DNA of 63,976 nt, filler included, from Candidatus Woesearchaeota archaeon (lineage in GTDB: Archaea > Nanobdellota > Nanobdellia > Woesearchaeales > CAZJJJ01): the NCBI GenBank assembly GCA_046538795.1. It is 7 parts of 7 records of this genome, joined end to end, with 100 filler letters (N's around TTAATTAATTAA, not from the genome) between each part and the next. Parts side by side here need not be neighbours in the genome. Positions count along the whole stretch, not along the records: positions 1 to 27,649 come from JBKHIF010000013.1; 6 more parts are not named here. One strand, written 5' to 3'. Position numbers and translations under genes: made by a program. The stretch's first letter is position 1. Every line of letters begins with the position of its first letter. Below are positions 1 through 63,976 of the stretch, one piece after another. Under the pieces are notes generated by a model, which was not told where the DNA came from, did no database searches, and saw only the letters and a program-made list of their open reading frames with translations.

Positions 1-55
1 GTGCTTTTTTCTGAGTACTAAGGAGGAGTTATTTTTCTTTCGGAGATACTGTTTT
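1..55. repeat. 55-bp sequence identical to the reverse complement of 63922-63976 (edge of a probable collapsed repeat)
   Basis: Exact base-by-base match over 55 nt; the copies diverge at position 56/63921. Confidence 0.95.
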
Positions 56-121
56 GATTGCATTCTGGTGCCTATGATTGTTTTTTAGTGCAAAAAATAA
101 AAATAGTGTGCTGAAATTTCC

Positions 122-484
122 TTATCTATTAATTTTCTTTGTTTTCTTGGTTTTTGCAAGCTTTTTCTTTGTTATCTTTATGTATGGGTACCTGCTTATA
201 AGATCTCTTTGGAACACAAAGACATACAAGAAAACACAGCTGAATGCAAGTTCAAAAAAAAGAGTGATAACCATAGAACCATATATTCCAAAAAGCCTTA
301 GCATCTTAAGGGTCTGGAATATGAGAAAAATAACTATGGCAATAAAAAGGAGGTCCCATGATTTCCTGTGTTCGTGCTTAACTGTGCTTATCATGAATAC
401 AAGGCAATAGATAAGAGTAAAAACTATTATCGCAAGATTTGCGATTACAAGCATAGCTTCCAAAAATACATATTCCATAAGCAT
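122..484 (-). CDS. hypothetical membrane protein (3 TM, Lys-rich tail)
   Basis: 120-aa ATG ORF with three hydrophobic segments. Confidence 0.7.
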   Translation of the reverse strand: MLMEYVFLEAMLVIANLAIIVFTLIYCLVFMISTVKHEHRKSWDLLFIAIVIFLIFQTLKMLRLFGIYGSMVITLFFELAFSCVFLYVFVFQRDLISRYPYIKITKKKLAKTKKTKKINR

Positions 485-706
485 ATTTAATATCAGTTTA
501 GTTTAAATAAGTTTCGGGATAAGATTTTATGGATTTAGATAAATTTCCTGAAACCATATAGACGAATTAACTTTCATATATGTGCATTAACTATTACTTG
601 ATAAAAAAATATGAGACTGACATAAGTATCATAAATTGGAACTGATTAAAGTAAATAAGTCCAATTTATCATTAAATTTATAAATCACAGAGAAATTATC
701 TTGATC

Positions 707-1399
707 ATGCAAAAAACTGATGATCGTGAGATTGTTGTTCTAAGCTTAGGAGGCTCTCTTATCGCTCCTTCAGGGATAGATTATGATTATATGAAAAGAT
801 TGAGAAAGGTAATCCTAAAACACATTGAATCCATGCGTTTCATAATAGTTACAGGAGGAGGAAAACCTGCACGTGAGTACATAGATTCTGCATCCAGGAT
901 AACAGCTATCTCTTCAGAAGAAAAGGACTGGCTTGGAATATATGCCACAAGGATGAATGCCTTGCTTGTAAAGACTATTTTCAAAGATAAAGCTCACGAA
1001 AAAATCATAACAGATCCAACTAGAAACATAAATTTTGACCAGGATATACTTGTATCATCCGGATTTCATCCTGGAAATACCACAGACTATGTTGCAGTAC
1101 TTCTTGCAAAAAAGTTCAATGTAAAAACAATAGTGAACCTTACAAATATAGATTATGTCTATGACAAAGATCCTAAAAAATACAAAAGTGCAAAACCTGT
1201 GAAAGATCTTAACTGGAATGAATTTTTTGAAATCATGGGAAAAAAATTTTCTCCGGGCATGAACTCGCCGTTTGATCCTGTTGCTGCAAAAGAAGCTCAG
1301 GAAAATGGTCTTAAAGTACTTATCGCAAATGGGCATAAAATAGCAAATCTTGACAAGCTTCTTTACGGAGAGATCTTCAAAGGAACTATAATACAATGA
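707..1399 (+). CDS. pyrH: UMP kinase, archaeal type
   Basis: VLSLGGS, IVTGGG, GNTTD, DYVYDKDP and PFDPVAA motifs; ATG at 707 preferred over TTG at 701. Confidence 0.93.
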   Translation: MQKTDDREIVVLSLGGSLIAPSGIDYDYMKRLRKVILKHIESMRFIIVTGGGKPAREYIDSASRITAISSEEKDWLGIYATRMNALLVKTIFKDKAHEKIITDPTRNINFDQDILVSSGFHPGNTTDYVAVLLAKKFNVKTIVNLTNIDYVYDKDPKKYKSAKPVKDLNWNEFFEIMGKKFSPGMNSPFDPVAAKEAQENGLKVLIANGHKIANLDKLLYGEIFKGTIIQ

Positions 1400-1456
1400 T
1401 TTTTCTAAAATAGAGATAGATAAACTATTTAAACACATCTTGACTTATTTTTCATC

Positions 1457-2191
1457 ATGCCAAAAGTTAGCCGGGAAAAATTCAAGGTATTCAAGAACGT
1501 ATTTGATGAATCCACGCTTAATATTCTTTTCAAGCTAGGCTCGAGAGGGCATTTTGAAGAGCTTGTATCACCTGTCCTCATAGGAAAAGAATCAAATGTT
1601 TTTTATGCTAAAAATTCAGCAGGAGAGCCTATAATCGTAAAGATATATCGTGTTGAAAACTGCAACTTCAATAAGATGTATGATTATATACGCCAGGATC
1701 CCAGATTTTTAGGTCTTAAGAGACAGAGGCGCAAAGTTATATTCTCCTGGGTGCAAAGAGAATACAGAAACATATTCAAGGCAAGAGAAGCAGGTGTAAA
1801 CGTACCAAAGCCTGTTGCTGTAATGGATAATGTTCTTCTTATAGAATTTATTGGAAACAAGAAAACTGATCCTCCTGAAGTAAGTCCCCAGCTGAAAGAT
1901 ATAGAAATAAAAAATCCAAACGCATATTTCAAAAAAGTGATAAACAACATGAAAAAGCTGCATAAGGCAGGCCTCGTGCATGCAGATTTGTCAGCATTCA
2001 ACATACTTGATAAGAACAACGTGCCTTATTTCATAGATTTTTCCCAGGCCACGACCAATGAAAGCCTTGATTATTTTCCTCTGCTTGCAAGAGATGTAAG
2101 GAACATCTGCATCTTTTTTTCCAAAAAAGGTGTTTCTGCAGATCCTGGAGTTATCTTTAAAGATATCACCGGAAGAAATATTGTATTATAA
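1457..2191 (+). CDS. rio1: RIO1-family atypical Ser/Thr kinase
   Basis: GKESNVF, VKIYR, LVHADLSAFNIL, IDFSQA; next to a KH-domain gene as in other archaea. Confidence 0.92.
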   Translation: MPKVSREKFKVFKNVFDESTLNILFKLGSRGHFEELVSPVLIGKESNVFYAKNSAGEPIIVKIYRVENCNFNKMYDYIRQDPRFLGLKRQRRKVIFSWVQREYRNIFKAREAGVNVPKPVAVMDNVLLIEFIGNKKTDPPEVSPQLKDIEIKNPNAYFKKVINNMKKLHKAGLVHADLSAFNILDKNNVPYFIDFSQATTNESLDYFPLLARDVRNICIFFSKKGVSADPGVIFKDITGRNIVL

Positions 2192-2271
2192 CATCTTATA
2201 ACATAGAGATTGACTGAAAATAGTTGCTTTTGTACTAAAGCTTTAAAAATCAATGCAAATTATTTTCTGAT

Positions 2272-2859
2272 ATGGCTGAATATTCGTATGAACTCAAGAT
2301 CCCTAAAGAAAGGGTTGCAGTGTTGATAGGTATAGATGGCACTGTGAAATCCAATCTGGAAAATGAGACAAAAACCAAGATAAAAGTAGATTCTGAAGAA
2401 GGAGATGTCTTTATCAAGGGAGATGATGCAATACTTCTTTTCAATGCAAGGGAAGTTGTAAAAGCCATAGGAAGAGGGTTTAATCCAGAGATTTCTTTTC
2501 TCCTCTTGAAATCAGATTATATGTTTGAGTTGATAAGTCTCATGGATGTCATAAAATCAAAAAATTCTATAAAACGCCTCAAAGGAAGAGTAATCGGCCA
2601 TGAAGGAAAAGCAAGACGTATAATTGAAGAGATGACAGAGTGTCATGTCTCTGTATATGGGAAGACAATTGGCGTAATAGGACGTGCAGAGCGCATAGGT
2701 TATGCAAAAGAGGCAGTAAAGAAGCTTATCGAAGGAAGCCCTCACTCATCTGTATATAAATGGCTTGAAAAGAAAAGAAAAGAGATGGGCATGCAGGATA
2801 TTTTCTTTTCACGTGATGAAAACAGCGATATAAAGGATGAGTTCAGAAAAGAACTCTGA
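2272..2859 (+). CDS. KH-domain pre-rRNA processing protein (Pno1/Dim2/Krr1-like)
   Basis: IPKERVAVLIG, AIGRGF, RLKGRVIG-x-EGK and GSPHSSVY motifs. Confidence 0.9.
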   Translation: MAEYSYELKIPKERVAVLIGIDGTVKSNLENETKTKIKVDSEEGDVFIKGDDAILLFNAREVVKAIGRGFNPEISFLLLKSDYMFELISLMDVIKSKNSIKRLKGRVIGHEGKARRIIEEMTECHVSVYGKTIGVIGRAERIGYAKEAVKKLIEGSPHSSVYKWLEKKRKEMGMQDIFFSRDENSDIKDEFRKEL

Positions 2860-3063
2860 GTCCTGATAATTTTATAATGTCTTTTTTTGGCAAATATATT
2901 TCATTTTATTCGGAATTGTTTCAATAATTATCAAATAAATTAGAAATCTTTCTGCTTGTTCCGAATCTTTTTCCTTTTTCTCGGATAGCTTACAGATAAT
3001 TCTGCAAAAATCTCTTTTTAATGATCATATTATCTTTATCTATCGATATTTGAGGTGGAATAA

Positions 3064-4026
3064 ATGATCAATTATCAGCAAAACCTAAACTATGATGATG
3101 GAAGTGGCATTTTTGGAGAATATCTTAAAAAAGCAAATGATACTGTATCTCCAAAAGCAGTAAAGCAGGTCTATAATTCAACGCTTGATGATATAAACGA
3201 ATTCAACAGAGTGTTGTTTGGTTCAAGATCTCCTGTGAAATCTTTGGGAAGAAAGATAAGAAATCGGATAAAAGACATATTTTCTGATAAAGAAGGAATC
3301 ATTGAAAAGATGGAAAAAAGAGTCAATATACTTGACTATTGCATATCTGACGTCCACATGATGAAAGAGGTTGCAGAAAATGCCTATGACCGCCTTGAAT
3401 CTCTTGTGGAGTCAAATTATGATGTGCTCTACAGCATATCTACAAATATTCCTTCTTTGATAAGTGAAGCACAAGATGAAAAGACAAGATTGATACAACT
3501 TTATGAAAGGCGAGAAGCTGATGATACTCTGCCATATGAACAGATCACTCTTGGGAAAGAAATATTTACAGGAGAAAATGCATACAAGGCAAAAGTAAAT
3601 GAAGTCAAGATAAAGTATGAAACAATGAACCTTCTTGCAAACATACTTAAGAGAAATAAGAATTATGCAAGTACGCTTATTGATGTAGCTACATTCTATG
3701 AGCGTTCTCATGTAATCGGAAAAGCAATACGCACTCAGATGCGGGCTCACATAGAAACTCTAAAGAGTGGAACAATGCTTGCTGAAAGTGCAAATAGTCT
3801 TGATATAGTCTCAAGCGATCTCATGGCCCTTTCAAACCAGGCAGATAAGATATGGCTTAGATCATGTCAGAAGATATCAGGGTTGTCGAGATCTTTGGAA
3901 GACAAGACCTATGCAGAAGATAATATAGATTCTCTCTCTTCAGTCTCTTCAGGAAATCTTGAAGATGCAAAAAGATTCATAGACCATGAAGAAAAGGAGA
4001 TAAAGAATCTTTTTAAGAATCTTTGA
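3064..4026 (+). CDS. hypothetical helical/coiled-coil protein
   Basis: 320-aa ORF with GAGGTGG Shine-Dalgarno upstream; no recognised motif. Confidence 0.75.
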   Translation: MINYQQNLNYDDGSGIFGEYLKKANDTVSPKAVKQVYNSTLDDINEFNRVLFGSRSPVKSLGRKIRNRIKDIFSDKEGIIEKMEKRVNILDYCISDVHMMKEVAENAYDRLESLVESNYDVLYSISTNIPSLISEAQDEKTRLIQLYERREADDTLPYEQITLGKEIFTGENAYKAKVNEVKIKYETMNLLANILKRNKNYASTLIDVATFYERSHVIGKAIRTQMRAHIETLKSGTMLAESANSLDIVSSDLMALSNQADKIWLRSCQKISGLSRSLEDKTYAEDNIDSLSSVSSGNLEDAKRFIDHEEKEIKNLFKNL

Positions 4027-4063
4027 ATTGTTTTTATTTCTAAATTTTGGGTTTGCCCTGGAA

Positions 4064-4245
4064 GGGTACTTCTTTGGAGCAATACCTCGCCTTTGAAGGC
4101 GAATTTTGAAATTAGAAAATCACGTCAGCTGCGAAAGCCGTAATACCCCACACTTCAGTGTGGGGATACCTAAGACTTTCAGTTTTAGGGATTATAAATT
4201 TTTTAAATTTTTAATATGCTTGAGCAGTGATTTTCTTTATTTTTT
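4064..4245 (+). mobile_element. MITE/PATE-like dispersed hairpin repeat, copy 1
   Basis: AGAAAATCAC (4114-4123) and GTGATTTTCT (4227-4236) form an inverted pair; hairpin CCCCACAC-TTCA-GTGTGGGG; homologous blocks at 23966, 26371 and 29183. Confidence 0.7.
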
Positions 4246-4399
4246 TTCATTTTTTATTGATCTTAATTACAATCTATATTTTTCAAAATGATAAACTTTA
4301 TTAATCAGTTCCGAACAAGTCTTTTTATTGCTTATTTAAGATTGTCTTCCTTAAGGCTATCTTCCAAGCAAGGTTTTAATTGATATTGGTGCTAAATAT

Positions 4400-6166
4400 A
4401 TGGGTGATGACGCTTCTACAAAAGTGACTGCAGAGACCATGGCTAAAGGCCATAGGGATATTTCTATTGCAGAGTTTTTTGAAAAAAACAGGCATCTTCT
4501 TGGATTTGATAATAAGAAAAAAGCTCTTCTTACGACTATCAAAGAGGCTGTTGATAATTCATTGGATGCTTGTGAAGAGGCAAGGATACTCCCTGAACTT
4601 CAGGTTGAGATTATAGATATGGGCAATGACAGGTACAGGGTTGTTGTCGAAGATAATGGTCCTGGGATCATAAAGGCAAACATTCCTAAAGTATTTGCAA
4701 AACTTCTCTATGGAAGCAAGTTCCATGCAAGGAAACAGTCAAGAGGACAGCAGGGAATTGGAATTTCTGCTTCGGTCATGTACGGACAGCTTACTACAGG
4801 ACGCGCTGCAAAGATAAAGTCTAAGACAGGACCTAATAAGCCTGCGCATTATTATGAACTTAGGATAGACACTACAAAAAACAAGCCTGACATACTAAAA
4901 GAAGAAATTCTGGAAGATTGGATAAAAGACCAAGGTACAAGAATAGAGATAGATCTTGAGGCAAGCTATCTTAAGGGGGATCAGTCTGTAGATGAATATC
5001 TTAAAAATACAGCGATAGTCAATCCTCACGCAACAATTATCTATACTAATCCTAAATCTGAGCAGCAGATATTTCCACGAGCAACAGAAAAGCTTCCGAA
5101 AGAAGCAAAACCTATAAAGCCGCATCCTTACGGTGTTGAACTTGGAACTCTCATAAAGATGATCAACACCACTCAGGCAAAAACTCTTCAGCAGTTCCTG
5201 ACAACTGATTTTTCTAGAGTCGGAAGCGGAACTGCAAAGTTGATATGCGAAAATGCAGCGATCCCTCCAAATACAAAGACAAAAAAGATAAGCAGGCAGC
5301 AGGCAGAAGATATCTATCACGCGATAAATAAGACAAAGATAATGTCTCCTCCTACAGATTGCGTTGTGCCTATAGGTTCAGAACTTATCGAAAAAGGAGT
5401 TAAAAAAGAGATCAATGCAGAATTTTACTGCTCAGTTACAAGACCTCCTAATGTTTACAGAGGTAATCCTTTCATAATAGAAGCAGCAATAGCTTACGGA
5501 GGAGAGATATCAGGAGATAGTCCTGTACAGGTATTAAGGTTTGCGAATCGTGTCCCTTTGCTTTATCAAAAAGGAGCATGTGCAACAGCAAAAGCCATAA
5601 GCAGCATAAACTGGAGGCCTTATGGACTTTCCCAAAGCAGTGGAGCTGTACCAGTAGGACCTGCGATAGTGCTTGTCCATCTTGCAAGTGTCTGGACACC
5701 ATATACCTCAGAAGCAAAAGAAGCTATTGCTCATTATGATGAGATAATCCAGGAGATGAAACGAGCTTTATGGGAATGCGGAAGAAAACTTTCATCTTAT
5801 GTCACTAAAAAGAAACGTGTGAAAGATGAATTAAGGAAAAAATCATACATAGAGAAATATCTTCCTTATGTAGGAGAAGCTCTTCATGAGATACTTGGCA
5901 TAGGAAAACAAAGTGAAGAGCAGGTAAGCATGATACTTAAGGATATGCTTGATAAGACAAGGAAGATTACGCAACTTAAGGATCGTGACGTCCAAGAGAC
6001 AAAAGGGGCTTTTGATGAAGAAGATTCAGAAGATGAAAACGACGATTCAGGAGATGAAGATTACAATAACGATGATTATTCAGATGATGGTTCTGATGAT
6101 GATTATTCAGATGATGAAGAGAGAAGATCAGACCAATCAAGCCTGAATTCATATGTTGATGAATAA
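4400..6166 (+). CDS. top6B: DNA topoisomerase VI subunit B with acidic C-terminal tail
   Basis: EFFEKNRHLLGF, KEAVDNSLDA, DNGPG, SRGQQGIG, RFANRVPL. Confidence 0.97.
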   Translation: MGDDASTKVTAETMAKGHRDISIAEFFEKNRHLLGFDNKKKALLTTIKEAVDNSLDACEEARILPELQVEIIDMGNDRYRVVVEDNGPGIIKANIPKVFAKLLYGSKFHARKQSRGQQGIGISASVMYGQLTTGRAAKIKSKTGPNKPAHYYELRIDTTKNKPDILKEEILEDWIKDQGTRIEIDLEASYLKGDQSVDEYLKNTAIVNPHATIIYTNPKSEQQIFPRATEKLPKEAKPIKPHPYGVELGTLIKMINTTQAKTLQQFLTTDFSRVGSGTAKLICENAAIPPNTKTKKISRQQAEDIYHAINKTKIMSPPTDCVVPIGSELIEKGVKKEINAEFYCSVTRPPNVYRGNPFIIEAAIAYGGEISGDSPVQVLRFANRVPLLYQKGACATAKAISSINWRPYGLSQSSGAVPVGPAIVLVHLASVWTPYTSEAKEAIAHYDEIIQEMKRALWECGRKLSSYVTKKKRVKDELRKKSYIEKYLPYVGEALHEILGIGKQSEEQVSMILKDMLDKTRKITQLKDRDVQETKGAFDEEDSEDENDDSGDEDYNNDDYSDDGSDDDYSDDEERRSDQSSLNSYVDE

Positions 6167-6243
6167 TAAATAAGACAAAAAGTGATTATTTGTTAAACAT
6201 AATATTTAATTGATAAGTTAAAATCGATAATAAGTTGATTGAT

Positions 6244-7350
6244 ATGGCGACAAAAGCAGTAAAATCAGACAATTTGGTACTTAAGAAAATAAAAGATTCT
6301 GCTAATGATATCTATATGGACATATTAAGACGTGAAAAACCAAGCGTGAGCATGCCAATAAGGTCTCTTTCAAACGTTACATACAATGCAGAAGTTGGTT
6401 ATTTTGAGATGTCTATGAAAGAAAAAGAAAGAACCCTTACAGCATCTACTGTAAAAACTTTTGCTCAGACTCTCAAGATGATGTCTCTTTCAAAAAACCT
6501 GGTTGAGACAGATGATATTGCTACAAAAAGGGAAGCTTATTATGTTTCTAAGAACTGGGGAGAAGCTCGATTTAAGGAACAGCCTGAATCAGATTCTGTC
6601 ATGGATGATGTTGAAGCTATGTTTAGAGTAAACAGGGAACAGCTTGGTTTCATACCAGAAGAAAAAGGCGGTGCTGTTTCAGGGCAGCTTGTTGTTGTTG
6701 ACATAGATCCTGAAACAGGTGAAGATGTGAAGATAGATTGCACAAAGATGGGTTCAGGAAGCTATGCCATCCCTAATTCAGTTGAACAATTGAGGTTTGA
6801 GACAAAAGCAGATTTTATCCTTGCGATAGAGACAAGCGGTATGCATCAGAGGCTTGTAAAGCATAAGTACTGGAAAAAAGCAAATTGCATTCTCATTGCG
6901 CTGGGAGGAGTTCCTACAAGAGCGACAAGAAGATTCATAAGAAGACTTTCTGATGATAAGAAATTACCAGTATATGTATTCACAGATGGAGATCCATATG
7001 GATGGTTAAATATCTATAGGACGCTTAAGGTAGGATCAGGAAACGCTGCTCATATAAACAAGTTTTTCTGCGTTCCACAGGCAAAATTCTTTGGCATAAC
7101 TGCACAGGACATAATTGATTATAGACTTCCTACACATCCTTTGAAAGATATTGACGTAAAAAGGATAAAAGATGGTCTGAAAAATGATCCTTTTGTTCAG
7201 GAATACAAGCTATGGCAAAAATGCATGAAAGATCTTGTAAAGATGAAGAAAAGGGCAGAGCAGCAGGCATTGGCAAAACACGGACTTAACTATGTCATGG
7301 AAAAGTATCTGCCAGATAAATTAAAAAATGCAAAAAGCTGGCTTCCTTAG
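6244..7350 (+). CDS. top6A: DNA topoisomerase VI subunit A
   Basis: TKREAYY active-site region, TOPRIM FTDGDPYG, AEQQAL; directly follows top6B. Confidence 0.97.
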   Translation: MATKAVKSDNLVLKKIKDSANDIYMDILRREKPSVSMPIRSLSNVTYNAEVGYFEMSMKEKERTLTASTVKTFAQTLKMMSLSKNLVETDDIATKREAYYVSKNWGEARFKEQPESDSVMDDVEAMFRVNREQLGFIPEEKGGAVSGQLVVVDIDPETGEDVKIDCTKMGSGSYAIPNSVEQLRFETKADFILAIETSGMHQRLVKHKYWKKANCILIALGGVPTRATRRFIRRLSDDKKLPVYVFTDGDPYGWLNIYRTLKVGSGNAAHINKFFCVPQAKFFGITAQDIIDYRLPTHPLKDIDVKRIKDGLKNDPFVQEYKLWQKCMKDLVKMKKRAEQQALAKHGLNYVMEKYLPDKLKNAKSWLP

Positions 7351-8759
7351 TAGGAGCTTTTATCATGGTCTTTGATTATTTTATCAATTATGTATTGCAG
7401 ACTTGTTTCCATTTCTTCAAGAAGCTTCATAAAGTTCTCTTTATCTTTAAACAAACTGACATGATATTCATGGAAATAGATTATTTTTTTCATGTTTGGT
7501 CTTATATTTTTCTGCAAGATATCGAGTGAAAGCCCAACATCATTATCCCATTGTTCTGGTGTTGTGAAATGCCATGGAAAACAGGATATCAGCGCAGGAG
7601 ATGTTGTCTTGAAAAGTTCAAGTATCTCTTTGTCTTTCAGTGCTATATCGGTTATCTTTATTTTTTCATCAAGTGTTAATCTTTCTGAATTTTCTTTTTT
7701 GATAATATTTTTTTTAAGGCAGAAATCAATAACTATGCTGTCAAAAAGAGTATTATACGATTCAACTATTTTGAGCCAGCCGTCAAGAAGAAATATTTTT
7801 TCTGGAGTCAGTTTTTTTCTTGTGTCTTTTGATGGATTCCAGTATGGATAAGGATTATCTTTAGTTGATATAGGTTCCCATGATCCCGGATTGATTTTTT
7901 CTATGCTTATCTTTTTCCTGGCTTTAGCAATATCTCCTATCAATTCAAAGCGCGCTATATTTTTATCCTGTGCTTCGATAAATGAAGATATATCTTTTAT
8001 TTTAGGCAGGATCCTTTTCAGGCAATTTTTTGAATCTCCGTTTTCCCAGTCTCTAACAATTATTTTAGGAGCAGCCTTGTTCAGTACAGATAGTGTGTAC
8101 ATCATGGGTTTTGCCTGCTTCATGCTTTTTTGTGCAAGCTTCCATTCAAGTTTTTCAGGTGCGTAACTTGATTTTTTATCAGAATAATTTGCTCCCATCA
8201 ATATATCTTTTACCAATACATTGTAGATTATAGCATATATTTCTGTATATTCTGAAGTTATCTTTACGTTTTCAGACAGGATATCTTCTTTAGAAAAACA
8301 TTTGTCTGGAACAAGCGCTTTTGTCTTTGGAAAACCATGCATGAGGATTTCAAAAGTTCTCTTGTCGCATGCTCCTTCAGGAAAAAAGAACCAGTCAGGC
8401 TTTCCTATTTCTTTTTTGACTGTATCAAAATCAATTTTCATCTGTGCATAGCACAATATGTCTGAACAAAATGGGAGTATTGCATGGCTGTATGCAGAAA
8501 AACCAAGAGAAATATTTTTTTCAGAAAATGCATTTTTCAGATTCTCTATGATTTTCTTTGTATAAAGCCTTACCTTTACATTTTCAGAATTAAGACCCAG
8601 ATCAATAGTCCATCCCTGAAGTTGGACGTTGTGCTTGATAAGGCCTTTTGCCATGGCTTCTGAAGTCGGAAGAAAGACGTCTCTTAGATTATCAAGAAAC
8701 CATTCTTTGAATTCATAAGCTGGCTGATAGCCGTGGATAAAATCATAAAGAGTTTCCAT
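7347..8759 (-). CDS. glycoside hydrolase family 57-like protein
   Basis: N-terminal HGYQP, AYSHAILP, FFPE (nucleophile region) and DWENG (acid/base region) resemble GH57 conserved regions. Confidence 0.65.
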   Translation of the reverse strand: METLYDFIHGYQPAYEFKEWFLDNLRDVFLPTSEAMAKGLIKHNVQLQGWTIDLGLNSENVKVRLYTKKIIENLKNAFSEKNISLGFSAYSHAILPFCSDILCYAQMKIDFDTVKKEIGKPDWFFFPEGACDKRTFEILMHGFPKTKALVPDKCFSKEDILSENVKITSEYTEIYAIIYNVLVKDILMGANYSDKKSSYAPEKLEWKLAQKSMKQAKPMMYTLSVLNKAAPKIIVRDWENGDSKNCLKRILPKIKDISSFIEAQDKNIARFELIGDIAKARKKISIEKINPGSWEPISTKDNPYPYWNPSKDTRKKLTPEKIFLLDGWLKIVESYNTLFDSIVIDFCLKKNIIKKENSERLTLDEKIKITDIALKDKEILELFKTTSPALISCFPWHFTTPEQWDNDVGLSLDILQKNIRPNMKKIIYFHEYHVSLFKDKENFMKLLEEMETSLQYIIDKIIKDHDKSSY

Positions 8760-8876
8760 AAGAATGCATTTATTTTTTTGCTTATAAATATTATCTATAA
8801 TTAATAGCTGACAAAAGTAAACTATATGATTTTTTAGCCACCCTAAATTTTGAAAAAAGAAATCTTAATTGAGGTT

Positions 8877-9092
8877 TTATTGAGAAACCTCGACTTCAAC
8901 AATCCTGATCTTTCTTTTGCTGGGTTTTGCATCCCATAGATTGATCAGTTTATAGTTCTTTATGCTGTTCTCTTTTGCATATTTTATTGCTTCTTCTTCT
9001 GACTTGAATGTTTTGGGTCTTTTTTCTTTCTGGAAGTAATTAACCCTTCTCATCCTAAACTTTCTTTTTTGTCTTGTGTGTGTCTTTACCAT
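8877..9092 (-). CDS. small basic hypothetical protein, possibly nucleic-acid binding
   Basis: ATG at 9092; MVKTHTRQKRKFR...RPKTFKSEEEA, strongly Lys/Arg-rich. Confidence 0.75.
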   Translation of the reverse strand: MVKTHTRQKRKFRMRRVNYFQKEKRPKTFKSEEEAIKYAKENSIKNYKLINLWDAKPSKRKIRIVEVEVSQ

Positions 9093-9161
9093 TTTGTTTC
9101 CTTTGTTGTTTTCTCTGTTAATCAAATCCTATTTATTAATTTATTGTTTATTATTATGGTT

Positions 9162-9296
9162 GAATCTCTTATAAGCAGATGGCTTAAAATAAACCAAATG
9201 CACTTAATATTTTTAATATGGTGGCTGAAGGTTAGCCAACAGTAATCAGGGAATTGATTCAGAAACTCTGCTTAGTTAAAGATCAGGGAGAGATTC
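9162..9296 (-). ncRNA. candidate structured RNA or leader between tRNA-Arg and the small basic gene
   Basis: Nested perfect 8-bp stems (9162-9169/9289-9296 and 9172-9179/9267-9274) enclosing three hairpins. Confidence 0.35.
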
Positions 9297-9365
9297 CCAC
9301 GAACTGCAAAATCAGTTCACACTTTAATCGTGTTGGGCATTCACTTCGTTCAACCCAACTCAATA

Positions 9366-9456
9366 CGGGCCAGGGAGGATTCGAACCCCCGGTCTCAAGC
9401 TTGCTTCTTCTGTGGATTAGAAGGCTCGCGCATTATCCAGACTATGCTACTGGCCC
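9366..9456 (-). tRNA. tRNA-Arg(TCT) with 16-nt intron at 37/38 (9402-9417)
   Basis: Acceptor GGGCCAG/CTGGCCC, anticodon arm CGAGC-CTTCTA|A-GCTTG, T-arm GGTTCGAATCC. Confidence 0.93.
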
Positions 9457-9510
9457 TTTTTTTCTAAAAGAGGAAATAGGCTATTTATAAATGTTTTGAC
9501 TATGCATTGT

Positions 9511-9948
9511 TTACATAAGATGATTCTTGCAGAATTCTATATTACTTGTTTTTTCACATAATTCAGATTTATCTTTTTCTTTTGCAAGGTGGATATAACA
9601 TGCATCTTTTATCTGGGTGTTTGAAATTTCAGTGCAATGCTTTTCTTTTAGACCAATAACTGCATTGCAGTATGCCTTAATATTAGAATCAAATATGATT
9701 TCACAATTTTCTATGTTGTCTTTTATAGCTAGATTTAATATGCACCAGTCTTTGGAAACCTGATCTCCTGAACAATTCGTTTCTTGTGTATGGATGCCTG
9801 AATCAATATGAAATTCCTGATTATTTTTTGCGATATCTGAAAAAAAGATTATCATAGAAATAAGCAATAAGAAAATCATGATCATAGAAAGCACAGACAA
9901 CGAATCGAGTCTCTTTTTGATATTGATCTTATCATTTTTATCGAACAT
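9511..9948 (-). CDS. membrane-anchored protein with Cys-containing helical repeats
   Basis: One N-terminal TM, then repeated C-x-x-I...KDxC units typical of DPANN/CPR surface proteins. Confidence 0.7.
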   Translation of the reverse strand: MFDKNDKINIKKRLDSLSVLSMIMIFLLLISMIIFFSDIAKNNQEFHIDSGIHTQETNCSGDQVSKDWCILNLAIKDNIENCEIIFDSNIKAYCNAVIGLKEKHCTEISNTQIKDACYIHLAKEKDKSELCEKTSNIEFCKNHLM

Positions 9949-9989
9949 GAAATATTATTTAGAAGAATGATTTATAATGTTTTCTTTGA

Positions 9990-11141
9990 TTAATTAAGAA
10001 AATCAATCTCAACTTCGAAAGAATCTTCTGTGGGGTATTCTGTAACTATTGCACATCTGTTTTTGATCTTCTTGGAAAGTTTTTTTGCAATTTTTACTGA
10101 AGTTAATATCCTAAGCTTATTTTCATCTCTTGCAATCATCTTGTCTTTTATCTTGAAATCTTTTTTCAGGTTTTCTTCAGTCTTTTTTAGAGACTCGAGA
10201 GTTTTTTGATTTTTCATTGCCTTTATTTTTTTCTGATATCCAAAACCCGGTTCAAGCCCTTTAGGGTAAATAACACCTCTTATCAGCATTCCTTCGGGGT
10301 CAACAACATCAAATTCCTGTCTTATATTCTCTGCCCGTCTCATTATCCTTTTTGCAAGCTGGACCTTATCTTTTAATTTAGCTGTGCAGAAATGAACATC
10401 AAGTTTTATGTTGTTTTCAGATACGTAAGATAACAATTCTTTTGCAAGCTTATCAGAACCTTTCACAGCATATGATGTCTTGTTCTTGGTCTTGAATCCC
10501 ATGTCTGATAATCTGCTTACTTTGTTATCTGCCATCTCAAGTTCATTCAGATTGATAAAGTTAACTTTTTCCTCTACAAATTCAATTAGTTTTTTTAGTT
10601 CCGTCCCTTTTCCTGGAATGACCGGAACTTCAATTCCTATCTTCCAGTTGTATTTGATAGCAAGATTAATCCTGTCCCAATATTTGTTGTCATCAAGATC
10701 TGGATGAAATCTTATCTCATCAAGCCCTGCCATATAAAGTTCTCTTAATGACTCATTTGAAACAAGATCAAGAGATGTGTAAAGATGTATATGAAAAATC
10801 TTTTTTTTAGTCTGGAATTTATCTTTAAGAGATTTTATGAAACGAACAGTTCTATTGAGCCTTGCAAGCGGATCTCCGCCTGTAATTCCTGCTCCTGCAG
10901 ATTCGCAGAGTTCTGCTTCTTTGATAATCTTATCTACCTCAGTCTCCTTGTCAATCTTTTTTTCATTTGCATAGATGACGTCTTTGCTGTACTTGTCATC
11001 AGATAATGGGCAGAAATAGCATTTTCTTGGGCATATGCCTGTAACAAATAAAACAAGCTTTTCTCCTTTTACACAATACTTACAGCCATCTGCAAGATTA
11101 CCTAATTTTTTTGAGTAAAAGCCAGTATTTTTGATCTGCAT
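9990..11141 (-). CDS. radical SAM protein, conserved archaeal family
   Basis: CxxxCxxC (CPRKCYFC), GITGGDPL, GLDEIRFH. Confidence 0.9.
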   Translation of the reverse strand: MQIKNTGFYSKKLGNLADGCKYCVKGEKLVLFVTGICPRKCYFCPLSDDKYSKDVIYANEKKIDKETEVDKIIKEAELCESAGAGITGGDPLARLNRTVRFIKSLKDKFQTKKKIFHIHLYTSLDLVSNESLRELYMAGLDEIRFHPDLDDNKYWDRINLAIKYNWKIGIEVPVIPGKGTELKKLIEFVEEKVNFINLNELEMADNKVSRLSDMGFKTKNKTSYAVKGSDKLAKELLSYVSENNIKLDVHFCTAKLKDKVQLAKRIMRRAENIRQEFDVVDPEGMLIRGVIYPKGLEPGFGYQKKIKAMKNQKTLESLKKTEENLKKDFKIKDKMIARDENKLRILTSVKIAKKLSKKIKNRCAIVTEYPTEDSFEVEIDFLN

Positions 11142-11213
11142 AAGACATATTGTTTTTCAATTATTTAAAAAAGTATGTGGAAAAATAAAAAAATCTGGAT
11201 AAAGAAGATTAAG

Positions 11214-11549
11214 CTATTGGTTTGATTTTTCTATGGGAACCATCATTCCGTTTGGACTGTTTTTGTCAACTACATAAACAAATAATATCTTCTCTTTTGT
11301 CTCTATTTTTTGGCAATTGACCATGCTGCTTAAATTCATTTTGTTTCTTATCTTGCGCGGTATAAGAAAATATTTTGTCGCTCCGTTCTTTCCTCTTGTT
11401 GCTATGTTTGTCTCAAATTCAGCAACATTTTCTGAAAAAAGATGCACGTTGTTGAAATGTCCCTGCAAGCCTATTGCTTCTTCATAGTCGACTTCCACTT
11501 CAAAAACAATCTGTTCTCCGTTTCTCTTTGAGCTTGTTATCTTTCCCAT
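11214..11549 (-). CDS. hypothetical protein, possibly AbrB-like
   Basis: 111-aa ORF with TRGKNGATKYFLIP; divergent from the PhoU-like regulator. Confidence 0.75.
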   Translation of the reverse strand: MGKITSSKRNGEQIVFEVEVDYEEAIGLQGHFNNVHLFSENVAEFETNIATRGKNGATKYFLIPRKIRNKMNLSSMVNCQKIETKEKILFVYVVDKNSPNGMMVPIEKSNQ

Positions 11550-11696
11550 TTCGCTTCACATCCTTTTTTTATCGATTAACCCTAAATGAATAACAATTAT
11601 CCGATAATGCGAACAAGATATATATTTAATCAATGTATTATATATATAATTTCACAAAAACATATATTTTTTAATATACTATGATTAACCAGATAT

Positions 11697-12644
11697 ATGG
11701 GTGAAAATATAAGGCGAAAAATAATACTTCACGGTCCTTCAACGCTTTCTGTATCTCTTCCATCTAAATGGGTTAAGAAAAATAATCTTGAAAAAGGAGA
11801 TGAGATTAATATCAGTGAAAAAAATTCTGTCCTTATGATAAGTTGCGATAATATGGCAGAAGACAGGACAAGGATAGTTCTTGATACAAAAGACAAAAGC
11901 GAATCTGTCATTAAAAAATTTCTATTGTCATGCTATAGAAAAGGTATTGATGAGATTGAGCTTTTATTTGGTTCTTATGAGTGTATTGATTTTTTGAAAA
12001 ATTTTATCAATGATATGATGGTTGGATTTGAGATAATAAAGCATACTGCAAATAACATTACTATAAGAAGCATATCAGTACCTGCGATAAACGAATTTAA
12101 AAATTTAAAGCGAAGACTATTTCTTTCTGTTATAGAATACTCTGAAAATATGAAAATTATCCTTGAAGAAAATACATTAGATAATTCTGATCAATACGAC
12201 TCTCTTATAGGAAGCATTTCAAGGATAAGCAATCTCTGTTACAGGATACTTGTGAAAAATAATGATCTTGATGACAGGGTGCATGAAAGCATGATAGTTG
12301 CATCCCTTGACAGGATAGGCAGCACATTGTTTGATTTTCTTTCTGAGGCAAGCCATTCTGTTGCTGATCTTAGCAATATAAAAAAAAGATATGTATCCAC
12401 CATAAGCTTGCTTCGATCTGTCTATGAGACCCATTATAATTATTCTTTAACAACTTATTCAGTTCTTGTCGAAAAGCATAAGAAGAATTCTCATGAAATC
12501 ATGAAAGATCTCTTTTTTGCTGAAACTGATTCTGTTATCTGGAGCAGACTTTATAGTCTTTCAGAACGGATCGCCGACCTTTTTGATCCTATCCTGGCTC
12601 TCAACTGTAATCCCATTGACACTAGAAGTCATGCTGATCAGTGA
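11697..12644 (+). CDS. AbrB-PhoU family regulator, archaeal type
   Basis: RKIILHGPSTLSVSLPSKWVKKNNLEKGDEI AbrB N-terminus, YRKGIDEI, C-terminal helical PhoU-like repeats. Confidence 0.8.
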   Translation: MGENIRRKIILHGPSTLSVSLPSKWVKKNNLEKGDEINISEKNSVLMISCDNMAEDRTRIVLDTKDKSESVIKKFLLSCYRKGIDEIELLFGSYECIDFLKNFINDMMVGFEIIKHTANNITIRSISVPAINEFKNLKRRLFLSVIEYSENMKIILEENTLDNSDQYDSLIGSISRISNLCYRILVKNNDLDDRVHESMIVASLDRIGSTLFDFLSEASHSVADLSNIKKRYVSTISLLRSVYETHYNYSLTTYSVLVEKHKKNSHEIMKDLFFAETDSVIWSRLYSLSERIADLFDPILALNCNPIDTRSHADQ

Positions 12645-14012
12645 CTTAAGTATTCCTTTTTCATCACATGAGTTACATTTATTCATTATATCTTCCCTTG
12701 GTTTTTCTTTGTTTCTTATTTTATAAAGATACATATATAACTCTTTAAGCTTTTCATGGAGTTCACTCTGGATATTATCATCCATTGTTCTAGTCTTTTC
12801 CATCCAATGTATGCTAAGGCTGGTCTTCCTTAGCTTATTGTAGAATTCAAGTTCATCAAAAAGAAAATTATATCTTTGTTCATCTATAGATTCCTTGATA
12901 TTTTTGATCTTTTCATGATAATGTTTCTTAAGATCATTTAGTAAGTTAATATCTTCTCTTATCTCTACATGATCAAATATGTCCTGCATATCGTTTTCGT
13001 TGTATTCTTTATAAGAGATATCATAATAGAATATATTTGACAGCAAAAATCTTTTTGTATCATCAAAAGTAGATTGGTTCAGTCCCTTGAATATAAGATC
13101 TATTATTTTTTCTTTTTTATCTTCAGGAATAGATATATCCTGTTCGTCTCTGTTGACCAAAGAGGATATCCTTCTTGTATCAAAGAATCTTTCTACTGAA
13201 GAAAGGTTTATCAGGACATTATCTGGGTTTATGTATCTTAATCTAAAATAAGGATCCTTGTCAAGAATTTGTCCTATCCTCTCAAGATCTGCATATATGT
13301 CTTTATTTGCAATGATTTCATACTTGTAAAGGATCTTATCAAATGATTCTTTTATCTTTTTGCTGTGGTATTCATAAACCTCTTTTGTATCTTCAAGTTC
13401 TGCCAGTTGAAGAGTTATCAGGTTATCGATCATTTTCTTAAGAAGTAGAGCTAAGAGCTTTTTTGCAAAAGGATTTTTTCTTTTTTCTTTTTTGATCGTT
13501 TCCAAAAGGTCAGAAAGCCTGATTCCTTCTATCTCCTGCAAAAGGACATAATTTTCACAGATATAAGCTTCAGGAGCATTGATAAATGAAAGTTTTGAAA
13601 GCATAGGATTATCTATCTTTCCTGTTCTTGCTTTTTTCAGTTCTTTATTGTGTTTTGCGATCTTTGAAAATATTTCTCTTTTCAGGTCACCATCTTCTTT
13701 CTTCTTAAGCCTGTATATTTTTCCATCTATACGCAATAATATGCCTTTTTCAGGAAAATTATCATGAGATATATCCTTTCTGTAATATTTCAGATAAAGC
13801 CTTATTAGTTTTTCAGCATCTTCTTTTCTGCCTTCAGAAAAATATCTCTTCAGGGTATTTAGAACATTGATCTTTTGCGTCGTGTTGTTTCCTATCGCTT
13901 TTTCTTTAAGAAGATCATTTCTTTCATAAAGATTCTTAATCTCGTTTTTCAGCATGATTCTTTCTTTTCTCAAATCATCGATAATCTTCATCAAGTCCTT
14001 TTTTGACGGCAT
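12561..14012 (-). CDS. hypothetical protein with degenerate APH/choline-kinase-like fold (probable pseudokinase)
   Basis: APEAY...LLQEIEGIRLSDLL hinge-like segment, LRYINPDNVLI catalytic-loop-like segment lacking the Asp, FYYD. Confidence 0.5.
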   Translation of the reverse strand: MPSKKDLMKIIDDLRKERIMLKNEIKNLYERNDLLKEKAIGNNTTQKINVLNTLKRYFSEGRKEDAEKLIRLYLKYYRKDISHDNFPEKGILLRIDGKIYRLKKKEDGDLKREIFSKIAKHNKELKKARTGKIDNPMLSKLSFINAPEAYICENYVLLQEIEGIRLSDLLETIKKEKRKNPFAKKLLALLLKKMIDNLITLQLAELEDTKEVYEYHSKKIKESFDKILYKYEIIANKDIYADLERIGQILDKDPYFRLRYINPDNVLINLSSVERFFDTRRISSLVNRDEQDISIPEDKKEKIIDLIFKGLNQSTFDDTKRFLLSNIFYYDISYKEYNENDMQDIFDHVEIREDINLLNDLKKHYHEKIKNIKESIDEQRYNFLFDELEFYNKLRKTSLSIHWMEKTRTMDDNIQSELHEKLKELYMYLYKIRNKEKPREDIMNKCNSCDEKGILKSLISMTSSVNGITVESQDRIKKVGDPF

Positions 14013-14156
14013 ATTTATGGATAATCTAATTGTTTTTATAAATATGATTTGTTTACTTTTTGAAAATAATCTGGTTTTTTATCCTGTTACTCCCGTAAAT
14101 ATTAAAAACAAGCTTTTTGATTTTTAAATAAGAAAACCTAAAAAGGGGTGGTTTTA

Positions 14157-14378
14157 ATGAAAAAAAATGTTTTGTTAGTTGTAAAAGTGTTAACAGTAAT
14201 GCTGGTTCTTGGCGGACTTTTCATGGGTTCGACAGCTCTTGCAGGAGAATCAGTGCCTGAAGTGGTAGCAGATGGCAGTAAAGATGATGGGTTATTTCAG
14301 CCATTGAGTGGATGTAAAAATGCATGCGGCTGGTGTCCTAATGATGGTGCATGTGATTTTGCTCTAAGGTGCTGCTAG
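14157..14378 (+). CDS. secreted Cys-rich prepro-peptide, 73 aa
   Basis: AGGGGTGG SD before ATG 14157; signal peptide ending ALA, acidic pro-region ending FQPL, core SGCKNACGWCPNDGACDFALRCC. Confidence 0.75.
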   Translation: MKKNVLLVVKVLTVMLVLGGLFMGSTALAGESVPEVVADGSKDDGLFQPLSGCKNACGWCPNDGACDFALRCC

Positions 14379-16583
14379 ATTTCTTATTTCTTTTATAAAA
14401 TACATGTCGGCCAGCGTATGGCTGGTCTTTTTACCTGATGCTCTTGGAAAAACCCAGTATGCATCATTTAATATTGCATTTTCTTTTTCACCAACATGAT
14501 CTGATAATAATTTTTCCAATATAATTTTTTTTGACAAAACATATTCAGAATAATTGTCATTGTCTGCATATATTTCTGGAATAAGAAGCAATAGTCTTGC
14601 AGCAGCAGTCGTATCCTTTGAACTGGTTTTTTCATCATATGAAAATGCAAACAAGTAAGGTATTTCGGGTTGTTCAAGTATCTTGTTGTTAAGTTCTATT
14701 GCTTTATTTGAATAGCTCTTGTTTTTGGTTTTTTCATAAACAAGATGATTTGCATATGCTGCCTGAAGATAATCCCTTGTAAATACAGATGAATAATTTT
14801 TCAATGATTTATCAGTTAATATGACTGCTCCCCCTTTTCTTACTCCGCTATGTGAACTGTCTTTTAGAAGGATATTTTTAGTCGCAATATTGTTTTTCAT
14901 AGGTTCATCAAGACCCATCTGGTTCATGATATCCTGTCTTGCAATTACACTTTCATACATATAAGCATCATCTTCAATATTCATCTCATTGAATTTATCC
15001 AGTTTTTCTTTTGCATAGGAAAAATAGGTTATGTTTCCTGTCTCATCATATAGCCAAACAAGAAACTCAACTGTGTACATATCTTCAGTACCTGTAACAT
15101 TAACCCTGAAATTATCAAGAAGGAATATTGTGTTATAAGCAACCTCAACCAGCTTATCAAGATACTTTATATCTCCAGTTATCTCATAAGCAGGAGCTAG
15201 AGCATAATAATATTTCATGCTTACTGAGCCTTCATCAACATCCATATAATATATCTTATCTGCATATTCTATAGCATAAGGAAGAACTTCAGGGAAATCT
15301 TCAGCAACAGTGAAAAGAATATTTACAAAATAACCTATGTCATCAGAATCTTCTTCTAAAAAGACCCAGTTTCCTTCCTTATCCAGATAGACAGGGAAAA
15401 GTAATTCTCCATTTGCTCCTGAAAAAACCCCTTTCTCTAATGGTTTTATGATCTTTTGCTTAACAATGCCTGAATAAAGCTTTTCAGCCATCCTCTGGTT
15501 CTCGGAAAGGTCTATTCCACGTCTCTCTATTCTTGATGCAATCGCCCCGACGCTGTTATATTCATCCCAGAATATTTTTCCAAGATAAAATGCATTTATC
15601 AAAAAGAAAAATATTATTATGGCAAGACCTGCAATCTTTACCTTTTTTCTAAGTTCGATTAGTCCAAGATCTTTAATCACTTGATCTTCAGAATCAAATC
15701 TATCTTTTGGATTTCTGGAAATACCTTTTTCAATAAGCCTCTTAATAGATTTATTCAAATTTACTGATGTGTCAGGAGGAATCACAACCTTTCTTTTTTT
15801 CTTGAGCCTGATTATTTCCTTGTCGCTAATACCATTTTCTTTGCCAAAGGCCTGTTCTCCGGAAATCATCTCATAAAGAACAAGAAACGCCTGATACTGG
15901 TCAGTTTTATCATTAAGCTTGAAATGTCCTTTTCCCCAGCCAACTTGTTCAGGGGCCAGATAGGGAGTTGTTCCCAAACTTTTGAATACGGAAAGATCAT
16001 CAATATCTGACCCTTCTCTTTTGAGTTTTGCAATCCCAAAATCTATGAGATATGCCGAGACTTGTGAAGGAGAAACATCATCGAAATAAGAACTAACGCT
16101 TTCCTTTTTGAACTTCTTGTCTGAAGATATTATTATATTATCCGGCTTTATATCAAGATGAAGAATGTTCTTTTCATGAGCATGTTTTAATGCCTTGATA
16201 ATCTCTTTGAATATCTTAAGGGCAATTTTTTCAGGTATTGTTTTGCCTTTAGAATGATATGAATCAAGGATCTTTTTTAAAGAAACCCCATTTTCTATGT
16301 GCTGAGACCTTATGAAAATATTATCTCTTTTTTTTACTATATCATATATGACAGCGATATTTTTGTGCTTCATACCTGCAAGGATCTTTGCCTCTCTCTC
16401 AAATCTCTCTTTTGCAATAGGGTCATCAAGTTTCAGGATCTTTATATCCTCGAGCCGCATCAGGTTTTTGTTCTCAACAAGCAAAGAATGAGAAAATCCG
16501 CCTTCTCCATGGATCTTTTTAATGTCAAAATCGCTTTCCAGAACGCTTCCTATCATCTCTTTGATAGCATCTCCTTCGCCCAT
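14364..16583 (-). CDS. membrane-spanning Hanks-type Ser/Thr kinase with C-terminal alpha/alpha-toroid (GH88/LanC-like) domain
   Basis: GEGGFS, ERFERE, HLDIKPDN, DFGIAK, GTTPYLAPEQ; TM IAGLAIIIFFFLINAF; repeated YExTGDxxY-type hairpins and KDTTAAA. Confidence 0.85.
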   Translation of the reverse strand: MGEGDAIKEMIGSVLESDFDIKKIHGEGGFSHSLLVENKNLMRLEDIKILKLDDPIAKERFEREAKILAGMKHKNIAVIYDIVKKRDNIFIRSQHIENGVSLKKILDSYHSKGKTIPEKIALKIFKEIIKALKHAHEKNILHLDIKPDNIIISSDKKFKKESVSSYFDDVSPSQVSAYLIDFGIAKLKREGSDIDDLSVFKSLGTTPYLAPEQVGWGKGHFKLNDKTDQYQAFLVLYEMISGEQAFGKENGISDKEIIRLKKKRKVVIPPDTSVNLNKSIKRLIEKGISRNPKDRFDSEDQVIKDLGLIELRKKVKIAGLAIIIFFFLINAFYLGKIFWDEYNSVGAIASRIERRGIDLSENQRMAEKLYSGIVKQKIIKPLEKGVFSGANGELLFPVYLDKEGNWVFLEEDSDDIGYFVNILFTVAEDFPEVLPYAIEYADKIYYMDVDEGSVSMKYYYALAPAYEITGDIKYLDKLVEVAYNTIFLLDNFRVNVTGTEDMYTVEFLVWLYDETGNITYFSYAKEKLDKFNEMNIEDDAYMYESVIARQDIMNQMGLDEPMKNNIATKNILLKDSSHSGVRKGGAVILTDKSLKNYSSVFTRDYLQAAYANHLVYEKTKNKSYSNKAIELNNKILEQPEIPYLFAFSYDEKTSSKDTTAAARLLLLIPEIYADNDNYSEYVLSKKIILEKLLSDHVGEKENAILNDAYWVFPRASGKKTSHTLADMYFIKEIRNLAAP

Positions 16584-16660
16584 GGATAAGAAGATTTAGA
16601 GAACATTATTTAAATCTTTAGAGCCATGCAATAAGATTTATAAATCTTCAGCATTATCTT

Positions 16661-17059
16661 ATGGTTATGGCACAGCTTACGCGTATCAAAGTTGTACTTG
16701 TATTCCGGGACATGAACTTTTGTTCAGATGTAAGAGGAAAGCTTGCTAACATGGATAATCGCTATGAAATCTATGAAAGCTCGCTTACAGGAAACTATAC
16801 ATCTCTTATAATGAATCAGTCTCCTGATGTGATAATTATGGATGTAACAAAATCAGATGAATTAAGCGATTCTGTCATAATGAATCTGTCAGGAGATTCA
16901 GATATGAAACACATTCCTCTCATATTTCTTTTATCTTCAAGAAATGACGAAGTCATAGAAGGCATGACTCAGATGTTTTCAAGAGATTTTATGAAAAAGC
17001 CGATTGATTACGATAAGCTTGACGAGAAGATCAAGAAATTAGCATCTGAAAATCAATGA
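16661..17059 (+). CDS. single-domain response-regulator receiver (CheY-like, atypical acidic pocket)
   Basis: PDVIIMD, IPLIFL, FMKKPID motifs. Confidence 0.8.
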   Translation: MVMAQLTRIKVVLVFRDMNFCSDVRGKLANMDNRYEIYESSLTGNYTSLIMNQSPDVIIMDVTKSDELSDSVIMNLSGDSDMKHIPLIFLLSSRNDEVIEGMTQMFSRDFMKKPIDYDKLDEKIKKLASENQ

Positions 17060-17111
17060 TCAGATAATTATACAGGAAAGTTTTTTATTATAGGTATTAC
17101 TTTTTCTATCA

Positions 17112-18074
17112 ATGCAAGAATTAGTCAGGATACCAGGCTCTGAAAAAATAAAGATAAAAGAGTCTTTTGAAAAAAGATACAGAGAGATTCTTAAAGATGA
17201 ATATGATGAATTCATTAGGTATTCTTTAAGTTTTCTGCGACAATCAATAAGAGTAAACACACTTAAAGCAAATGTCGATGAAACAAGAAAAAGGATAGAG
17301 AAAAAGGGATTCAGTCTTGAACCAATTCCATGGTGCAAAGAAGGATTTTGGATATATGGAGAACGAAAAGATATAGGAAATCTTCTTGAGCATTCCTTGG
17401 GTTATATCTATGTGCAGGAGGCAATGTCTATGGTTCCTCCTGTCGTTCTTGAACCTAAACCCGGAGAAAATATTCTTGATCTTTGTGCAGCACCCGGATC
17501 AAAGACAACTCAGATTGCACAATACATGGAAAATAAAGGGGTCTTGGTTGCAAATGACATAACTCCTGTTCGTGCAAGACCTCTTGGAATAAATGTACAA
17601 AGATGCGGGATACAAAACATAATGCTTACGCTAACAAGAGGACAGGAATTGACTAAAAGATTTCCTGAAGGATATTTTGATAAGATACTTGTAGATGCTC
17701 CTTGTTCAGGAACAGGAACAATAAGAAAATCTCTTAAAACACTATGGCAGACATCTGAAGGATTTGTGAAAAAGATGGCGCGCGAACAGAAAAAACTGGT
17801 AAGCTCAGCTTTCAGGGTTCTTAAGAAAGGTGGTACAATGGTATACTCGACCTGTACTCTTGAACCTTCTGAAGATGAAGAGACAATATCTTATCTTCTT
17901 GACAATTTTGATTGCAAGACTGAAAAGATACTTCTTCCTAAACTTAAATCAGCAGAACCTATTACTGAATGGAACAATAAGAAATTCAATGATGGAGTCA
18001 AAAATTGTCTTCGTGTATACCCTCATCAGAATGATACAGAAGGATTCTTTGTCTGTAAAATAGTTAAGTTATGA
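17112..18074 (+). CDS. RsmB/NOP2/NSUN family RNA m5C methyltransferase
   Basis: YVQEA, LDLCAAPGSKT, DAPCSGTG, YSTCT, EGFF. Confidence 0.93.
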   Translation: MQELVRIPGSEKIKIKESFEKRYREILKDEYDEFIRYSLSFLRQSIRVNTLKANVDETRKRIEKKGFSLEPIPWCKEGFWIYGERKDIGNLLEHSLGYIYVQEAMSMVPPVVLEPKPGENILDLCAAPGSKTTQIAQYMENKGVLVANDITPVRARPLGINVQRCGIQNIMLTLTRGQELTKRFPEGYFDKILVDAPCSGTGTIRKSLKTLWQTSEGFVKKMAREQKKLVSSAFRVLKKGGTMVYSTCTLEPSEDEETISYLLDNFDCKTEKILLPKLKSAEPITEWNNKKFNDGVKNCLRVYPHQNDTEGFFVCKIVKL

Positions 18075-18190
18075 TAAAATGATTGTTTATTTTAAAATAG
18101 ATAAATTATATTCTCAAAAATAGATAACTTTTTATACTATTTTTTTCTTACAACTGGCAATCGAGAGAAAAAGATAATGGACGTGTTAGA

Positions 18191-18493
18191 TTGAGTGATT
18201 TAGAAGATAGGTGCGACGACACTGATATTGATAAAAGACGATGGGAAGGGGACATCCACAGGATAATTTATAGTTCTTCAGATGCAGATAGGACAGATCT
18301 TGATACTGAGATTGCAATGATATTTCAATATCTTGGAAAATCTGTTCCAAGAAAAACTTATAACGTAGATAATCAGAAAACATATGATTCTCCTTTCAAT
18401 ATGCCTTTACCTATTCCAAGAAAAAATCATCTAAATGGTCCATATTCACAGTATAATCCTTCAATCGGTGGTTATATTCACGATGGTGATTAA
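18191..18493 (+). CDS. hypothetical protein
   Basis: 100-aa ORF, uncertain TTG start, fills an intergenic gap. Confidence 0.45.
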   Translation: MSDLEDRCDDTDIDKRRWEGDIHRIIYSSSDADRTDLDTEIAMIFQYLGKSVPRKTYNVDNQKTYDSPFNMPLPIPRKNHLNGPYSQYNPSIGGYIHDGD

Positions 18494-18535
18494 ATCAGAT
18501 AAATTTTATATATAGTTCTTAATTACTTTGCATTC

Positions 18536-18982
18536 ATGCAGTACGGTAAACATGATGTTGCGATATTATTGAAAAAAAACAAAAGTACTTCTGGAATAAA
18601 ATTTTTATCATCTTTAGAAGGGATAGTAGATGATTCAGGTTGGATTGTTTCTGGATCATCAAGATCTTCAATTGATTTTTATAAAGATCTCCCAAAGCCT
18701 CTGGATCATTATATTTCAGGTTCTTGTTTTAGATTATCTGGTAAAGATGGTTATAATCACGAGATGCTTCATGCGATTGTTCCTGAAGAAAAGACAAAAG
18801 ATTATGATTATGGGATAATATTTGATTCAGATGGTATAGGTCATATCGCAAGCTGTTATATATCTATGATAAATCGGCATAAGCATCAGCTTGCAAATGC
18901 ATTAAAAAAAAAATACGGCTCAGATAAAGTTGCTGTTATTAAATCATTTCCTCTTGATTCTGAAAAAAATATAGATTTCTAG
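18536..18982 (+). CDS. hypothetical protein
   Basis: 148-aa ATG ORF preceded by a TATA-like box. Confidence 0.65.
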   Translation: MQYGKHDVAILLKKNKSTSGIKFLSSLEGIVDDSGWIVSGSSRSSIDFYKDLPKPLDHYISGSCFRLSGKDGYNHEMLHAIVPEEKTKDYDYGIIFDSDGIGHIASCYISMINRHKHQLANALKKKYGSDKVAVIKSFPLDSEKNIDF

Positions 18983-19040
18983 ACATTGAAAATATTTTCT
19001 TAAGTAAATTTTATATAAAGACAGTTTCAACAAGCACATT

Positions 19041-20135
19041 ATGCCTGAATATAACAGCAAGATTAAGGAACTGGAAGATCGTATTGCAAATACAAAATAC
19101 AATAAGAAAACACAGCATGCGATAGGTCTATATAAGGCTCAGATTGCAAAACTTAAGGAAAAAGAGACTGCAAGATCGTCAAAAAAGGGAGCTACAGATG
19201 GTTATGCAGTAAGAAAGACAGGTGATGGAACTGTTGTTTTATTAGGATTTCCAAGTGTTGGAAAATCTACTCTTCTAAATGGTATAACAAATGCAGACTC
19301 AGAAGTTGGAAGTTATGCCTTTACAACATTAAAGCCCATTCCAGGTCTTTTGGAATACAATCACGCAAAGATACAGATTCTTGACATGCCTGGAATAGTC
19401 CATGGAGCTGCATCAGGAAGAGGACGTGGAAAAGAGGTTCTTGCCTGTTTAAGAACTGCTGACCTGATACTGATCCTGTTGGATGTAAATCATCCTGAAC
19501 ATTATAAGGCTATTGTAAAAGAGGTTCGTGAAACAGGAGTTCGTATGAATGAAAGAAAGCCTGATGTGAAGATCATAAAAACATCCAAAGATGGAATAAA
19601 GATTGGGACAACAGTAAAACTAAAAAAGATTGATAAGGAGACCATGACTGGAATATTAAGAGAATTCAAGATAAATAACGCAGATATTGTCGTAAGAGAA
19701 GATATTGACATTGATCAGTTTATTGATGTTATTGAAGGAAACAAGAAATATGTTCCCTCAATACTTGTAATAAACAAGATTGATACTATCTCAAAAGAAA
19801 AGCTTTCAGAGATAAAAAAAAAATTTAATCCTGACCTTTGCATCTCTGCAGGAAAAAAAGAACATCTCGATGAACTAAAGGATGTAATATTTGAAAAGCT
19901 CAACCTTATCAGAGTATATCTAAAAGAACCTGGAGAGGACGCAGACATGGATGTTCCTCTTATCATGTTCAAAAACTGTACTATAGAAGACGTTTGTGAA
20001 AAACTGCACAGAGATTTTGTATCCAAGTTTAAATTCGCACGAGTCTGGGGGAAATCAGCGAAATTTCCCGGCCAGAAACTCATGCTTCAGCACAACCTTA
20101 GGGATGGAGATGTGCTTGAGCTTCATATGAACTGA
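19041..20135 (+). CDS. DRG/RBG1-family GTPase with TGS domain
   Basis: GFPSVGKS, YAFTT, DMPG, GRGRG, NKID, ARVWGKSAKFPGQ. Confidence 0.95.
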   Translation: MPEYNSKIKELEDRIANTKYNKKTQHAIGLYKAQIAKLKEKETARSSKKGATDGYAVRKTGDGTVVLLGFPSVGKSTLLNGITNADSEVGSYAFTTLKPIPGLLEYNHAKIQILDMPGIVHGAASGRGRGKEVLACLRTADLILILLDVNHPEHYKAIVKEVRETGVRMNERKPDVKIIKTSKDGIKIGTTVKLKKIDKETMTGILREFKINNADIVVREDIDIDQFIDVIEGNKKYVPSILVINKIDTISKEKLSEIKKKFNPDLCISAGKKEHLDELKDVIFEKLNLIRVYLKEPGEDADMDVPLIMFKNCTIEDVCEKLHRDFVSKFKFARVWGKSAKFPGQKLMLQHNLRDGDVLELHMN

Positions 20136-20136
20136 A

Positions 20137-20532
20137 CTATCTGTATTCTCCAAGTTTTCTGACAAGATCTTTATTGTTCTGTTCAAGTCTTTGGCATGCG
20201 ATTTCTGTATTATCTTTCAGTCTTTTTTCCAGATCGAAAATATCTTCCTGGACTTGTGATTCTAGTGATATTCTGTTTTCTGCTGAGATATAGCTATTTT
20301 CTCTATATCCTATCTCGTGATACCACCCTTTTATTGTATTGATAACTTCCTCTTCGCTTTTTTTGAATTGTTCTTTCCATTTGTTATTTTCTTCAATACA
20401 TTGAGCTACATACTCAAGCTGTCGCTGTTCTTTTCTGCATCTTTTTTTTTCTTTTCGTTGTTGCCTTTTTAGTTCTCTTCTTATCTTTCGTGAATCTGGA
20501 TTATATCTATTAAAGATGTTTGTATATGTCAT
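20137..20532 (-). CDS. hypothetical helical protein, tandem paralog 1
   Basis: N-terminus similar to the 20686-21165 product (RKxRRELxR). Confidence 0.65.
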   Translation of the reverse strand: MTYTNIFNRYNPDSRKIRRELKRQQRKEKKRCRKEQRQLEYVAQCIEENNKWKEQFKKSEEEVINTIKGWYHEIGYRENSYISAENRISLESQVQEDIFDLEKRLKDNTEIACQRLEQNNKDLVRKLGEYR

Positions 20533-20685
20533 AAAATTAGATAATTTAACATTTTTAAAATGAATTTCTTATAAATATTTGAAAAAAATTCGATAAGCTT
20601 GGAAATTTTTCAGAAATATTAGAATTATTTTCAGGACAATCTTTTCTTTTCGAAAAATCTACTAAAAAAATAGAAAAATAAAGCC

Positions 20686-21165
20686 CTAATAATCAACAGA
20701 TAACTTGTTTAGGGCATATTTGTTCATCAGCGCCATAGAATCATTTGCATATCTTTCATTTAGATCAGAAATATTATCTGAAATTTCATGTGATAGTCTA
20801 TCTCTCCTTCTTTCTCTTATATTTTCAATAGTGTCACTTAATAATTGGCGTGCCTGATAAATTGAATTATCAAGATCATCAGCAATACATCTGCTCAGGT
20901 CATCTGCCATTGGGTTTGTTCTTAGATTATTATGACTTTGAAAAGCATCATTGCAGATCATATCCAGTATTTCTTTTTGTTTAATATATGTATTATTTAT
21001 TTCACTGCTTTTTTCGATTCCATAAGCCTTATAGCTTTCTATTGCCTCGTTTCTGCCTTTTAGGCTTCTTGCGAGATCTTCTCTTTTCTGTTGTTCGCGT
21101 CTCAATTCTCTTCTTGCTTTTCTGGGATTTGATTTATAGATGTTTAAAAATCTTGTATTTATCAT
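20686..21165 (-). CDS. hypothetical helical protein, tandem paralog 2
   Basis: Shares RxNxxADDxSxxxAD and C-terminal DSxxLxxxYxLxxL with paralog 3. Confidence 0.7.
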   Translation of the reverse strand: MINTRFLNIYKSNPRKARRELRREQQKREDLARSLKGRNEAIESYKAYGIEKSSEINNTYIKQKEILDMICNDAFQSHNNLRTNPMADDLSRCIADDLDNSIYQARQLLSDTIENIRERRRDRLSHEISDNISDLNERYANDSMALMNKYALNKLSVDY

Positions 21166-21318
21166 GTAAAAAGAGAATGCAGTATTTTTAAAATGAATTT
21201 CTCTGGATGTTCCGGAAAATATCCGTTATAAATAGAAGTTCTTCGATTATAATATAGGTTTTTTCAGAAAAATCTTTTCATTTCGGAAAATTTACAAAAA
21301 AAATAGAAAATTTATGAT

Positions 21319-21798
21319 CTACCCGTGAGTTCTCAGTTGTCTTAGGCTATACCTTTCCCTAAGATCTCTTGAATCAGTAACAAATCTTCCTATGGAATTA
21401 GTTGTTTCATAATCATTTTTTAAAATGTTGAAATATCTTTCTTCATCTCTTGTCCTTTTAAAAGATCCGGAAATCAATTCCCATGCCTGATCAATTGCAT
21501 CTTCGTTCATATCTGCAACTAACTGGCTATAATCATCAGCAAACTCATTTTGTCTTATGACTCGGTCATCAGAATCCTTAATATGCCCCAGATAGATTGA
21601 AAGACCATCCAGTTTATATTCACAAAATTTTTCTATGCCATGAGTTGTTTCAATTTTTCTTTCGTTTATATCTGTGAAATCCTGATGTTCTCTTTCACGA
21701 AGAGTCATGAGATTTCGCTCATAGCGTCCTCTGGAAAGATTGCTTCTCAAAGTCTTCATGCCTCTTCTTATTCCCGATATAAGATTGTTTATTCCCAT
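21319..21798 (-). CDS. hypothetical helical protein, tandem paralog 3
   Basis: ATG 21798 (MGINN); motifs shared with paralog 2. Confidence 0.7.
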   Translation of the reverse strand: MGINNLISGIRRGMKTLRSNLSRGRYERNLMTLREREHQDFTDINERKIETTHGIEKFCEYKLDGLSIYLGHIKDSDDRVIRQNEFADDYSQLVADMNEDAIDQAWELISGSFKRTRDEERYFNILKNDYETTNSIGRFVTDSRDLRERYSLRQLRTHG

Positions 21799-21914
21799 AT
21801 CATATATAGTGTGACAAATACTATATAAATGTTTCGTTTTTGTTGTCACTTGTTGGTGATTAATGCGTGTTTTTTTCAATATGTATATAAATGAAATCGC
21901 TTTTTTGGTGTTAT

Positions 21915-23066
21915 ATGGTGGATGTTTCAGTTGTAAAATGCAATGATTATGATATTTTTAATGTTAAAAGATCTCTTAAAAAATCTTTTGATCTTATAGG
22001 CGGCATAGGAAAATTTGTGAAAAAAGATGAATCTGTTCTTCTAAAATGCAATCTTTTGGCCTCTGCAAAAAAAGAAAGAGCAGTGACTACCCACCCTGCA
22101 TTTGTGGAAGCTCTTATAATTCTTCTCAGGGAATCAGGAATAAGAAAGATTGCGATAGGAGATTCTCCTGGTCTTGAAAGTGCAGAACAGGTAGCAAAAT
22201 CAGTTGGTTTATATGAAGTGTGCAAGAAAAATAAAGTAGAGATAATAGATCTTAAAACATCAGGAACAAAAGTAAGTGAAAAAAACAGAAGGATAAAACG
22301 ATTTACCCTGGCAAAAGAACTTGATAATTTTGACAGGATAATAAATCTTCCTAAAATGAAAACTCATTCTCTTACGGTTTTTACTGGAGCAGTCAAGAAT
22401 CTCTTTGGATGTGTTCCTGGAAGAGTCAAGGCAGGCTTTCATGTAAGATTACAGCATCCGCTTGAATTTTCTGATATGCTAATTGATCTTTATGATACAA
22501 TAAAACCTGACCTGTCTATAATGGATGCAATAGTCGGAATGGAAGGAAACGGTCCATATTCAGGTATTCCTAAGAAGGTTGGACTTATACTTGCAAGTGA
22601 AAATGCAATTGCTCTAGACAGGATTGCATGCAGTATATTTTCCTTGAAAAATGTCCCGCTTTTCAAAGCAGCATTATCAAGAGGTATAAAAGAATCTGTA
22701 ATGGACAATATCGATATTAAAGGAGAGAATCTTAAAGATGTTTCTCTAAAAGAAGTTAAGCATGCAAAAATCTCTATAATAACAAAGCTTCCTTCTTTCA
22801 TAACTAAGACATTTCAAAAAATTTTATTTAGATATCCTTCTGTAAATGCTTGCAACTGCATCTCTTGCGGAAAATGCAAAAAGATGTGTCCTGCTGATGC
22901 TATAAAGATTGAGCCTGAAGAAAAAACTGATAAGAAAGTTCCTCATTTTGATTACAGGAAATGCATACGATGCTACTGCTGTCATGAGATCTGTCCTAAA
23001 GAAGCAATAGTATTGAAAAAGCCTTTGCTTCTGAAGATATATTATCTGTTCCATAGAGATGATTAA
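21915..23066 (+). CDS. DUF362 domain protein with C-terminal 2x[4Fe-4S] ferredoxin
   Basis: VLLKCNL, TTHP, INLPKMKTH, GAVKN, GMEGNGP; CISCGKC...CP and CIRCYCC...CP. Confidence 0.9.
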   Translation: MVDVSVVKCNDYDIFNVKRSLKKSFDLIGGIGKFVKKDESVLLKCNLLASAKKERAVTTHPAFVEALIILLRESGIRKIAIGDSPGLESAEQVAKSVGLYEVCKKNKVEIIDLKTSGTKVSEKNRRIKRFTLAKELDNFDRIINLPKMKTHSLTVFTGAVKNLFGCVPGRVKAGFHVRLQHPLEFSDMLIDLYDTIKPDLSIMDAIVGMEGNGPYSGIPKKVGLILASENAIALDRIACSIFSLKNVPLFKAALSRGIKESVMDNIDIKGENLKDVSLKEVKHAKISIITKLPSFITKTFQKILFRYPSVNACNCISCGKCKKMCPADAIKIEPEEKTDKKVPHFDYRKCIRCYCCHEICPKEAIVLKKPLLLKIYYLFHRDD

Positions 23067-23148
23067 GGAAATCTGGCTTTATTATATATAAAGACATTTT
23101 CATTCCCAAACCCAAAACTTATAAATGAAATCCTAAACCTTTTTTGCT

Positions 23149-23961
23149 ATGGTAATAACACATGCAAGAACCCAGTCGCCAAGTTCTATAAACATATATA
23201 AGCAGTGTCCAAGAAAATATTATTATCAATATATTGAAAAAATTCCTACAAAAACAAATATACATCTTGTAAGAGGAAGCATCGCGCATAAGATTCTTGA
23301 AGATTTCTTCTCAATAGAGATAAAGGATGATGATCCTCTTTTAGGAGATACGCTTTTCAGGTGGATAAATTCTCTTTTTGAGAAAGAGTGGGAAAAAAAC
23401 AAGGATGATCTTTCTTCTCTTGATATGGAAAAATCTCAGCTTGATTTTTATAAAGAGGAGACAAAAGCGATGCTCAACACATGGCTTGGATCTTTTCTAA
23501 AGCGACTTTCAAAAGCCCACGACAATCCAAGCAAGGCTTTTGAAATACTTACGCCAAGGATGGAGGTATTATATCATTCAGATAATTATGGAGTGAAGGG
23601 TTTCATAGATGTTATTGAAGAAATAGATGATGAGGTCAGGCTTATCGACTATAAGACTTCAAAAAAAGCCCATCTTTCTGATGCTTATAAGCTTCAGCTT
23701 GCGATATATGCCCTTTTGTACAAAGAAAAACATGGTGTCATGCCCAGAAAGGTAGGAATATCATTTCTCAAGTTTGGAGAGATCCATGAACTTGCTGTTG
23801 ACCAGAAACTTCTTGATTTTGCAGAACTTGAAATCGAACTTATACATATGAATACTCAGTTCAGGAACAAGGAAGATTATCCAAAGAACATAACTCCGCT
23901 TTGCAAATGGAGCACAGGACAATGCGACTTTTATGATGTTTGCTTCAAGAGTAAAAGATGA
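23149..23961 (+). CDS. PD-(D/E)XK nuclease, Cas4/AddB-like with Fe-S Cys ligands (solo, non-CRISPR)
   Basis: SPSS...CPRKYY, GFIDVI, IDYKT, QLAIY, C-terminal LCxW...CDFYDVC. Confidence 0.88.
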   Translation: MVITHARTQSPSSINIYKQCPRKYYYQYIEKIPTKTNIHLVRGSIAHKILEDFFSIEIKDDDPLLGDTLFRWINSLFEKEWEKNKDDLSSLDMEKSQLDFYKEETKAMLNTWLGSFLKRLSKAHDNPSKAFEILTPRMEVLYHSDNYGVKGFIDVIEEIDDEVRLIDYKTSKKAHLSDAYKLQLAIYALLYKEKHGVMPRKVGISFLKFGEIHELAVDQKLLDFAELEIELIHMNTQFRNKEDYPKNITPLCKWSTGQCDFYDVCFKSKR

Positions 23962-23965
23962 TTTC

Positions 23966-24049
23966 AATTAGAAAATCACGTCTGTTGCGAAAGCTGTAAT
24001 AACCCTTCCTTTAGGGTGGGGATCGGCTTGAGCAGTGATTTTCTTTATT
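23966..24049 (+). mobile_element. MITE/PATE-like repeat, copy 2 (internally deleted)
   Basis: AGAAAATCAC (23970) and GTGATTTTCT (24035); GCGAAAGC; CCCTTCC-TTTA-GGGTGGG hairpin. Confidence 0.65.
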
Positions 24050-24198
24050 CTTAAGTATTCTGAAAAATCCATCGCCGAAAAAATGAATATTTCATTATAG
24101 AAATTTATTTAAAGGCGCAAACATCCCTGATTTTCACTCTTGATAGATAGATAATCAGTTTTATGATTTTTTAATGGTATGAAGTGAGGGGTAATAAA

Positions 24199-25512
24199 AT
24201 GGAACAATGGTATGAAGAGCTGGATTTTGAAGAAAATCCTTTTAGCACAAATCCTTCTAATTTTGTAAAGAATCTCGTCGGCAGAGAAGATGTTATAGAT
24301 GAGCTTATGTATCGCGTAAGAGCAGGAAGCATAGTTTTTGTTGAAGGAGAAGAAGGCATGGGAAAGACCTCTCTTCTTAGGTATCTTATAAAAAAGTTCA
24401 GAGGAAGAGGAAAGGTCATATTTGTAGATTGCGCAAAACTTGAGAAAGAGCTTAACATAGAAGACCTTCTTGTGATGAGAAACGGCTTCATGAAAGGCAT
24501 GCTTCTTAAGAACTATCCTAAAGACATGATACTGCTTTTGGATAATGTGTCTGAGCTTTCTCACCTGAATAATGAGAGGATAAAATATTTCTTTGATCAG
24601 GGTTATCTGAGAAGCGTTGTCTTTACTGGAAACAGCTATGAATCTGCTGATTTTTCAGAAAGTCTAAGACAGAGAGTTGCAAAAGTCATAAAGCTTGAGA
24701 AACTGGAAGAATATCAGGCAGTTGACATGATACGCGACAGGATAGGTGACATAAAATTCTTTTCAGATGAGGTAATTGAAAAGATTGCGGATCTATCAGG
24801 TTATGTGCCTAAAAAGATACTTCATAATGCTGAAGAAGTCGCTGAATTCGTAATAAACATTGACGAAGACCAGGCAACTGTTGATCATGTTACTCAGGTC
24901 CTAAACAAGAAAGGCGAAAAAAATGAAACTGAAAAAAAGGCAGAAAAAGAGACTTCACCAGTAAGCGATGTCTCTGATGCTGCATTGACTGCGATGTCTG
25001 GTTCTGGAAATGTTTCTGAAATATCTGAGACAAAAGATGATGATTCTCTTGAAAAAGAAGAGGATGAATCTGAAGATGAGACTGAAGAGGACACAGAAAA
25101 AAAGAAATCTGATTTTGATTCTGAAAAGAAAAAAGATGATTTTGAAACAGTTTCTCCTGAAGAAGATAATGAGGATGATGAAGATGAAGATTTCTCTCCT
25201 GAGATCAAAGAAGTTGAGGATCTTGAGACAACCAAGATATCTGTCGATGATCTGAAAAAAGAGAAGAAATCTTATAATTCAGAAGTAGAAGATGATTTTT
25301 TTGATGATGACGATGTTGATGAGGAGTCTGAAGATTCAAAAGATGAAGATACTTCAGATGAAGACGAATCAGACAAAAAAGAGTCTTCTGAAGATAAAAA
25401 GAAGAAATATGATGAGACTGATGATTCAGAAGTTGATGATGATTTTTTCGACGATGATTTTGACGAAGATGAAGATGATGATTCAGACAAGAAGCGAGGG
25501 GATGATTTATGA
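24199..25512 (+). CDS. ExeA/GspA-like AAA ATPase with long acidic C-terminal tail
   Basis: FEENPFS N-terminus, Walker A GEEGMGKT, Walker B LLLDN; about 170 D/E/S/K-rich C-terminal residues. Confidence 0.8.
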   Translation: MEQWYEELDFEENPFSTNPSNFVKNLVGREDVIDELMYRVRAGSIVFVEGEEGMGKTSLLRYLIKKFRGRGKVIFVDCAKLEKELNIEDLLVMRNGFMKGMLLKNYPKDMILLLDNVSELSHLNNERIKYFFDQGYLRSVVFTGNSYESADFSESLRQRVAKVIKLEKLEEYQAVDMIRDRIGDIKFFSDEVIEKIADLSGYVPKKILHNAEEVAEFVINIDEDQATVDHVTQVLNKKGEKNETEKKAEKETSPVSDVSDAALTAMSGSGNVSEISETKDDDSLEKEEDESEDETEEDTEKKKSDFDSEKKKDDFETVSPEEDNEDDEDEDFSPEIKEVEDLETTKISVDDLKKEKKSYNSEVEDDFFDDDDVDEESEDSKDEDTSDEDESDKKESSEDKKKKYDETDDSEVDDDFFDDDFDEDEDDDSDKKRGDDL

Positions 25513-26219
25513 GTGATCTTTGGTATAAGGATCTTGGATTCAAGGAAAACCCTTTCAGCATAAAACCGGCAGCCCTGCATGACGAGGTCATAGCTTATGA
25601 TCTTGAAGAAATATATGACAAGGTTGAGTATGGGGACGTAATGTTTGTTGAAGGGCCTTTCGGAATGGGAAAATCTACTATCCTGAAAAATATCATCAAT
25701 GAGTTTGGCGGAGACAGAAGGATTGTATATTACAGTGCAAACCGGGCTGAGGGAGCAAATTTCAGGAAAGCGATAAATGACACAAGAGGTTTTATCGGAA
25801 AACTTTTCAACACCAAGCCTAAAGACATAGTTCTTCTGGTTGATGAGGCAGATCATCTTACAGAAAAGGATTTTGACAAGCTCAAAGACCTATATGAGGA
25901 TGGTGTCGTAAAATCTCTTGTATTTGTAGGTCCTAACTTTGACGAAATGAAGATGAGCGATTATTTTGCAGATCTTGTAAAAGACAATGTTATATCGCTT
26001 ACAGAACTTGACGAAGACGAAGCTGTTTCTCTCATCAGGTCAAGGGTAGGAGACACTGATTTCATATCTGATGAGATAATCAAGAAAATATATCTTCAGT
26101 CAGAAAGAAATCCGAGGATTCTTCTGAAAAATGCAGAAGATGTATGCAGATATGCATTTGAGTTCGGTGATGATCGAGTTCTTGAAGAACATATTGAAGA
26201 GCTTTTCTCAAAAAAATAA
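25509..26219 (+). CDS. ExeA/GspA-like AAA ATPase, paralog of the upstream gene
   Basis: FKENPFS, GPFGMGKS, LLVDE, NPR; ATGA overlap with the upstream stop. Confidence 0.82.
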   Translation: MSDLWYKDLGFKENPFSIKPAALHDEVIAYDLEEIYDKVEYGDVMFVEGPFGMGKSTILKNIINEFGGDRRIVYYSANRAEGANFRKAINDTRGFIGKLFNTKPKDIVLLVDEADHLTEKDFDKLKDLYEDGVVKSLVFVGPNFDEMKMSDYFADLVKDNVISLTELDEDEAVSLIRSRVGDTDFISDEIIKKIYLQSERNPRILLKNAEDVCRYAFEFGDDRVLEEHIEELFSKK

Positions 26220-26370
26220 ATTTTATTTTTTTAATTTTTTCATATTTTCAGTGCTTCTTTTACTTTTCTTATCTCTTCTGAAAAATCTCCTTTTGGTTCA
26301 TAGTAAAGATAATTATTGAAAATTTTGCATGAAATTTTTCAATCCCTCAAACCAAAGGCAAAATGCACCA

Positions 26371-26491
26371 AGGGTGTACCCCTTTGGGGCACTCCGTCCT
26401 TTAGGGTAGGGATACCTAAGACCTTCAGTTTTAGGGATTATAAATTTTTTAAATTTTTAATAGGCTTGAGCAATGATTTTCTTTATTTTTT
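26371..26491 (+). mobile_element. MITE/PATE-like repeat, copy 3
   Basis: About 80 nt nearly identical to 4163-4245 (GGGATACCTAAGAC...GCTTGAGCA.TGATTTTCTTTATTTTT). Confidence 0.7.
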
Positions 26492-26652
26492 ACGATCATC
26501 TCTCCTGATTTCAAATGCCACCAGATATCATAGTTTCCTTTAAGATTGAAGTGAAGGCCGAAAATGAATATGATAAGAAATATTATCAAAATTGTCTTTG
26601 TGGCTTTTTTCCAGTTCATTCTATTGACAAATAGGCTTTGCTTTATAATTTG

Positions 26653-27649
26653 TTAGATCAGAAAGAATAATATTACAGGTATTATTAGGCATCCAAGGCA
26701 GTTGTTTTTTCCTACATTAAGCAGTCCTGCCATGATGCCTAAACCTGTTGCTGTTACAAGTATCAGAAAGCCTGTAAATCCTGATAGGATAATAGTCATT
26801 ATCGTGATTACAACAAGTATTCCTGAAATAAGCATCCTGTAATCTATCTTTGAAATCATGTTTGCAAAAAATTTTGATATTATCATTGCCAGAGTAACTG
26901 CGATAGAACCTGCAATTATTCCTGTCGAAAGATATAGCAGTAGATGACCCATGGTAAAATCTCCAATTATAACAGATACTGCCAAGACTGCCCCGTTCCT
27001 GGCTTTTTCAAGAAGATAAAGTGTTCCAAGACTAAGAGTCATATTTACTGTGTTGATTCCCCCGACAAGTATCATAAAAGATTCTGTTGATGCTTGTTTC
27101 ATGGTCTTTGATGCAAGAATGGCTGCCTGGCTGCTTCCGAATCCCGGCAAAAATGATGCTATGAAGCCAAACACTGTCGCTCTTGATACAGCATGGATTA
27201 TATCCTTGTTTTCAACATCTATGTTTTCTGAATGTCCTTGCTTAGGTATCTTATTGTTGTCTTTCAAACTTATCAAAAGCACAGAAAATCCAAACAATCC
27301 TGAAAGCAATGGAAATAATGGATTTTCTATGTTCTTCAAGTTAAGTACAATCAATCCGAGAGTTCCTGAAAGAAGAAATATAAGCGTACTTTCCAATCTG
27401 TTTTTTCCCTGATAGATAAGATAAGCAATAACTCCAAGAAGTATATAACCTATGTAATCTTTAATTATAGGATATACTATTTCTGTTATTTTTATAAGAA
27501 AAGGTACAAGCATTGTGCACAAAAGAAGAGAGAAAAAACTTCCTATGATTGTAAGACCGACAGCCAGATTACCTTTTCCTGAAAGAAGCATCTTATGTCC
27601 TGGAAGAACTGTAAGAGCATGCGATTCATCAGGCGCACCAAGGTAGATT
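26653..27649 (-). CDS. tripartite tricarboxylate transporter TctA/DUF112-like permease (5' truncated at contig end)
   Basis: IYLGAPD...VLPGH upstream of the annotated ORF, LLSGLFG, LPGFG, ARNGA; multi-TM. Confidence 0.8.
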
Positions 27650-27749
27650 NNNNNNNNNNNNNNNNNNNNNNNNNNNNNNNNNNNNNNNNNNNNTTAATTA
27701 ATTAANNNNNNNNNNNNNNNNNNNNNNNNNNNNNNNNNNNNNNNNNNNN
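27650..27749. other. artificial contig linker
   Basis: N44-TTAATTAATTAA-N44, stops in all frames. Confidence 0.98.
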
Positions 27750-27979
27750 AAAGATATAAAATTCATGGACTCTTCTCCTCTTGTCAGAAGATCTTATTTT
27801 GTTCCTGAATATGAAAATGATGATGATCTGTCTGGTCCTCAAGATTTAAACTTCAGATATGTTCTGACTTCTGGTGGAGAAAAACTTTTTGGAGATATTT
27901 AGATTATTATTGTGAAATATCTACTCATTAATGACAATAAACAAAATCTTTTTAAATCAATCTTAGTTCTTTCGGGATT

Positions 27980-29128
27980 ATGGATACTAAAAACATAGCA
28001 GAACTTGTAAGAAAACCTCTTAACTTTCCTACTGATAATAGATATAGGACAAATGAGGATTATATAGAAGGCAAACTAAGGCTTATATATCCTGAAGCAG
28101 AATACTTTGCAATACCTCAAAGAGAATCTGATAAATCACGATTTGAGGGTGATTGGCATATCTATCATTCGTCAAGTGATTCTTCAATTGATGATGCAGT
28201 TGGAGCTTTCTGTGCTATAAATTATGTTCCTGACTGGATTTCAATTGGCCTTAAAGGAAAAAGACCTTCCAAAAAAAATAAAGTTAATGTTATTCCTGAA
28301 AAAATTCCCAAAACCATGTTTGCTGGTTTCTATAATCATCTTGGTGAAAATGCATCTATTGATGATGAGCTTGAACCAGTAAAAGAAACTGCAGAAGCTC
28401 TTTCACGATATGTACTTGAACCAAAAAATAAAAATGCAGCTTCAAAAGGAAATAATCCACGAGCTTATGCTGCGCTTATTTCAACAGAGGTTGTTGCAGG
28501 TTTTGCAGGACTTTATCCATTGATTGAATCTTTTGTTGCAATTGATGATGTTGATTCTATTGAAAATGTGAGAGAAACACTAAATATGCCTGTTTCTCTT
28601 TTTGATATCGGAAACTTTCCTGGTTTTGATATTCCGTGGATTGCTGCTGCTGCGTGTGGTATTGCACCTCTTGTTGCAGGATATCTTGTATGGAAAACTT
28701 CCAGAGCTGCAAGAAATAGTATATTGAAATCTGATGAAAAAAGTCTTTCAAATCTTCCTGATATCGCTTTTAATTATATGTATGGACCTGATGCTGTAAA
28801 CTTTGTTTCACAGGGTATTGAGAATTATTTTAAGAACAAAGGTATTAGGGGTATAACAGGACTTATAAGTTCACTTTCTGATAAAGAAATTGATATAAAA
28901 GATGTTGAAAGTCTTTGGGAGTATAAAGAAAACCTTGGTGAAGAGCCTTCTAATTATTTTCTTGAAGGAATTACAAGTGCGCTTGCTCCTCCTCAGGATA
29001 ATTTGAATGAATTTCAAAATAAAGAACCTGCTCTTTTAGAAGATGATTCAACTGACGAACCTGTTGTCGAACTTGAGGATCCTGAATCATTTGAAAAGAG
29101 ATATGATACAGACAATGAAGACAATTGA
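27980..29128 (+). CDS. hypothetical protein with two hydrophobic segments and acidic C-terminus
   Basis: 382-aa ATG ORF. Confidence 0.7.
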   Translation: MDTKNIAELVRKPLNFPTDNRYRTNEDYIEGKLRLIYPEAEYFAIPQRESDKSRFEGDWHIYHSSSDSSIDDAVGAFCAINYVPDWISIGLKGKRPSKKNKVNVIPEKIPKTMFAGFYNHLGENASIDDELEPVKETAEALSRYVLEPKNKNAASKGNNPRAYAALISTEVVAGFAGLYPLIESFVAIDDVDSIENVRETLNMPVSLFDIGNFPGFDIPWIAAAACGIAPLVAGYLVWKTSRAARNSILKSDEKSLSNLPDIAFNYMYGPDAVNFVSQGIENYFKNKGIRGITGLISSLSDKEIDIKDVESLWEYKENLGEEPSNYFLEGITSALAPPQDNLNEFQNKEPALLEDDSTDEPVVELEDPESFEKRYDTDNEDN

Positions 29129-29182
29129 TTTTTATTGGTTTATTATCTCTAATGCAACATATATTCATTTTTTATGGGTTAG

Positions 29183-29216
29183 AAATTTTTAATGGGCTTG
29201 AGCAGCAATTTCTTTT
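29183..29216 (+). repeat. short 3' remnant of the dispersed repeat, copy 4
   Basis: AAATTTTTAATGGGCTTGAGCAGCAATTTCTTT resembles 26451-26484. Confidence 0.5.
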
Positions 29217-30450
29217 ACTCATATCTTAGACTGTCAACAGGTTTTAGTTTAGATGCCTGTATAGCTGGGAGCAGTCCTGCGCCTGCGCCTATGGCTGTTG
29301 AAAATATCAGAGAGCCTATTATTAGCCATGGAGGAAAATATGGCTGAAGCATGGAATATCCGCTAATAGAAGCTATGTAGCCTCCAAGGCTTGCAATAAG
29401 ATAGCCTATTATTATTCCAAGAGTTCCTCCAATAAGTCCCTGTATACCTGATTCTATAAGAAATATCTTTAGTATCTCTGAATTTTTTGCACCGATTGCT
29501 TTCATTATTCCTATTTCCTGAGTTCTTTCAAGAACTGTAGTGTACATTGTGTTTGTTATGTTGATTGCTGCAACTGCTACAGAGATAAGAGCGATTATTA
29601 TAACTATGGAATTTATGACAGTAATTACATTTCCGTATGTTTTCATCATGTCTTCGAATGTCTGCACAAAAAAATTCTCATTTCCTTTTTTTAAGCCTCT
29701 TTCTTTTCGCAAGTCTTTTGTTATCTCTTCAGCGACTTCAGAGGGATTTTCTCCTTCTTTTGTGCTTAAGTAGATGAAAGCATACTCGTCTTCGACACCA
29801 AAAAGCTCTTCAAAATATTCATCAGACAGATATATATTTGAATCATCTTCTGCATTTCCTAATGAGTTCATGAAACCGATTATATCAACTTCTGTGTTGT
29901 GTATTATTATAGAATCTTTAGTGGTTAAACCCTTTTCAAAAATTTTATTGTCGAATTGGTAGTTATATCCAAGAACTGCCTTTTTGACATCGTCTTTCTT
30001 GAAATATCTTCCTGCACTCATGTCAGATCCTTCAGTTACTGTTACAGCTATCATCTCCCTGAATAAATCTCCCTTGTCTCCTTCAATGGGTGCACCCATT
30101 ATGTATCTTGTAACAGGTTTTGTGTCAAAGTCATGTCTTACGTCACTCATGGTAAAATACATGCCTGTAACTACATCAACTCCTGATATTTTTTCTATAT
30201 GCCTCATTTCGTTTCTTGAGAACGACGAGTCTCCTGAACCAGGGGGTCCGAATGTTCTTCCCTGGATCATTATCTTATCTGTACCCATATCTTCAAAAAT
30301 ATCATTTGAAAATTTTGCCAGGCCCTGGCCGAAACTTACAAGCGTAAATATTGCCATTATGCCTATCAGTATCGAAAGGATAGTAAGAAAGCTTCTTGTA
30401 AGCCTTTTTTTCAGGTTGTTTAATGCATATATGTATAGGTCTTTCTGCAT
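29215..30450 (-). CDS. MacB/FtsX-family ABC transporter permease
   Basis: RSFLTILSILIGI, MYTTVLERTQEIGIMKAIGA, LKPVDSLRYE. Confidence 0.93.
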   Translation of the reverse strand: MQKDLYIYALNNLKKRLTRSFLTILSILIGIMAIFTLVSFGQGLAKFSNDIFEDMGTDKIMIQGRTFGPPGSGDSSFSRNEMRHIEKISGVDVVTGMYFTMSDVRHDFDTKPVTRYIMGAPIEGDKGDLFREMIAVTVTEGSDMSAGRYFKKDDVKKAVLGYNYQFDNKIFEKGLTTKDSIIIHNTEVDIIGFMNSLGNAEDDSNIYLSDEYFEELFGVEDEYAFIYLSTKEGENPSEVAEEITKDLRKERGLKKGNENFFVQTFEDMMKTYGNVITVINSIVIIIALISVAVAAINITNTMYTTVLERTQEIGIMKAIGAKNSEILKIFLIESGIQGLIGGTLGIIIGYLIASLGGYIASISGYSMLQPYFPPWLIIGSLIFSTAIGAGAGLLPAIQASKLKPVDSLRYE

Positions 30451-30451
30451 T

Positions 30452-31672
30452 TTATTTTGTCTTCCTCAATGCATTTACAGGATGCATTTTTGCAGCCTGC
30501 ATGGCAGGTGATATTCCTGATATTGCCCCTATGATGAATGAAAATAAAAGCGCACCAAGCAAAAGGCCAAGCGATATGTGTGCCTGGATAAGATCAGATC
30601 CAACAGCTGAGCCGATACTTTGCGCAAGCAAGGCAAGACCTGATCCCAAGGCAATCCCGATTAGTCCGCCAATACTTCCCAGAAGTCCTGATTCAATAAA
30701 AAATAATGTGAATATTACACTGTTTCTTGCACCTATAGCTTTCATGATGCCTATGTCTTTGGTTCTTTCAAGAACAGATGTGTACATGGTGTTCATTATG
30801 CCTATTCCGCCTACGACTAAAGAAATTCCTGCAATTATATAGATGAAAAGCTGAACTCCAAACATTGTTGATTCCATCATCTCTAACGTATCCTGGGCAG
30901 ATTCTACATTGAAATCTTTTGTAGTTTCATCAACATCACGAGCTTTCATGAGTTTTCTTTCAAGTTCTGTAATAATTTCATTAATATCATTGCCTTTTCT
31001 TGCTTTGATGTTTATCATAGCATATTCATCTTCTTCAATGTCAAAGAGATCATTCATAGTCACTTCAGGCATGCCTATCATGTTGTCAAGCATGAAGCTT
31101 CCTTTTTTCTCGATTATTCCTTTTATCTCAAATTCTTTTTCTTCTATAGTAATCGTGTCGCCTGGTTCAAGAGGCCTTTCATATGCACTGCTTTTTGCAA
31201 CGTTATAGCCTACTGTGAGAGAATATTTTTCTCCTTTGTCAAGCTTTTCTCCTTCAACCATGCTAATTGATATTATATCATATATCGATTTGCCGTATTC
31301 TTCAATGGGAAGGCTTGTCATCATGGCCTGATATGTAACATCATCTAATACATAAGATACCGGCCTCATGTTTCTTGGTGCAAATGATTCAATTCCGTCC
31401 ACATCTTTTACTGCTTCAATCTCATCTTTTCCCAATGGATTGGTCAGATCTGAAAATACCCCTGTCTGGGTATTTGTTGAAGCTGTAACAGTTATCATGT
31501 CTGCTGAAAGAAAACTGAATTGTGAAATGATAACATTTTCAAGACCTTGTCCAAGAGAGATCAGTGCGACTATCGTAGCTATGCCTACAAAGATCCCAAG
31601 CATAGTAAGCCACGACCTGAGTTTTCTTTGCTTAAGTCCGTTGACCGAGAGATTAAAGTAGTCTTTTAGCAC
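30452..31672 (-). CDS. MacB/FtsX-family ABC transporter permease
   Basis: RSWLTMLGIFVG, GGIGIMNTMYTSVLERTKDIG, PVNALR. Confidence 0.93.
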   Translation of the reverse strand: MLKDYFNLSVNGLKQRKLRSWLTMLGIFVGIATIVALISLGQGLENVIISQFSFLSADMITVTASTNTQTGVFSDLTNPLGKDEIEAVKDVDGIESFAPRNMRPVSYVLDDVTYQAMMTSLPIEEYGKSIYDIISISMVEGEKLDKGEKYSLTVGYNVAKSSAYERPLEPGDTITIEEKEFEIKGIIEKKGSFMLDNMIGMPEVTMNDLFDIEEDEYAMINIKARKGNDINEIITELERKLMKARDVDETTKDFNVESAQDTLEMMESTMFGVQLFIYIIAGISLVVGGIGIMNTMYTSVLERTKDIGIMKAIGARNSVIFTLFFIESGLLGSIGGLIGIALGSGLALLAQSIGSAVGSDLIQAHISLGLLLGALLFSFIIGAISGISPAMQAAKMHPVNALRKTK

Positions 31673-31733
31673 TTTGCACCTTGTTATAATTTTTTTGTAT
31701 TATACTAAAAAATAAGAAAAAACAAAAAAGGAA

Positions 31734-32972
31734 TCATCTTTTTTTCTTCCTTTTTCTAATAAGGAAAACAATCAATGCGATAACAGCAAGCACTACTATT
31801 ATCTGGACAGCGCCGATATTTCCTCCCTGGCCTGTACTTCCTGCTTCAGCAGTCACAGGAACAATAATGTTTTCAGTATACTGTTTGTTGTTTGCATCCT
31901 TGAATTCAAGCTCGACATTCAGGTTAATATTTTCTTCAAGGGCCTTTGCTCTGAAATCAACAGTTTCATAATCGTCGCTATCGACATCTCCTACATAGAT
32001 TTGATTTCCCATTGATTGCATCTCATAACCTTCGCCTTCGATAAGCCTTGCTGTAAGGAACCTTATATTGGTTAAGCCTTTATTTACTATCCTTAAGTTT
32101 ATTTCTCCATAGCCGTTTGATGCATGAAGATTTGATTCATCTATCTCGATTGAAAGATCTGGTTCTGCCCCTACTGTGACTCCTAAAACTTCGTTTGTGG
32201 TATATACTGTACCTGCCTGATCTTTGTACTTTATTATAACAGGTATCTTGTATATCTTTGATTCTGCATCAGAATAGGTTTGCAGGTTGTAAGTAAAGCT
32301 TATTTCCTGGTTTGATTCAAGGAACTTGCTTCTTTTTTCAAGACCTGAACCAACGGGTATGAATGGAAGGTCTTTTGTTGCAAGCCCTGATGCTGTCGTG
32401 AATGTTTCGGTTGAAAGATCAAGCTTGACTGAAAGATCCTTTATGCTTGCTTCTGCAAGATTCTTGAGTGTTATATCTACCTTTGAAGATTCACCTGGAA
32501 CAAATAATGACGGTGCGGTTATTTCATCAACAACAACTATAGCTTCTGTTGTCCTTACATCTATCTGGAATTCTTTTATCAGCCAATTTTGTCCATCTGT
32601 TGTATATCTTAATTTAAGCGGATTATTTCCGAATACTGCCTGCTCGTTAACACGTACCTTGTATTCAAGTATTACCTGCTTTTTTGATCCAACTTCTCCA
32701 TATTCTTTTCTTGCTTCTTGGTTTGGATCAAGGCTGAACGGAAATTCAGGTGTAAGCTCAAAGATTGCATTGTTTGTTGCTGTCTTTCCTATATTTGTGG
32801 CCTGTATTGTAATATCAACATAATCTCCTGGCTCAGCAGGACTTGGTTCGTAATTTAACATTACCATGTCAAACGATGCAAATGTAGGATCTGCTGCCTC
32901 TGCAAAAAACGGCTGCATGAATGAAATTACAAGCATCGCTGATATTAAAACATAAAACATATTTTTCATCAT
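31734..32972 (-). CDS. COG1361-like S-layer/Ig-fold surface protein
   Basis: Signal peptide, YEPSPAEPG, repeated beta-rich units, C-terminal TM plus basic tail; typical partner of this ABC operon. Confidence 0.82.
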   Translation of the reverse strand: MMKNMFYVLISAMLVISFMQPFFAEAADPTFASFDMVMLNYEPSPAEPGDYVDITIQATNIGKTATNNAIFELTPEFPFSLDPNQEARKEYGEVGSKKQVILEYKVRVNEQAVFGNNPLKLRYTTDGQNWLIKEFQIDVRTTEAIVVVDEITAPSLFVPGESSKVDITLKNLAEASIKDLSVKLDLSTETFTTASGLATKDLPFIPVGSGLEKRSKFLESNQEISFTYNLQTYSDAESKIYKIPVIIKYKDQAGTVYTTNEVLGVTVGAEPDLSIEIDESNLHASNGYGEINLRIVNKGLTNIRFLTARLIEGEGYEMQSMGNQIYVGDVDSDDYETVDFRAKALEENINLNVELEFKDANNKQYTENIIVPVTAEAGSTGQGGNIGAVQIIVVLAVIALIVFLIRKRKKKR

Positions 32973-33001
32973 AATCCCTCCTCTGAAATTATTTTTGACT
33001 A

Positions 33002-33712
33002 TCATTTTTTTGTTTTTTTACTTATTTTTGCTGAATCTATAATTTCTCCGTCTTTAAGGAACTCGACACGCTCTGCCCTTTTTGCAAGGTCGTCATCGTG
33101 AGTTACCAGAACTATTGTCTTATTTTGTTCATGATGGAGTTTTTCCAAAAAGTTCATCACATTTCCTCCCATCTTTGAATCAAGGTTTCCTGTAGGCTCG
33201 TCAGCAAGGATCACTTCAGGATCAAGAGCGAGTGCTCTTGCTATTGCGACTCTTTGCTGCTGTCCTCCGCTCATCTCGTTTGGCTTGTGGTTTATCCTGT
33301 CGCCTAGTTCAACCATGGAAAGAAGCTCTTTGGCTCTCTCGAATCTTTTTTTTGCAGAAATGTTCTGGAACATCATTGGAAGCATTACATTTTCTGCTGC
33401 CGTAAGCGTGGATATCAGATTGAATTTTTGGAATATGAAACCTATCTTCTGCCCTCTTATCTGGGCAAGATCTGATTCTCTTAGTTGGGATATGTCCCTG
33501 TGTTCAAGAAAAACCTTGCCCTTTGTCGGAAGATCAAGACATCCTACAAGATTCATTGCAGTACTCTTTCCTGATCCTGATGGTCCCTGGATTGCTACAA
33601 ATTCCCCTTTTTCTACTTTAAGATTAAGCCCTTTTAAGGCATGGACTTCAACTTCTCCCATCTTATAGGTTTTCCATACATCCTTTAATTCAATTACAGG
33701 TTGTGACTTCAT
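33002..33712 (-). CDS. ABC transporter ATP-binding protein (LolD/MacB-like)
   Basis: GPSGSGKST, MSGGQQQRVAIARAL, ADEPTGNLD, VTHD. Confidence 0.95.
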   Translation of the reverse strand: MKSQPVIELKDVWKTYKMGEVEVHALKGLNLKVEKGEFVAIQGPSGSGKSTAMNLVGCLDLPTKGKVFLEHRDISQLRESDLAQIRGQKIGFIFQKFNLISTLTAAENVMLPMMFQNISAKKRFERAKELLSMVELGDRINHKPNEMSGGQQQRVAIARALALDPEVILADEPTGNLDSKMGGNVMNFLEKLHHEQNKTIVLVTHDDDLAKRAERVEFLKDGEIIDSAKISKKTKK

Positions 33713-34203
33713 CTTCTGTGCTTCTCCATATCTTTTATCCATCCATCAATCAGATTTCCTATGCTGCTTACATCTTCTGCATATCTTTTGATGATCATCA
33801 GTTTTTGCCTTGTTTCTTTGTCTTTTGATTCTTTGTATCTTGATATGATTTTTTTAGTATCTTCTTCCAAAAAAGTTTTTAGATTATCTCTTATTCTATT
33901 AAGCTTCTTTATATTGATTGCTATTATATCTTTTTCCATGGATACATAAATCTTGCTGCTTCCAGGCTTTCTTATCTTTTCTGCAATACCCATATTTCCC
34001 AGGAATTTCAATGCATTGGATACTGAAGCAAGACTATAGCCTGTCTTATGGGCAATATCGTCCATCGCAATATCTCCCGGAGTTACATATATTATTGCTG
34101 CAATTTTTGTTGCAATCTCATTTAATCCAAACTGTTTTCCGAGTCTTGCAAAAGTCTCGCTAAATTCTCTTTCGATCGGAGACATATCTTTTGTTCCCAT
34201 CAT
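33709..34203 (-). CDS. GbsR/MarR-type wHTH transcriptional regulator
   Basis: MDDIAHKTGYSLASVSNALK HTH, KPGSSKIY wing; heads the ABC operon. Confidence 0.82.
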   Translation of the reverse strand: MMGTKDMSPIEREFSETFARLGKQFGLNEIATKIAAIIYVTPGDIAMDDIAHKTGYSLASVSNALKFLGNMGIAEKIRKPGSSKIYVSMEKDIIAINIKKLNRIRDNLKTFLEEDTKKIISRYKESKDKETRQKLMIIKRYAEDVSSIGNLIDGWIKDMEKHRR

Positions 34204-34220
34204 TCATGTATTTTAGGAAA

Positions 34221-34254
34221 TTCAAAACTTTCAGGTTTTTTTAAAAGTTGTGAA
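34221..34254. promoter_or_regulatory. imperfect inverted repeat, putative autoregulatory operator
   Basis: TTCAAAACTTT-N12-AAAGTTGTGAA between the TATA-like box (about 34281) and the start codon. Confidence 0.4.
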
Positions 34255-34349
34255 TGTTATCCCAGATAATAATATCAATCTTATATAAATCTTTTTTTTA
34301 CTTAAGGCAGAAAGCTAACAAATTTTATTGATCTGTTTTATCATCATCT

Positions 34350-34449
34350 NNNNNNNNNNNNNNNNNNNNNNNNNNNNNNNNNNNNNNNNNNNNTTAATTA
34401 ATTAANNNNNNNNNNNNNNNNNNNNNNNNNNNNNNNNNNNNNNNNNNNN
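34350..34449. other. artificial contig linker
   Basis: N44-TTAATTAATTAA-N44. Confidence 0.98.
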
Positions 34450-34654
34450 ATTCCATGTGCATCCAGTTGTTTTCATAAAGAAGTGCCTTTAATGGATAAT
34501 TAATAGGTCTTTCAGAAATATCAGAAACACAATTTTTCTTTACAAAATCATCAAGGCAATCCCTTACTCTTGAAAGATAATCATTTCGTTCTTCATTTGA
34601 TATTTTCTCAATTGGTACAATAAAACTGTAATTACTATACTCTATTATTTCCAC
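34450..34654 (-). CDS. hypothetical protein, 3' truncated
   Basis: GTG-start ORF running into the linker. Confidence 0.4.
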
Positions 34655-34742
34655 GAATAAGGAAATATGTTTGAAAATAAATAGATTTTTGTTTCACATA
34701 GGTTTTTTAAATAAAACATATTTTCTGATTATCGGTGATTTG

Positions 34743-35723
34743 ATGAATTATAGAACTTTAGGAAAAACAGGCATAAAGGTTAGCGAGATCGGTTTTGGTG
34801 CATGGGCTATAGGAGGCTCATGGGGAGAGGTTGATGACAGCGAATCTTTGAAAGCTCTTAAACTTGCTACTGAAAAAGGCATAAATTTTATAGATACTGC
34901 TGATGTTTACGGAGATGGACACAGTGAACAATTGATTTCAGGACTTATCAAGGAAAAACCCGAACTTACTATCGCAACAAAAGCAGGAAGAAGGCTTTCT
35001 CCGCATGAAGCAAAGGGATACAATAAAGAAAACCTTGAAGAGTTTATTGACAGGAGCAGACAGTATCTTGGAGTTGATTCTTTAGATCTTCTTCAGCTGC
35101 ATTGTCCTCCGACAGAAGTTTATTATAATCCTGAGGTTTTCAAAGCTTTGGATGAATTTGTTGAAAAAGGCAAGATAAAACATTACGGAGTGAGTGTTGA
35201 AAAGGTCGAAGAAGCTCTCAAGGCAATAGAATATCCTAACGTCAAAACTGTTCAGATAATATTTAACATGTTTCGGCAAAGACCTATGGAACTTTTTTTC
35301 AAAGAATGTGAAAAACGAAATATTGGCGTAATTGTTCGTGTACCTTTGGCAAGCGGTCTTCTTACAGGCAAGATGAGCAAGGATTCTACTTTTTCAAAAG
35401 ATGATCATCGTAATTTTAACAGGAACGGCGAAGCTTTTGATAAGGGTGAGACTTTTGCTGGTGTTGATTTTGAGAAAGGTCTTGAAGCTGTTGAAGAACT
35501 CAAAAAGATTAAACCTGACAATTTTACAATGGCGCAATTTGCTCTTAAGTGGATACTCATGTTTCCTGCGGTAAGTACTGTTATCGCTGGCGCAAAAAAT
35601 GAGAAACAGGTAAACGATAATACTGCTTCATCTGAACTTCCTGAACTAGATGAGGAAACCATGGACAAGGTAAGAGAAATCTATGAAAAATATGTAAAAG
35701 ATGATGTTCACCACATATGGTAA
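34743..35723 (+). CDS. aldo/keto reductase
   Basis: MNYRTLGKTG, GFGAWAIGG, DTADVYGDG, ATKAG, QLH, PLASGLLTGK. Confidence 0.95.
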   Translation: MNYRTLGKTGIKVSEIGFGAWAIGGSWGEVDDSESLKALKLATEKGINFIDTADVYGDGHSEQLISGLIKEKPELTIATKAGRRLSPHEAKGYNKENLEEFIDRSRQYLGVDSLDLLQLHCPPTEVYYNPEVFKALDEFVEKGKIKHYGVSVEKVEEALKAIEYPNVKTVQIIFNMFRQRPMELFFKECEKRNIGVIVRVPLASGLLTGKMSKDSTFSKDDHRNFNRNGEAFDKGETFAGVDFEKGLEAVEELKKIKPDNFTMAQFALKWILMFPAVSTVIAGAKNEKQVNDNTASSELPELDEETMDKVREIYEKYVKDDVHHIW

Positions 35724-35781
35724 TCTTTTATTTTCTTTTTTTTAGAATAACTTTTTAAAAACCAAGATATAAATATTTTTC

Positions 35782-37044
35782 ATGAAAAAGAATATTTTTC
35801 TTTCATTATTGTTTGGCTTTTCGCTTTATCTAGTCTTGACAAGTTTTTTTGCAGTTTTTGGAAATACAGGTCAGGCGTCATTTCAGATGGTTGCATATGA
35901 TATAGGGAAGTTTTTCGGTCTTGTTGGTTTTTTTATGTTATCTCTTTTGATAATATCAGGTGACTGGGCAAGATTATTAGATAGGGTTATAGGCCTTGAC
36001 AAGATAATCAAATTCCAGAGAAAATTTGCTGTTTTTGTTTTTTTTCTGGTCATCAGCCATCCGATATTTTTCATAATATCAAATACCTCTTTTGCAAGGT
36101 ATCTGTTGATACAAACTGCATCTTCTGCAATACTTTATGGAACTATTACCCTGTACTTATTTATACTTGTAAGTATGGCATCGAAATTTTACAAAAAAAT
36201 ATCATACAAGGCTTGGCAGGTTATCCATATAGGGTTATATGTTATGTTTTTCTTAGGATTAAAACATGCTTTTGATGCAGGATCAGAAACAAACCTTCTT
36301 GTGATTAAAATACCGTTTTATATTATGATCATTCTTTTGGTTACAGGAGCATTGTACAGAACAGTCTATAAGATAAGAAATCTTTTCACCAAGTACATAA
36401 TAAAGGAAATCAGATGGGAGAATGAAAACATATATACTGTTGTTGTAAGACATAATGAAGATTTTAATTTCAAGGCAGGTCAGTTTGCATTTTTGAGAAT
36501 CAACGGTAAAAAACTTTTTACAAGACACCCATTTACAATATCAAATTCACCTGGAAGCAAAAACATGGAGTTTAGCGTCAAGCTTGAAGGCAGGTTCACA
36601 AGAACACTTGCAAAACTTAAGCCTGGTTATGAGATAAAGATAGAGGGTCCTTTTGGACTATTTACTATACCTGATGATGAAAAAAACATAGTTTTCATTG
36701 CAGGCGGTATAGGTATAACTCCCATGAGAAGCATCCTTTCAGATGCAGGAGATCATAGCAGATTTTCCTTGATATATTGCGCAAGGACAGAATCTGATCT
36801 TGTTTTCAGGAAAGAACTTGAATCATACAAGTATCTTGAAAAAACTTATGTGCTTAGCAGGGAAAAGAAAAAAGGTCCGTGGATAAATGGAAGGTTATCT
36901 AGGGATATCCTGAAAAAACACATTAAAAAAGACGCTATGTATTATATATGCGGTCCTGAAGGACTGAAAGATGCAACAGTCAAGAATCTCATTGAACTTG
37001 GAATATCAAGAAAAAACATTATTATTGAGGATTTCTTCTGGTGA
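35782..37044 (+). CDS. ferric-reductase-like membrane domain fused to FAD/NAD-binding FNR domain
   Basis: Six-TM N-terminus with His residues; HPFTIS, EGPFG, AGGIGITP, YICGP, EDF. Confidence 0.88.
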   Translation: MKKNIFLSLLFGFSLYLVLTSFFAVFGNTGQASFQMVAYDIGKFFGLVGFFMLSLLIISGDWARLLDRVIGLDKIIKFQRKFAVFVFFLVISHPIFFIISNTSFARYLLIQTASSAILYGTITLYLFILVSMASKFYKKISYKAWQVIHIGLYVMFFLGLKHAFDAGSETNLLVIKIPFYIMIILLVTGALYRTVYKIRNLFTKYIIKEIRWENENIYTVVVRHNEDFNFKAGQFAFLRINGKKLFTRHPFTISNSPGSKNMEFSVKLEGRFTRTLAKLKPGYEIKIEGPFGLFTIPDDEKNIVFIAGGIGITPMRSILSDAGDHSRFSLIYCARTESDLVFRKELESYKYLEKTYVLSREKKKGPWINGRLSRDILKKHIKKDAMYYICGPEGLKDATVKNLIELGISRKNIIIEDFFW

Positions 37045-37152
37045 TTTCTGCTCAGATCCCAATATTAGGATTATAAGAGCATAGTGAACAGATTATATGA
37101 TTTATTATCGTAATTTTTATAAAGTGCGGCAATTTCTTTTCAGGAATCAAGT

Positions 37153-37224
<72 letters not shown>

Positions 37225-37341
37225 TTTATTTACTTATTTCTTTTTGTTTTTAAGGAATTGACCTTTCGCTTGGCATCTTATTGGTTCAATTACCAAAATA
37301 TTCTTTGAATATTTTGTATGTGTAAATCCTAGATTTCCACA

Positions 37342-37358
37342 TCTCGCCGGAGGCTTTT
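37342..37358 (+). repeat. 17-bp direct repeat of the tRNA-Thr 3' end (att-like)
   Basis: TCTCGCCGGAGGCTTTT identical to 37211-37227. Confidence 0.85.
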
Positions 37359-37509
37359 TTCTATTATTTCAATCGAATCTCCTTTAAGTTTTAGAAAGAG
37401 TTTTCCTTTCTTTGAAAGTTTATCAATATCTTCAGCTAAGATAACTGCTTTTTTGTATTTTCTTCTAAAATCAAAACAATTATTAACTCTTTCTTAATCT
37501 GAACTATTC

Positions 37510-37902
37510 ATGGAATTCAATCCCGACGGTAGTTTAAAAATACCTGAAAATATGCAAAAGCCAGATCCAAAAATAAAATTAGATACTGAAAAATGCGTTC
37601 ATGTAAGACGCGATGTGATATATGATCGTTCTCCTAAAAAATGCAGGCTTCATGTTACATTTTCAAAACTTATGTCACCTGTATTGGAAAAGACGTTTTC
37701 AGAAACTCCTGCAAAGATTAATCAGATAACAGAAAAAGAATTTCAGGTTGATATAGGAACTTCTTTTAGGAGATGCTCTGAATGCAATGCTTTTGTAAAA
37801 AGATTAAGCGAAAAGTCTTTTGGAAATATTATTGAAGATAAGGGAACATGCACATATCAGGGAAGGACACAGTCTTTTTCTTATGAGGATTATTTTGAAT
37901 AG
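37510..37902 (+). CDS. hypothetical protein, possibly Zn-binding
   Basis: MEFNPDGSLKIP start, RCSEC plus additional Cys. Confidence 0.75.
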   Translation: MEFNPDGSLKIPENMQKPDPKIKLDTEKCVHVRRDVIYDRSPKKCRLHVTFSKLMSPVLEKTFSETPAKINQITEKEFQVDIGTSFRRCSECNAFVKRLSEKSFGNIIEDKGTCTYQGRTQSFSYEDYFE

Positions 37903-37957
37903 ATTTTTACCTTAGAATTTCTAAAGATTTTTAATTACTACCATAATTCTTTGTTTT

Positions 37958-39208
37958 ATGGGATTTTTTGATATGATAAAAAAGGCATTCAGGCCTGAAG
38001 AGGAACCTCAGGAAATACGATTTAATGAACTTAGGTCTTGGCTGGAATCACAGTCTGACAAAAAACAAGTTCTTGAAAATATAAAAGATTCTATTAGATC
38101 AATAGAAGATGATAAGAGAGAGATTGAAGAAAGGATAGATATACTTCTCAAAGCCGAGGTTCCCAACAAAAAGACCCCTGAACGCGCTCTTAGGATACTT
38201 GATGATCACAGGGATGTATATATGCAAAAAGTAAGATGGCTGTCTTCAGATCTGGTTTTTCCTGAAACACATTCTTTTGAGCAAATAACAAAAGCCTGCG
38301 ATTCCAACCGCGAAAAGATAAATGAGTTTGGAAACAATACGCAGAAAAACTATCGTGTTCTTCAGGAATTTTTGGCCAATGAAAGTTTTGATGTGGCTGA
38401 AAAGATAAAGAGCATAGACAACCACATACTTGATATCAAGAATACTATCAAGCATTCAAAGGTCAAGGTAATAGAATCTTTGAACGAAGAACTTGACAAG
38501 ATAATAAGAAGCATTGATGAAAATAAACAAAATAAAGAACGAAATCAGGAAATTGAAAAAGAGATTGCTGAACTTAAAGATAGTATATCAGAATTTGAGG
38601 AAAAGATCATTTCCATAAAAAACAGCAAGGACTATGAGCAACATAGTAATAAACTTGACCGGATAGAGAACCTTAAGCGCAGGATGAAGCTTATTGAAGA
38701 TCAAAGGTTCCATCATTTTTCTGTTATCAATTCTGCATTGAAAAAATATGAGAGGATAGCACTTGAAAGCAGGCTCATATCAGATTATGTTGATGATTCT
38801 TTCAATGCTCTGTCAAAGGACAAGGAACTAAAAATAGTAACAATACTTGATAAGATGAAAAAAGCGATAAACTCAGGAAAACTTGAACTTAAAGATAAGA
38901 AAAAAGAAAAGATCCTAAAAACATTAGAAATTCTTGACAGGGAATACTTGTTAGATTTTCTAGAAAAATACAATGATTTTGACGATAAAATAAAACTCCT
39001 TGAAAAAGAGACAAGTGATTCAGAAGTCATGAAAAAACTTGATGAAACTGAATCAAGACTAAAACACAAAAGAGAACATCTTCAAAGATTAATTGATGAA
39101 AAAGATTCTATACAAAGATCAATTGATGAATTCTATCCTGAAAAAAGAAAGCAAGAGCTTAAAGAAGATATAATTCATACTCTAGGAAAAGATATAGAAA
39201 TAATCTAG
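37958..39208 (+). CDS. coiled-coil hypothetical protein
   Basis: MGFFDMIKKAF amphipathic start, long heptad-rich K/E sequence. Confidence 0.8.
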   Translation: MGFFDMIKKAFRPEEEPQEIRFNELRSWLESQSDKKQVLENIKDSIRSIEDDKREIEERIDILLKAEVPNKKTPERALRILDDHRDVYMQKVRWLSSDLVFPETHSFEQITKACDSNREKINEFGNNTQKNYRVLQEFLANESFDVAEKIKSIDNHILDIKNTIKHSKVKVIESLNEELDKIIRSIDENKQNKERNQEIEKEIAELKDSISEFEEKIISIKNSKDYEQHSNKLDRIENLKRRMKLIEDQRFHHFSVINSALKKYERIALESRLISDYVDDSFNALSKDKELKIVTILDKMKKAINSGKLELKDKKKEKILKTLEILDREYLLDFLEKYNDFDDKIKLLEKETSDSEVMKKLDETESRLKHKREHLQRLIDEKDSIQRSIDEFYPEKRKQELKEDIIHTLGKDIEII

Positions 39209-39272
39209 ATTTAGGAATTATTATTTTATCATTTCACAAACTTTTAAATATAAATCTATAAAACACATTCTC

Positions 39273-40754
39273 ATGGCAGATAAGACTTTTGGTATAACTG
39301 TTAAGAAGGATGAGAATTTTTCAGAGTGGTTTACACAGGTAGTTTCAGAACAGGGTGCAAATCTTGCAGACATCAGATATGGTGTTCAGGGTCATGTTGT
39401 CCATATGCCCTGGACAATGAGGATTGCAAACAAGCTTTACTCAATAATAGAAGATGAAGTTGAAAACGATGATCATGAGCCTATACTATTTCCCACAGTC
39501 ATACCTAAAGCAAATCTAATGAAAGAGAAAGAACATGCAGGCTTTACTCCTGAGGTTTTCTGGGTGACAAAAGCAGGAGACAGGAAGCTTGAAGAGCCTG
39601 AAGCATTAAGACCAACTGGAGAAACTGCATTTTATCCTATGTATTCTTTATGGATCAGAAGCCATAATGATCTTCCGTTCAAGCGTTACCAGTCAAGAAT
39701 AACTGTCTTTAGAAATGAGATGACAACAAGACCTTTTCTTAGAGGAAGGGAATTCATGTTCTTTGAGACACATGATGTTTTTGCAACACACGATGAAGCA
39801 ATGGAACAGATCGCAAAAGACAAAGCGATAATGGATCGTGTAATTACAGAGAAATTAAAAATCCCTTTTGTATTTTTCAAAAGGCCAAAATGGGATGCAT
39901 TCAAGGGAGCTGAAGATTCATACTGTGCAGATTCGCTTCTTCCAAACGGAAGGAGAAATCAGATAAGTTCAACACATGATCTGGGACAGAGGTTTGCAAA
40001 GGCTTATGGAATAAAATTTAAGGATAAGGATATGAAAGAAAAATTTGCTCATCAGACTTGTTTTGGTCCTGGTATCTGGAGAATAATTGCAAGCATCATA
40101 TCTCTTCATGGAGATGATAACGGTCTTGTCCTTCCCATGAAAATAGCACCTGTTCAGGTAATAATAATACCAATCACATTCAGCAAGAAAAAAGAGCTTT
40201 CAGAAAAGGTCATGAGAAAGGCAGACGAACTTGCTAAAAAGCTTTCAAAAAAATATTCTGTGAAAGTTGACAAGTCAAATAATACTCCAGGCTACAAGTT
40301 CAATCAGGCAGAACTTATGGGAATACCTATAAGACTTGAATTAGGACCTAAAGATCTTGAAAAAGAACAGGCAGTAGTTGTCAGAAGAACTTCAAAAGAT
40401 AAAGTTGCTTCATCAATAAAAGATATTGAAAAAATAATTTCAGAACAGGTTGAATTGTTTGAAAAAGATCTTTTGGAAAGGACAAAAAAGAATTACGAGA
40501 CAAACACAAGAAGTGCTGAATCACTCGATGATATTAAAAAGATTATGGACAAGCACAAGGGTTTTGTAATTTCACCTTTCTGCTCAATTGGAAAAGATGG
40601 AGAGCATTGTGCAGATGTCTTAAAGGCTGAAACTAAAGGTGCAAATGTCTGCGGTGTCCCTTTTGGTTCTGAAGAAAAACCTAAATCTGGAATGAAATGT
40701 CCTGTTTGCGGAAAAGAAGCAAAACACATGGTTTGGTTAGCTAAGAGTATTTAA
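39273..40754 (+). CDS. proS: proline--tRNA ligase, archaeal/eukaryotic type
   Basis: NFSEWF, LRPTGET, FRNEMTTRPFLRGREF, HGDDNGLVLP, C-terminal CPVCG. Confidence 0.96.
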   Translation: MADKTFGITVKKDENFSEWFTQVVSEQGANLADIRYGVQGHVVHMPWTMRIANKLYSIIEDEVENDDHEPILFPTVIPKANLMKEKEHAGFTPEVFWVTKAGDRKLEEPEALRPTGETAFYPMYSLWIRSHNDLPFKRYQSRITVFRNEMTTRPFLRGREFMFFETHDVFATHDEAMEQIAKDKAIMDRVITEKLKIPFVFFKRPKWDAFKGAEDSYCADSLLPNGRRNQISSTHDLGQRFAKAYGIKFKDKDMKEKFAHQTCFGPGIWRIIASIISLHGDDNGLVLPMKIAPVQVIIIPITFSKKKELSEKVMRKADELAKKLSKKYSVKVDKSNNTPGYKFNQAELMGIPIRLELGPKDLEKEQAVVVRRTSKDKVASSIKDIEKIISEQVELFEKDLLERTKKNYETNTRSAESLDDIKKIMDKHKGFVISPFCSIGKDGEHCADVLKAETKGANVCGVPFGSEEKPKSGMKCPVCGKEAKHMVWLAKSI

Positions 40755-40916
40755 TTTTTGAAAACTAAAACGTAAATATGATTTATCTTACCTCTATCTC
40801 CTTTTTGATATTTTTTTTATCTCTTACCCAAATAATTTCACGTTCAAAAGAATATTTTTCTTTAAGATTATTCGCTAAATCCCAAGCTAAAGGATAGTAT
40901 TTGTTTTTAATATATA

Positions 40917-41016
40917 NNNNNNNNNNNNNNNNNNNNNNNNNNNNNNNNNNNNNNNNNNNNTTAATTAATTAANNNNNNNNNNNNNNNNNNNNNNNNNNNN
41001 NNNNNNNNNNNNNNNN
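40917..41016. other. artificial contig linker
   Basis: N44-TTAATTAATTAA-N44. Confidence 0.98.
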
Positions 41017-41067
41017 GTTCTTTCTGGGTTAGGTCATGTCTTGCCCTGAATTCTTTAATCCTTGTTT

Positions 41068-41400
41068 TCACTTACCTATCCCCCTTTCCAGAACCATGAA
41101 TGATATTACAAATGTAAGTATCACAGCCATAAATATTCCTGCGATAAAAAGGCCTATTAATACCAAACCTGATCTCATAGAAAGTGCAGTTATCAAAAGG
41201 CTTAAACCTGCCAATGCTACGACAAAGGCATTAAAGCCTGCCTTGTATGTATTTTCTGCAAGTCTTTCGTCCGGTCTTTCAGACATTGCAAAAAATGAAA
41301 AAAAACCAAAAAATCCGAAAAAGCCAGAGTTTTGCGTATATATTCCAAGCAAGCCCAGAAAACCCAATAATCCAAGGTATCTTAAATTTTTAACTTTCAT
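41068..41400 (-). CDS. DUF3796-like small membrane protein
   Basis: YLGLLGFLGLLG...GFFGFFGFF...PDERL pattern. Confidence 0.75.
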   Translation of the reverse strand: MKVKNLRYLGLLGFLGLLGIYTQNSGFFGFFGFFSFFAMSERPDERLAENTYKAGFNAFVVALAGLSLLITALSMRSGLVLIGLFIAGIFMAVILTFVISFMVLERGIGK

Positions 41401-41700
41401 TCTATGTCACCTGTTTTCCAAAATAGTTTCTGAAAAATTATTATCGAAGCAACCATAACCAAATATAGTATCAAAACCATTTTTTTGTAAGTTCATCTTT
41501 TTCTCACAGTCCTTTTTTCTCTAAGACAATGTTTGATATAGTCTTTACGATCATAAATATCACCTGTTATTTCTATCAAACTTTTTGATAAATATACATA
41601 ACTAAAAGTTATTTATTTCTAATATCCATTTAAATTTTTTGTTTTGGAAGATATAATTACTATGAAAAAAACAGATTCATAAATCACAAATAGAAATCAT

Positions 41701-42048
41701 CTAACAGCAATAAAGATCTTTAGGCAATTTTCCTTTTTCTACCTTGCCATACGGATTGCCATGCTCCCTTACGTTTTTTATCATCTTTTTCACAGATTCA
41801 GGAACTTTTCCTTTTTCAGCAAGCTTTTCCCTTTCTTTTCTAATTTCAGAATCAAGCTCAACATCAGATGCGCAAAGAACATGACACGCACCACACAATG
41901 TGCATTCATAGAATACTGTATCTTCTTTTTTGTGTTTCTTTAGTATTGCTTTTCCTCTTGGTGAATCTATCTCTGTCTTTTTTACAGAAAAGACAGGGCA
42001 GTTCGCCTTGCACATTCCACACAATGAACATTTTTCAACTGTTGCCAT
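41701..42048 (-). CDS. 4Fe-4S dicluster protein (GlpC/GlcF N-terminal module)
   Basis: CSLCGMCKANCP, SPRG, CTLCGAC...C. Confidence 0.88.
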   Translation of the reverse strand: MATVEKCSLCGMCKANCPVFSVKKTEIDSPRGKAILKKHKKEDTVFYECTLCGACHVLCASDVELDSEIRKEREKLAEKGKVPESVKKMIKNVREHGNPYGKVEKGKLPKDLYCC

Positions 42049-42054
42049 TTTATA

Positions 42055-43257
42055 TTACCATGAACTAATCATCTTTCCGGGATTCATTATATTTTTAGGA
42101 TCATATTTTTGCTTCAAAAGCATTATCTTATTTTTTTCTGTTTTATCAAGATATTTCTTCTTGAGAATTCCTATACCGTGCTCTCCAGAAACATTTCCGC
42201 CAAGCTTTTTCGTGATATTAAGCATCTTATCTATGAGCCTTTTTTGCTCTGAACTGAAATGAAGATGCATGATCCCAACACCAAGATGACCGAAACTTGG
42301 AATCTCGTTCATTTCGATCCATTCGATAAATTCAGGAAGCTTCTCTTCTGGTATATATGGATCTTCTATAATGTCAAGCCTTTTTTCTCCATATACTGTT
42401 CTTAAGGATTCCCGCATCTCCCAGATTGCTTTTATCTTTTCTTCTTCTTTTATGTCTCCTGACATATCATCATATTCAACAATTAGATGATACTTGTTTT
42501 CAAGTTTTAAAAAGGATGATGATTTCTTATCAACAAACTCTATAGCTGTTATATTAGGCTTTTCTTTAAGTTCTGGAAGAACATTCTTGAGTTCTTCAAG
42601 GTTATCTAGCGTATATACAGTCAATGAACGTTCTTTAGGAAGATTCTTCAGTTCAAGCTTTATTTTTGTTATGAAGCCAATTGTTCCTTCTGTTCCAAAT
42701 ATGCTTGCATCTTTTATAGTGTGGGTCTTTCCCTGACCATCGAGAAGTTCTACCTCAAGAACATTGTCAGAGGTTTTTCCATATTTTATGGCTTTTGAAC
42801 CTGCTGCATTTGTTGCAACCATGCCTCCTATAGTACAAACATTATGAGATGAAGGTATAACCGGAAAAAAAAGATCGAAATTTTTCAGATAATTGTTCAG
42901 CTTTTCAAGGATCACTCCCGGCTCTACAGTTATTGTCTTGTTTTTCCTGTCAAAGTCAAAGATTTTTGTCATCCTTGAAAAATCAACAACAATGCCATCT
43001 TCAGGAACTGCACTTCCAACAAGATCTGTGCCAGAACCTCTTGGAACTAATGCCTGTTTCTGTTTTGTAGCAAGTATTATCAATCTTCTTAATTGCTCAA
43101 TCTGTTTAGGAAAAACTACATATTTGGCATTCCCTGCAATCTGTGATGCATCTGTATAATAAGTGAGAAGTGCATTTGGTTCAGATATAAGATCGTCTCC
43201 TTCAAAGATATGTCCCAGATTTTTTTCCAGTATGCCAAATGTCTCTTTTGATTCCAT
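42055..43257 (-). CDS. FAD-linked oxidoreductase, GlcD/D-lactate dehydrogenase family
   Basis: PRGSGT, TIGGMVATNAAG, GTEGTIG, GHLGVG, SGEHGIG, DPKNIMNPGK. Confidence 0.9.
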   Translation of the reverse strand: MESKETFGILEKNLGHIFEGDDLISEPNALLTYYTDASQIAGNAKYVVFPKQIEQLRRLIILATKQKQALVPRGSGTDLVGSAVPEDGIVVDFSRMTKIFDFDRKNKTITVEPGVILEKLNNYLKNFDLFFPVIPSSHNVCTIGGMVATNAAGSKAIKYGKTSDNVLEVELLDGQGKTHTIKDASIFGTEGTIGFITKIKLELKNLPKERSLTVYTLDNLEELKNVLPELKEKPNITAIEFVDKKSSSFLKLENKYHLIVEYDDMSGDIKEEEKIKAIWEMRESLRTVYGEKRLDIIEDPYIPEEKLPEFIEWIEMNEIPSFGHLGVGIMHLHFSSEQKRLIDKMLNITKKLGGNVSGEHGIGILKKKYLDKTEKNKIMLLKQKYDPKNIMNPGKMISSW

Positions 43258-43262
43258 TTTTA

Positions 43263-43970
43263 CTATTCTTTTATCTTGTTCAATATTACTTCGCTTAATT
43301 CATAGACTTTTATTCCCGATGGAGCATTTTCCTTAAGCTGCATATAACATAAAGGACAGCTTGTTACAACCTTTTTTGTCTTTATTGTCTTGAACCATTT
43401 TTCTGCAATCTTATTTGAAAGCTCAGGATTGTTTGTCTTAAGCCCCCCTCCTGCACCGCAGCACAATGAATGCTCTCTGGTATTATCAAGTTCAACAATA
43501 TTGAATCCTAAATGTCTTAAAATTTCTCTGGGAGGGTCATAGATACCTGATTTTCTTCCCAGATGGCATGGCTCTTTATAGGTTATATCACCTTTTTGGA
43601 AATTTCCTTTTATCTTATTTAGCTTTTTAGCAATTGCCTGTGTAGCATGGATTGCAGTTATGCCTTCGTATTTTCCAAATTCATGAAAACAGGAAGGACA
43701 ATTTGTAATGATTTTTTTTATGCCGTATTTTTTGAAAAGTTCAGCATTCTTATCCTTAAGATTCTGCCAGTCTTCTTTGTATCCTGCATTAGAAACAGGC
43801 TTTCCACAGCAATAGAATTCAGGAACATGAATAAAGTCAAGAGATATGTTATTTAAAATCCGTATATAGTTATCCTCAATATTAGGAGATGCAAATTTAG
43901 TGAGACAGCCTGGATAATATAAAGTATTTCCAAAACTGAACAGTTCCTTGATATTTCCAATAAATCCCAT
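43263..43970 (-). CDS. CCG-domain Fe-S oxidoreductase subunit (GlcF/HdrB-like)
   Basis: YYPGC, CCG, CPSC, PCHLGR, CCGAGGG, CPLC. Confidence 0.9.
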   Translation of the reverse strand: MGFIGNIKELFSFGNTLYYPGCLTKFASPNIEDNYIRILNNISLDFIHVPEFYCCGKPVSNAGYKEDWQNLKDKNAELFKKYGIKKIITNCPSCFHEFGKYEGITAIHATQAIAKKLNKIKGNFQKGDITYKEPCHLGRKSGIYDPPREILRHLGFNIVELDNTREHSLCCGAGGGLKTNNPELSNKIAEKWFKTIKTKKVVTSCPLCYMQLKENAPSGIKVYELSEVILNKIKE

Positions 43971-44052
43971 TTGAATCAGAAGAAGGATACTTGTTTATTT
44001 TAAAAAACTTTAGTTTCGATAAAATGAGAAAAAAAAATATTAAAAATCCAAA

Positions 44053-44907
44053 TTACTGGGTTATGCTTGCGCTTGCGCTTGCGCTTCCTGATAGCTCAAG
44101 CTTTTCTTCTACTGGAGATGAATTTTCCCACGTCTTATTGAAAAGCTCAATTAGCGCACTTGAAAAGAAATCAGTATTTACCCATACTGCACTGTCATAC
44201 TTTGAATTAATATTCTGATCATCCATAAGCATGAACGTAAGCTCCTTTTGATCAACTATGCTGAATCTGCCTTTTATATTATCATAATGCCTTATTTCAG
44301 CGACCTCATTCAACGAAAGAACAGCATCTTTAACATCCTGATTAACAGGAGCAATTATCTTTATGACAATGCCTTTTCTTTTTGCTTTTTCAAAAGCCTT
44401 TTTGAGTGTTTCAGCTTTTCTCTTAAGCCCTTCTTCTGTGGTCATTATAAACACGCTTTTTTCAGCGCCTTTAATAGATGCAGAAAGATGATCATATATA
44501 TTTGCTCTTCCCTTGATGCTTCCTGTAAGCTCATTAGGATCAATAGTCTCTATCCCTTGAGTATGGAGAACTTTTAGCTCTTCAAATGCTTCGCTATCTT
44601 TTATTTTTTCGATTATATTGCGCTGAGTTGTAGCATCTTCTTGGATCTTTCTCTTTACTCTTTCAAGAACCTCTGAAGGTTTTACTGCTACATATCTTAT
44701 AGGCTTTCCAAGTTTCATCATGATAAAGCCTTTCTTTTCAAGAGATTCAAGAACATCATAACTTCTTGATCTTGGAACATTAGCTATGTCAGATAACTCG
44801 CCTGCTGTTGCTACACCCTTAGACAAAAGCGCCATCCAGAGCTTTGCCTCGTATGTATTAAGGCCAAAAGCCTTCAATTGATTTAGTAATTCGTTTTGAA
44901 CAATCAT
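44053..44907 (-). CDS. TrmB-family transcriptional regulator
   Basis: FGLNTYEAKLW...VPRSRSYDVLESLEKKGF HTH plus C-terminal effector domain. Confidence 0.92.
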   Translation of the reverse strand: MIVQNELLNQLKAFGLNTYEAKLWMALLSKGVATAGELSDIANVPRSRSYDVLESLEKKGFIMMKLGKPIRYVAVKPSEVLERVKRKIQEDATTQRNIIEKIKDSEAFEELKVLHTQGIETIDPNELTGSIKGRANIYDHLSASIKGAEKSVFIMTTEEGLKRKAETLKKAFEKAKRKGIVIKIIAPVNQDVKDAVLSLNEVAEIRHYDNIKGRFSIVDQKELTFMLMDDQNINSKYDSAVWVNTDFFSSALIELFNKTWENSSPVEEKLELSGSASASASITQ

Positions 44908-44999
44908 TTGAATTCATCCTCATAAAACAACCAATTTTCAAGAGAATGAAGAGTTTATATTTAAATATTGTGATTTTTGCTATTGGTTAGTGGCACCAA

Positions 45000-45875
45000 T
45001 CAGAAAAATGCAGGTGTCACATATACTTCTAAAATTCCTGAAATAAATACAAGAATGATTGCTATTATTATCAGATCTGCAGAATCAATTATTATCTTAT
45101 GATATTTTTTGCTTCTGAAATCGTGTTTTATGGCAGCTACAGAGATTATCCCTCCTGCAAGTCCTGCTACAAAATAAGACAGAATTTCAGGGATGCCATG
45201 AATAGCATATCTTAATAGGCCATATGTTATAACGTGAAAATACTGAACTGCCTTTTCAAAACCAATAAGCATAGCTGCTTTTTCAAAACCTGATTTTATT
45301 ATTGTTCCTATGGCAGTACCTATTACTGAAGCATTCCATGTAAGTATGAATATTGCTCCAAATCCGAAAAGAAAAGAGAATAATAGGCAGAAAAACAAAA
45401 CAACCAGGTTATTCATGACAATTCTTTGAAAGATATCCAGTCTTGAAACAAGATTTCCTGTAACTGATTCTATGACTCTTCCGGTTGCATTTGAATTAAT
45501 TGCGTTTATTGTCGATATTTGCGTATTGAACACATGACCTGCAGTTTCCTGTGGAAGGACTACATACCAGATTGCAAATGCTAAGACCATGCCAAAAAAC
45601 ACAAGCATGAATTTTGTAAGGGTCTTTGCATGTTCTTTAAGAATCGATGATTCTTCTTCTAATTCCATATCTTCTTCTTCTTCATGTTTTATAGATGCAA
45701 ATACATATGGAAGAACAGAAAGTACAGTAAAAAACACCATAACCATGCTCGCTTCAGAACGAAAAACAAATATGCTCAATCCTATGGCCAAAGATGTATA
45801 AATAAGACCAATAAAAAAAAGAACATTGTAGTTCTTATTGACAAGTTTAGGATTGAATAGCGATTCAATGATCAT
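45000..45875 (-). CDS. SpoIIM/DUF95-like membrane protein
   Basis: NNLVV, ILTWNASVIG, HGIPEI, LEVYVTP. Confidence 0.85.
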   Translation of the reverse strand: MIIESLFNPKLVNKNYNVLFFIGLIYTSLAIGLSIFVFRSEASMVMVFFTVLSVLPYVFASIKHEEEEDMELEEESSILKEHAKTLTKFMLVFFGMVLAFAIWYVVLPQETAGHVFNTQISTINAINSNATGRVIESVTGNLVSRLDIFQRIVMNNLVVLFFCLLFSFLFGFGAIFILTWNASVIGTAIGTIIKSGFEKAAMLIGFEKAVQYFHVITYGLLRYAIHGIPEILSYFVAGLAGGIISVAAIKHDFRSKKYHKIIIDSADLIIIAIILVFISGILEVYVTPAFF

Positions 45876-45929
45876 AGATTTATTTTTGGTTTAAGAGTTT
45901 TATAAATATTTCTAAAAATTGAATTTCTA

Positions 45930-45956
45930 AGAAAGTAAGTGGGCTCTAGGGGATTC
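45930..45956 (-). repeat. 27-bp direct repeat of the tRNA-Lys 3' end plus trailer (att-like)
   Basis: AGAAAGTAAGTGGGCTCTAGGGGATTC identical to 46044-46070. Confidence 0.9.
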
Positions 45957-46053
45957 CCACAAAACTTTTACTAAAGTTTTATCAAAAGTATGCATGGGGG
46001 ACATTCTGAAAAGAAGTCCCACGAGATTGTTGTATAGGTTTTTAGAAAGTAAG

Positions 46054-46144
46054 TGGGCTCTAGGGGATTCGAACCCCTGACCTATTGGTTTCTGCTAGTA
46101 AACTATTAAGAGCCAATTGTTCTACCTAGCTAAACTAAGAGCCC
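46054..46144 (-). tRNA. tRNA-Lys(CTT) with 17-nt intron at 37/38 (46090-46106)
   Basis: GGGCTCT/AGAGCCC acceptor, ATTGG-CTCTTA|A-CCAAT, AGGGGTTCGAATCCCCT. Confidence 0.93.
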
Positions 46145-46210
46145 ATTTGAGGGAAAAAATTAGAGTCTTTTTATATATCTTTCGATATGAATAGAGCTTT
46201 TATCGAGAAT

Positions 46211-47239
46211 TCATGCATTACTTCCTGCTTTCTTTCCTTTCAACAAATACTTCAGCAAGAACGAACTTAAGACAACTGAAATCAGCATTGTAAGGACCAA
46301 TGTTGTTCCAAATAAGGATGAGACTTCAGGAGACAATATTCCAACATTAAGAGCTATTGCAATTACAATTAAATTATCCGCTCCTTTTGCAGTCATTCCT
46401 GATGCATAGATCAATGATTCTTTGAACTTGGCTTTCTGCATAAGACTTGCAATTATTATGAAAACAAATTTTGATACGATGACAACACCTGCAATCAGAA
46501 GCGATACAGGAAGATGTTCTCCTAATTGCTTAAGATCTATTGAAAGGACGATCCATGCAAAAAATACTGGTATAAATAAACTATATGATATTGATTTAAC
46601 TGTTGATGAAAAATGATCTGTCTCAAGATCTCTTGACTGCTGCAGGATAAGACCTGCAAAATATGCACCAAGAACAGATGCAAGCTTTAATTCTTCTGCT
46701 AAGAACGCCAGGAAAAATATGGATATGAACGCTGTACTAATATCCATCAACTCTGTCTTAAAATTAAGGACCTTATGTATTACCTTAGGAAGATATTTTG
46801 CAGCAAAAATAAGTATTATGAAAAAAAGGACAATCTGGAAAAAAGTTAGTATTGCATCTGAAAATGAGTTTGATGTAAGAAAGGTTATTCCAAAAGCCAA
46901 AAGCACTATTCCAATCACAGTATCAACAACAGCGATACCTAAAAGGGTTTCTCCTTTCTCTGATTTTATGTGCCCTGTTGCAAGAAGAGATTTTGCGCTT
47001 ACTGCAACATCTGTAAGGCCAAATATAAACATGAAAAATATTGATTGTCCAACAGTATAACCAAGAAAGAATTTTGAGAAAACAAATAATGTAAATAATG
47101 TCAGACCGAGCCCTGTTATGGATATTATGGATATTCTTTTTCTTTTTTTGATAAGAAATCCTATATCAGTCTCTTCATAACCTGCAAGAAACATAAGAAG
47201 TATGACTCCCATAAAAGCAAAACTCTGCACACTCCCTGG
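46211..47239 (-). CDS. CPA2-family cation:proton antiporter (5' truncated)
   Basis: LMFLAGYE, TDVAV, AVVD, LGAYFAGL, FIPVFF. Confidence 0.85.
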   Translation of the reverse strand, partial: PGSVQSFAFMGVILLMFLAGYEETDIGFLIKKRKRISIISITGLGLTLFTLFVFSKFFLGYTVGQSIFFMFIFGLTDVAVSAKSLLATGHIKSEKGETLLGIAVVDTVIGIVLLAFGITFLTSNSFSDAILTFFQIVLFFIILIFAAKYLPKVIHKVLNFKTELMDISTAFISIFFLAFLAEELKLASVLGAYFAGLILQQSRDLETDHFSSTVKSISYSLFIPVFFAWIVLSIDLKQLGEHLPVSLLIAGVVIVSKFVFIIIASLMQKAKFKESLIYASGMTAKGADNLIVIAIALNVGILSPEVSSLFGTTLVLTMLISVVLSSFLLKYLLKGKKAGSNA

Positions 47240-47339
47240 NNNNNNNNNNNNNNNNNNNNNNNNNNNNNNNNNNNNNNNNNNNNTTAATTAATTAANNNNN
47301 NNNNNNNNNNNNNNNNNNNNNNNNNNNNNNNNNNNNNNN
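47240..47339. other. artificial contig linker
   Basis: N44-TTAATTAATTAA-N44. Confidence 0.98.
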
Positions 47340-47477
47340 ACCGATTAAAAAGTTTAATTAAATTTTTGCAGCAAGTTGAAAGAGCAATATTTGACATTCG
47401 TTCAAAATGTGTTTGCTTCTAAATAACCAGTGTCGTTTAGGAAAAATTATATAAATCAACATAGATTAGAATCAAGA

Positions 47478-48092
47478 ATGGTCTTTTCTTTTGGTGAGAT
47501 CGTGGATATTGTAATCATGACTTTGATACTTGGTTTTATATTCGGAGATATGTTCAAAAGAGGAGATCATAGATTTTCTCATGTCATTAAACAGGATGAT
47601 GCAGACTACAGTCCTGTTGAGGAATTAAGAAAGAAATATGAGAGAGGAGGAGTTAATATGGAGGGTATGCTCTTTGCGATAGCAGTTATCGCTCCTGCAA
47701 TCATACTCCATGAGTTTGGGCATAAATTTGTTGCGATGGCCTTTGGTTTCCAGGCAACTTTCGAGGCAGCATATTTAGGTCTTGCAATAGGTCTTGTGCT
47801 TAAGCTTCTTAATGCACCATTCATTGTTTTTGTACCTGCATTCGTAAGCTATTCAGCGGCAGCATCGCCTCTTCAAAGCAGTGCAATAGCTTTTGCAGGT
47901 CCGCTTGTCAATCTTCTTTTATTTGTTGCAGCGTTCTTTTTACTGAAATATGCAAAAATAGACAAAAAATATGTGCCATTCTTGGTTCTTACCAAAAATA
48001 TCAATCTTTTCCTTTTCGTATTTAATATGATACCTATCGTGCCATTTGATGGAGGGCATGTTTTCGGCGGTCTTTTTAATTTATTTTTCTAA
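47478..48092 (+). CDS. site-2 protease (M50) metalloprotease
   Basis: HEFGH, AGPLVN, FNMIPIVPFDGG. Confidence 0.92.
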   Translation: MVFSFGEIVDIVIMTLILGFIFGDMFKRGDHRFSHVIKQDDADYSPVEELRKKYERGGVNMEGMLFAIAVIAPAIILHEFGHKFVAMAFGFQATFEAAYLGLAIGLVLKLLNAPFIVFVPAFVSYSAAASPLQSSAIAFAGPLVNLLLFVAAFFLLKYAKIDKKYVPFLVLTKNINLFLFVFNMIPIVPFDGGHVFGGLFNLFF

Positions 48093-48183
48093 ATCTTGTT
48101 GAAAATTAATATCTTTTTTATCCCTGATGTTTCAAAACAATAAATAATATAAAGGGGCTTGTTCCCTGATTTTTACTGTTGAA

Positions 48184-49830
48184 ATGATTACGCCTAAAGC
48201 TTCAAAAAAGAAGACAAAATATATTGCAATCACAGGCGGAGTTCTCTCAGGTCTTGGAAAAGGAACAGTTACTGCTTCTATCGGTCTTATCCTAAAAGAA
48301 CAGGGTTATAATGTTAACATGATGAAAATAGACCCTTACATAAATGTGGATGCAGGGACCATGAGACCGACCGAACATGGAGAGGTCTTTGTTACTTATG
48401 ATGGTGGTGAGACTGATCAGGACATAGGAACTTATGAGAGATTTATCGGCAAGAGTTTTTCAAGGGATAATAATATAACGACCGGCCAGGTATATCAGAC
48501 TGTAATCGAAAGAGAACGAAATCTTGAATATAAGGGTCAATGCGTAGAGGTAATTCCCCATATACCAGATGAAGTCAAGAGAAGAATACGTGATTCTTCA
48601 GAAAAAAATGATGCTGACTTTACTCTTATCGAGGTAGGGGGTACAGTTGGAGATTATCAGAATGTACTTTTTCTTGAAGCATTACGAGAAATGAGGCTTG
48701 AACAAGAAGATATAATGTTTATACATGTAGTTTATCTTCCTATACCAGGCAATTTGGGTGAGATGAAGACAAAACCAGCTCAGCATTCAGTCAGATCATT
48801 GAATTCACATGGAATACAGCCTAATTTTATAATAACGAGATCTTCACAGGATCTTGATGATGTGAGGAAAAAAAAGATTTCCATGTTCTGCAACGTATCT
48901 CATGATAATGTGATTTCATCTCCTGACAGGAAATATATTTATGAAGTTCCTCTTGTTTTCAAAGATCAAGGACTAAACAAGAAGATTATCGATTATTTTG
49001 GATTGGAATATAAGAAAAACACTCTTGATGAGCTTTCTTCATTTGTTGAAAGCATAAAAACTCTTGAAAAAAAGGTTACGATAGGTATTGTCGGAAAATA
49101 TTTTGATATAGGCAATTTTGTTCTTGAAGATTCATATATCTCTGTTATAGAGGCCGTGAAGCATGCCTGTTTCAATAATTCAGTAATTCCTGATATAAGG
49201 TGGATAAATTCAAAAGAGTTTGAGAAAGATCATGATTCTGTAAGTTCTCTTGATAAGTATGATGCAGTAATCGTTCCCGGAGGCTTTGGTTCATCTGGTG
49301 TCGAGGGAAAAATATCTGCGATAAAATATTGTAGGGAAAATAAGATACCTTATCTCGGGCTTTGCTATGGAATGCAGCTTGCTGTTGCTGAATATGCAAG
49401 AAATGTGTGCGGGATGGAAGGTGCTATATCTACAGAGATTGACCCTGATACCAAATATCCTATCATAGATATACTTGAAGAGCAGAAAGAAATACTTATG
49501 AACAACAATTACGGAAATACCATGAGACTTGGAGATTATCCTGCAAAACTTTTGGAGGGATCAAAGGTTGAAGGTTTTTATGACAAAAACGAGATCCGTG
49601 AAAGACACAGGCACAGGTATGAAGTAAATCCTGAATATATCTCTGAACTTGAAAAACACGGGCTTGTATTTTCAGGAAAATCTCCTGACAGGAGCCTGAT
49701 GGAATTTATGGAGCTTCCTGATCACCCATTTTTTATCGCAACTCAGGCACATCCTGAATTCAAAACTTCTATAATGAAGCCTGCTCCGCTTTTTGATGGT
49801 CTTATCAAGGCTGCAAAAACAAAGAATTAA
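48184..49830 (+). CDS. pyrG: CTP synthase
   Basis: TGGVLSGLGKG, KIDPYIN, KTKP, PGGFG, GLCYGMQ, ERHRHRYE, QAHPE. Confidence 0.98.
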   Translation: MITPKASKKKTKYIAITGGVLSGLGKGTVTASIGLILKEQGYNVNMMKIDPYINVDAGTMRPTEHGEVFVTYDGGETDQDIGTYERFIGKSFSRDNNITTGQVYQTVIERERNLEYKGQCVEVIPHIPDEVKRRIRDSSEKNDADFTLIEVGGTVGDYQNVLFLEALREMRLEQEDIMFIHVVYLPIPGNLGEMKTKPAQHSVRSLNSHGIQPNFIITRSSQDLDDVRKKKISMFCNVSHDNVISSPDRKYIYEVPLVFKDQGLNKKIIDYFGLEYKKNTLDELSSFVESIKTLEKKVTIGIVGKYFDIGNFVLEDSYISVIEAVKHACFNNSVIPDIRWINSKEFEKDHDSVSSLDKYDAVIVPGGFGSSGVEGKISAIKYCRENKIPYLGLCYGMQLAVAEYARNVCGMEGAISTEIDPDTKYPIIDILEEQKEILMNNNYGNTMRLGDYPAKLLEGSKVEGFYDKNEIRERHRHRYEVNPEYISELEKHGLVFSGKSPDRSLMEFMELPDHPFFIATQAHPEFKTSIMKPAPLFDGLIKAAKTKN

Positions 49831-50053
49831 GGCTATTCCGGGCTTTAAATGCGATATTTTTTATATAGGCTATTTCTTTGGACCTTATTAAATATAAGTA
49901 TTAAATATATGATGATATCCGAAAATTAGACAATATTATCGGAAAATTTTCGAAAAATGCGTTGAAAAACCGAAAGCTTTTTAAATAAATCGGGGGTCAG
50001 ACGTTTATGTTTTTGTTATTTGTTCGTAGTTACATTTTAAAAGAGGTATTAAA

Positions 50054-50470
50054 ATGAATGATGCTGAAGAATATTCCAAAAAGATAGAAGAATGGAACGC
50101 AAAAAAAGTCGGAGTGAAAGAGTTCATAGATTCACTTAATACTGACAAGATTGAGAATATCAAGCAGGTAATTACAGAAATCAATGAACTTATCGACGAA
50201 AGAAAAGAACTTAGCCTTTCTCTTATAAATACTTATGAGCATATTCTTATTAAAAATTCTGATATGATGAACAGGATTTCGCCTGAATTCGTTAAAGAGC
50301 TTATCAGCCTTCATCAGGAGACTATAAGGATTGAAGAGGCAAAGGTAAAGGAGAAACTTGAGTGCTGGAGAGATATTGCTCTTCTCAAGAGGGAACTGAG
50401 AGAACGTCTTAGAGATTTCAGGGAACAGGAGAAGAAAAACATTGCATTTTCTAACCTTATGGAGGATTGA
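50054..50470 (+). CDS. coiled-coil hypothetical protein, coupled to the downstream ATPase
   Basis: GAGG SD; stop overlaps the next start. Confidence 0.75.
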   Translation: MNDAEEYSKKIEEWNAKKVGVKEFIDSLNTDKIENIKQVITEINELIDERKELSLSLINTYEHILIKNSDMMNRISPEFVKELISLHQETIRIEEAKVKEKLECWRDIALLKRELRERLRDFREQEKKNIAFSNLMED

Positions 50471-52419
50471 TGTTATCAAACAAGCCAATAGAGGAGCTAT
50501 GCAGAAAGCTTCGACCCATACTCGGAGAACAGATAGAGAAAATCTACCTAAAGTATTCTTTATCTACCGACAGGGATGAAAGGCTTGAAGCAGAGAAGCT
50601 TGTACATGCTTTATATCATAAGCATCTTGGAAAAAGCCTCCTTAGTGATGAAATACTTCTTGAACCTCCTAGAAAAGAGCAAGCTGAGGCAGAATATGAG
50701 CTTGGCACTGTTGTCTATGCAGATCGCGATCTCTATAATTTCGGATTTCGAGAAAAGGATTGGATAAGGCACATGTGCGTTACAGGCATGAGCGGTTCAG
50801 GAAAGACCACTTTTGCATACACCATTCTTGGAAATATGATAATCAAGAAAAAACCTTTCTTGGTGTTTGACTGGAAGAGGAGTTTTAGATCTGTTCTAAA
50901 GGTAGATAAGACTTCTTTTGTTTTTCCTGTGGGAAATGAAAATATCAAGAATTATTTTAGAGTAAATATCAACATACCTCCTCCTGGAGTCGGACCTAAG
51001 CAGTGGATAACGATAATTGCTGATCTTCTTTCAGAAGCATATCAGACAAGTTATGGCGTCCATAAGATAATTACAGAGACTATGCATGAGATTTTCAAGG
51101 AATTTGATGTCTATGAGGGAAGCGGAAATTATCCAAACTGGTATCAGATAAAAGAGCGTCTTGAAGAAAAAGACAGGATATTGGGTGAGAAAAGATCCTC
51201 AAGAGAGTATGAGTGGGTTACGTCTGCACTTAGGATAGCTCATGAGCTTACTTTTGGAAGCTTTGGTGAAGTTATCAACTATAAGGGAAATGACCTGATA
51301 GATATATCTGAACTTATGAAGCACAGGATCGTGTTTGAGCTTGACGGGCTTTCTAATGCTGAAAAGAAATTTTTCACTAATTTCATACTTACTTATATCT
51401 ATAAAGAGAAAAAATCTGATCCTGAAAACTTGTGCAATGATTTCAGGAATCTCATACTTGTCGATGAGGCGCATAACATCTTCCTTAAAGAAAGGCCTAA
51501 TTTTCTTGAGGAAAGCATAACTGAGAGAATGTTCAGAGAGATAAGAGAGTATGGCGTAGGGCTTATCTGCCTTGATCAGCATGTTTCAAAGCTTTCTGAC
51601 GTGGTCTCTGGAAATTCTGCATGCAACATCGCATTTCAGCAGCAGCTTCCTGAAGATATAAGGTCGATCTCATCTCTTATGCAGCTTGATGACCGCTATG
51701 AGAACAAAAGAAAATATTTTTCCATGCTTCCTGTAGGCCAGGCCATAGTCAAGCTTGCAGAACGTTACAATAATCCTTTTCTTATCAAGGCAAAGTTTAT
51801 CGACGCAAAAAAGCTTCGTGTAAATGATGAGGCTCTTGAAATTGAACTTGAGAACAGGATAAAAAATATCGCTAAAAAAGAACTCAAGGAATCAAGGATC
51901 GCATCTGAATTTCAGATAATAGAATACCATGCAAAAAAGCAGGACTATGAGAAAAAAAGAAAGCCTGTCATAAACCATATCCAGAAAGATCTTGTGATCT
52001 TCATGACATCTCTTATCGATAAGGGATTTGGCCTGAAGAATATAAGAACGGAAATGATCAAGCAAGGGTACAAGCACGGCGACATAAATGTTGCCATCAC
52101 TAACATCACTTATGACAAGTATGTCAAAGCTCATCAGAATGAATTACTCAACAAATCATCTTCACAGATTATCAAAGAACTTTCGAAAGAGCAAATAGAC
52201 GCTCTAGAGAAACTTGGCCGCCACACATACACAACAAGCGGTCTCTATCGGGCTTTACAGCTTAGCTCTCGTAAGGGAACTGAACTTAAAAAGTCACTAC
52301 AAAGATTGGGACTGATCGGTGTGATAGAGGAGAAGACCCATAAAGGCATGTCAAAGAAAATTTTTTTGACTCCCAAGGGAATCGAACTCCTGGAGAAGGC
52401 TGGAATACCTTTAATATAG
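50470..52419 (+). CDS. HerA/DUF87 (FtsK-HerA/VirB4 superfamily) ATPase with C-terminal winged-helix-like domain
   Basis: RHMCVTGMSGSGKT, VFDWK, ILVDEAHN, REIREYG, DQ motif; C-terminal KIFLTPKG wing. Confidence 0.85.
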   Translation: MLSNKPIEELCRKLRPILGEQIEKIYLKYSLSTDRDERLEAEKLVHALYHKHLGKSLLSDEILLEPPRKEQAEAEYELGTVVYADRDLYNFGFREKDWIRHMCVTGMSGSGKTTFAYTILGNMIIKKKPFLVFDWKRSFRSVLKVDKTSFVFPVGNENIKNYFRVNINIPPPGVGPKQWITIIADLLSEAYQTSYGVHKIITETMHEIFKEFDVYEGSGNYPNWYQIKERLEEKDRILGEKRSSREYEWVTSALRIAHELTFGSFGEVINYKGNDLIDISELMKHRIVFELDGLSNAEKKFFTNFILTYIYKEKKSDPENLCNDFRNLILVDEAHNIFLKERPNFLEESITERMFREIREYGVGLICLDQHVSKLSDVVSGNSACNIAFQQQLPEDIRSISSLMQLDDRYENKRKYFSMLPVGQAIVKLAERYNNPFLIKAKFIDAKKLRVNDEALEIELENRIKNIAKKELKESRIASEFQIIEYHAKKQDYEKKRKPVINHIQKDLVIFMTSLIDKGFGLKNIRTEMIKQGYKHGDINVAITNITYDKYVKAHQNELLNKSSSQIIKELSKEQIDALEKLGRHTYTTSGLYRALQLSSRKGTELKKSLQRLGLIGVIEEKTHKGMSKKIFLTPKGIELLEKAGIPLI

Positions 52420-52550
52420 CAATTTAAGCGTCTTAAAGGTAATTCAACACACTCTTTGATAGCTGAAGCTTTATTCTGAAAACAGGTCGTTGACCTGATT
52501 GTACATAATTCTTAGGAATAAGCCCGGGAAATCTTGTTTTGGAGGTGTAT

Positions 52551-53033
52551 ATGTTTGGGTGGATGTTTGCAAATCTCACTCCTGTGTTCTTCATCCTTTG
52601 TGCAGCTGGTGTTGGTCTGGTGGTTCTTTTATGCCGCTTGATGGTTCTGAAAAAACAGCTGATGTTCTCTGTATTCGCGATCATCTTTTTTGGCGTGATT
52701 TTTTTAATCATGCTGATTGTGATCTACGATAAGGAGGACCTGACCTATGTCAGTCTTAGAAGGGTTGACATCGTCAGGGAAGAGGCAATTCCTCTTATCA
52801 CGCCTAACAGATTCGTGAGCGTCAGAGAGTATCATGGAAGGTGGGTCTATGAACTTCATCAAGAAGGCAAGGAGCCTGTCGAGCTGGAGTACGTCCGGGA
52901 TCAGACCACTACAAGGAGCTACTTTGTAGAGAGGAAATACTCTGACTCTTTCGGCCGTTCCAGTATAGGGTTCGGAGGAAGCGGTGTCGAGTATATCTTC
53001 TACGAGAATCCGATCGAAGGGATAGGCGACTGA
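52551..53033 (+). CDS. hypothetical membrane protein (2 TM)
   Basis: GGAGGTG SD before ATG 52551; GC-richer codons than neighbours. Confidence 0.65.
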   Translation: MFGWMFANLTPVFFILCAAGVGLVVLLCRLMVLKKQLMFSVFAIIFFGVIFLIMLIVIYDKEDLTYVSLRRVDIVREEAIPLITPNRFVSVREYHGRWVYELHQEGKEPVELEYVRDQTTTRSYFVERKYSDSFGRSSIGFGGSGVEYIFYENPIEGIGD

Positions 53034-53067
53034 CTTTCTATGTAAAAAAGTATTTTTCTTTTTCTTA

Positions 53068-53208
53068 GCGCCTGTGATGTAATGGCAGCATACTCACAGA
53101 GGATCTCCCCTTTTCTCCCGGACCAAGGAAGACTAGCAATCTCCTGGAAGCTTTGTTTCCTCAAGCTTTACAAGTGAGAGGCAGCGGGTTCAATTCCCCT
53201 CAGGCGCA
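53068..53208 (+). tRNA. tRNA-Val(TAC)-like gene with 69-nt insert at 31/32 and imperfect T-stem
   Basis: GCGCCTG/CAGGCGC acceptor, ATGT/GCAT D-stem, CTCAC/GTGAG anticodon stem, loop TTTACAA after the insert, GGTTCAATTCC, A73. Confidence 0.6.
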
Positions 53209-53255
53209 GAAGACACTTCGTTGAAGTGCGATGTAACAATTTAGGGAGGTATCTT

Positions 53256-53396
53256 ATGATACTTGAGATTAGTTTCTTTGTGCTGGTTGTCGCTCTCCTC
53301 GTCTTCTTTGTAGTAAGATACATGAAGACATATTCTCAGCTGAAGAACTCAGCAGAGGATTCCGGATCGCTCGTATTCCTTTCTGTTCTCTGTTTT
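53256..53396 (+). CDS. hypothetical membrane protein, 3' truncated
   Basis: GGGAGGT SD before ATG 53256; hydrophobic. Confidence 0.55.
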
Positions 53397-53496
53397 NNNN
53401 NNNNNNNNNNNNNNNNNNNNNNNNNNNNNNNNNNNNNNNNTTAATTAATTAANNNNNNNNNNNNNNNNNNNNNNNNNNNNNNNNNNNNNNNNNNNN
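53397..53496. other. artificial contig linker
   Basis: N44-TTAATTAATTAA-N44. Confidence 0.98.
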
Positions 53497-54444
53497 TTTC
53501 GTAAACACCATAGGAAATCCTGCAGTACATAATAGTTCATACATATTTGCAGCAATTGCTAGTGCAATTGTACCTATCATCATAGAAGTCATCGATTCAG
53601 CTTTTAATAATGATCTCATTTTAGCAATCAGACTTTTTCTATGTTCATCTGATACTGATAATGATACTCCTTTTTTGAATGCAAAAAAATCTTTTATGTT
53701 TATTGCAGCGATAGTTAAAGCTACTATCCCTGCAATTGTTGTTATGATAGTTATGTTCTTGGTTATCATAAAAAAGTTAAGCCAAGCTGACATGAATAAG
53801 AAATATATCAATCCTGAGAAAAACACGAAAGTAAGTCCGATGATTAACATTCTTTTTTTGCTTTTAGCATATACAAGCATCGATAAAAGGAATAATAATA
53901 CGAAAAAAGCACAAGGATTAAATCCATCTAAAAATCCTAAGATTACTGTTAAAACAGGTAAAGATATTGCTTCTGATCTGACTTCTCCAATGATTGGCAG
54001 ATTTACTGATTCTCCGGTAATATTATCTTGTGTTTCGTTTGTCTCATCTGAATTGTTTTTTATATGATTTAGGTTTTTATTGATTGCTCTAATTATGTCT
54101 TCATTCATCTGGGGGCTGTATCCTACAAAGTGCTCTTCACCTGCAAACATAGTTGGAACGCCCCGTGCCTGAATTCCATGTTCTTGGGCCATCTGTTGAA
54201 AGAGTGCTTGATTATCTTGATTATGCCAGACCTCATAATAGATAGGATTGATATTTTCATAGTCTTCTTCTAAAGAATCTAAATAATGCTCTAATTCTTT
54301 ACAATGAGGACATGTCTCTCCTACAAAAACATGGATGTCTAGTGTGTTGTTGTCTTGAGCTTGTATTAACGGAAAGCTAACAGTGATTAATAGTACTAAT
54401 AGTATAGCAATAATCATTCCTTTAGTGTTATTTTTTTGTTTCAT
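53497..54444 (-). CDS. extracytoplasmic glutaredoxin (CPHC) fused to a CcdA/DsbD-like membrane domain, 3' truncated
   Basis: Signal, CPHC, GVP, DGFNPCA, ELLCTAG. Confidence 0.85.
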
Positions 54445-54481
54445 GGTAGATATCATATGGTGAAACAACATATATATTTTG

Positions 54482-54498
54482 GTTTCATATTATGAAAC
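54482..54498. promoter_or_regulatory. palindromic operator GTTTCATA-T-TATGAAAC
   Basis: Perfect 8-bp arms just upstream of the TATA-like ATATATAT; extra TGAAAC half-site near 54461. Confidence 0.55.
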
Positions 54499-54501
54499 AA
54501 C

Positions 54502-54984
54502 CTATTTTTCGATGAATAATTCTTGAAGTTCTTCATTAAGAGAAATAGTATTTGTCATCCCATTAGGAGTTTTTTTAATAATTTTTTTTCCTTCCAGTTT
54601 AAGCAAATCTCTTGATATTTTTACCTTGTTAATCTGAGTATCTTTAGTTATTTCTGATTGTGTTGCTTTGCCTTTTCTCTTAATGAGTGAGTTGATAATC
54701 TTTTTCATATCAGGTTCTAAAAAATTCAAGGTTGCGCTAGTATCTTTATTGATCTTTATTATTTCTTTTCTGTGTCTTTCTGATACGAAATAATAGATTA
54801 TGCTGCCAACAAAGAGTCCAAATAAAGATAATAAGATCAATATTAGAATTACTTCATTTTTTTGCCGACATTCAAGATTACACAATATTTTTTCATTTAA
54901 GTATGTTATCAAGAAAAATACCATTGATGCGAAACCAGAGGCAATACCTATTATCAACCAAACCTTAATGAGTGGATTCTTCAT
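54502..54984 (-). CDS. membrane-tethered wHTH regulator (2 TM with periplasmic CxxxC, MarR-like C-terminus)
   Basis: TQSEI...KVKISRDLLKLEGKKII...GMTN. Confidence 0.78.
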   Translation of the reverse strand: MKNPLIKVWLIIGIASGFASMVFFLITYLNEKILCNLECRQKNEVILILILLSLFGLFVGSIIYYFVSERHRKEIIKINKDTSATLNFLEPDMKKIINSLIKRKGKATQSEITKDTQINKVKISRDLLKLEGKKIIKKTPNGMTNTISLNEELQELFIEK

Positions 54985-55203
54985 AAATGTTATCTAAAAT
55001 AAAAGGTTTATAAATCTTTTTCTTGTTATTAGATTTAGTTAGGCTTAGTTTTATGCTCTTAATATATAATTGTATGATCAAAAGTTTCACAAGGTCATAG
55101 TTTCCGAGTTCAACTTATTTAATCGTATATAAGCCGAGATGACATAAAATTATTTTCAAAAATCAAAACGCCATTCCGCCTCGATTTTCTGATAGGATAC
55201 TTT

Positions 55204-56319
55204 TTAGATTATGCTTCCGAACAATAATCCTCCAATTGTTGCATAAATAATTACAAGTCCTACATAAACAGCTGTTTTTTTTGTTCCAAGAACTCCTCTT
55301 ACTACCAACATATTTGGTAAGCTTAAGCTAGGTCCTGCAAGCAGTAGAGCTAGTGCAGGTCCTGAGTGCATTCCTTTAGCGATTAGTGCTTGTAATATTG
55401 GGATTTCTGTTAGTGTTGAGAAGTACATGAATGCTCCAAATATTGATGCAACCAAATTTCCTATGATGGTGTTTTGTCCTACTAAGTTTGTGATTATTGT
55501 TTCTGGAAGTAGTGGCATAATAAATCCTGCAACAAATACTCCTGCAAAGAGTAATGGGAGTATAAGTTTTGAGAAGTTCCATGTTTCTTCAAGCCATTGG
55601 TTTCTTACTTCTTTTGCGAACTTAAATAATGCTAGAGAGACAACCCCTAAAGTGAATAAGCCTATTAAAACATATTTGGTTGTCTTGTCTATTTGCAGCC
55701 CATTGACAATAAGTATTCCAATCATTAATGTAAAGAATAAGAACATTGTTTTTCCCGAAATATTTGCTTCTTTTTCTTCTTGAAGGAATAGTTTTCCTTT
55801 CTCAGTCTGTTCTCGAAATATAAGGCTCATGCTTATCCCCACAAGAACAGATAATATTATTGCCAGTATTATTCTTGCAAGTCCTATCTGAAACCCTAAA
55901 ACGCTGATGGTGAGAAACATTGCTGCGATATTGATTGCAGGTCCTGAAAACAAGAACGTTATTGCAGGTCCTAGCCCTGCTCCTCTTTTTCTTATTCCTG
56001 CAAATAATGGCAATATTGTGCATGAACATACTGCTAATATTGCTCCTGAAACAGATGCTATTCCATAAGATACATATTTTTTTGCATCTGCTCCCATGTA
56101 TTTTAGCACTTTGTCTTTTTTGATGAATACACCTATTGCTCCTGCTATGAAGAGCGCTGGTACAAGGCAGGTTAAAACGTGCTGTTTTGCATAATCATTA
56201 AGGAGGTTCACTCCTGAAACTATTGAATTGTTAAACCATTCTGCTCCGTATGGCACAAAGTAGAATGTTGCGAAGATGCCTATTATCCCTGCAAGTATTT
56301 TCCAATCTTTCTTTTCCAT
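55204..56319 (-). CDS. arsP: DUF318/ArsP-family permease
   Basis: HVLTCLVPA, AVCSCTILPLF, GPAIN, YFSTLTEIP, GPSLSLP. Confidence 0.8.
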   Translation of the reverse strand: MEKKDWKILAGIIGIFATFYFVPYGAEWFNNSIVSGVNLLNDYAKQHVLTCLVPALFIAGAIGVFIKKDKVLKYMGADAKKYVSYGIASVSGAILAVCSCTILPLFAGIRKRGAGLGPAITFLFSGPAINIAAMFLTISVLGFQIGLARIILAIILSVLVGISMSLIFREQTEKGKLFLQEEKEANISGKTMFLFFTLMIGILIVNGLQIDKTTKYVLIGLFTLGVVSLALFKFAKEVRNQWLEETWNFSKLILPLLFAGVFVAGFIMPLLPETIITNLVGQNTIIGNLVASIFGAFMYFSTLTEIPILQALIAKGMHSGPALALLLAGPSLSLPNMLVVRGVLGTKKTAVYVGLVIIYATIGGLLFGSII

Positions 56320-56321
56320 AG

Positions 56322-57032
56322 TTAGAACACCATCAATCCAACATAATACAATCCTGCAAGGATAAATATTCCCGCAACAATTTTTCTCGTCCACTTCTCA
56401 AACGTACCCACCTTATTCATGATCGTTCCAAGCTTTGAAACACTTTTCACAAGGATAAACGAAAAAATAATGACAGGCAAGCCTGTTGCAAATGCAAAGA
56501 TCGAAGGGATAATAAGTCCATCTCCTGCTTTAAGCGCAATAGGTATGAGCATCCCAAAAAATAGCACTGCACTAAATGGGCAGAATGCTAATGCAAAAAT
56601 AACCCCTAAGAGAAAACTGCCAAGATAGCCTTTTTTTGCAAGCTTTTCTTTAAGCTTATTGAGTTTGTCACTTGATTTTATAAGATTAATCTTGACAAAA
56701 TCCAGCATGACAATACCTATAAATAAAAGCAAAGGCCCAAGAATTTTATCACCATACTTTTGTAAAAACAATGCAATTGCTTGCGTATTGAGACCGAACC
56801 ACACTATCGCAGAAGCGATAATGACATAAGTGAGCATCCGTCCTAAAGTATAAAGAAATGCAACTTTTATCGTATGTTTACTGTGTTTTATATGTTTGCT
56901 TGCATAAGCTATTGCAGTGATGTTAGTTGCAAGCGGGCACGGACTTATTGCAGTCATCAAACCTATGAAGAACGCTGCGAGTATTCCTATTTCGCTTGTT
57001 CCCATTGCTTCCATGAATGCCATTAAACCCAT
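56322..57032 (-). CDS. arsG: DsbD/CcdA-like ArsG-family membrane protein
   Basis: TAISPCPLATNI, YTLGR, FALAFCP, ATGLP; position downstream of arsE/arsF-like genes. Confidence 0.7.
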   Translation of the reverse strand: MGLMAFMEAMGTSEIGILAAFFIGLMTAISPCPLATNITAIAYASKHIKHSKHTIKVAFLYTLGRMLTYVIIASAIVWFGLNTQAIALFLQKYGDKILGPLLLFIGIVMLDFVKINLIKSSDKLNKLKEKLAKKGYLGSFLLGVIFALAFCPFSAVLFFGMLIPIALKAGDGLIIPSIFAFATGLPVIIFSFILVKSVSKLGTIMNKVGTFEKWTRKIVAGIFILAGLYYVGLMVF

Positions 57033-57035
57033 TTT

Positions 57036-57509
57036 TTAATTACCTGCTAGTTTTTTCTCAATGACTTCTTTTAGATAATTCATATAAGTTGTTTTATCTT
57101 GGATTTTATACCAAACATTTGTATTTTGTTCAGCAGAAAAATCTTCGCCAGAGTATGTTCCAAGCCATAGTGATGATCCTGTCGCCCCATACTTTATCAC
57201 TAATTCTTTGTTTTCTGGAAGTTCGCCATTGATATGATCAAAGACAATTATTCCGTTCTCAAGTTCTTCTTTAAAGTATGTATTGACTGTTGCCTCTGCA
57301 TAATCACCAACTGTGATACATGAATAACATTGATTAGTACCATGAAAATGATATATTTCAAGCTTGTCGATATTGATTGTTCTTTCGTCTGCTTCTAAAT
57401 TACTTACTGCGTTCCCAGTCATATTCTCAGATGATGCGTTACTGTTGCATCCTGTCATGAACAAAGAAAGCATAAGTATTCCAAGTATTGCTATTAGACC
57501 AATTTTCAT
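57036..57509 (-). CDS. arsF: ArsF-like thioredoxin-fold lipoprotein
   Basis: Lipobox-like MTGC; YHFHGTNQCYSC, GSSL. Confidence 0.65.
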   Translation of the reverse strand: MKIGLIAILGILMLSLFMTGCNSNASSENMTGNAVSNLEADERTINIDKLEIYHFHGTNQCYSCITVGDYAEATVNTYFKEELENGIIVFDHINGELPENKELVIKYGATGSSLWLGTYSGEDFSAEQNTNVWYKIQDKTTYMNYLKEVIEKKLAGN

Positions 57510-57514
57510 CTTGT

Positions 57515-57742
57515 TCACAACCATTTTTTTATTTCTTCAACATCAGCTACTTTACCATAGCTTTTGACTTCTCCATCAATAACTATCGCAGGAGTTGACA
57601 TGACACCATACTCGACAATCTTATCGATATCTGTGACTTTTACAAGCTCAGCTTTTTTCCCGATTTCGTCTAATGCTTTTTGAGCGTTAGCTTCAAGCAT
57701 CTTGCATTTTGGACATCCAGTTCCAAGTATTTCTATTTTCAT
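57515..57742 (-). CDS. arsE: MTH895/ArsE-family small thioredoxin-like protein
   Basis: MKIEILGTGCPKC, GVMSTPA, DGEVK. Confidence 0.75.
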   Translation of the reverse strand: MKIEILGTGCPKCKMLEANAQKALDEIGKKAELVKVTDIDKIVEYGVMSTPAIVIDGEVKSYGKVADVEEIKKWL

Positions 57743-57759
57743 TTCTGTTCCCTCCAAAT

Positions 57760-58368
57760 CTAATGTATATCTTTAAGATTATTATTGATAGAATATAACG
57801 TAGGAAGTCTAAATCTTATCTCTTTTTCAGAACCGCTCAATATTACCAACAAATCTTCATTATCATAATCATCCCAGCTTATGAGTACAGGATACGTCCC
57901 AAGTTGAGCTTTTGCATGAGTTATCTCTTTGTGATACATAATATCTGAGTCTGGCAATATTTGCTTTGCAATATCTTCTGAAAGGTATGTGTGTACAGTC
58001 AACCCCACCAGTTCTTCTTTTTGTATGAATCGCTTTTCCTTAGATATAAGGGTGTAGCCTTTCGATAATCTTTTTTCAAACATGTTATGAGTATCAATTT
58101 CTCCATCTTGCGCAAGTCTTCCGATAAGAGCGACATCAATATTGCCTTTGTGAAGAGCATTTAAGGCTTTGCTTGAACTGCCCATATGTATCAACTGGAT
58201 GTTTTCATTTTGCAGAGCAATATCTTCTGCGAAGAGCCGCATCGTCGGACAATACCCCAAGCGAATCGGTTCTGCTGTTGCATTACCTGAGGTGGTGCCT
58301 TTTAAGAGAACAAGGCTTGAAATTATCAAGACTAATGCCCCTATTCCATACAAAATATTTTTGTTCAT
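57760..58368 (-). CDS. membrane-anchored protein, substrate-binding (PBP2)-like
   Basis: N-terminal anchor, LGYCPTM, GSSSKAL...IDVALIGR. Confidence 0.55.
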   Translation of the reverse strand: MNKNILYGIGALVLIISSLVLLKGTTSGNATAEPIRLGYCPTMRLFAEDIALQNENIQLIHMGSSSKALNALHKGNIDVALIGRLAQDGEIDTHNMFEKRLSKGYTLISKEKRFIQKEELVGLTVHTYLSEDIAKQILPDSDIMYHKEITHAKAQLGTYPVLISWDDYDNEDLLVILSGSEKEIRFRLPTLYSINNNLKDIH

Positions 58369-58375
58369 TGTTTCA

Positions 58376-59374
58376 TCATATCTCTTTAACATATTGATAG
58401 GCGTAATATCCTGCAGTAACTCCTTGACTGACACCGATGATTGCTTGCTTCCAGTCTGTATTTGTCACATCTCCTGCAGCGAAAAATCCGTCGATGTTGG
58501 TCTGCGAATGAGAGTCAATAATCACTTCCTGGCGTTTATTAAGTTTCACACCAAGCTTCTTTGCAAGTTCGCTTCTTGCCTCATGACCGATGTAAACAAA
58601 TACTCCTTGCACCGCTATTTCATTGCTTTCGTGATATTTTTTTTTCAGGAGCAATCGTTTTACGTTGTCATCTCCTTTGATCTCAAGTATCTCATTATCA
58701 TTGATAACCTCTATCTTTCCTTTCTGCACCAGCTCATGTAGATTCCTTTGATTGTGATGTTCAGGATGCAGTTCTTCTTCGTTATTGATGATATAAACCT
58801 TTTTTGCGTACTCACTGATAAGAATCGCTTCTTTTACAGCGCTGTCTCCTCCACCCGCGACAGCGACCACCTTTCCTTTGATGGACGCGGCATCGCAAAG
58901 AGCGCAGTAACCCACGCCCTTGCCGAAGAATGTGTCTTCACCTTGAACGCCTAGCTTCTTCACTTGAGCTCCGGTCGCTAGGATGACTGACTTAGACATA
59001 TACTTTTTTTTCCCAGCGATGACGTTGAACCCATCGTCTGTCTTTTCTATGTCATCAACTATCGTTATATCCATGTCTACATCATAATCCATTGCGTGAT
59101 TTTCCAATAAGTCAGTTAGTTTCTGCCCTTCAATTGAAACAAATCCTGGATAATTCTCTACTTTTCCTGTTATGGCAAGTGTTCCACCTGGTTGCTCACC
59201 AATAATTAGAACTTTAAGTCCTAGTCTTGAAGCATACATTGCACTAGCATATCCTGCAACACCTAAACCTATAACTATTAAGTCATATTTTTTATTGGTA
59301 TCTGGAAAATGTTTGTAATCATTTCTTGGTTCAAATACTATTCCTTCTGTATTTGTATCAGCCATAATTTTCAT
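58376..59374 (-). CDS. trxB: thioredoxin reductase
   Basis: YDLIVIG, VENYPG, ATGA, CALCD, GGGDSA, FAAGDV. Confidence 0.92.
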   Translation of the reverse strand: MKIMADTNTEGIVFEPRNDYKHFPDTNKKYDLIVIGLGVAGYASAMYASRLGLKVLIIGEQPGGTLAITGKVENYPGFVSIEGQKLTDLLENHAMDYDVDMDITIVDDIEKTDDGFNVIAGKKKYMSKSVILATGAQVKKLGVQGEDTFFGKGVGYCALCDAASIKGKVVAVAGGGDSAVKEAILISEYAKKVYIINNEEELHPEHHNQRNLHELVQKGKIEVINDNEILEIKGDDNVKRLLLKKKYHESNEIAVQGVFVYIGHEARSELAKKLGVKLNKRQEVIIDSHSQTNIDGFFAAGDVTNTDWKQAIIGVSQGVTAGYYAYQYVKEI

Positions 59375-59491
59375 CTCAATAAGTGTGGTGCAAACACAAG
59401 GATGAATCCTAGTATCACCATAATTAAACCACCCAGGAGTTTGCAGATCTTGGCGTATTTTTGACTGATTCCACTGCTCAACGCAAAGGCA
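59371..59491 (-). CDS. C-terminal fragment of a membrane protein (glutaredoxin/CcdA-like family), 5' truncated
   Basis: Reads AFALSSGISQKYAKICKLLGGLIMVILGFILVFAPHLLR-stop; ATGA overlap with trxB. Confidence 0.55.
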
Positions 59492-59591
59492 NNNNNNNNN
59501 NNNNNNNNNNNNNNNNNNNNNNNNNNNNNNNNNNNTTAATTAATTAANNNNNNNNNNNNNNNNNNNNNNNNNNNNNNNNNNNNNNNNNNNN
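59492..59591. other. artificial contig linker
   Basis: N44-TTAATTAATTAA-N44. Confidence 0.98.
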
Positions 59592-59656
59592 TATCAATGA
59601 TAACTTAATTTTTTTTAACAATTAAATATTTAAATGATAAGATTGATGAAATAATC

Positions 59657-60595
59657 GTGGACAACATATTTTGCTTTGTCAGGTATTATATAGGAAATTA
59701 TAGCTCGTTTTCTGAATTCAAAAAGATTGCTGCTAGATGCAGAAAGGCAAAAAAACAAAAAAACATGAGAATCACCCTTTTGATAAACATAGACAAGAGC
59801 ATTATCAAAAAGAAATATCCTGAATTTTCAAATGAAATTATTAAACTTACAAAAGAAGAAATATCTTATAGTGTAACACCTGCTCTTGGGGCAGGACATG
59901 CCTTTTTTGATATTATTGAGGAATCATTAAGTGTATCTTCAATAAAAGGAAAAACTCTTTTTTTGATAGATGGTGATCAATATGATATCTCGTCTCCTGA
60001 TTTTCTTTATGATATAAAGACACTACACAGGCAGGTATTAAAACAAGGAGCAATAATAGGACTTGCTAAAAGGACAAAAGTAAATCTTGCATCAGATAAC
60101 AAACTTCAAACCTACAGAGAGATTGAAGAGTTGTATCATGCACTTTTTATCAAGAACCAGTTTTCTGACTCAACTTCAAAAAAGATAATCAAGCGTCTTA
60201 AGATACCGAGCTTTTATGCAGAGATGGGTGATTGTGTTCCAGGATGCTATTGCATAAACATAAATCATCCAAATTTTTTCAATTATCTCAATGAATTGCA
60301 TAAGAATCTCATAAAAGTCAACCTTAACAAATATTCAGGAGATCCTTTTGTTGTGATGTCTGCATCAAGATTTGGAAATATAATAAACCATAAGGTCGAA
60401 ACTTTGCATAACCCTCCATCAGGGTTTGACATTAATACCATTGTGAAAAAACATAAAGCTCTTTCAAAAACATCTATCGCAAAAAAATATCTAAAAGTGA
60501 TACAATCAAAAAAGAGTTTTAGTCTTCTTGAAAAGTATTATGGCAGGGAAGACATCCTTTTTGTAAAAAAACTCATGCTGAAAGGATTCAGATAA
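59657..60595 (+). CDS. hypothetical protein, possible GT-A glycosyltransferase fold
   Basis: LGAGHA segment followed by FLIDGDQY (DxD) and DCVPG. Confidence 0.5.
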   Translation: MDNIFCFVRYYIGNYSSFSEFKKIAARCRKAKKQKNMRITLLINIDKSIIKKKYPEFSNEIIKLTKEEISYSVTPALGAGHAFFDIIEESLSVSSIKGKTLFLIDGDQYDISSPDFLYDIKTLHRQVLKQGAIIGLAKRTKVNLASDNKLQTYREIEELYHALFIKNQFSDSTSKKIIKRLKIPSFYAEMGDCVPGCYCININHPNFFNYLNELHKNLIKVNLNKYSGDPFVVMSASRFGNIINHKVETLHNPPSGFDINTIVKKHKALSKTSIAKKYLKVIQSKKSFSLLEKYYGREDILFVKKLMLKGFR

Positions 60596-60631
60596 ATGAT
60601 TGTGATTTCAAACTATCAGAACAATTCTTAA

Positions 60632-61459
60632 TCAAGTGTTGTTATTCAGAAATTCAACTATATTTTTCTTGTCTTTTTCTTCATGAAGATGCACTATGTC
60701 TGAGGAACTTAAATGGGCTCCCAAAATGTTTTTTTTTGCCAGTTCAGGAAAAATATCATAAGGGAGACTTTTTCCCTTGATATCAAAAATTTCAGGACCC
60801 ATGATATATATTGGTTCAGAAACAATAAAGTTTTCCTGCACTTTGGTTTTTTCTTCAAAACCTATTATTTTATTTCCTTCTATTTTAACTGAACCCTTTT
60901 CAGAAGGCATTTTTGATGATGTCACCATCATTGTGCATGCTGAATTGCTTTTTACGTGCTGAATGTAAATATTTTCCAGATTCATATTTGAAATGACATC
61001 TCCATAGATCATGAGAAAATTTGAATGTATCTTTCCTTTAAGTATTTTCAAAGCATCTGCTGTCATGTCTTTATTTTTGATCTCAAAAAATTTTATGTCT
61101 GCTTTTGGCTGATTTCCTATAATTTCCTGGATATTCTGTATAATTTTTTTTGGATAGACTATATATATGGTGTTGAAATTGTATTTTCTCAGGTATTTCA
61201 ATTGCTCTTCAATCAGTGTTGTATTTTTTATCTTGGCGGTAATGTTGTACTCATCATCATTAATCTTAAGATCTTTTTCAAGATCTGCACCAGCAACATC
61301 ACGTCCCTTTGCCAGAATAACAGCGACTTTTTTTTCATCAAGGGCTGTTTTAAGCAGAAACTTGATGGCTTGAGATCTGTTCTTGATAGTAAAATAATCC
61401 ACATATTCATCTACTTCTTTTATGAGATCTTCTTCAAGTCGCATCGATATCTTTATCAT
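60632..61459 (-). CDS. ribbon-helix-helix (CopG/NikR-like) domain fused to a degenerate sugar-phosphate nucleotidyltransferase
   Basis: ISMRLEEDLIKEVD...NRSQAI; VAVILAKG, FLMIYGDV, FEEK, DIFPEL. Confidence 0.8.
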   Translation of the reverse strand: MIKISMRLEEDLIKEVDEYVDYFTIKNRSQAIKFLLKTALDEKKVAVILAKGRDVAGADLEKDLKINDDEYNITAKIKNTTLIEEQLKYLRKYNFNTIYIVYPKKIIQNIQEIIGNQPKADIKFFEIKNKDMTADALKILKGKIHSNFLMIYGDVISNMNLENIYIQHVKSNSACTMMVTSSKMPSEKGSVKIEGNKIIGFEEKTKVQENFIVSEPIYIMGPEIFDIKGKSLPYDIFPELAKKNILGAHLSSSDIVHLHEEKDKKNIVEFLNNNT

Positions 61460-61500
61460 GGTAACATGATAATTTTGATATATATAAAAAGATTATGATT

Positions 61501-61531
61501 TGTCCGACAATGTGCTACAATTTGTCGCACA
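61501..61531. promoter_or_regulatory. three tandem TGT-N3-ACA palindromes in a divergent promoter
   Basis: TGTCCGACA 61501, TGTGCTACA 61511, TGTCGCACA 61523. Confidence 0.55.
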
Positions 61532-61597
61532 TTATCAACATTTATAAATTTCTGTGGAGTTCTTTTGAAATAATGCTAAGTAAGGTAGTGAAATAAT

Positions 61598-62377
61598 ATG
61601 AGAAAATCAAATGCAGGAAAAGAAACAACATTTATCTGGGAAGGAAATATTCCATTGGATGAAGTTGAACTTGTTTCAGGTTTATCCACGTTCAGTGTTC
61701 CTTGTGAGCTTGATAAAAAGATAAAATCTGAATGGCAAAAGATTGAAGATAAAAATCCTGATGCATGGGATGCGCCTAAATGGAGATTTGAATATGCAGA
61801 TAAAAATCCTTTTGGTCTGAAAGTATATGTGAGTCCTTCAATATCATATTCACAGCATAATGTAATGAGGCATGTCGAAGATCAGCCGATGCAGTTTTAT
61901 CCAAACCCGATGACAATAAATACTGTCCAGAAAACTCCTGATGGTTATATCTTGATGGGTGTCAAGGGAAAAGGTTCTGATCAAAAAGGTCTTGGCCTTA
62001 TCGGAGCAGGTTTTGTTGAAAGAGAACTAAGAGATGGAGAATCATTGCCGCCTGAACCGCTTGGTTATCTTGTGCAAAGAGAATGCATGCAGGAAGCAAT
62101 CTATGATAAGAAAAAGGATTTCTATATGCTTGATGCAAGAGCCTTAGGAATAATATTCGGCTCAAATCATGATACTACTTTAGGAGTATATCTTCCGATA
62201 AGAGCAGAAAAGGATGAGGTTTCAGTAAACGGAAATGAGCATGATGATATTCTTTATCTTCCTTCTGATGAGAAAAGTATAAATGAAGTTCTTAATAATG
62301 GCGGATATAAAGGAATAGATGCTTCAGATCATCTTCTTGGATGTCTTGAAGCCTTTAATAATAGACATAATTACTAA
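61598..62377 (+). CDS. Nudix-fold hydrolase (NUDT22-like)
   Basis: W...WDAPKWR, TPDGYILMG, GAGF...RECMQEA degenerate Nudix box, EH. Confidence 0.6.
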   Translation: MRKSNAGKETTFIWEGNIPLDEVELVSGLSTFSVPCELDKKIKSEWQKIEDKNPDAWDAPKWRFEYADKNPFGLKVYVSPSISYSQHNVMRHVEDQPMQFYPNPMTINTVQKTPDGYILMGVKGKGSDQKGLGLIGAGFVERELRDGESLPPEPLGYLVQRECMQEAIYDKKKDFYMLDARALGIIFGSNHDTTLGVYLPIRAEKDEVSVNGNEHDDILYLPSDEKSINEVLNNGGYKGIDASDHLLGCLEAFNNRHNY

Positions 62378-62454
62378 AATCTAAGTAATAGTTTATATTT
62401 TTTCTTTTAATTTCTGTAATCAATTTTAAATATTACATTCTACTACTATGTGAT

Positions 62455-63909
62455 ATGTTAAGCTTAAGCCAGACAATATTGTTCTACAAAAGACAAGATG
62501 TCCAGAATGCAATAGCTGATGCTTCCGAAGGAAAAGAGATTGCTGTAAAATACGGCGATAAGGGTTTTGGAAAAAGGCCGGATGTCATAAAATTTCCTAA
62601 TGATGTAATGGAATTTGCCCTGAAGGGAGCAACGTCTTTTCATGCATCTGAAGAGCTATGGACAAATCCTTTAAGCATAAAGACTGGTATGAGCGAAAAA
62701 GAAAAAGAAGACATAAGGCAGGGCTGGGATCTTGTGATTGACATAGATTGCCATGTTCTGGATTACTCAAGGATGGCTGCTGAACTTATAATTGAGGCTC
62801 TGAAATATCATAACCTGAATGCGATCTCATGCAAGTTTTCCGGAAACAAGGGATTTCATATAGGTGTTCCTTTTGAATCTTTTCCAAGTCAGATACATGA
62901 TAAGGAGACAAGACTTTTATTTCCTGAAGCTCCAAAAAAGATAGCTCTTTACATAAAGAATATGATAAACAAGCCGTTAGGAAAAAGAATACTTGATTAT
63001 GAGGATGGAGATTTTTCAAAGATAATTGAAAACACAGGATTTTCTGAAGATGAGATAAAATACATGGAGAACGATGAGAATGGAATTCCTGTTGAAAGGC
63101 TTGATGCATCAAAGATTGCAGATATAGATACTCTTCTTATCTCTTCAAGGCATCTTTACAGGATGCCTTATTCATTCAATGAAAAATCAGGGCTTGTAAG
63201 TATTCCCCTAAAAATTGAAGAACTTTCAAATTTCACCAAAAAAATGGCCAAGCCTGAGAATGTAAAAGTCGATCCAGATATTGTTTTTCTTGATAAGACT
63301 AAATGCAGATATAATGAAGCCCATGAACTCATGATACAGGCATATGATTTCCAGAGCGAAGAAGAAATCAGAAATGTCGAACAGGAATATTATGAAGAGA
63401 ACATAAAAAAAGAGTTTGAGAAAAAAGAATTCTCTGCTCCTGAGATGGCTGTTGACAGAAAGTTCTTCCCTCCCTGCATAAACAATGCGATGAAAGGAAT
63501 GGAAGACGGAAAAAAGCGTGCTCTTTTTGCAATGATAAATTTCCTAAAATGTCTTTCCTGGGATAAGGATCAGGCAGAATCATTTCTTCATGAGTGGAAT
63601 GAATCTCATGTGGAACCATTAAGAGAGACAATAATAAAAGGTCAGTTAAGATATGGTTACATGAAAAAAGATAACATACTTCCTCCTAATTGTATGAGGT
63701 ATTATCAGGAAATAGGAATCTGCCAGCCAGACAACCTTTGCAGAAAGATAAAAAATCCTGTAAATTATGCAATAAGAAAAAGCAGATATTCAAATCAGGT
63801 GAAAAAAGATGATTCTCCCGAGAAAAAGAATACCAATCAGAATAAGGATGGCAATAAATCTGGGAAAAAAATTGATAACGAAAATCAAACATCCAAATCA
63901 AACACGTGA
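62455..63909 (+). CDS. priS: fused DNA primase PriS-PriL, DPANN type
   Basis: WDLVIDID, FSGNKGFH, RHLYRMPYS; then FPPCI, DGKKR, PPNC, C..D.LC..IKNP Fe-S domain. Confidence 0.92.
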   Translation: MLSLSQTILFYKRQDVQNAIADASEGKEIAVKYGDKGFGKRPDVIKFPNDVMEFALKGATSFHASEELWTNPLSIKTGMSEKEKEDIRQGWDLVIDIDCHVLDYSRMAAELIIEALKYHNLNAISCKFSGNKGFHIGVPFESFPSQIHDKETRLLFPEAPKKIALYIKNMINKPLGKRILDYEDGDFSKIIENTGFSEDEIKYMENDENGIPVERLDASKIADIDTLLISSRHLYRMPYSFNEKSGLVSIPLKIEELSNFTKKMAKPENVKVDPDIVFLDKTKCRYNEAHELMIQAYDFQSEEEIRNVEQEYYEENIKKEFEKKEFSAPEMAVDRKFFPPCINNAMKGMEDGKKRALFAMINFLKCLSWDKDQAESFLHEWNESHVEPLRETIIKGQLRYGYMKKDNILPPNCMRYYQEIGICQPDNLCRKIKNPVNYAIRKSRYSNQVKKDDSPEKKNTNQNKDGNKSGKKIDNENQTSKSNT

Positions 63910-63921
63910 TTTTTGTAACCA

Positions 63922-63976
63922 AAAACAGTATCTCCGAAAGAAAAATAACTCCTCCTTAGTACTCAGAAAAAAGCAC
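63922..63976. repeat. 55-bp inverted copy of 1-55
   Basis: Exact reverse-complement match. Confidence 0.95.

What the first reader, a model, noticed from the sequence alone, without database searches (positions are those of the whole stretch)
12561..17059. Candidate peptide-receptor-kinase signalling locus in a DPANN-like archaeon
Seen in sequence: four adjacent genes on one contig. (1) A secreted prepro-peptide with a 6-Cys core. (2) A convergent single-pass Ser/Thr kinase overlapping it by 15 bp, with a roughly 400-aa outside domain. (3) A divergently transcribed orphan receiver domain 77 bp from the kinase start. (4) A kinase-fold protein lacking the catalytic Asp. Established: Hanks kinases with one TM and an external sensor are receptors (PknB-type), and Cys-rich peptide ligands for receptor kinases are known in plants. 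Inference: a ligand-receptor-output module for quorum, kin or host sensing, or a toxin with its cognate sensor, which I do not know to be described in archaea.
Basis: partly seen in the sequence, partly recalled or inferred. Interest (0 to 1): 0.8.

Follow-up and report, generated by a model that had tools for sequence, protein, structure and literature searches.

The report
Archaeal secreted-peptide and receptor-kinase module
A small-genome (DPANN-type) archaeon carries a rare, conserved trio of genes: a DNA-binding regulator, a secreted cysteine-rich peptide, and a membrane kinase whose outer part looks like a sugar-cutting enzyme. It is a strong candidate for the first peptide-and-receptor signalling pair in archaea.

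Summary
The fourth, a "kinase fold lacking the catalytic Asp", could not be confirmed.

The core idea holds up. The Hanks kinase has an outside domain that defines a tiny family: about 17 representatives among 1.84 billion proteins, and 4 of 401 genomes in the order. In 9 of 9 loci with DNA beyond the kinase 3' end, a convergent gene encodes a signal peptide plus a C-x3-C-x2-C…C…CC core. That gene is under purifying selection (dN/dS 0.14-0.20).

Strong peptide matches occur only in the four genomes that also have the kinase.

The outside domain is a GH88-like (α/α)6 toroid (Z 33), a sensor type I found no report of on a Hanks kinase.

The receiver and the 483-aa gene are not conserved partners. 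An AbrB-type regulator is: it sits next to the peptide gene in 8 of 9 loci, and the six full-length copies form their own clade (99/97).

Among three near-identical sibling contigs, 11 of 13 amino-acid changes in about 3,000 residues fall in the peptide core or the ectodomain.

Binding and signalling remain inferred. The complex prediction gave no verdict, and no RNA data exist.

The parts
11697..12644 (+). AbrB/SpoVT-domain regulator (315 aa) with a C-terminal helical domain of about 250 aa. It belongs to the kinase-linked subfamily.
   Evidence: PF04014 matches at E 1.9e-6, above the cut-off. A homolog lies directly upstream of the peptide gene on the same strand in 8 of 9 family loci. In a tree of 17 paralogs, the 6 full-length kinase-linked copies form a clade with 99/97 support, apart from the genome's own two other paralogs. 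A PhoU-like C-terminal domain is only a weak lead (E 0.043 and 0.0025 in two relatives).
12561..14012 (-). 483-aa protein of unknown family, lying between the regulator and the peptide gene in this genome only. It is not a conserved part of the module.
   Evidence: It has no family and no word-sharing homolog. Distant colinear homologs lie convergent with AbrB-type paralogs in G011 (BLASTP E 0.004, 22% identity) and G027 (hhalign 51%, E 1.5e-4). Neither genome gave a kinase-ectodomain match. It is absent from the other 8 module loci.
14157..14378 (+). Secreted pre-peptide gene, 73 aa (an alternative GTG start at 14148 gives 76 aa).
   Evidence: It is conserved in 9 of 9 loci. There are 26 clusters in 5.8 billion proteins. 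dN/dS is 0.14-0.20.
14157..14243 (+). Predicted Sec-type signal peptide (residues 1-29, ending ALA|GE).
   Evidence: It has a KK n-region, a hydrophobic core and small residues at -1 and -3. The same layout is present in all 9 aligned peptides. This was read by eye; no signal-peptide predictor was available.
14310..14375 (+). Cys-rich core (residues 52-73): C-x3-C-x2-C-x5-C-x5-CC.
   Evidence: In 26 family members, C60 and C72 are invariant, and C53, C57, C66, C73 and G64 are kept in at least 90%. The Cys count is even (6 or 4) in all 9 locus peptides. All 3 strain differences (G52T, A56S, F68Y) lie here.
14406..14427 (+). Terminator-like hairpin followed by a T run, 28 bp past the peptide stop and inside the kinase coding region.
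   Evidence: This is a consensus scan only: 2 sites found against 1.4 expected. It is weak evidence.
14364..16583 (-). Single-pass Hanks-type Ser/Thr kinase, 739 aa.
   Evidence: PF00069 matches at E 2.3e-34. It is the only canonical Hanks kinase found in the genome.
15690..16520 (-). Kinase catalytic domain (residues 22-298).
   Evidence: K48, H142, D144, K146, N149 and D181-F182-G183 are invariant, and E64 is kept in at least 90% of the 12 family members.
15579..15635 (-). Transmembrane helix (residues about 317-335).
   Evidence: There is a hydropathy maximum at the equivalent place in all family members examined, with K/R-rich flanks on the kinase side.
14367..15551 (-). Extracellular GH88-like (α/α)6 toroid domain (residues 345-739).
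   Evidence: The AF2 model has pLDDT 83.1 and pTM 0.87. Foldseek gives GH88 at E 3.2e-13, TM 0.69-0.73. VIA-align gives Z 33.3 and 33.2 to GH88, with the next family at Z 25.4. Pfam GH88 is weak in 7 of 12 members, best E 2e-5.
15042..15074 (-). Strain-variable ectodomain patch 1 (residues 504-514).
   Evidence: One sibling contig has 6 replacements here (T504W, V505I, F507H, L508F, V509I, E514K).
14622..14636 (-). Strain-variable ectodomain patch 2 (residues 650-654).
   Evidence: D650G and S654T occur in both sibling kinase variants. The variant peptide is recorded on two contigs, consistent with both siblings carrying it, but the contig-to-variant pairing was not verified.
16661..17059 (+). 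Divergent single-domain receiver, transcribed divergently from the kinase. It is a neighbour here only.
   Evidence: No homolog was found in G002 or G020, and it is absent from the other module loci.

Best explanation
This is a dedicated three-gene extracellular signalling module of Woesearchaeota/Nanoarchaeota-type (DPANN) archaea. An AbrB-type regulator gene is followed by a small gene. The product of that gene is exported through a Sec-type signal peptide and folds into a core of about 22 residues held by 2-3 disulfides.

Convergent with it lies the genome's only canonical Hanks kinase. Its cytoplasmic catalytic domain is joined through one membrane helix to an outside GH88-like six-hairpin toroid.

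Proposed mechanism: the released peptide binds the toroid of its cognate kinase, probably in or near the pocket that binds sugar in GH88 enzymes. This changes kinase activity. The kinase then phosphorylates cytoplasmic targets. The co-inherited AbrB-type regulator is the leading candidate target, and it sets transcription of the peptide gene and other genes. The result would be an autocrine, quorum-like or kin-discriminating loop whose specificity drifts between strains.

Shown: the genes, their domain content, their strict co-occurrence and co-inheritance, purifying selection on the peptide, the fold of the outside domain, and the concentration of strain-level changes in the two outside parts.

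Inferred: export and disulfide formation, peptide-toroid binding, kinase regulation, and the regulator as substrate.
For: Rarity and fusion: the outside domain has 19 matches at E<=1e-3 among 1.84 billion representatives, of which I read about 17 as true. Every full-length one (696-807 aa) carries the match behind a kinase domain.

Co-occurrence: the ectodomain is found in 4 of 401 genomes of the order. Peptide-profile matches at E<=1e-17 occur in exactly those 4 genomes, and the next best match is 8.5e-6.

Adjacency: a convergent signal-peptide/Cys-core ORF lies at the kinase 3' end in 9 of 9 loci with downstream DNA. Kinase identities among these loci are about 27-31%. In controls the filter found 4 unlike ORFs in 1.32 Mb.

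The peptide gene is real: dN/dS is 0.14-0.20, and the Cys pattern is conserved across 26 clusters.

Both partners face outward: the peptide has a signal peptide. The kinase's positively charged flank lies on the kinase side of its single helix.

Kinase catalytic residues are intact.

Regulator: it is adjacent in 8 of 9 loci, and the 6 full-length copies form a clade with 99/97 support. As precedent, B. subtilis AbrB is phosphorylated by the Hanks kinases YabT, PrkC and PrkD, and this lowers its DNA binding (passage in PMC4837961).

Strain-level pattern across three sibling contigs: 0 changes in the kinase cytoplasmic half (337 aa). There are 0 in the regulator (293), 0 in the 483-aa gene and 0 in the receiver (130). 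Two flanking genes have 1 change each. By contrast there are 8 changes in the ectodomain and 3 in the peptide core. That is 11 of 13 replacements within about 14% of about 3,044 compared residues.

A second close pair, L015/L016, shows 0 differences in 1,000 bp of the kinase half. The ectodomain stretch has 28 differences in 1,400 bp, and the peptide gene has 11 in 200 bp.
Against: No binding or activity data exist, and no RNA run holds the locus.

The outside domain is most like a carbohydrate-active enzyme. A glycan is therefore an equally natural ligand, and the peptide could be an output rather than an input.

The genes are convergent, so they are not co-transcribed.

One locus (L007) lacks the regulator.

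Two peptides (L005, L014) have only 4 Cys.

The strain-level pattern rests on 3 sibling sequences known only as proteins. The six changes at 504-514 may be one event. Counting events conservatively, 3 of 5 fall in the outside parts, which by my own arithmetic gives p of about 0.02.

In the L015/L016 pair the regulator's C-terminal end (4 of 87 aa) and the GAPDH side (21 differences in 1,400 bp) also differ. That looks like a recombination mosaic, not a clean cassette.

Exposed surfaces also diversify under virus or host pressure.

The regulator-as-substrate step is inference from adjacency plus a bacterial precedent.
Confidence: 0.45

Rival explanations
1. Glycan sensor with a peptide output. 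The GH88-like toroid binds or cleaves a uronate-containing glycan of a host cell surface, mat matrix or the cell's own envelope. The kinase relays this, perhaps through the AbrB-type regulator, to switch on the neighbouring gene. The secreted Cys-rich product of that gene is an effector (antimicrobial, adhesive or host-directed) that never touches the kinase.
For: The best structural matches are GH88 unsaturated glucuronyl hydrolases (Z 33, well above other six-hairpin families), with weak Pfam GH88 matches in 7 of 12 members. Regulators and kinases are often encoded beside the genes they control. Other small secreted or anchored Cys-containing proteins occur in related genomes without such a kinase. 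DPANN archaea are known as cell-surface symbionts (my own knowledge).
Against: This reading does not by itself explain why the peptide core and the ectodomain are the parts that change between near-identical strains. The canonical GH88 'HDLGF' Asp motif is not visibly conserved in the only sequence alignment obtained, which is weak and not decisive. The peptide family was found only with this kinase.
Confidence: 0.28
2. Enzyme plus proteinaceous modulator. The toroid is an active ecto-glycosidase. The peptide is its inhibitor, activator or obligate subunit, and the kinase reports enzyme occupancy.
For: This rests on the same fold evidence and the same co-inheritance and co-variation evidence as the main reading.
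Against: Catalytic residues could not be placed. I know of no precedent for a GH88 enzyme regulated by a small disulfide peptide (my own knowledge; a search for GH88 with a kinase domain found 0 papers).
Confidence: 0.1
3. Inherited synteny without a shared function. The peptide gene and the kinase merely sit together by descent in one lineage.
For: All loci come from one archaeal order or from unclassified metagenome contigs. Four of the nine (L011, L012, L015, L016) are close relatives.
Against: The pair persists at about 27-31% kinase identity while upstream neighbours change completely: receiver, GAPDH, Cass2/GyrI-like and unknown genes. Presence and absence match in both directions across 401 genomes. 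Both products are extracellular.
Confidence: 0.05
4. RiPP-type maturation, like class III/IV lanthipeptide synthetases. The kinase and toroid of one protein modify the neighbouring Cys-rich precursor.
For: A kinase domain followed by an (α/α) toroid next to a Cys-rich precursor recalls LanKC/LanL. The kinase domain gives weak NCBIfam matches to lanthi_synth_IV and lanthi_synth_III (E 1e-8 and 1.3e-7). LanCL1 appears at E 0.13 in a profile search.
Against: There is no lyase domain, since the kinase domain starts at residue 22. A membrane helix separates the kinase and the toroid onto opposite sides of the membrane. The ectodomains have 0-1 Cys, so no Cys-Cys-His zinc site is possible. The window's core has a single Ser/Thr. 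The leader is a Sec-type signal peptide.
Confidence: 0.03
5. Anti-virus defence kinase of the PD-T4-6 / Mad6 type.
For: PADLOC models PD-T4-6 (E 4.1e-44) and mad6 (E 6.7e-42) match residues 13-310. NCBIfam MAD6 and PglW match weakly.
Against: The matches cover only the generic kinase domain. All NCBIfam scores are far under their cut-offs. None of the other four local proteins matches a defence family, apart from one E 8e-4 stretch of the receiver. No methyltransferase or BREX partners are present.
Confidence: 0.03

Closest known systems
Bacterial single-pass Hanks receptor kinases (PknB/PrkC/StkP, PASTA type)
   Same: Both have a cytoplasmic Hanks kinase domain with intact catalytic motifs, one membrane helix and a C-terminal extracellular sensor. 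The best NCBIfam match is PknB_PASTA_kin over the kinase domain.
   Different: There are no PASTA repeats (131 bits against a cut-off of 450, covering residues 12-310 only). The sensor is a GH88-like toroid. The ligand candidate is a gene-encoded peptide rather than a muropeptide. The organism is archaeal.
Peptide quorum-sensing cassettes of Gram-positive bacteria (agrBDCA, comCDE)
   Same: A small exported peptide gene lies next to its membrane receptor kinase gene and a transcription regulator. Strain-level variation concentrates in the peptide and the receptor's sensor part, as in agr or com specificity groups (my own knowledge for agr/com; for this locus).
   Different: The receptor is a Ser/Thr (Hanks) kinase, not a histidine kinase. 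The regulator is AbrB-type, not a response regulator. The peptide uses a Sec-type signal peptide and disulfides, not a thiolactone or double-glycine leader. No dedicated processing or export gene was seen.
Plant cysteine-rich peptide / receptor-like kinase pairs (e.g. SCR/SP11-SRK, LURE-PRK6, EPF-ERECTA)
   Same: Both have a secreted disulfide-rich peptide ligand and a single-pass Ser/Thr kinase of the same superfamily. In the SCR-SRK case the two genes are linked and co-diversify (my own knowledge).
   Different: The ectodomain fold is unrelated (LRR, S-domain or malectin in plants). No homology of the peptides was detected: none in Pfam or NCBIfam and none in the PDB. This is an analogy of logic, not membership.
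GH88 unsaturated glucuronyl hydrolases (PDB 1vd5, 3wiw)
   Same: Both have the (α/α)6 toroid fold, with 333-338 residues aligned at 3.0 Å and Z 33. The C-terminal motif resembles the GH88 'GDYYYLE' end.
   Different: Identity is 14-19%. The Pfam score is below the cut-off for the window protein (11 bits against 26.6). The domain is tethered to a kinase through a membrane helix. The catalytic Asp motif was not recognisable in the alignment obtained.
Class III/IV lanthipeptide synthetases (LanKC, LanL)
   Same: The order is a kinase domain, then an (α/α) toroid, next to a Cys-rich precursor gene.
   Different: There is no lyase domain. A membrane helix lies between the two domains. There are no zinc-ligand cysteines, no Ser/Thr-rich core, and the leader is a Sec signal peptide.

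Membership tests
Hanks-type (eukaryotic-like) Ser/Thr protein kinase | Match to the protein kinase domain model above the curated cut-off | tested here: met
   PF00069 scores 119.4 bits against a cut-off of 31.7, E 2.3e-34, over residues 22-298.
Hanks-type (eukaryotic-like) Ser/Thr protein kinase | Catalytic residues: beta-3 Lys, alpha-C Glu, HxD...N catalytic loop, DFG | tested here: met
   K48, H142, D144, K146, N149 and D181-F182-G183 are invariant, and E64 is kept in at least 90% of 12 family members. The Gly-rich loop is GEGGFS in the window but degenerate in relatives.
Hanks-type (eukaryotic-like) Ser/Thr protein kinase | Phosphotransfer activity | not testable with these tools
   This needs a biochemical assay.
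PASTA-type receptor kinase (PknB/PrkC) | Extracellular PASTA repeats | tested here: not met
   NF033483 scores 131 bits against a cut-off of 450 and matches only residues 12-310. There is no PASTA match in Pfam.
Single-pass receptor kinase (topology class) | One membrane helix with the kinase inside and the sensor outside | tested here: met
   There is a single hydropathy peak at residues about 317-335, with the basic flank on the kinase side. The same holds in 5 further members. This is by hydropathy and the positive-inside rule, not by experiment.
GH88 unsaturated glucuronyl hydrolase | (α/α)6 toroid fold closest to GH88 | tested here: met
   Z is 33.3 (1vd5) and 33.2 (3wiw), 333-338 residues at 3.0 Å, against 25.4 for the next family. 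Foldseek gives E 3.2e-13. The model has pLDDT 83.1.
GH88 unsaturated glucuronyl hydrolase | Sequence-family membership (PF07470 above cut-off) | tested here: not met
   The window protein scores 11 bits against 26.6, E 0.21. Seven of 12 members match at E<=1, best 2e-5.
GH88 unsaturated glucuronyl hydrolase | The two catalytic Asp residues | tested here: inconclusive
   In the only HMMER alignment that spans the region (3wiw, E 0.0018), the 'HDLGF' Asp aligns with non-conserved family positions. The alignment is weak and no residue-level structural alignment was available.
Response-regulator receiver domain (the 132-aa neighbour) | PF00072 above cut-off; phospho-acceptor Asp, acidic pocket, Thr/Ser, Lys | tested here: inconclusive
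   It scores 20.6 bits against 30.2. D61, S92/S93 and K113-P114 are present, and the first pocket Asp is Arg.
Peptide-receptor signalling cassette (agr/com-like logic) | Peptide gene and receptor gene linked and co-occurring | tested here: met
   The peptide ORF is present in 9 of 9 loci. Strong matches to each occur in the same 4 of 401 genomes.
Peptide-receptor signalling cassette (agr/com-like logic) | Peptide binds the receptor's sensor and changes kinase output | not testable with these tools
   This needs binding and phosphorylation assays.
Peptide-receptor signalling cassette (agr/com-like logic) | Co-variation of the peptide and the sensor between strains | tested here: inconclusive
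   Eleven of 13 replacements among three sibling contigs lie in the peptide core or the ectodomain. The variant peptide appears to go with 650G/654T, though the pairing was inferred from contig counts. There are only 3 strains, the changes are linked on DNA, and no nucleotide data are available for the siblings.
Class III/IV lanthipeptide synthetase | N-terminal lyase domain; cytoplasmic enzyme; Ser/Thr-rich core; (class IV) Cys-Cys-His zinc site | tested here: not met
   The kinase domain starts at residue 22. A membrane helix is present. There are 0-1 Cys per ectodomain, and 1 Ser/Thr in the window's core.
Protein-kinase-like fold (the 483-aa gene) | Recognisable PKL/APH fold with or without the catalytic Asp | tested here: inconclusive
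   It has no family. hhalign against the kinases gives 0.5%. AF2 gives pLDDT 37.5. Atlas leads to APH/Kdo are under the tool's 0.9 bar. The G027 homolog has 'DRHPRN' where this protein has 'YINPDN'.

The most novel reading that the evidence does not exclude
This would be the first gene-encoded peptide ligand for a prokaryotic Hanks kinase and the first peptide-based cell-cell signalling system in archaea. The secreted disulfide-knotted peptide is the cognate ligand of a GH88-derived receptor domain. The peptide-core and sensor parts diversify together between strains to form specificity groups ('pherotypes'). These would let tiny symbiotic archaea in microbial mats count or recognise kin, with a dedicated AbrB-type regulator as the phosphorylated output.
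Probability: 0.33. Interest if true: 0.92.

Novelty: new variant of a known kind. Interest (0 to 1): 0.8.

Why it matters
Signal input to archaeal Ser/Thr kinases is essentially unknown. In the passages I read of the 2016 review PMC5007285, which I searched for 'ligand', 'receptor' and 'sensor domain', membrane-bound Hanks kinases appear only as a general scheme, with no identified ligand. No gene-encoded peptide ligand is known to me for any prokaryotic Hanks kinase.

This module offers a concrete, testable receptor-ligand candidate. The peptide and ectodomain can be made and mixed, and natural allelic pairs are available as specificity controls.

It also shows a glycosidase fold recruited as the sensor of a receptor kinase. 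A full-text search for 'unsaturated glucuronyl hydrolase', 'protein kinase domain' and 'transmembrane' together returned 0 papers.

If the loop works as proposed, it would extend peptide-based communication and kin discrimination to DPANN archaea. It would be an independent invention of the Cys-rich-peptide/receptor-kinase logic known from plants.

Tried and rejected
Complex prediction of the ectodomain (alignment A6) with the mature peptide (A7, residues 33-76) gave no verdict. The scores were 0.08 and 0.30 against a mark of 0.32, and the controls were not run. This is not evidence either way.

Expression: no RNA holder is listed for window 11600-17100. Only DNA runs labelled as microbial-mat metagenomes hold it. 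Laying contigs of two runs gave only short scattered pieces and no bridging record, so it was uninformative.

A word-index search with the ectodomain found only the protein itself. The same was true for the 483-aa protein.

The search for related loci with alignment A3 failed because no conserved stretch was found. With A5 on genome contigs, the pattern was a generic kinase motif. It returned 79 loci, all matching only the kinase domain and none a family locus, so that scan was wasted. On metagenome contigs, 6 of 80 loci were family members and the rest matched only the kinase domain.

A single-sequence AF2 model of the 483-aa protein was unusable at pLDDT 37.5, so it was not searched.

Profile searches of the PDB with the ectodomain picked up only the repeated 'YExTGDxKY' hairpin motif of several six-hairpin families (GH88, GH105, GH76, LanCL). 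They could not place catalytic residues. LanC-like chains are not among the 50 best VIA rows, which does not exclude a relation.

The peptide profile against the PDB gave nothing meaningful (best E 0.4). Pfam and NCBIfam gave nothing for the peptide.

A PhoU domain in the regulator is only sub-threshold, in 1 of 5 regulators (E 0.043) and in the G027 paralog (E 0.0025). I therefore do not call it PhoU.

I considered a radical-SAM/SCIFF-type link to the radical SAM gene at 9990-11141 and dropped it. The Pfam scan of the neighbours I chose in five other module loci showed no radical SAM gene, and the peptide has a signal peptide.

Literature searches found no description of this module. Searches returned only unrelated papers. 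Supplementary files were not consulted.

A mirror-tree test of peptide against ectodomain was not run. With 9 pairs, 4 of them close kin, it would mostly reflect shared descent.

Full report
THE OBSERVATION

The four ORFs exist at the stated places.

The peptide ORF is listed from a GTG at 14148 (76 aa). An ATG at 14157 preceded by GGGGTGG gives 73 aa starting MKKNVLL. That matches the starts of all relatives and the length of the database gene call. It has a basic n-region, a hydrophobic core and an A-L-A site. After an acidic stretch of about 20 residues it ends in C-x3-C-x2-C-x5-C-x5-CC.

The kinase (14364-16583, minus strand, 739 aa) matches Pkinase at E 2.3e-34 over residues 22-298. It has one hydrophobic helix at about 317-335, with RKKVK on the kinase side, followed by about 400 residues. 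The 3' ends of the two genes overlap by 15 bp.

The 132-aa neighbour, 77 bp upstream and divergent, is a weak receiver domain (20.6 bits against a Pfam cut-off of 30.2). It keeps the phospho-acceptor Asp61 and K113-P114 but has Arg in place of one pocket Asp.

The 483-aa ORF at 12561-14012 has no family. Its proposed kinase fold could not be confirmed:
- hhalign against the kinase family gave a probability of 0.5%.
- A single-sequence AF2 model was unusable at pLDDT 37.5.
- ESM Atlas leads to APH/Kdo-type phosphotransferases stayed below the tool's own 0.9 bar.

THE ORGANISM

Window positions 1-27649 are one contig of a 1.34-Mb genome in 97 contigs, 97.6% complete. Family members and the sibling copy of the peptide carry source labels 'Candidatus Woesearchaeota archaeon', 'Nanoarchaeota archaeon' and 'Candidatus Nanoarchaeia archaeon'. 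The 'DPANN-like archaeon' label is therefore reasonable.

THE OUTSIDE DOMAIN DEFINES A RARE FAMILY, ALWAYS FUSED TO THE KINASE

A word-index search found only the protein itself. An exhaustive HMMER search of 1.84 billion representatives found 19 proteins at E<=1e-3. One is the window's own protein. I read one as spurious: P0018, a repeat protein matched in 7 short stretches. The full-length ones (696-807 aa) all carry the match from about residue 345-425 onward, behind a kinase domain.

Among whole genomes, 3 of 60 relatives and 4 of 401 genomes of the order, counting the window's own, have it. Only 1 of the 6 other genomes of the same family does. The distribution is patchy.

THE PEPTIDE TRAVELS WITH THE KINASE

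All three related genomes have a small convergent ORF at the kinase 3' end. Each has a hydrophobic N-terminus and a Cys-rich C-terminus ending in CC.

A metagenome scan gave six more family loci among 80 returned. The other 74 matched only the kinase domain. A scripted filter for ORFs of 30-150 aa with at least 4 Cys in the last 30 residues found the peptide in 9 of 9 loci that have DNA beyond the kinase 3' end. A tenth locus, L013, is cut at the kinase. Spacing ranges from a 15-bp overlap to a gap of about 180 bp.

With a stricter filter, 181 control loci (1.32 Mb) gave 4 ORFs, none resembling the motif. The 64-kb window gave only this one.

A peptide profile searched over the same 401 genomes gave E<=1e-17 only in the four kinase-bearing genomes. 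The next best hit was 8.5e-6, and 46 genomes gave weak hits. The five weak hits I read are other membrane-anchored or secreted Cys-containing proteins without the motif.

In the 5.8-billion-protein collection the profile finds 26 clusters of 68-102 aa. Where they are named at all, they are called hypothetical proteins. Across them C60 and C72 are invariant, and C53, C57, C66, C73 and G64 are kept in at least 90%.

Among four close loci, dN/dS of the peptide gene is 0.14-0.20, so it is a protein-coding gene under purifying selection. The Cys count of the core is even (6, or 4 in two loci) in all nine. That fits full disulfide pairing.

WHAT THE OUTSIDE DOMAIN IS

An AF2 model built on 18 family sequences has pLDDT 83.1 and pTM 0.87 and is a helical toroid.

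Foldseek puts GH88 unsaturated glucuronyl hydrolases first (E 3.2e-13, TM 0.69-0.73). An independent all-against-representatives alignment gives Z 33.3 (1vd5) and 33.2 (3wiw) over 333-338 residues at 3.0 Å. The next families (mannose isomerase, YteR/GH105, epimerases, GH76) score Z 25 or less.

At the sequence level the link is faint. Pfam GH88 matches 7 of 12 members at E<=1, best 2e-5, and the window protein scores 11 bits against a cut-off of 26.6. Against the PDB the best is 3wiw at E 0.0018. In that alignment the GH88 'HDLGF' catalytic Asp falls on non-conserved family positions. The alignment is too weak to settle whether the domain is an enzyme.

The ectodomains contain 0-1 Cys. This excludes a LanC-type zinc site and a disulfide relay with the peptide.

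WHICH NEIGHBOURS BELONG

The receiver does not. No homolog was found in G002 or G020, which carry the kinase. Its best relatives are in genomes without a kinase match. The upstream neighbours in other loci are an unknown gene, GAPDH, or a Cass2/GyrI-like gene. The genome also has 11 canonical receiver domains and 8 HATPase_c matches, so the receiver need not depend on this kinase.

The 483-aa gene is found in no other module locus. Distant, colinear homologs of similar size lie convergent with, and overlapping, AbrB-type paralogs in two genomes that gave no kinase-ectodomain match. These are G011 (BLASTP E 0.004, 22% identity over 219 residues) and G027 (hhalign 51%, E 1.5e-4). The G027 protein has 'DRHPRN' where the window protein has 'YINPDN'. 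The 483-aa gene thus seems to be a companion of the regulator family, not of the kinase.

The gene that does belong is the AbrB/SpoVT-domain regulator at 11697-12644. A homolog sits directly upstream of the peptide gene on the same strand in 8 of 9 loci. Two of these are cut by contig ends, and L007 has a tRNA methyltransferase-like gene there instead.

Such regulators are a multi-copy family here, with matches in 29 of 31 genomes, up to 11 per genome and 3 in this one. In a maximum-likelihood tree of 17 of them, the six full-length kinase-linked copies form a clade with 99/97 support. That clade excludes this genome's two other paralogs and the copies from sister genomes that lack the kinase. 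The rows were the best ORF in each of the top loci plus the module loci. The two fragments were left out.

The conserved unit is therefore regulator -> peptide -> <- kinase.

STRAIN-LEVEL VARIATION

The protein collection holds copies from two sibling contigs.

Differences against the window's proteins:
- Regulator: 0 of 293 compared residues.
- 483-aa protein: 0.
- Receiver: 0 of 130.
- Radical SAM, 111-aa and 148-aa proteins: 0.
- tRNA methyltransferase: 1 of 320.
- GTPase: 1 of 364.
- Kinase, first 337 residues: 0.
- Ectodomain: 2 (D650G, S654T) in one sibling and 8 in the other (those two plus six changes within residues 504-514).
- Peptide: 3 (G52T, A56S, F68Y), all in the Cys core.

That is 11 of 13 replaced positions in about 14% of about 3,044 compared residues. 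The variant peptide is recorded on two contigs, consistent with both 650G/654T kinases, though I did not verify the pairing.

The 85 kinase residues encoded between position 654 and the peptide gene are unchanged, so a single imported tract is not an easy explanation. Only three strains are known, only as proteins, and the 504-514 patch may be a single event. Counting events conservatively gives 3 of 5 in the outside parts, p of about 0.02 by my own arithmetic.

A second close pair (L015/L016) shows a related picture. There are no differences in 1,000 bp of the kinase half, 28 in 1,400 bp of the ectodomain and 11 in 200 bp of the peptide gene. There, however, the regulator's C-terminal end (4 of 87 aa) and the GAPDH side (21 in 1,400 bp) also differ. 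That pair looks like a recombination mosaic.

INTERPRETATION

I regard the existence of a dedicated three-gene module as well supported. I put roughly 0.85-0.9 on the three genes acting in one pathway.

The most economical mechanism is that the exported, disulfide-bonded peptide is the cognate ligand or modulator of the toroid outside the cell. It would tune the only canonical Hanks kinase of this genome. The co-inherited AbrB-type regulator would be the likely output. In B. subtilis, AbrB is phosphorylated by the Hanks kinases YabT, PrkC and PrkD, with loss of DNA binding (passage in PMC4837961). I put 0.45 on this.

The main rival (0.28) is that the toroid senses a glycan, as its fold suggests, and the peptide is a regulated secreted effector. 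Minor rivals are:
- an enzyme-inhibitor pair,
- a lanthipeptide-like maturation system, contradicted by the missing lyase domain, the membrane helix, the Cys-free toroid and the Ser/Thr-poor core,
- a defence kinase, where the matches cover the generic kinase domain only,
- plain inherited synteny.

COMPARISON WITH KNOWN SYSTEMS

In logic the module resembles agr/com peptide cassettes and plant Cys-rich-peptide/receptor-kinase pairs. It is a member of neither. The receptor is a Hanks kinase rather than a histidine kinase, the ectodomain is a GH88-like toroid, and the peptide has no detectable relatives outside this family.

In the passages I read of the archaeal phosphorylation review (PMC5007285), membrane-bound Hanks kinases appear only as a scheme without a ligand. 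Full-text searches found no description of such a module. Supplements were not available.

I did not test that claim. It suggests that receptor kinases with unusual sensors recur in this group.

WHAT REMAINS OPEN

Open questions are export and processing of the peptide, its disulfide map, binding, the effect on kinase activity, the kinase's substrates, whether the toroid is catalytically active, and expression. The complex prediction gave no verdict and no RNA run holds the locus. Both are listed under things tried.

Noticed in passing
window 11697-12644 and 12561-14012; L189:129-2397; L225:109-2991: AbrB-type regulator genes lie convergent with, and overlapping (84 bp here, about 14 bp in the other two), a family of 458-655-aa proteins of unknown fold. 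This occurs in three genomes of three different families (G000, G011, G027). It may be a second conserved pair built around this regulator family, with a faint phosphotransferase-like signature.
   Followed up: partly
whole genome G000 (e.g. C25:3970-5116, C71:6333-8242, C20:1050-3843): This 1.34-Mb DPANN-type genome has 11 canonical receiver domains and 8 HATPase_c matches, some in clusters. I had not expected that in so small an archaeal genome.
   Followed up: no
window 9366-9456 and 46053-46144: Two tRNA genes of 91-92 nt. ARAGORN reads one with a four-base 'anticodon', and they probably contain introns.
   Followed up: no
L205, L207, L209, L211 (related genomes): Other small membrane-anchored or secreted Cys-rich proteins with different Cys patterns occur in related genomes. 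None of those genomes gave a kinase-ectodomain match; I did not inspect their local flanks. Such proteins seem common in this order.
   Followed up: partly
window 16584-16660: The 77-bp spacer between the kinase and the receiver holds two near-repeated TATA-like elements (ATTTAAATCTT and ATTTATAAATCTT). These may be divergent archaeal promoters.
   Followed up: no
L015 vs L016 (L016 coordinates 2300-6400): Two metagenome contigs are identical over 1,000 bp of the kinase half but differ by 1.5-5.5% on both sides. This is a recombination mosaic around the module.
   Followed up: partly
protein P0006 (family member): One family kinase is recorded on a contig of 6.9 Mb, far larger than a DPANN genome. 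It may be a concatenated record, or the family may exist outside small-genome archaea.
   Followed up: no
G002:C22:1015-1926 (L188): The kinase-linked regulator of G002 shows one in-frame TGA near its 5' end in the genome search. This could be a sequencing error, a different start or a damaged gene.
   Followed up: no
window 27650-63976: Only positions 1-27649 belong to the contig that holds the finding. The rest of the window lies on other contigs or is N.
   Followed up: no
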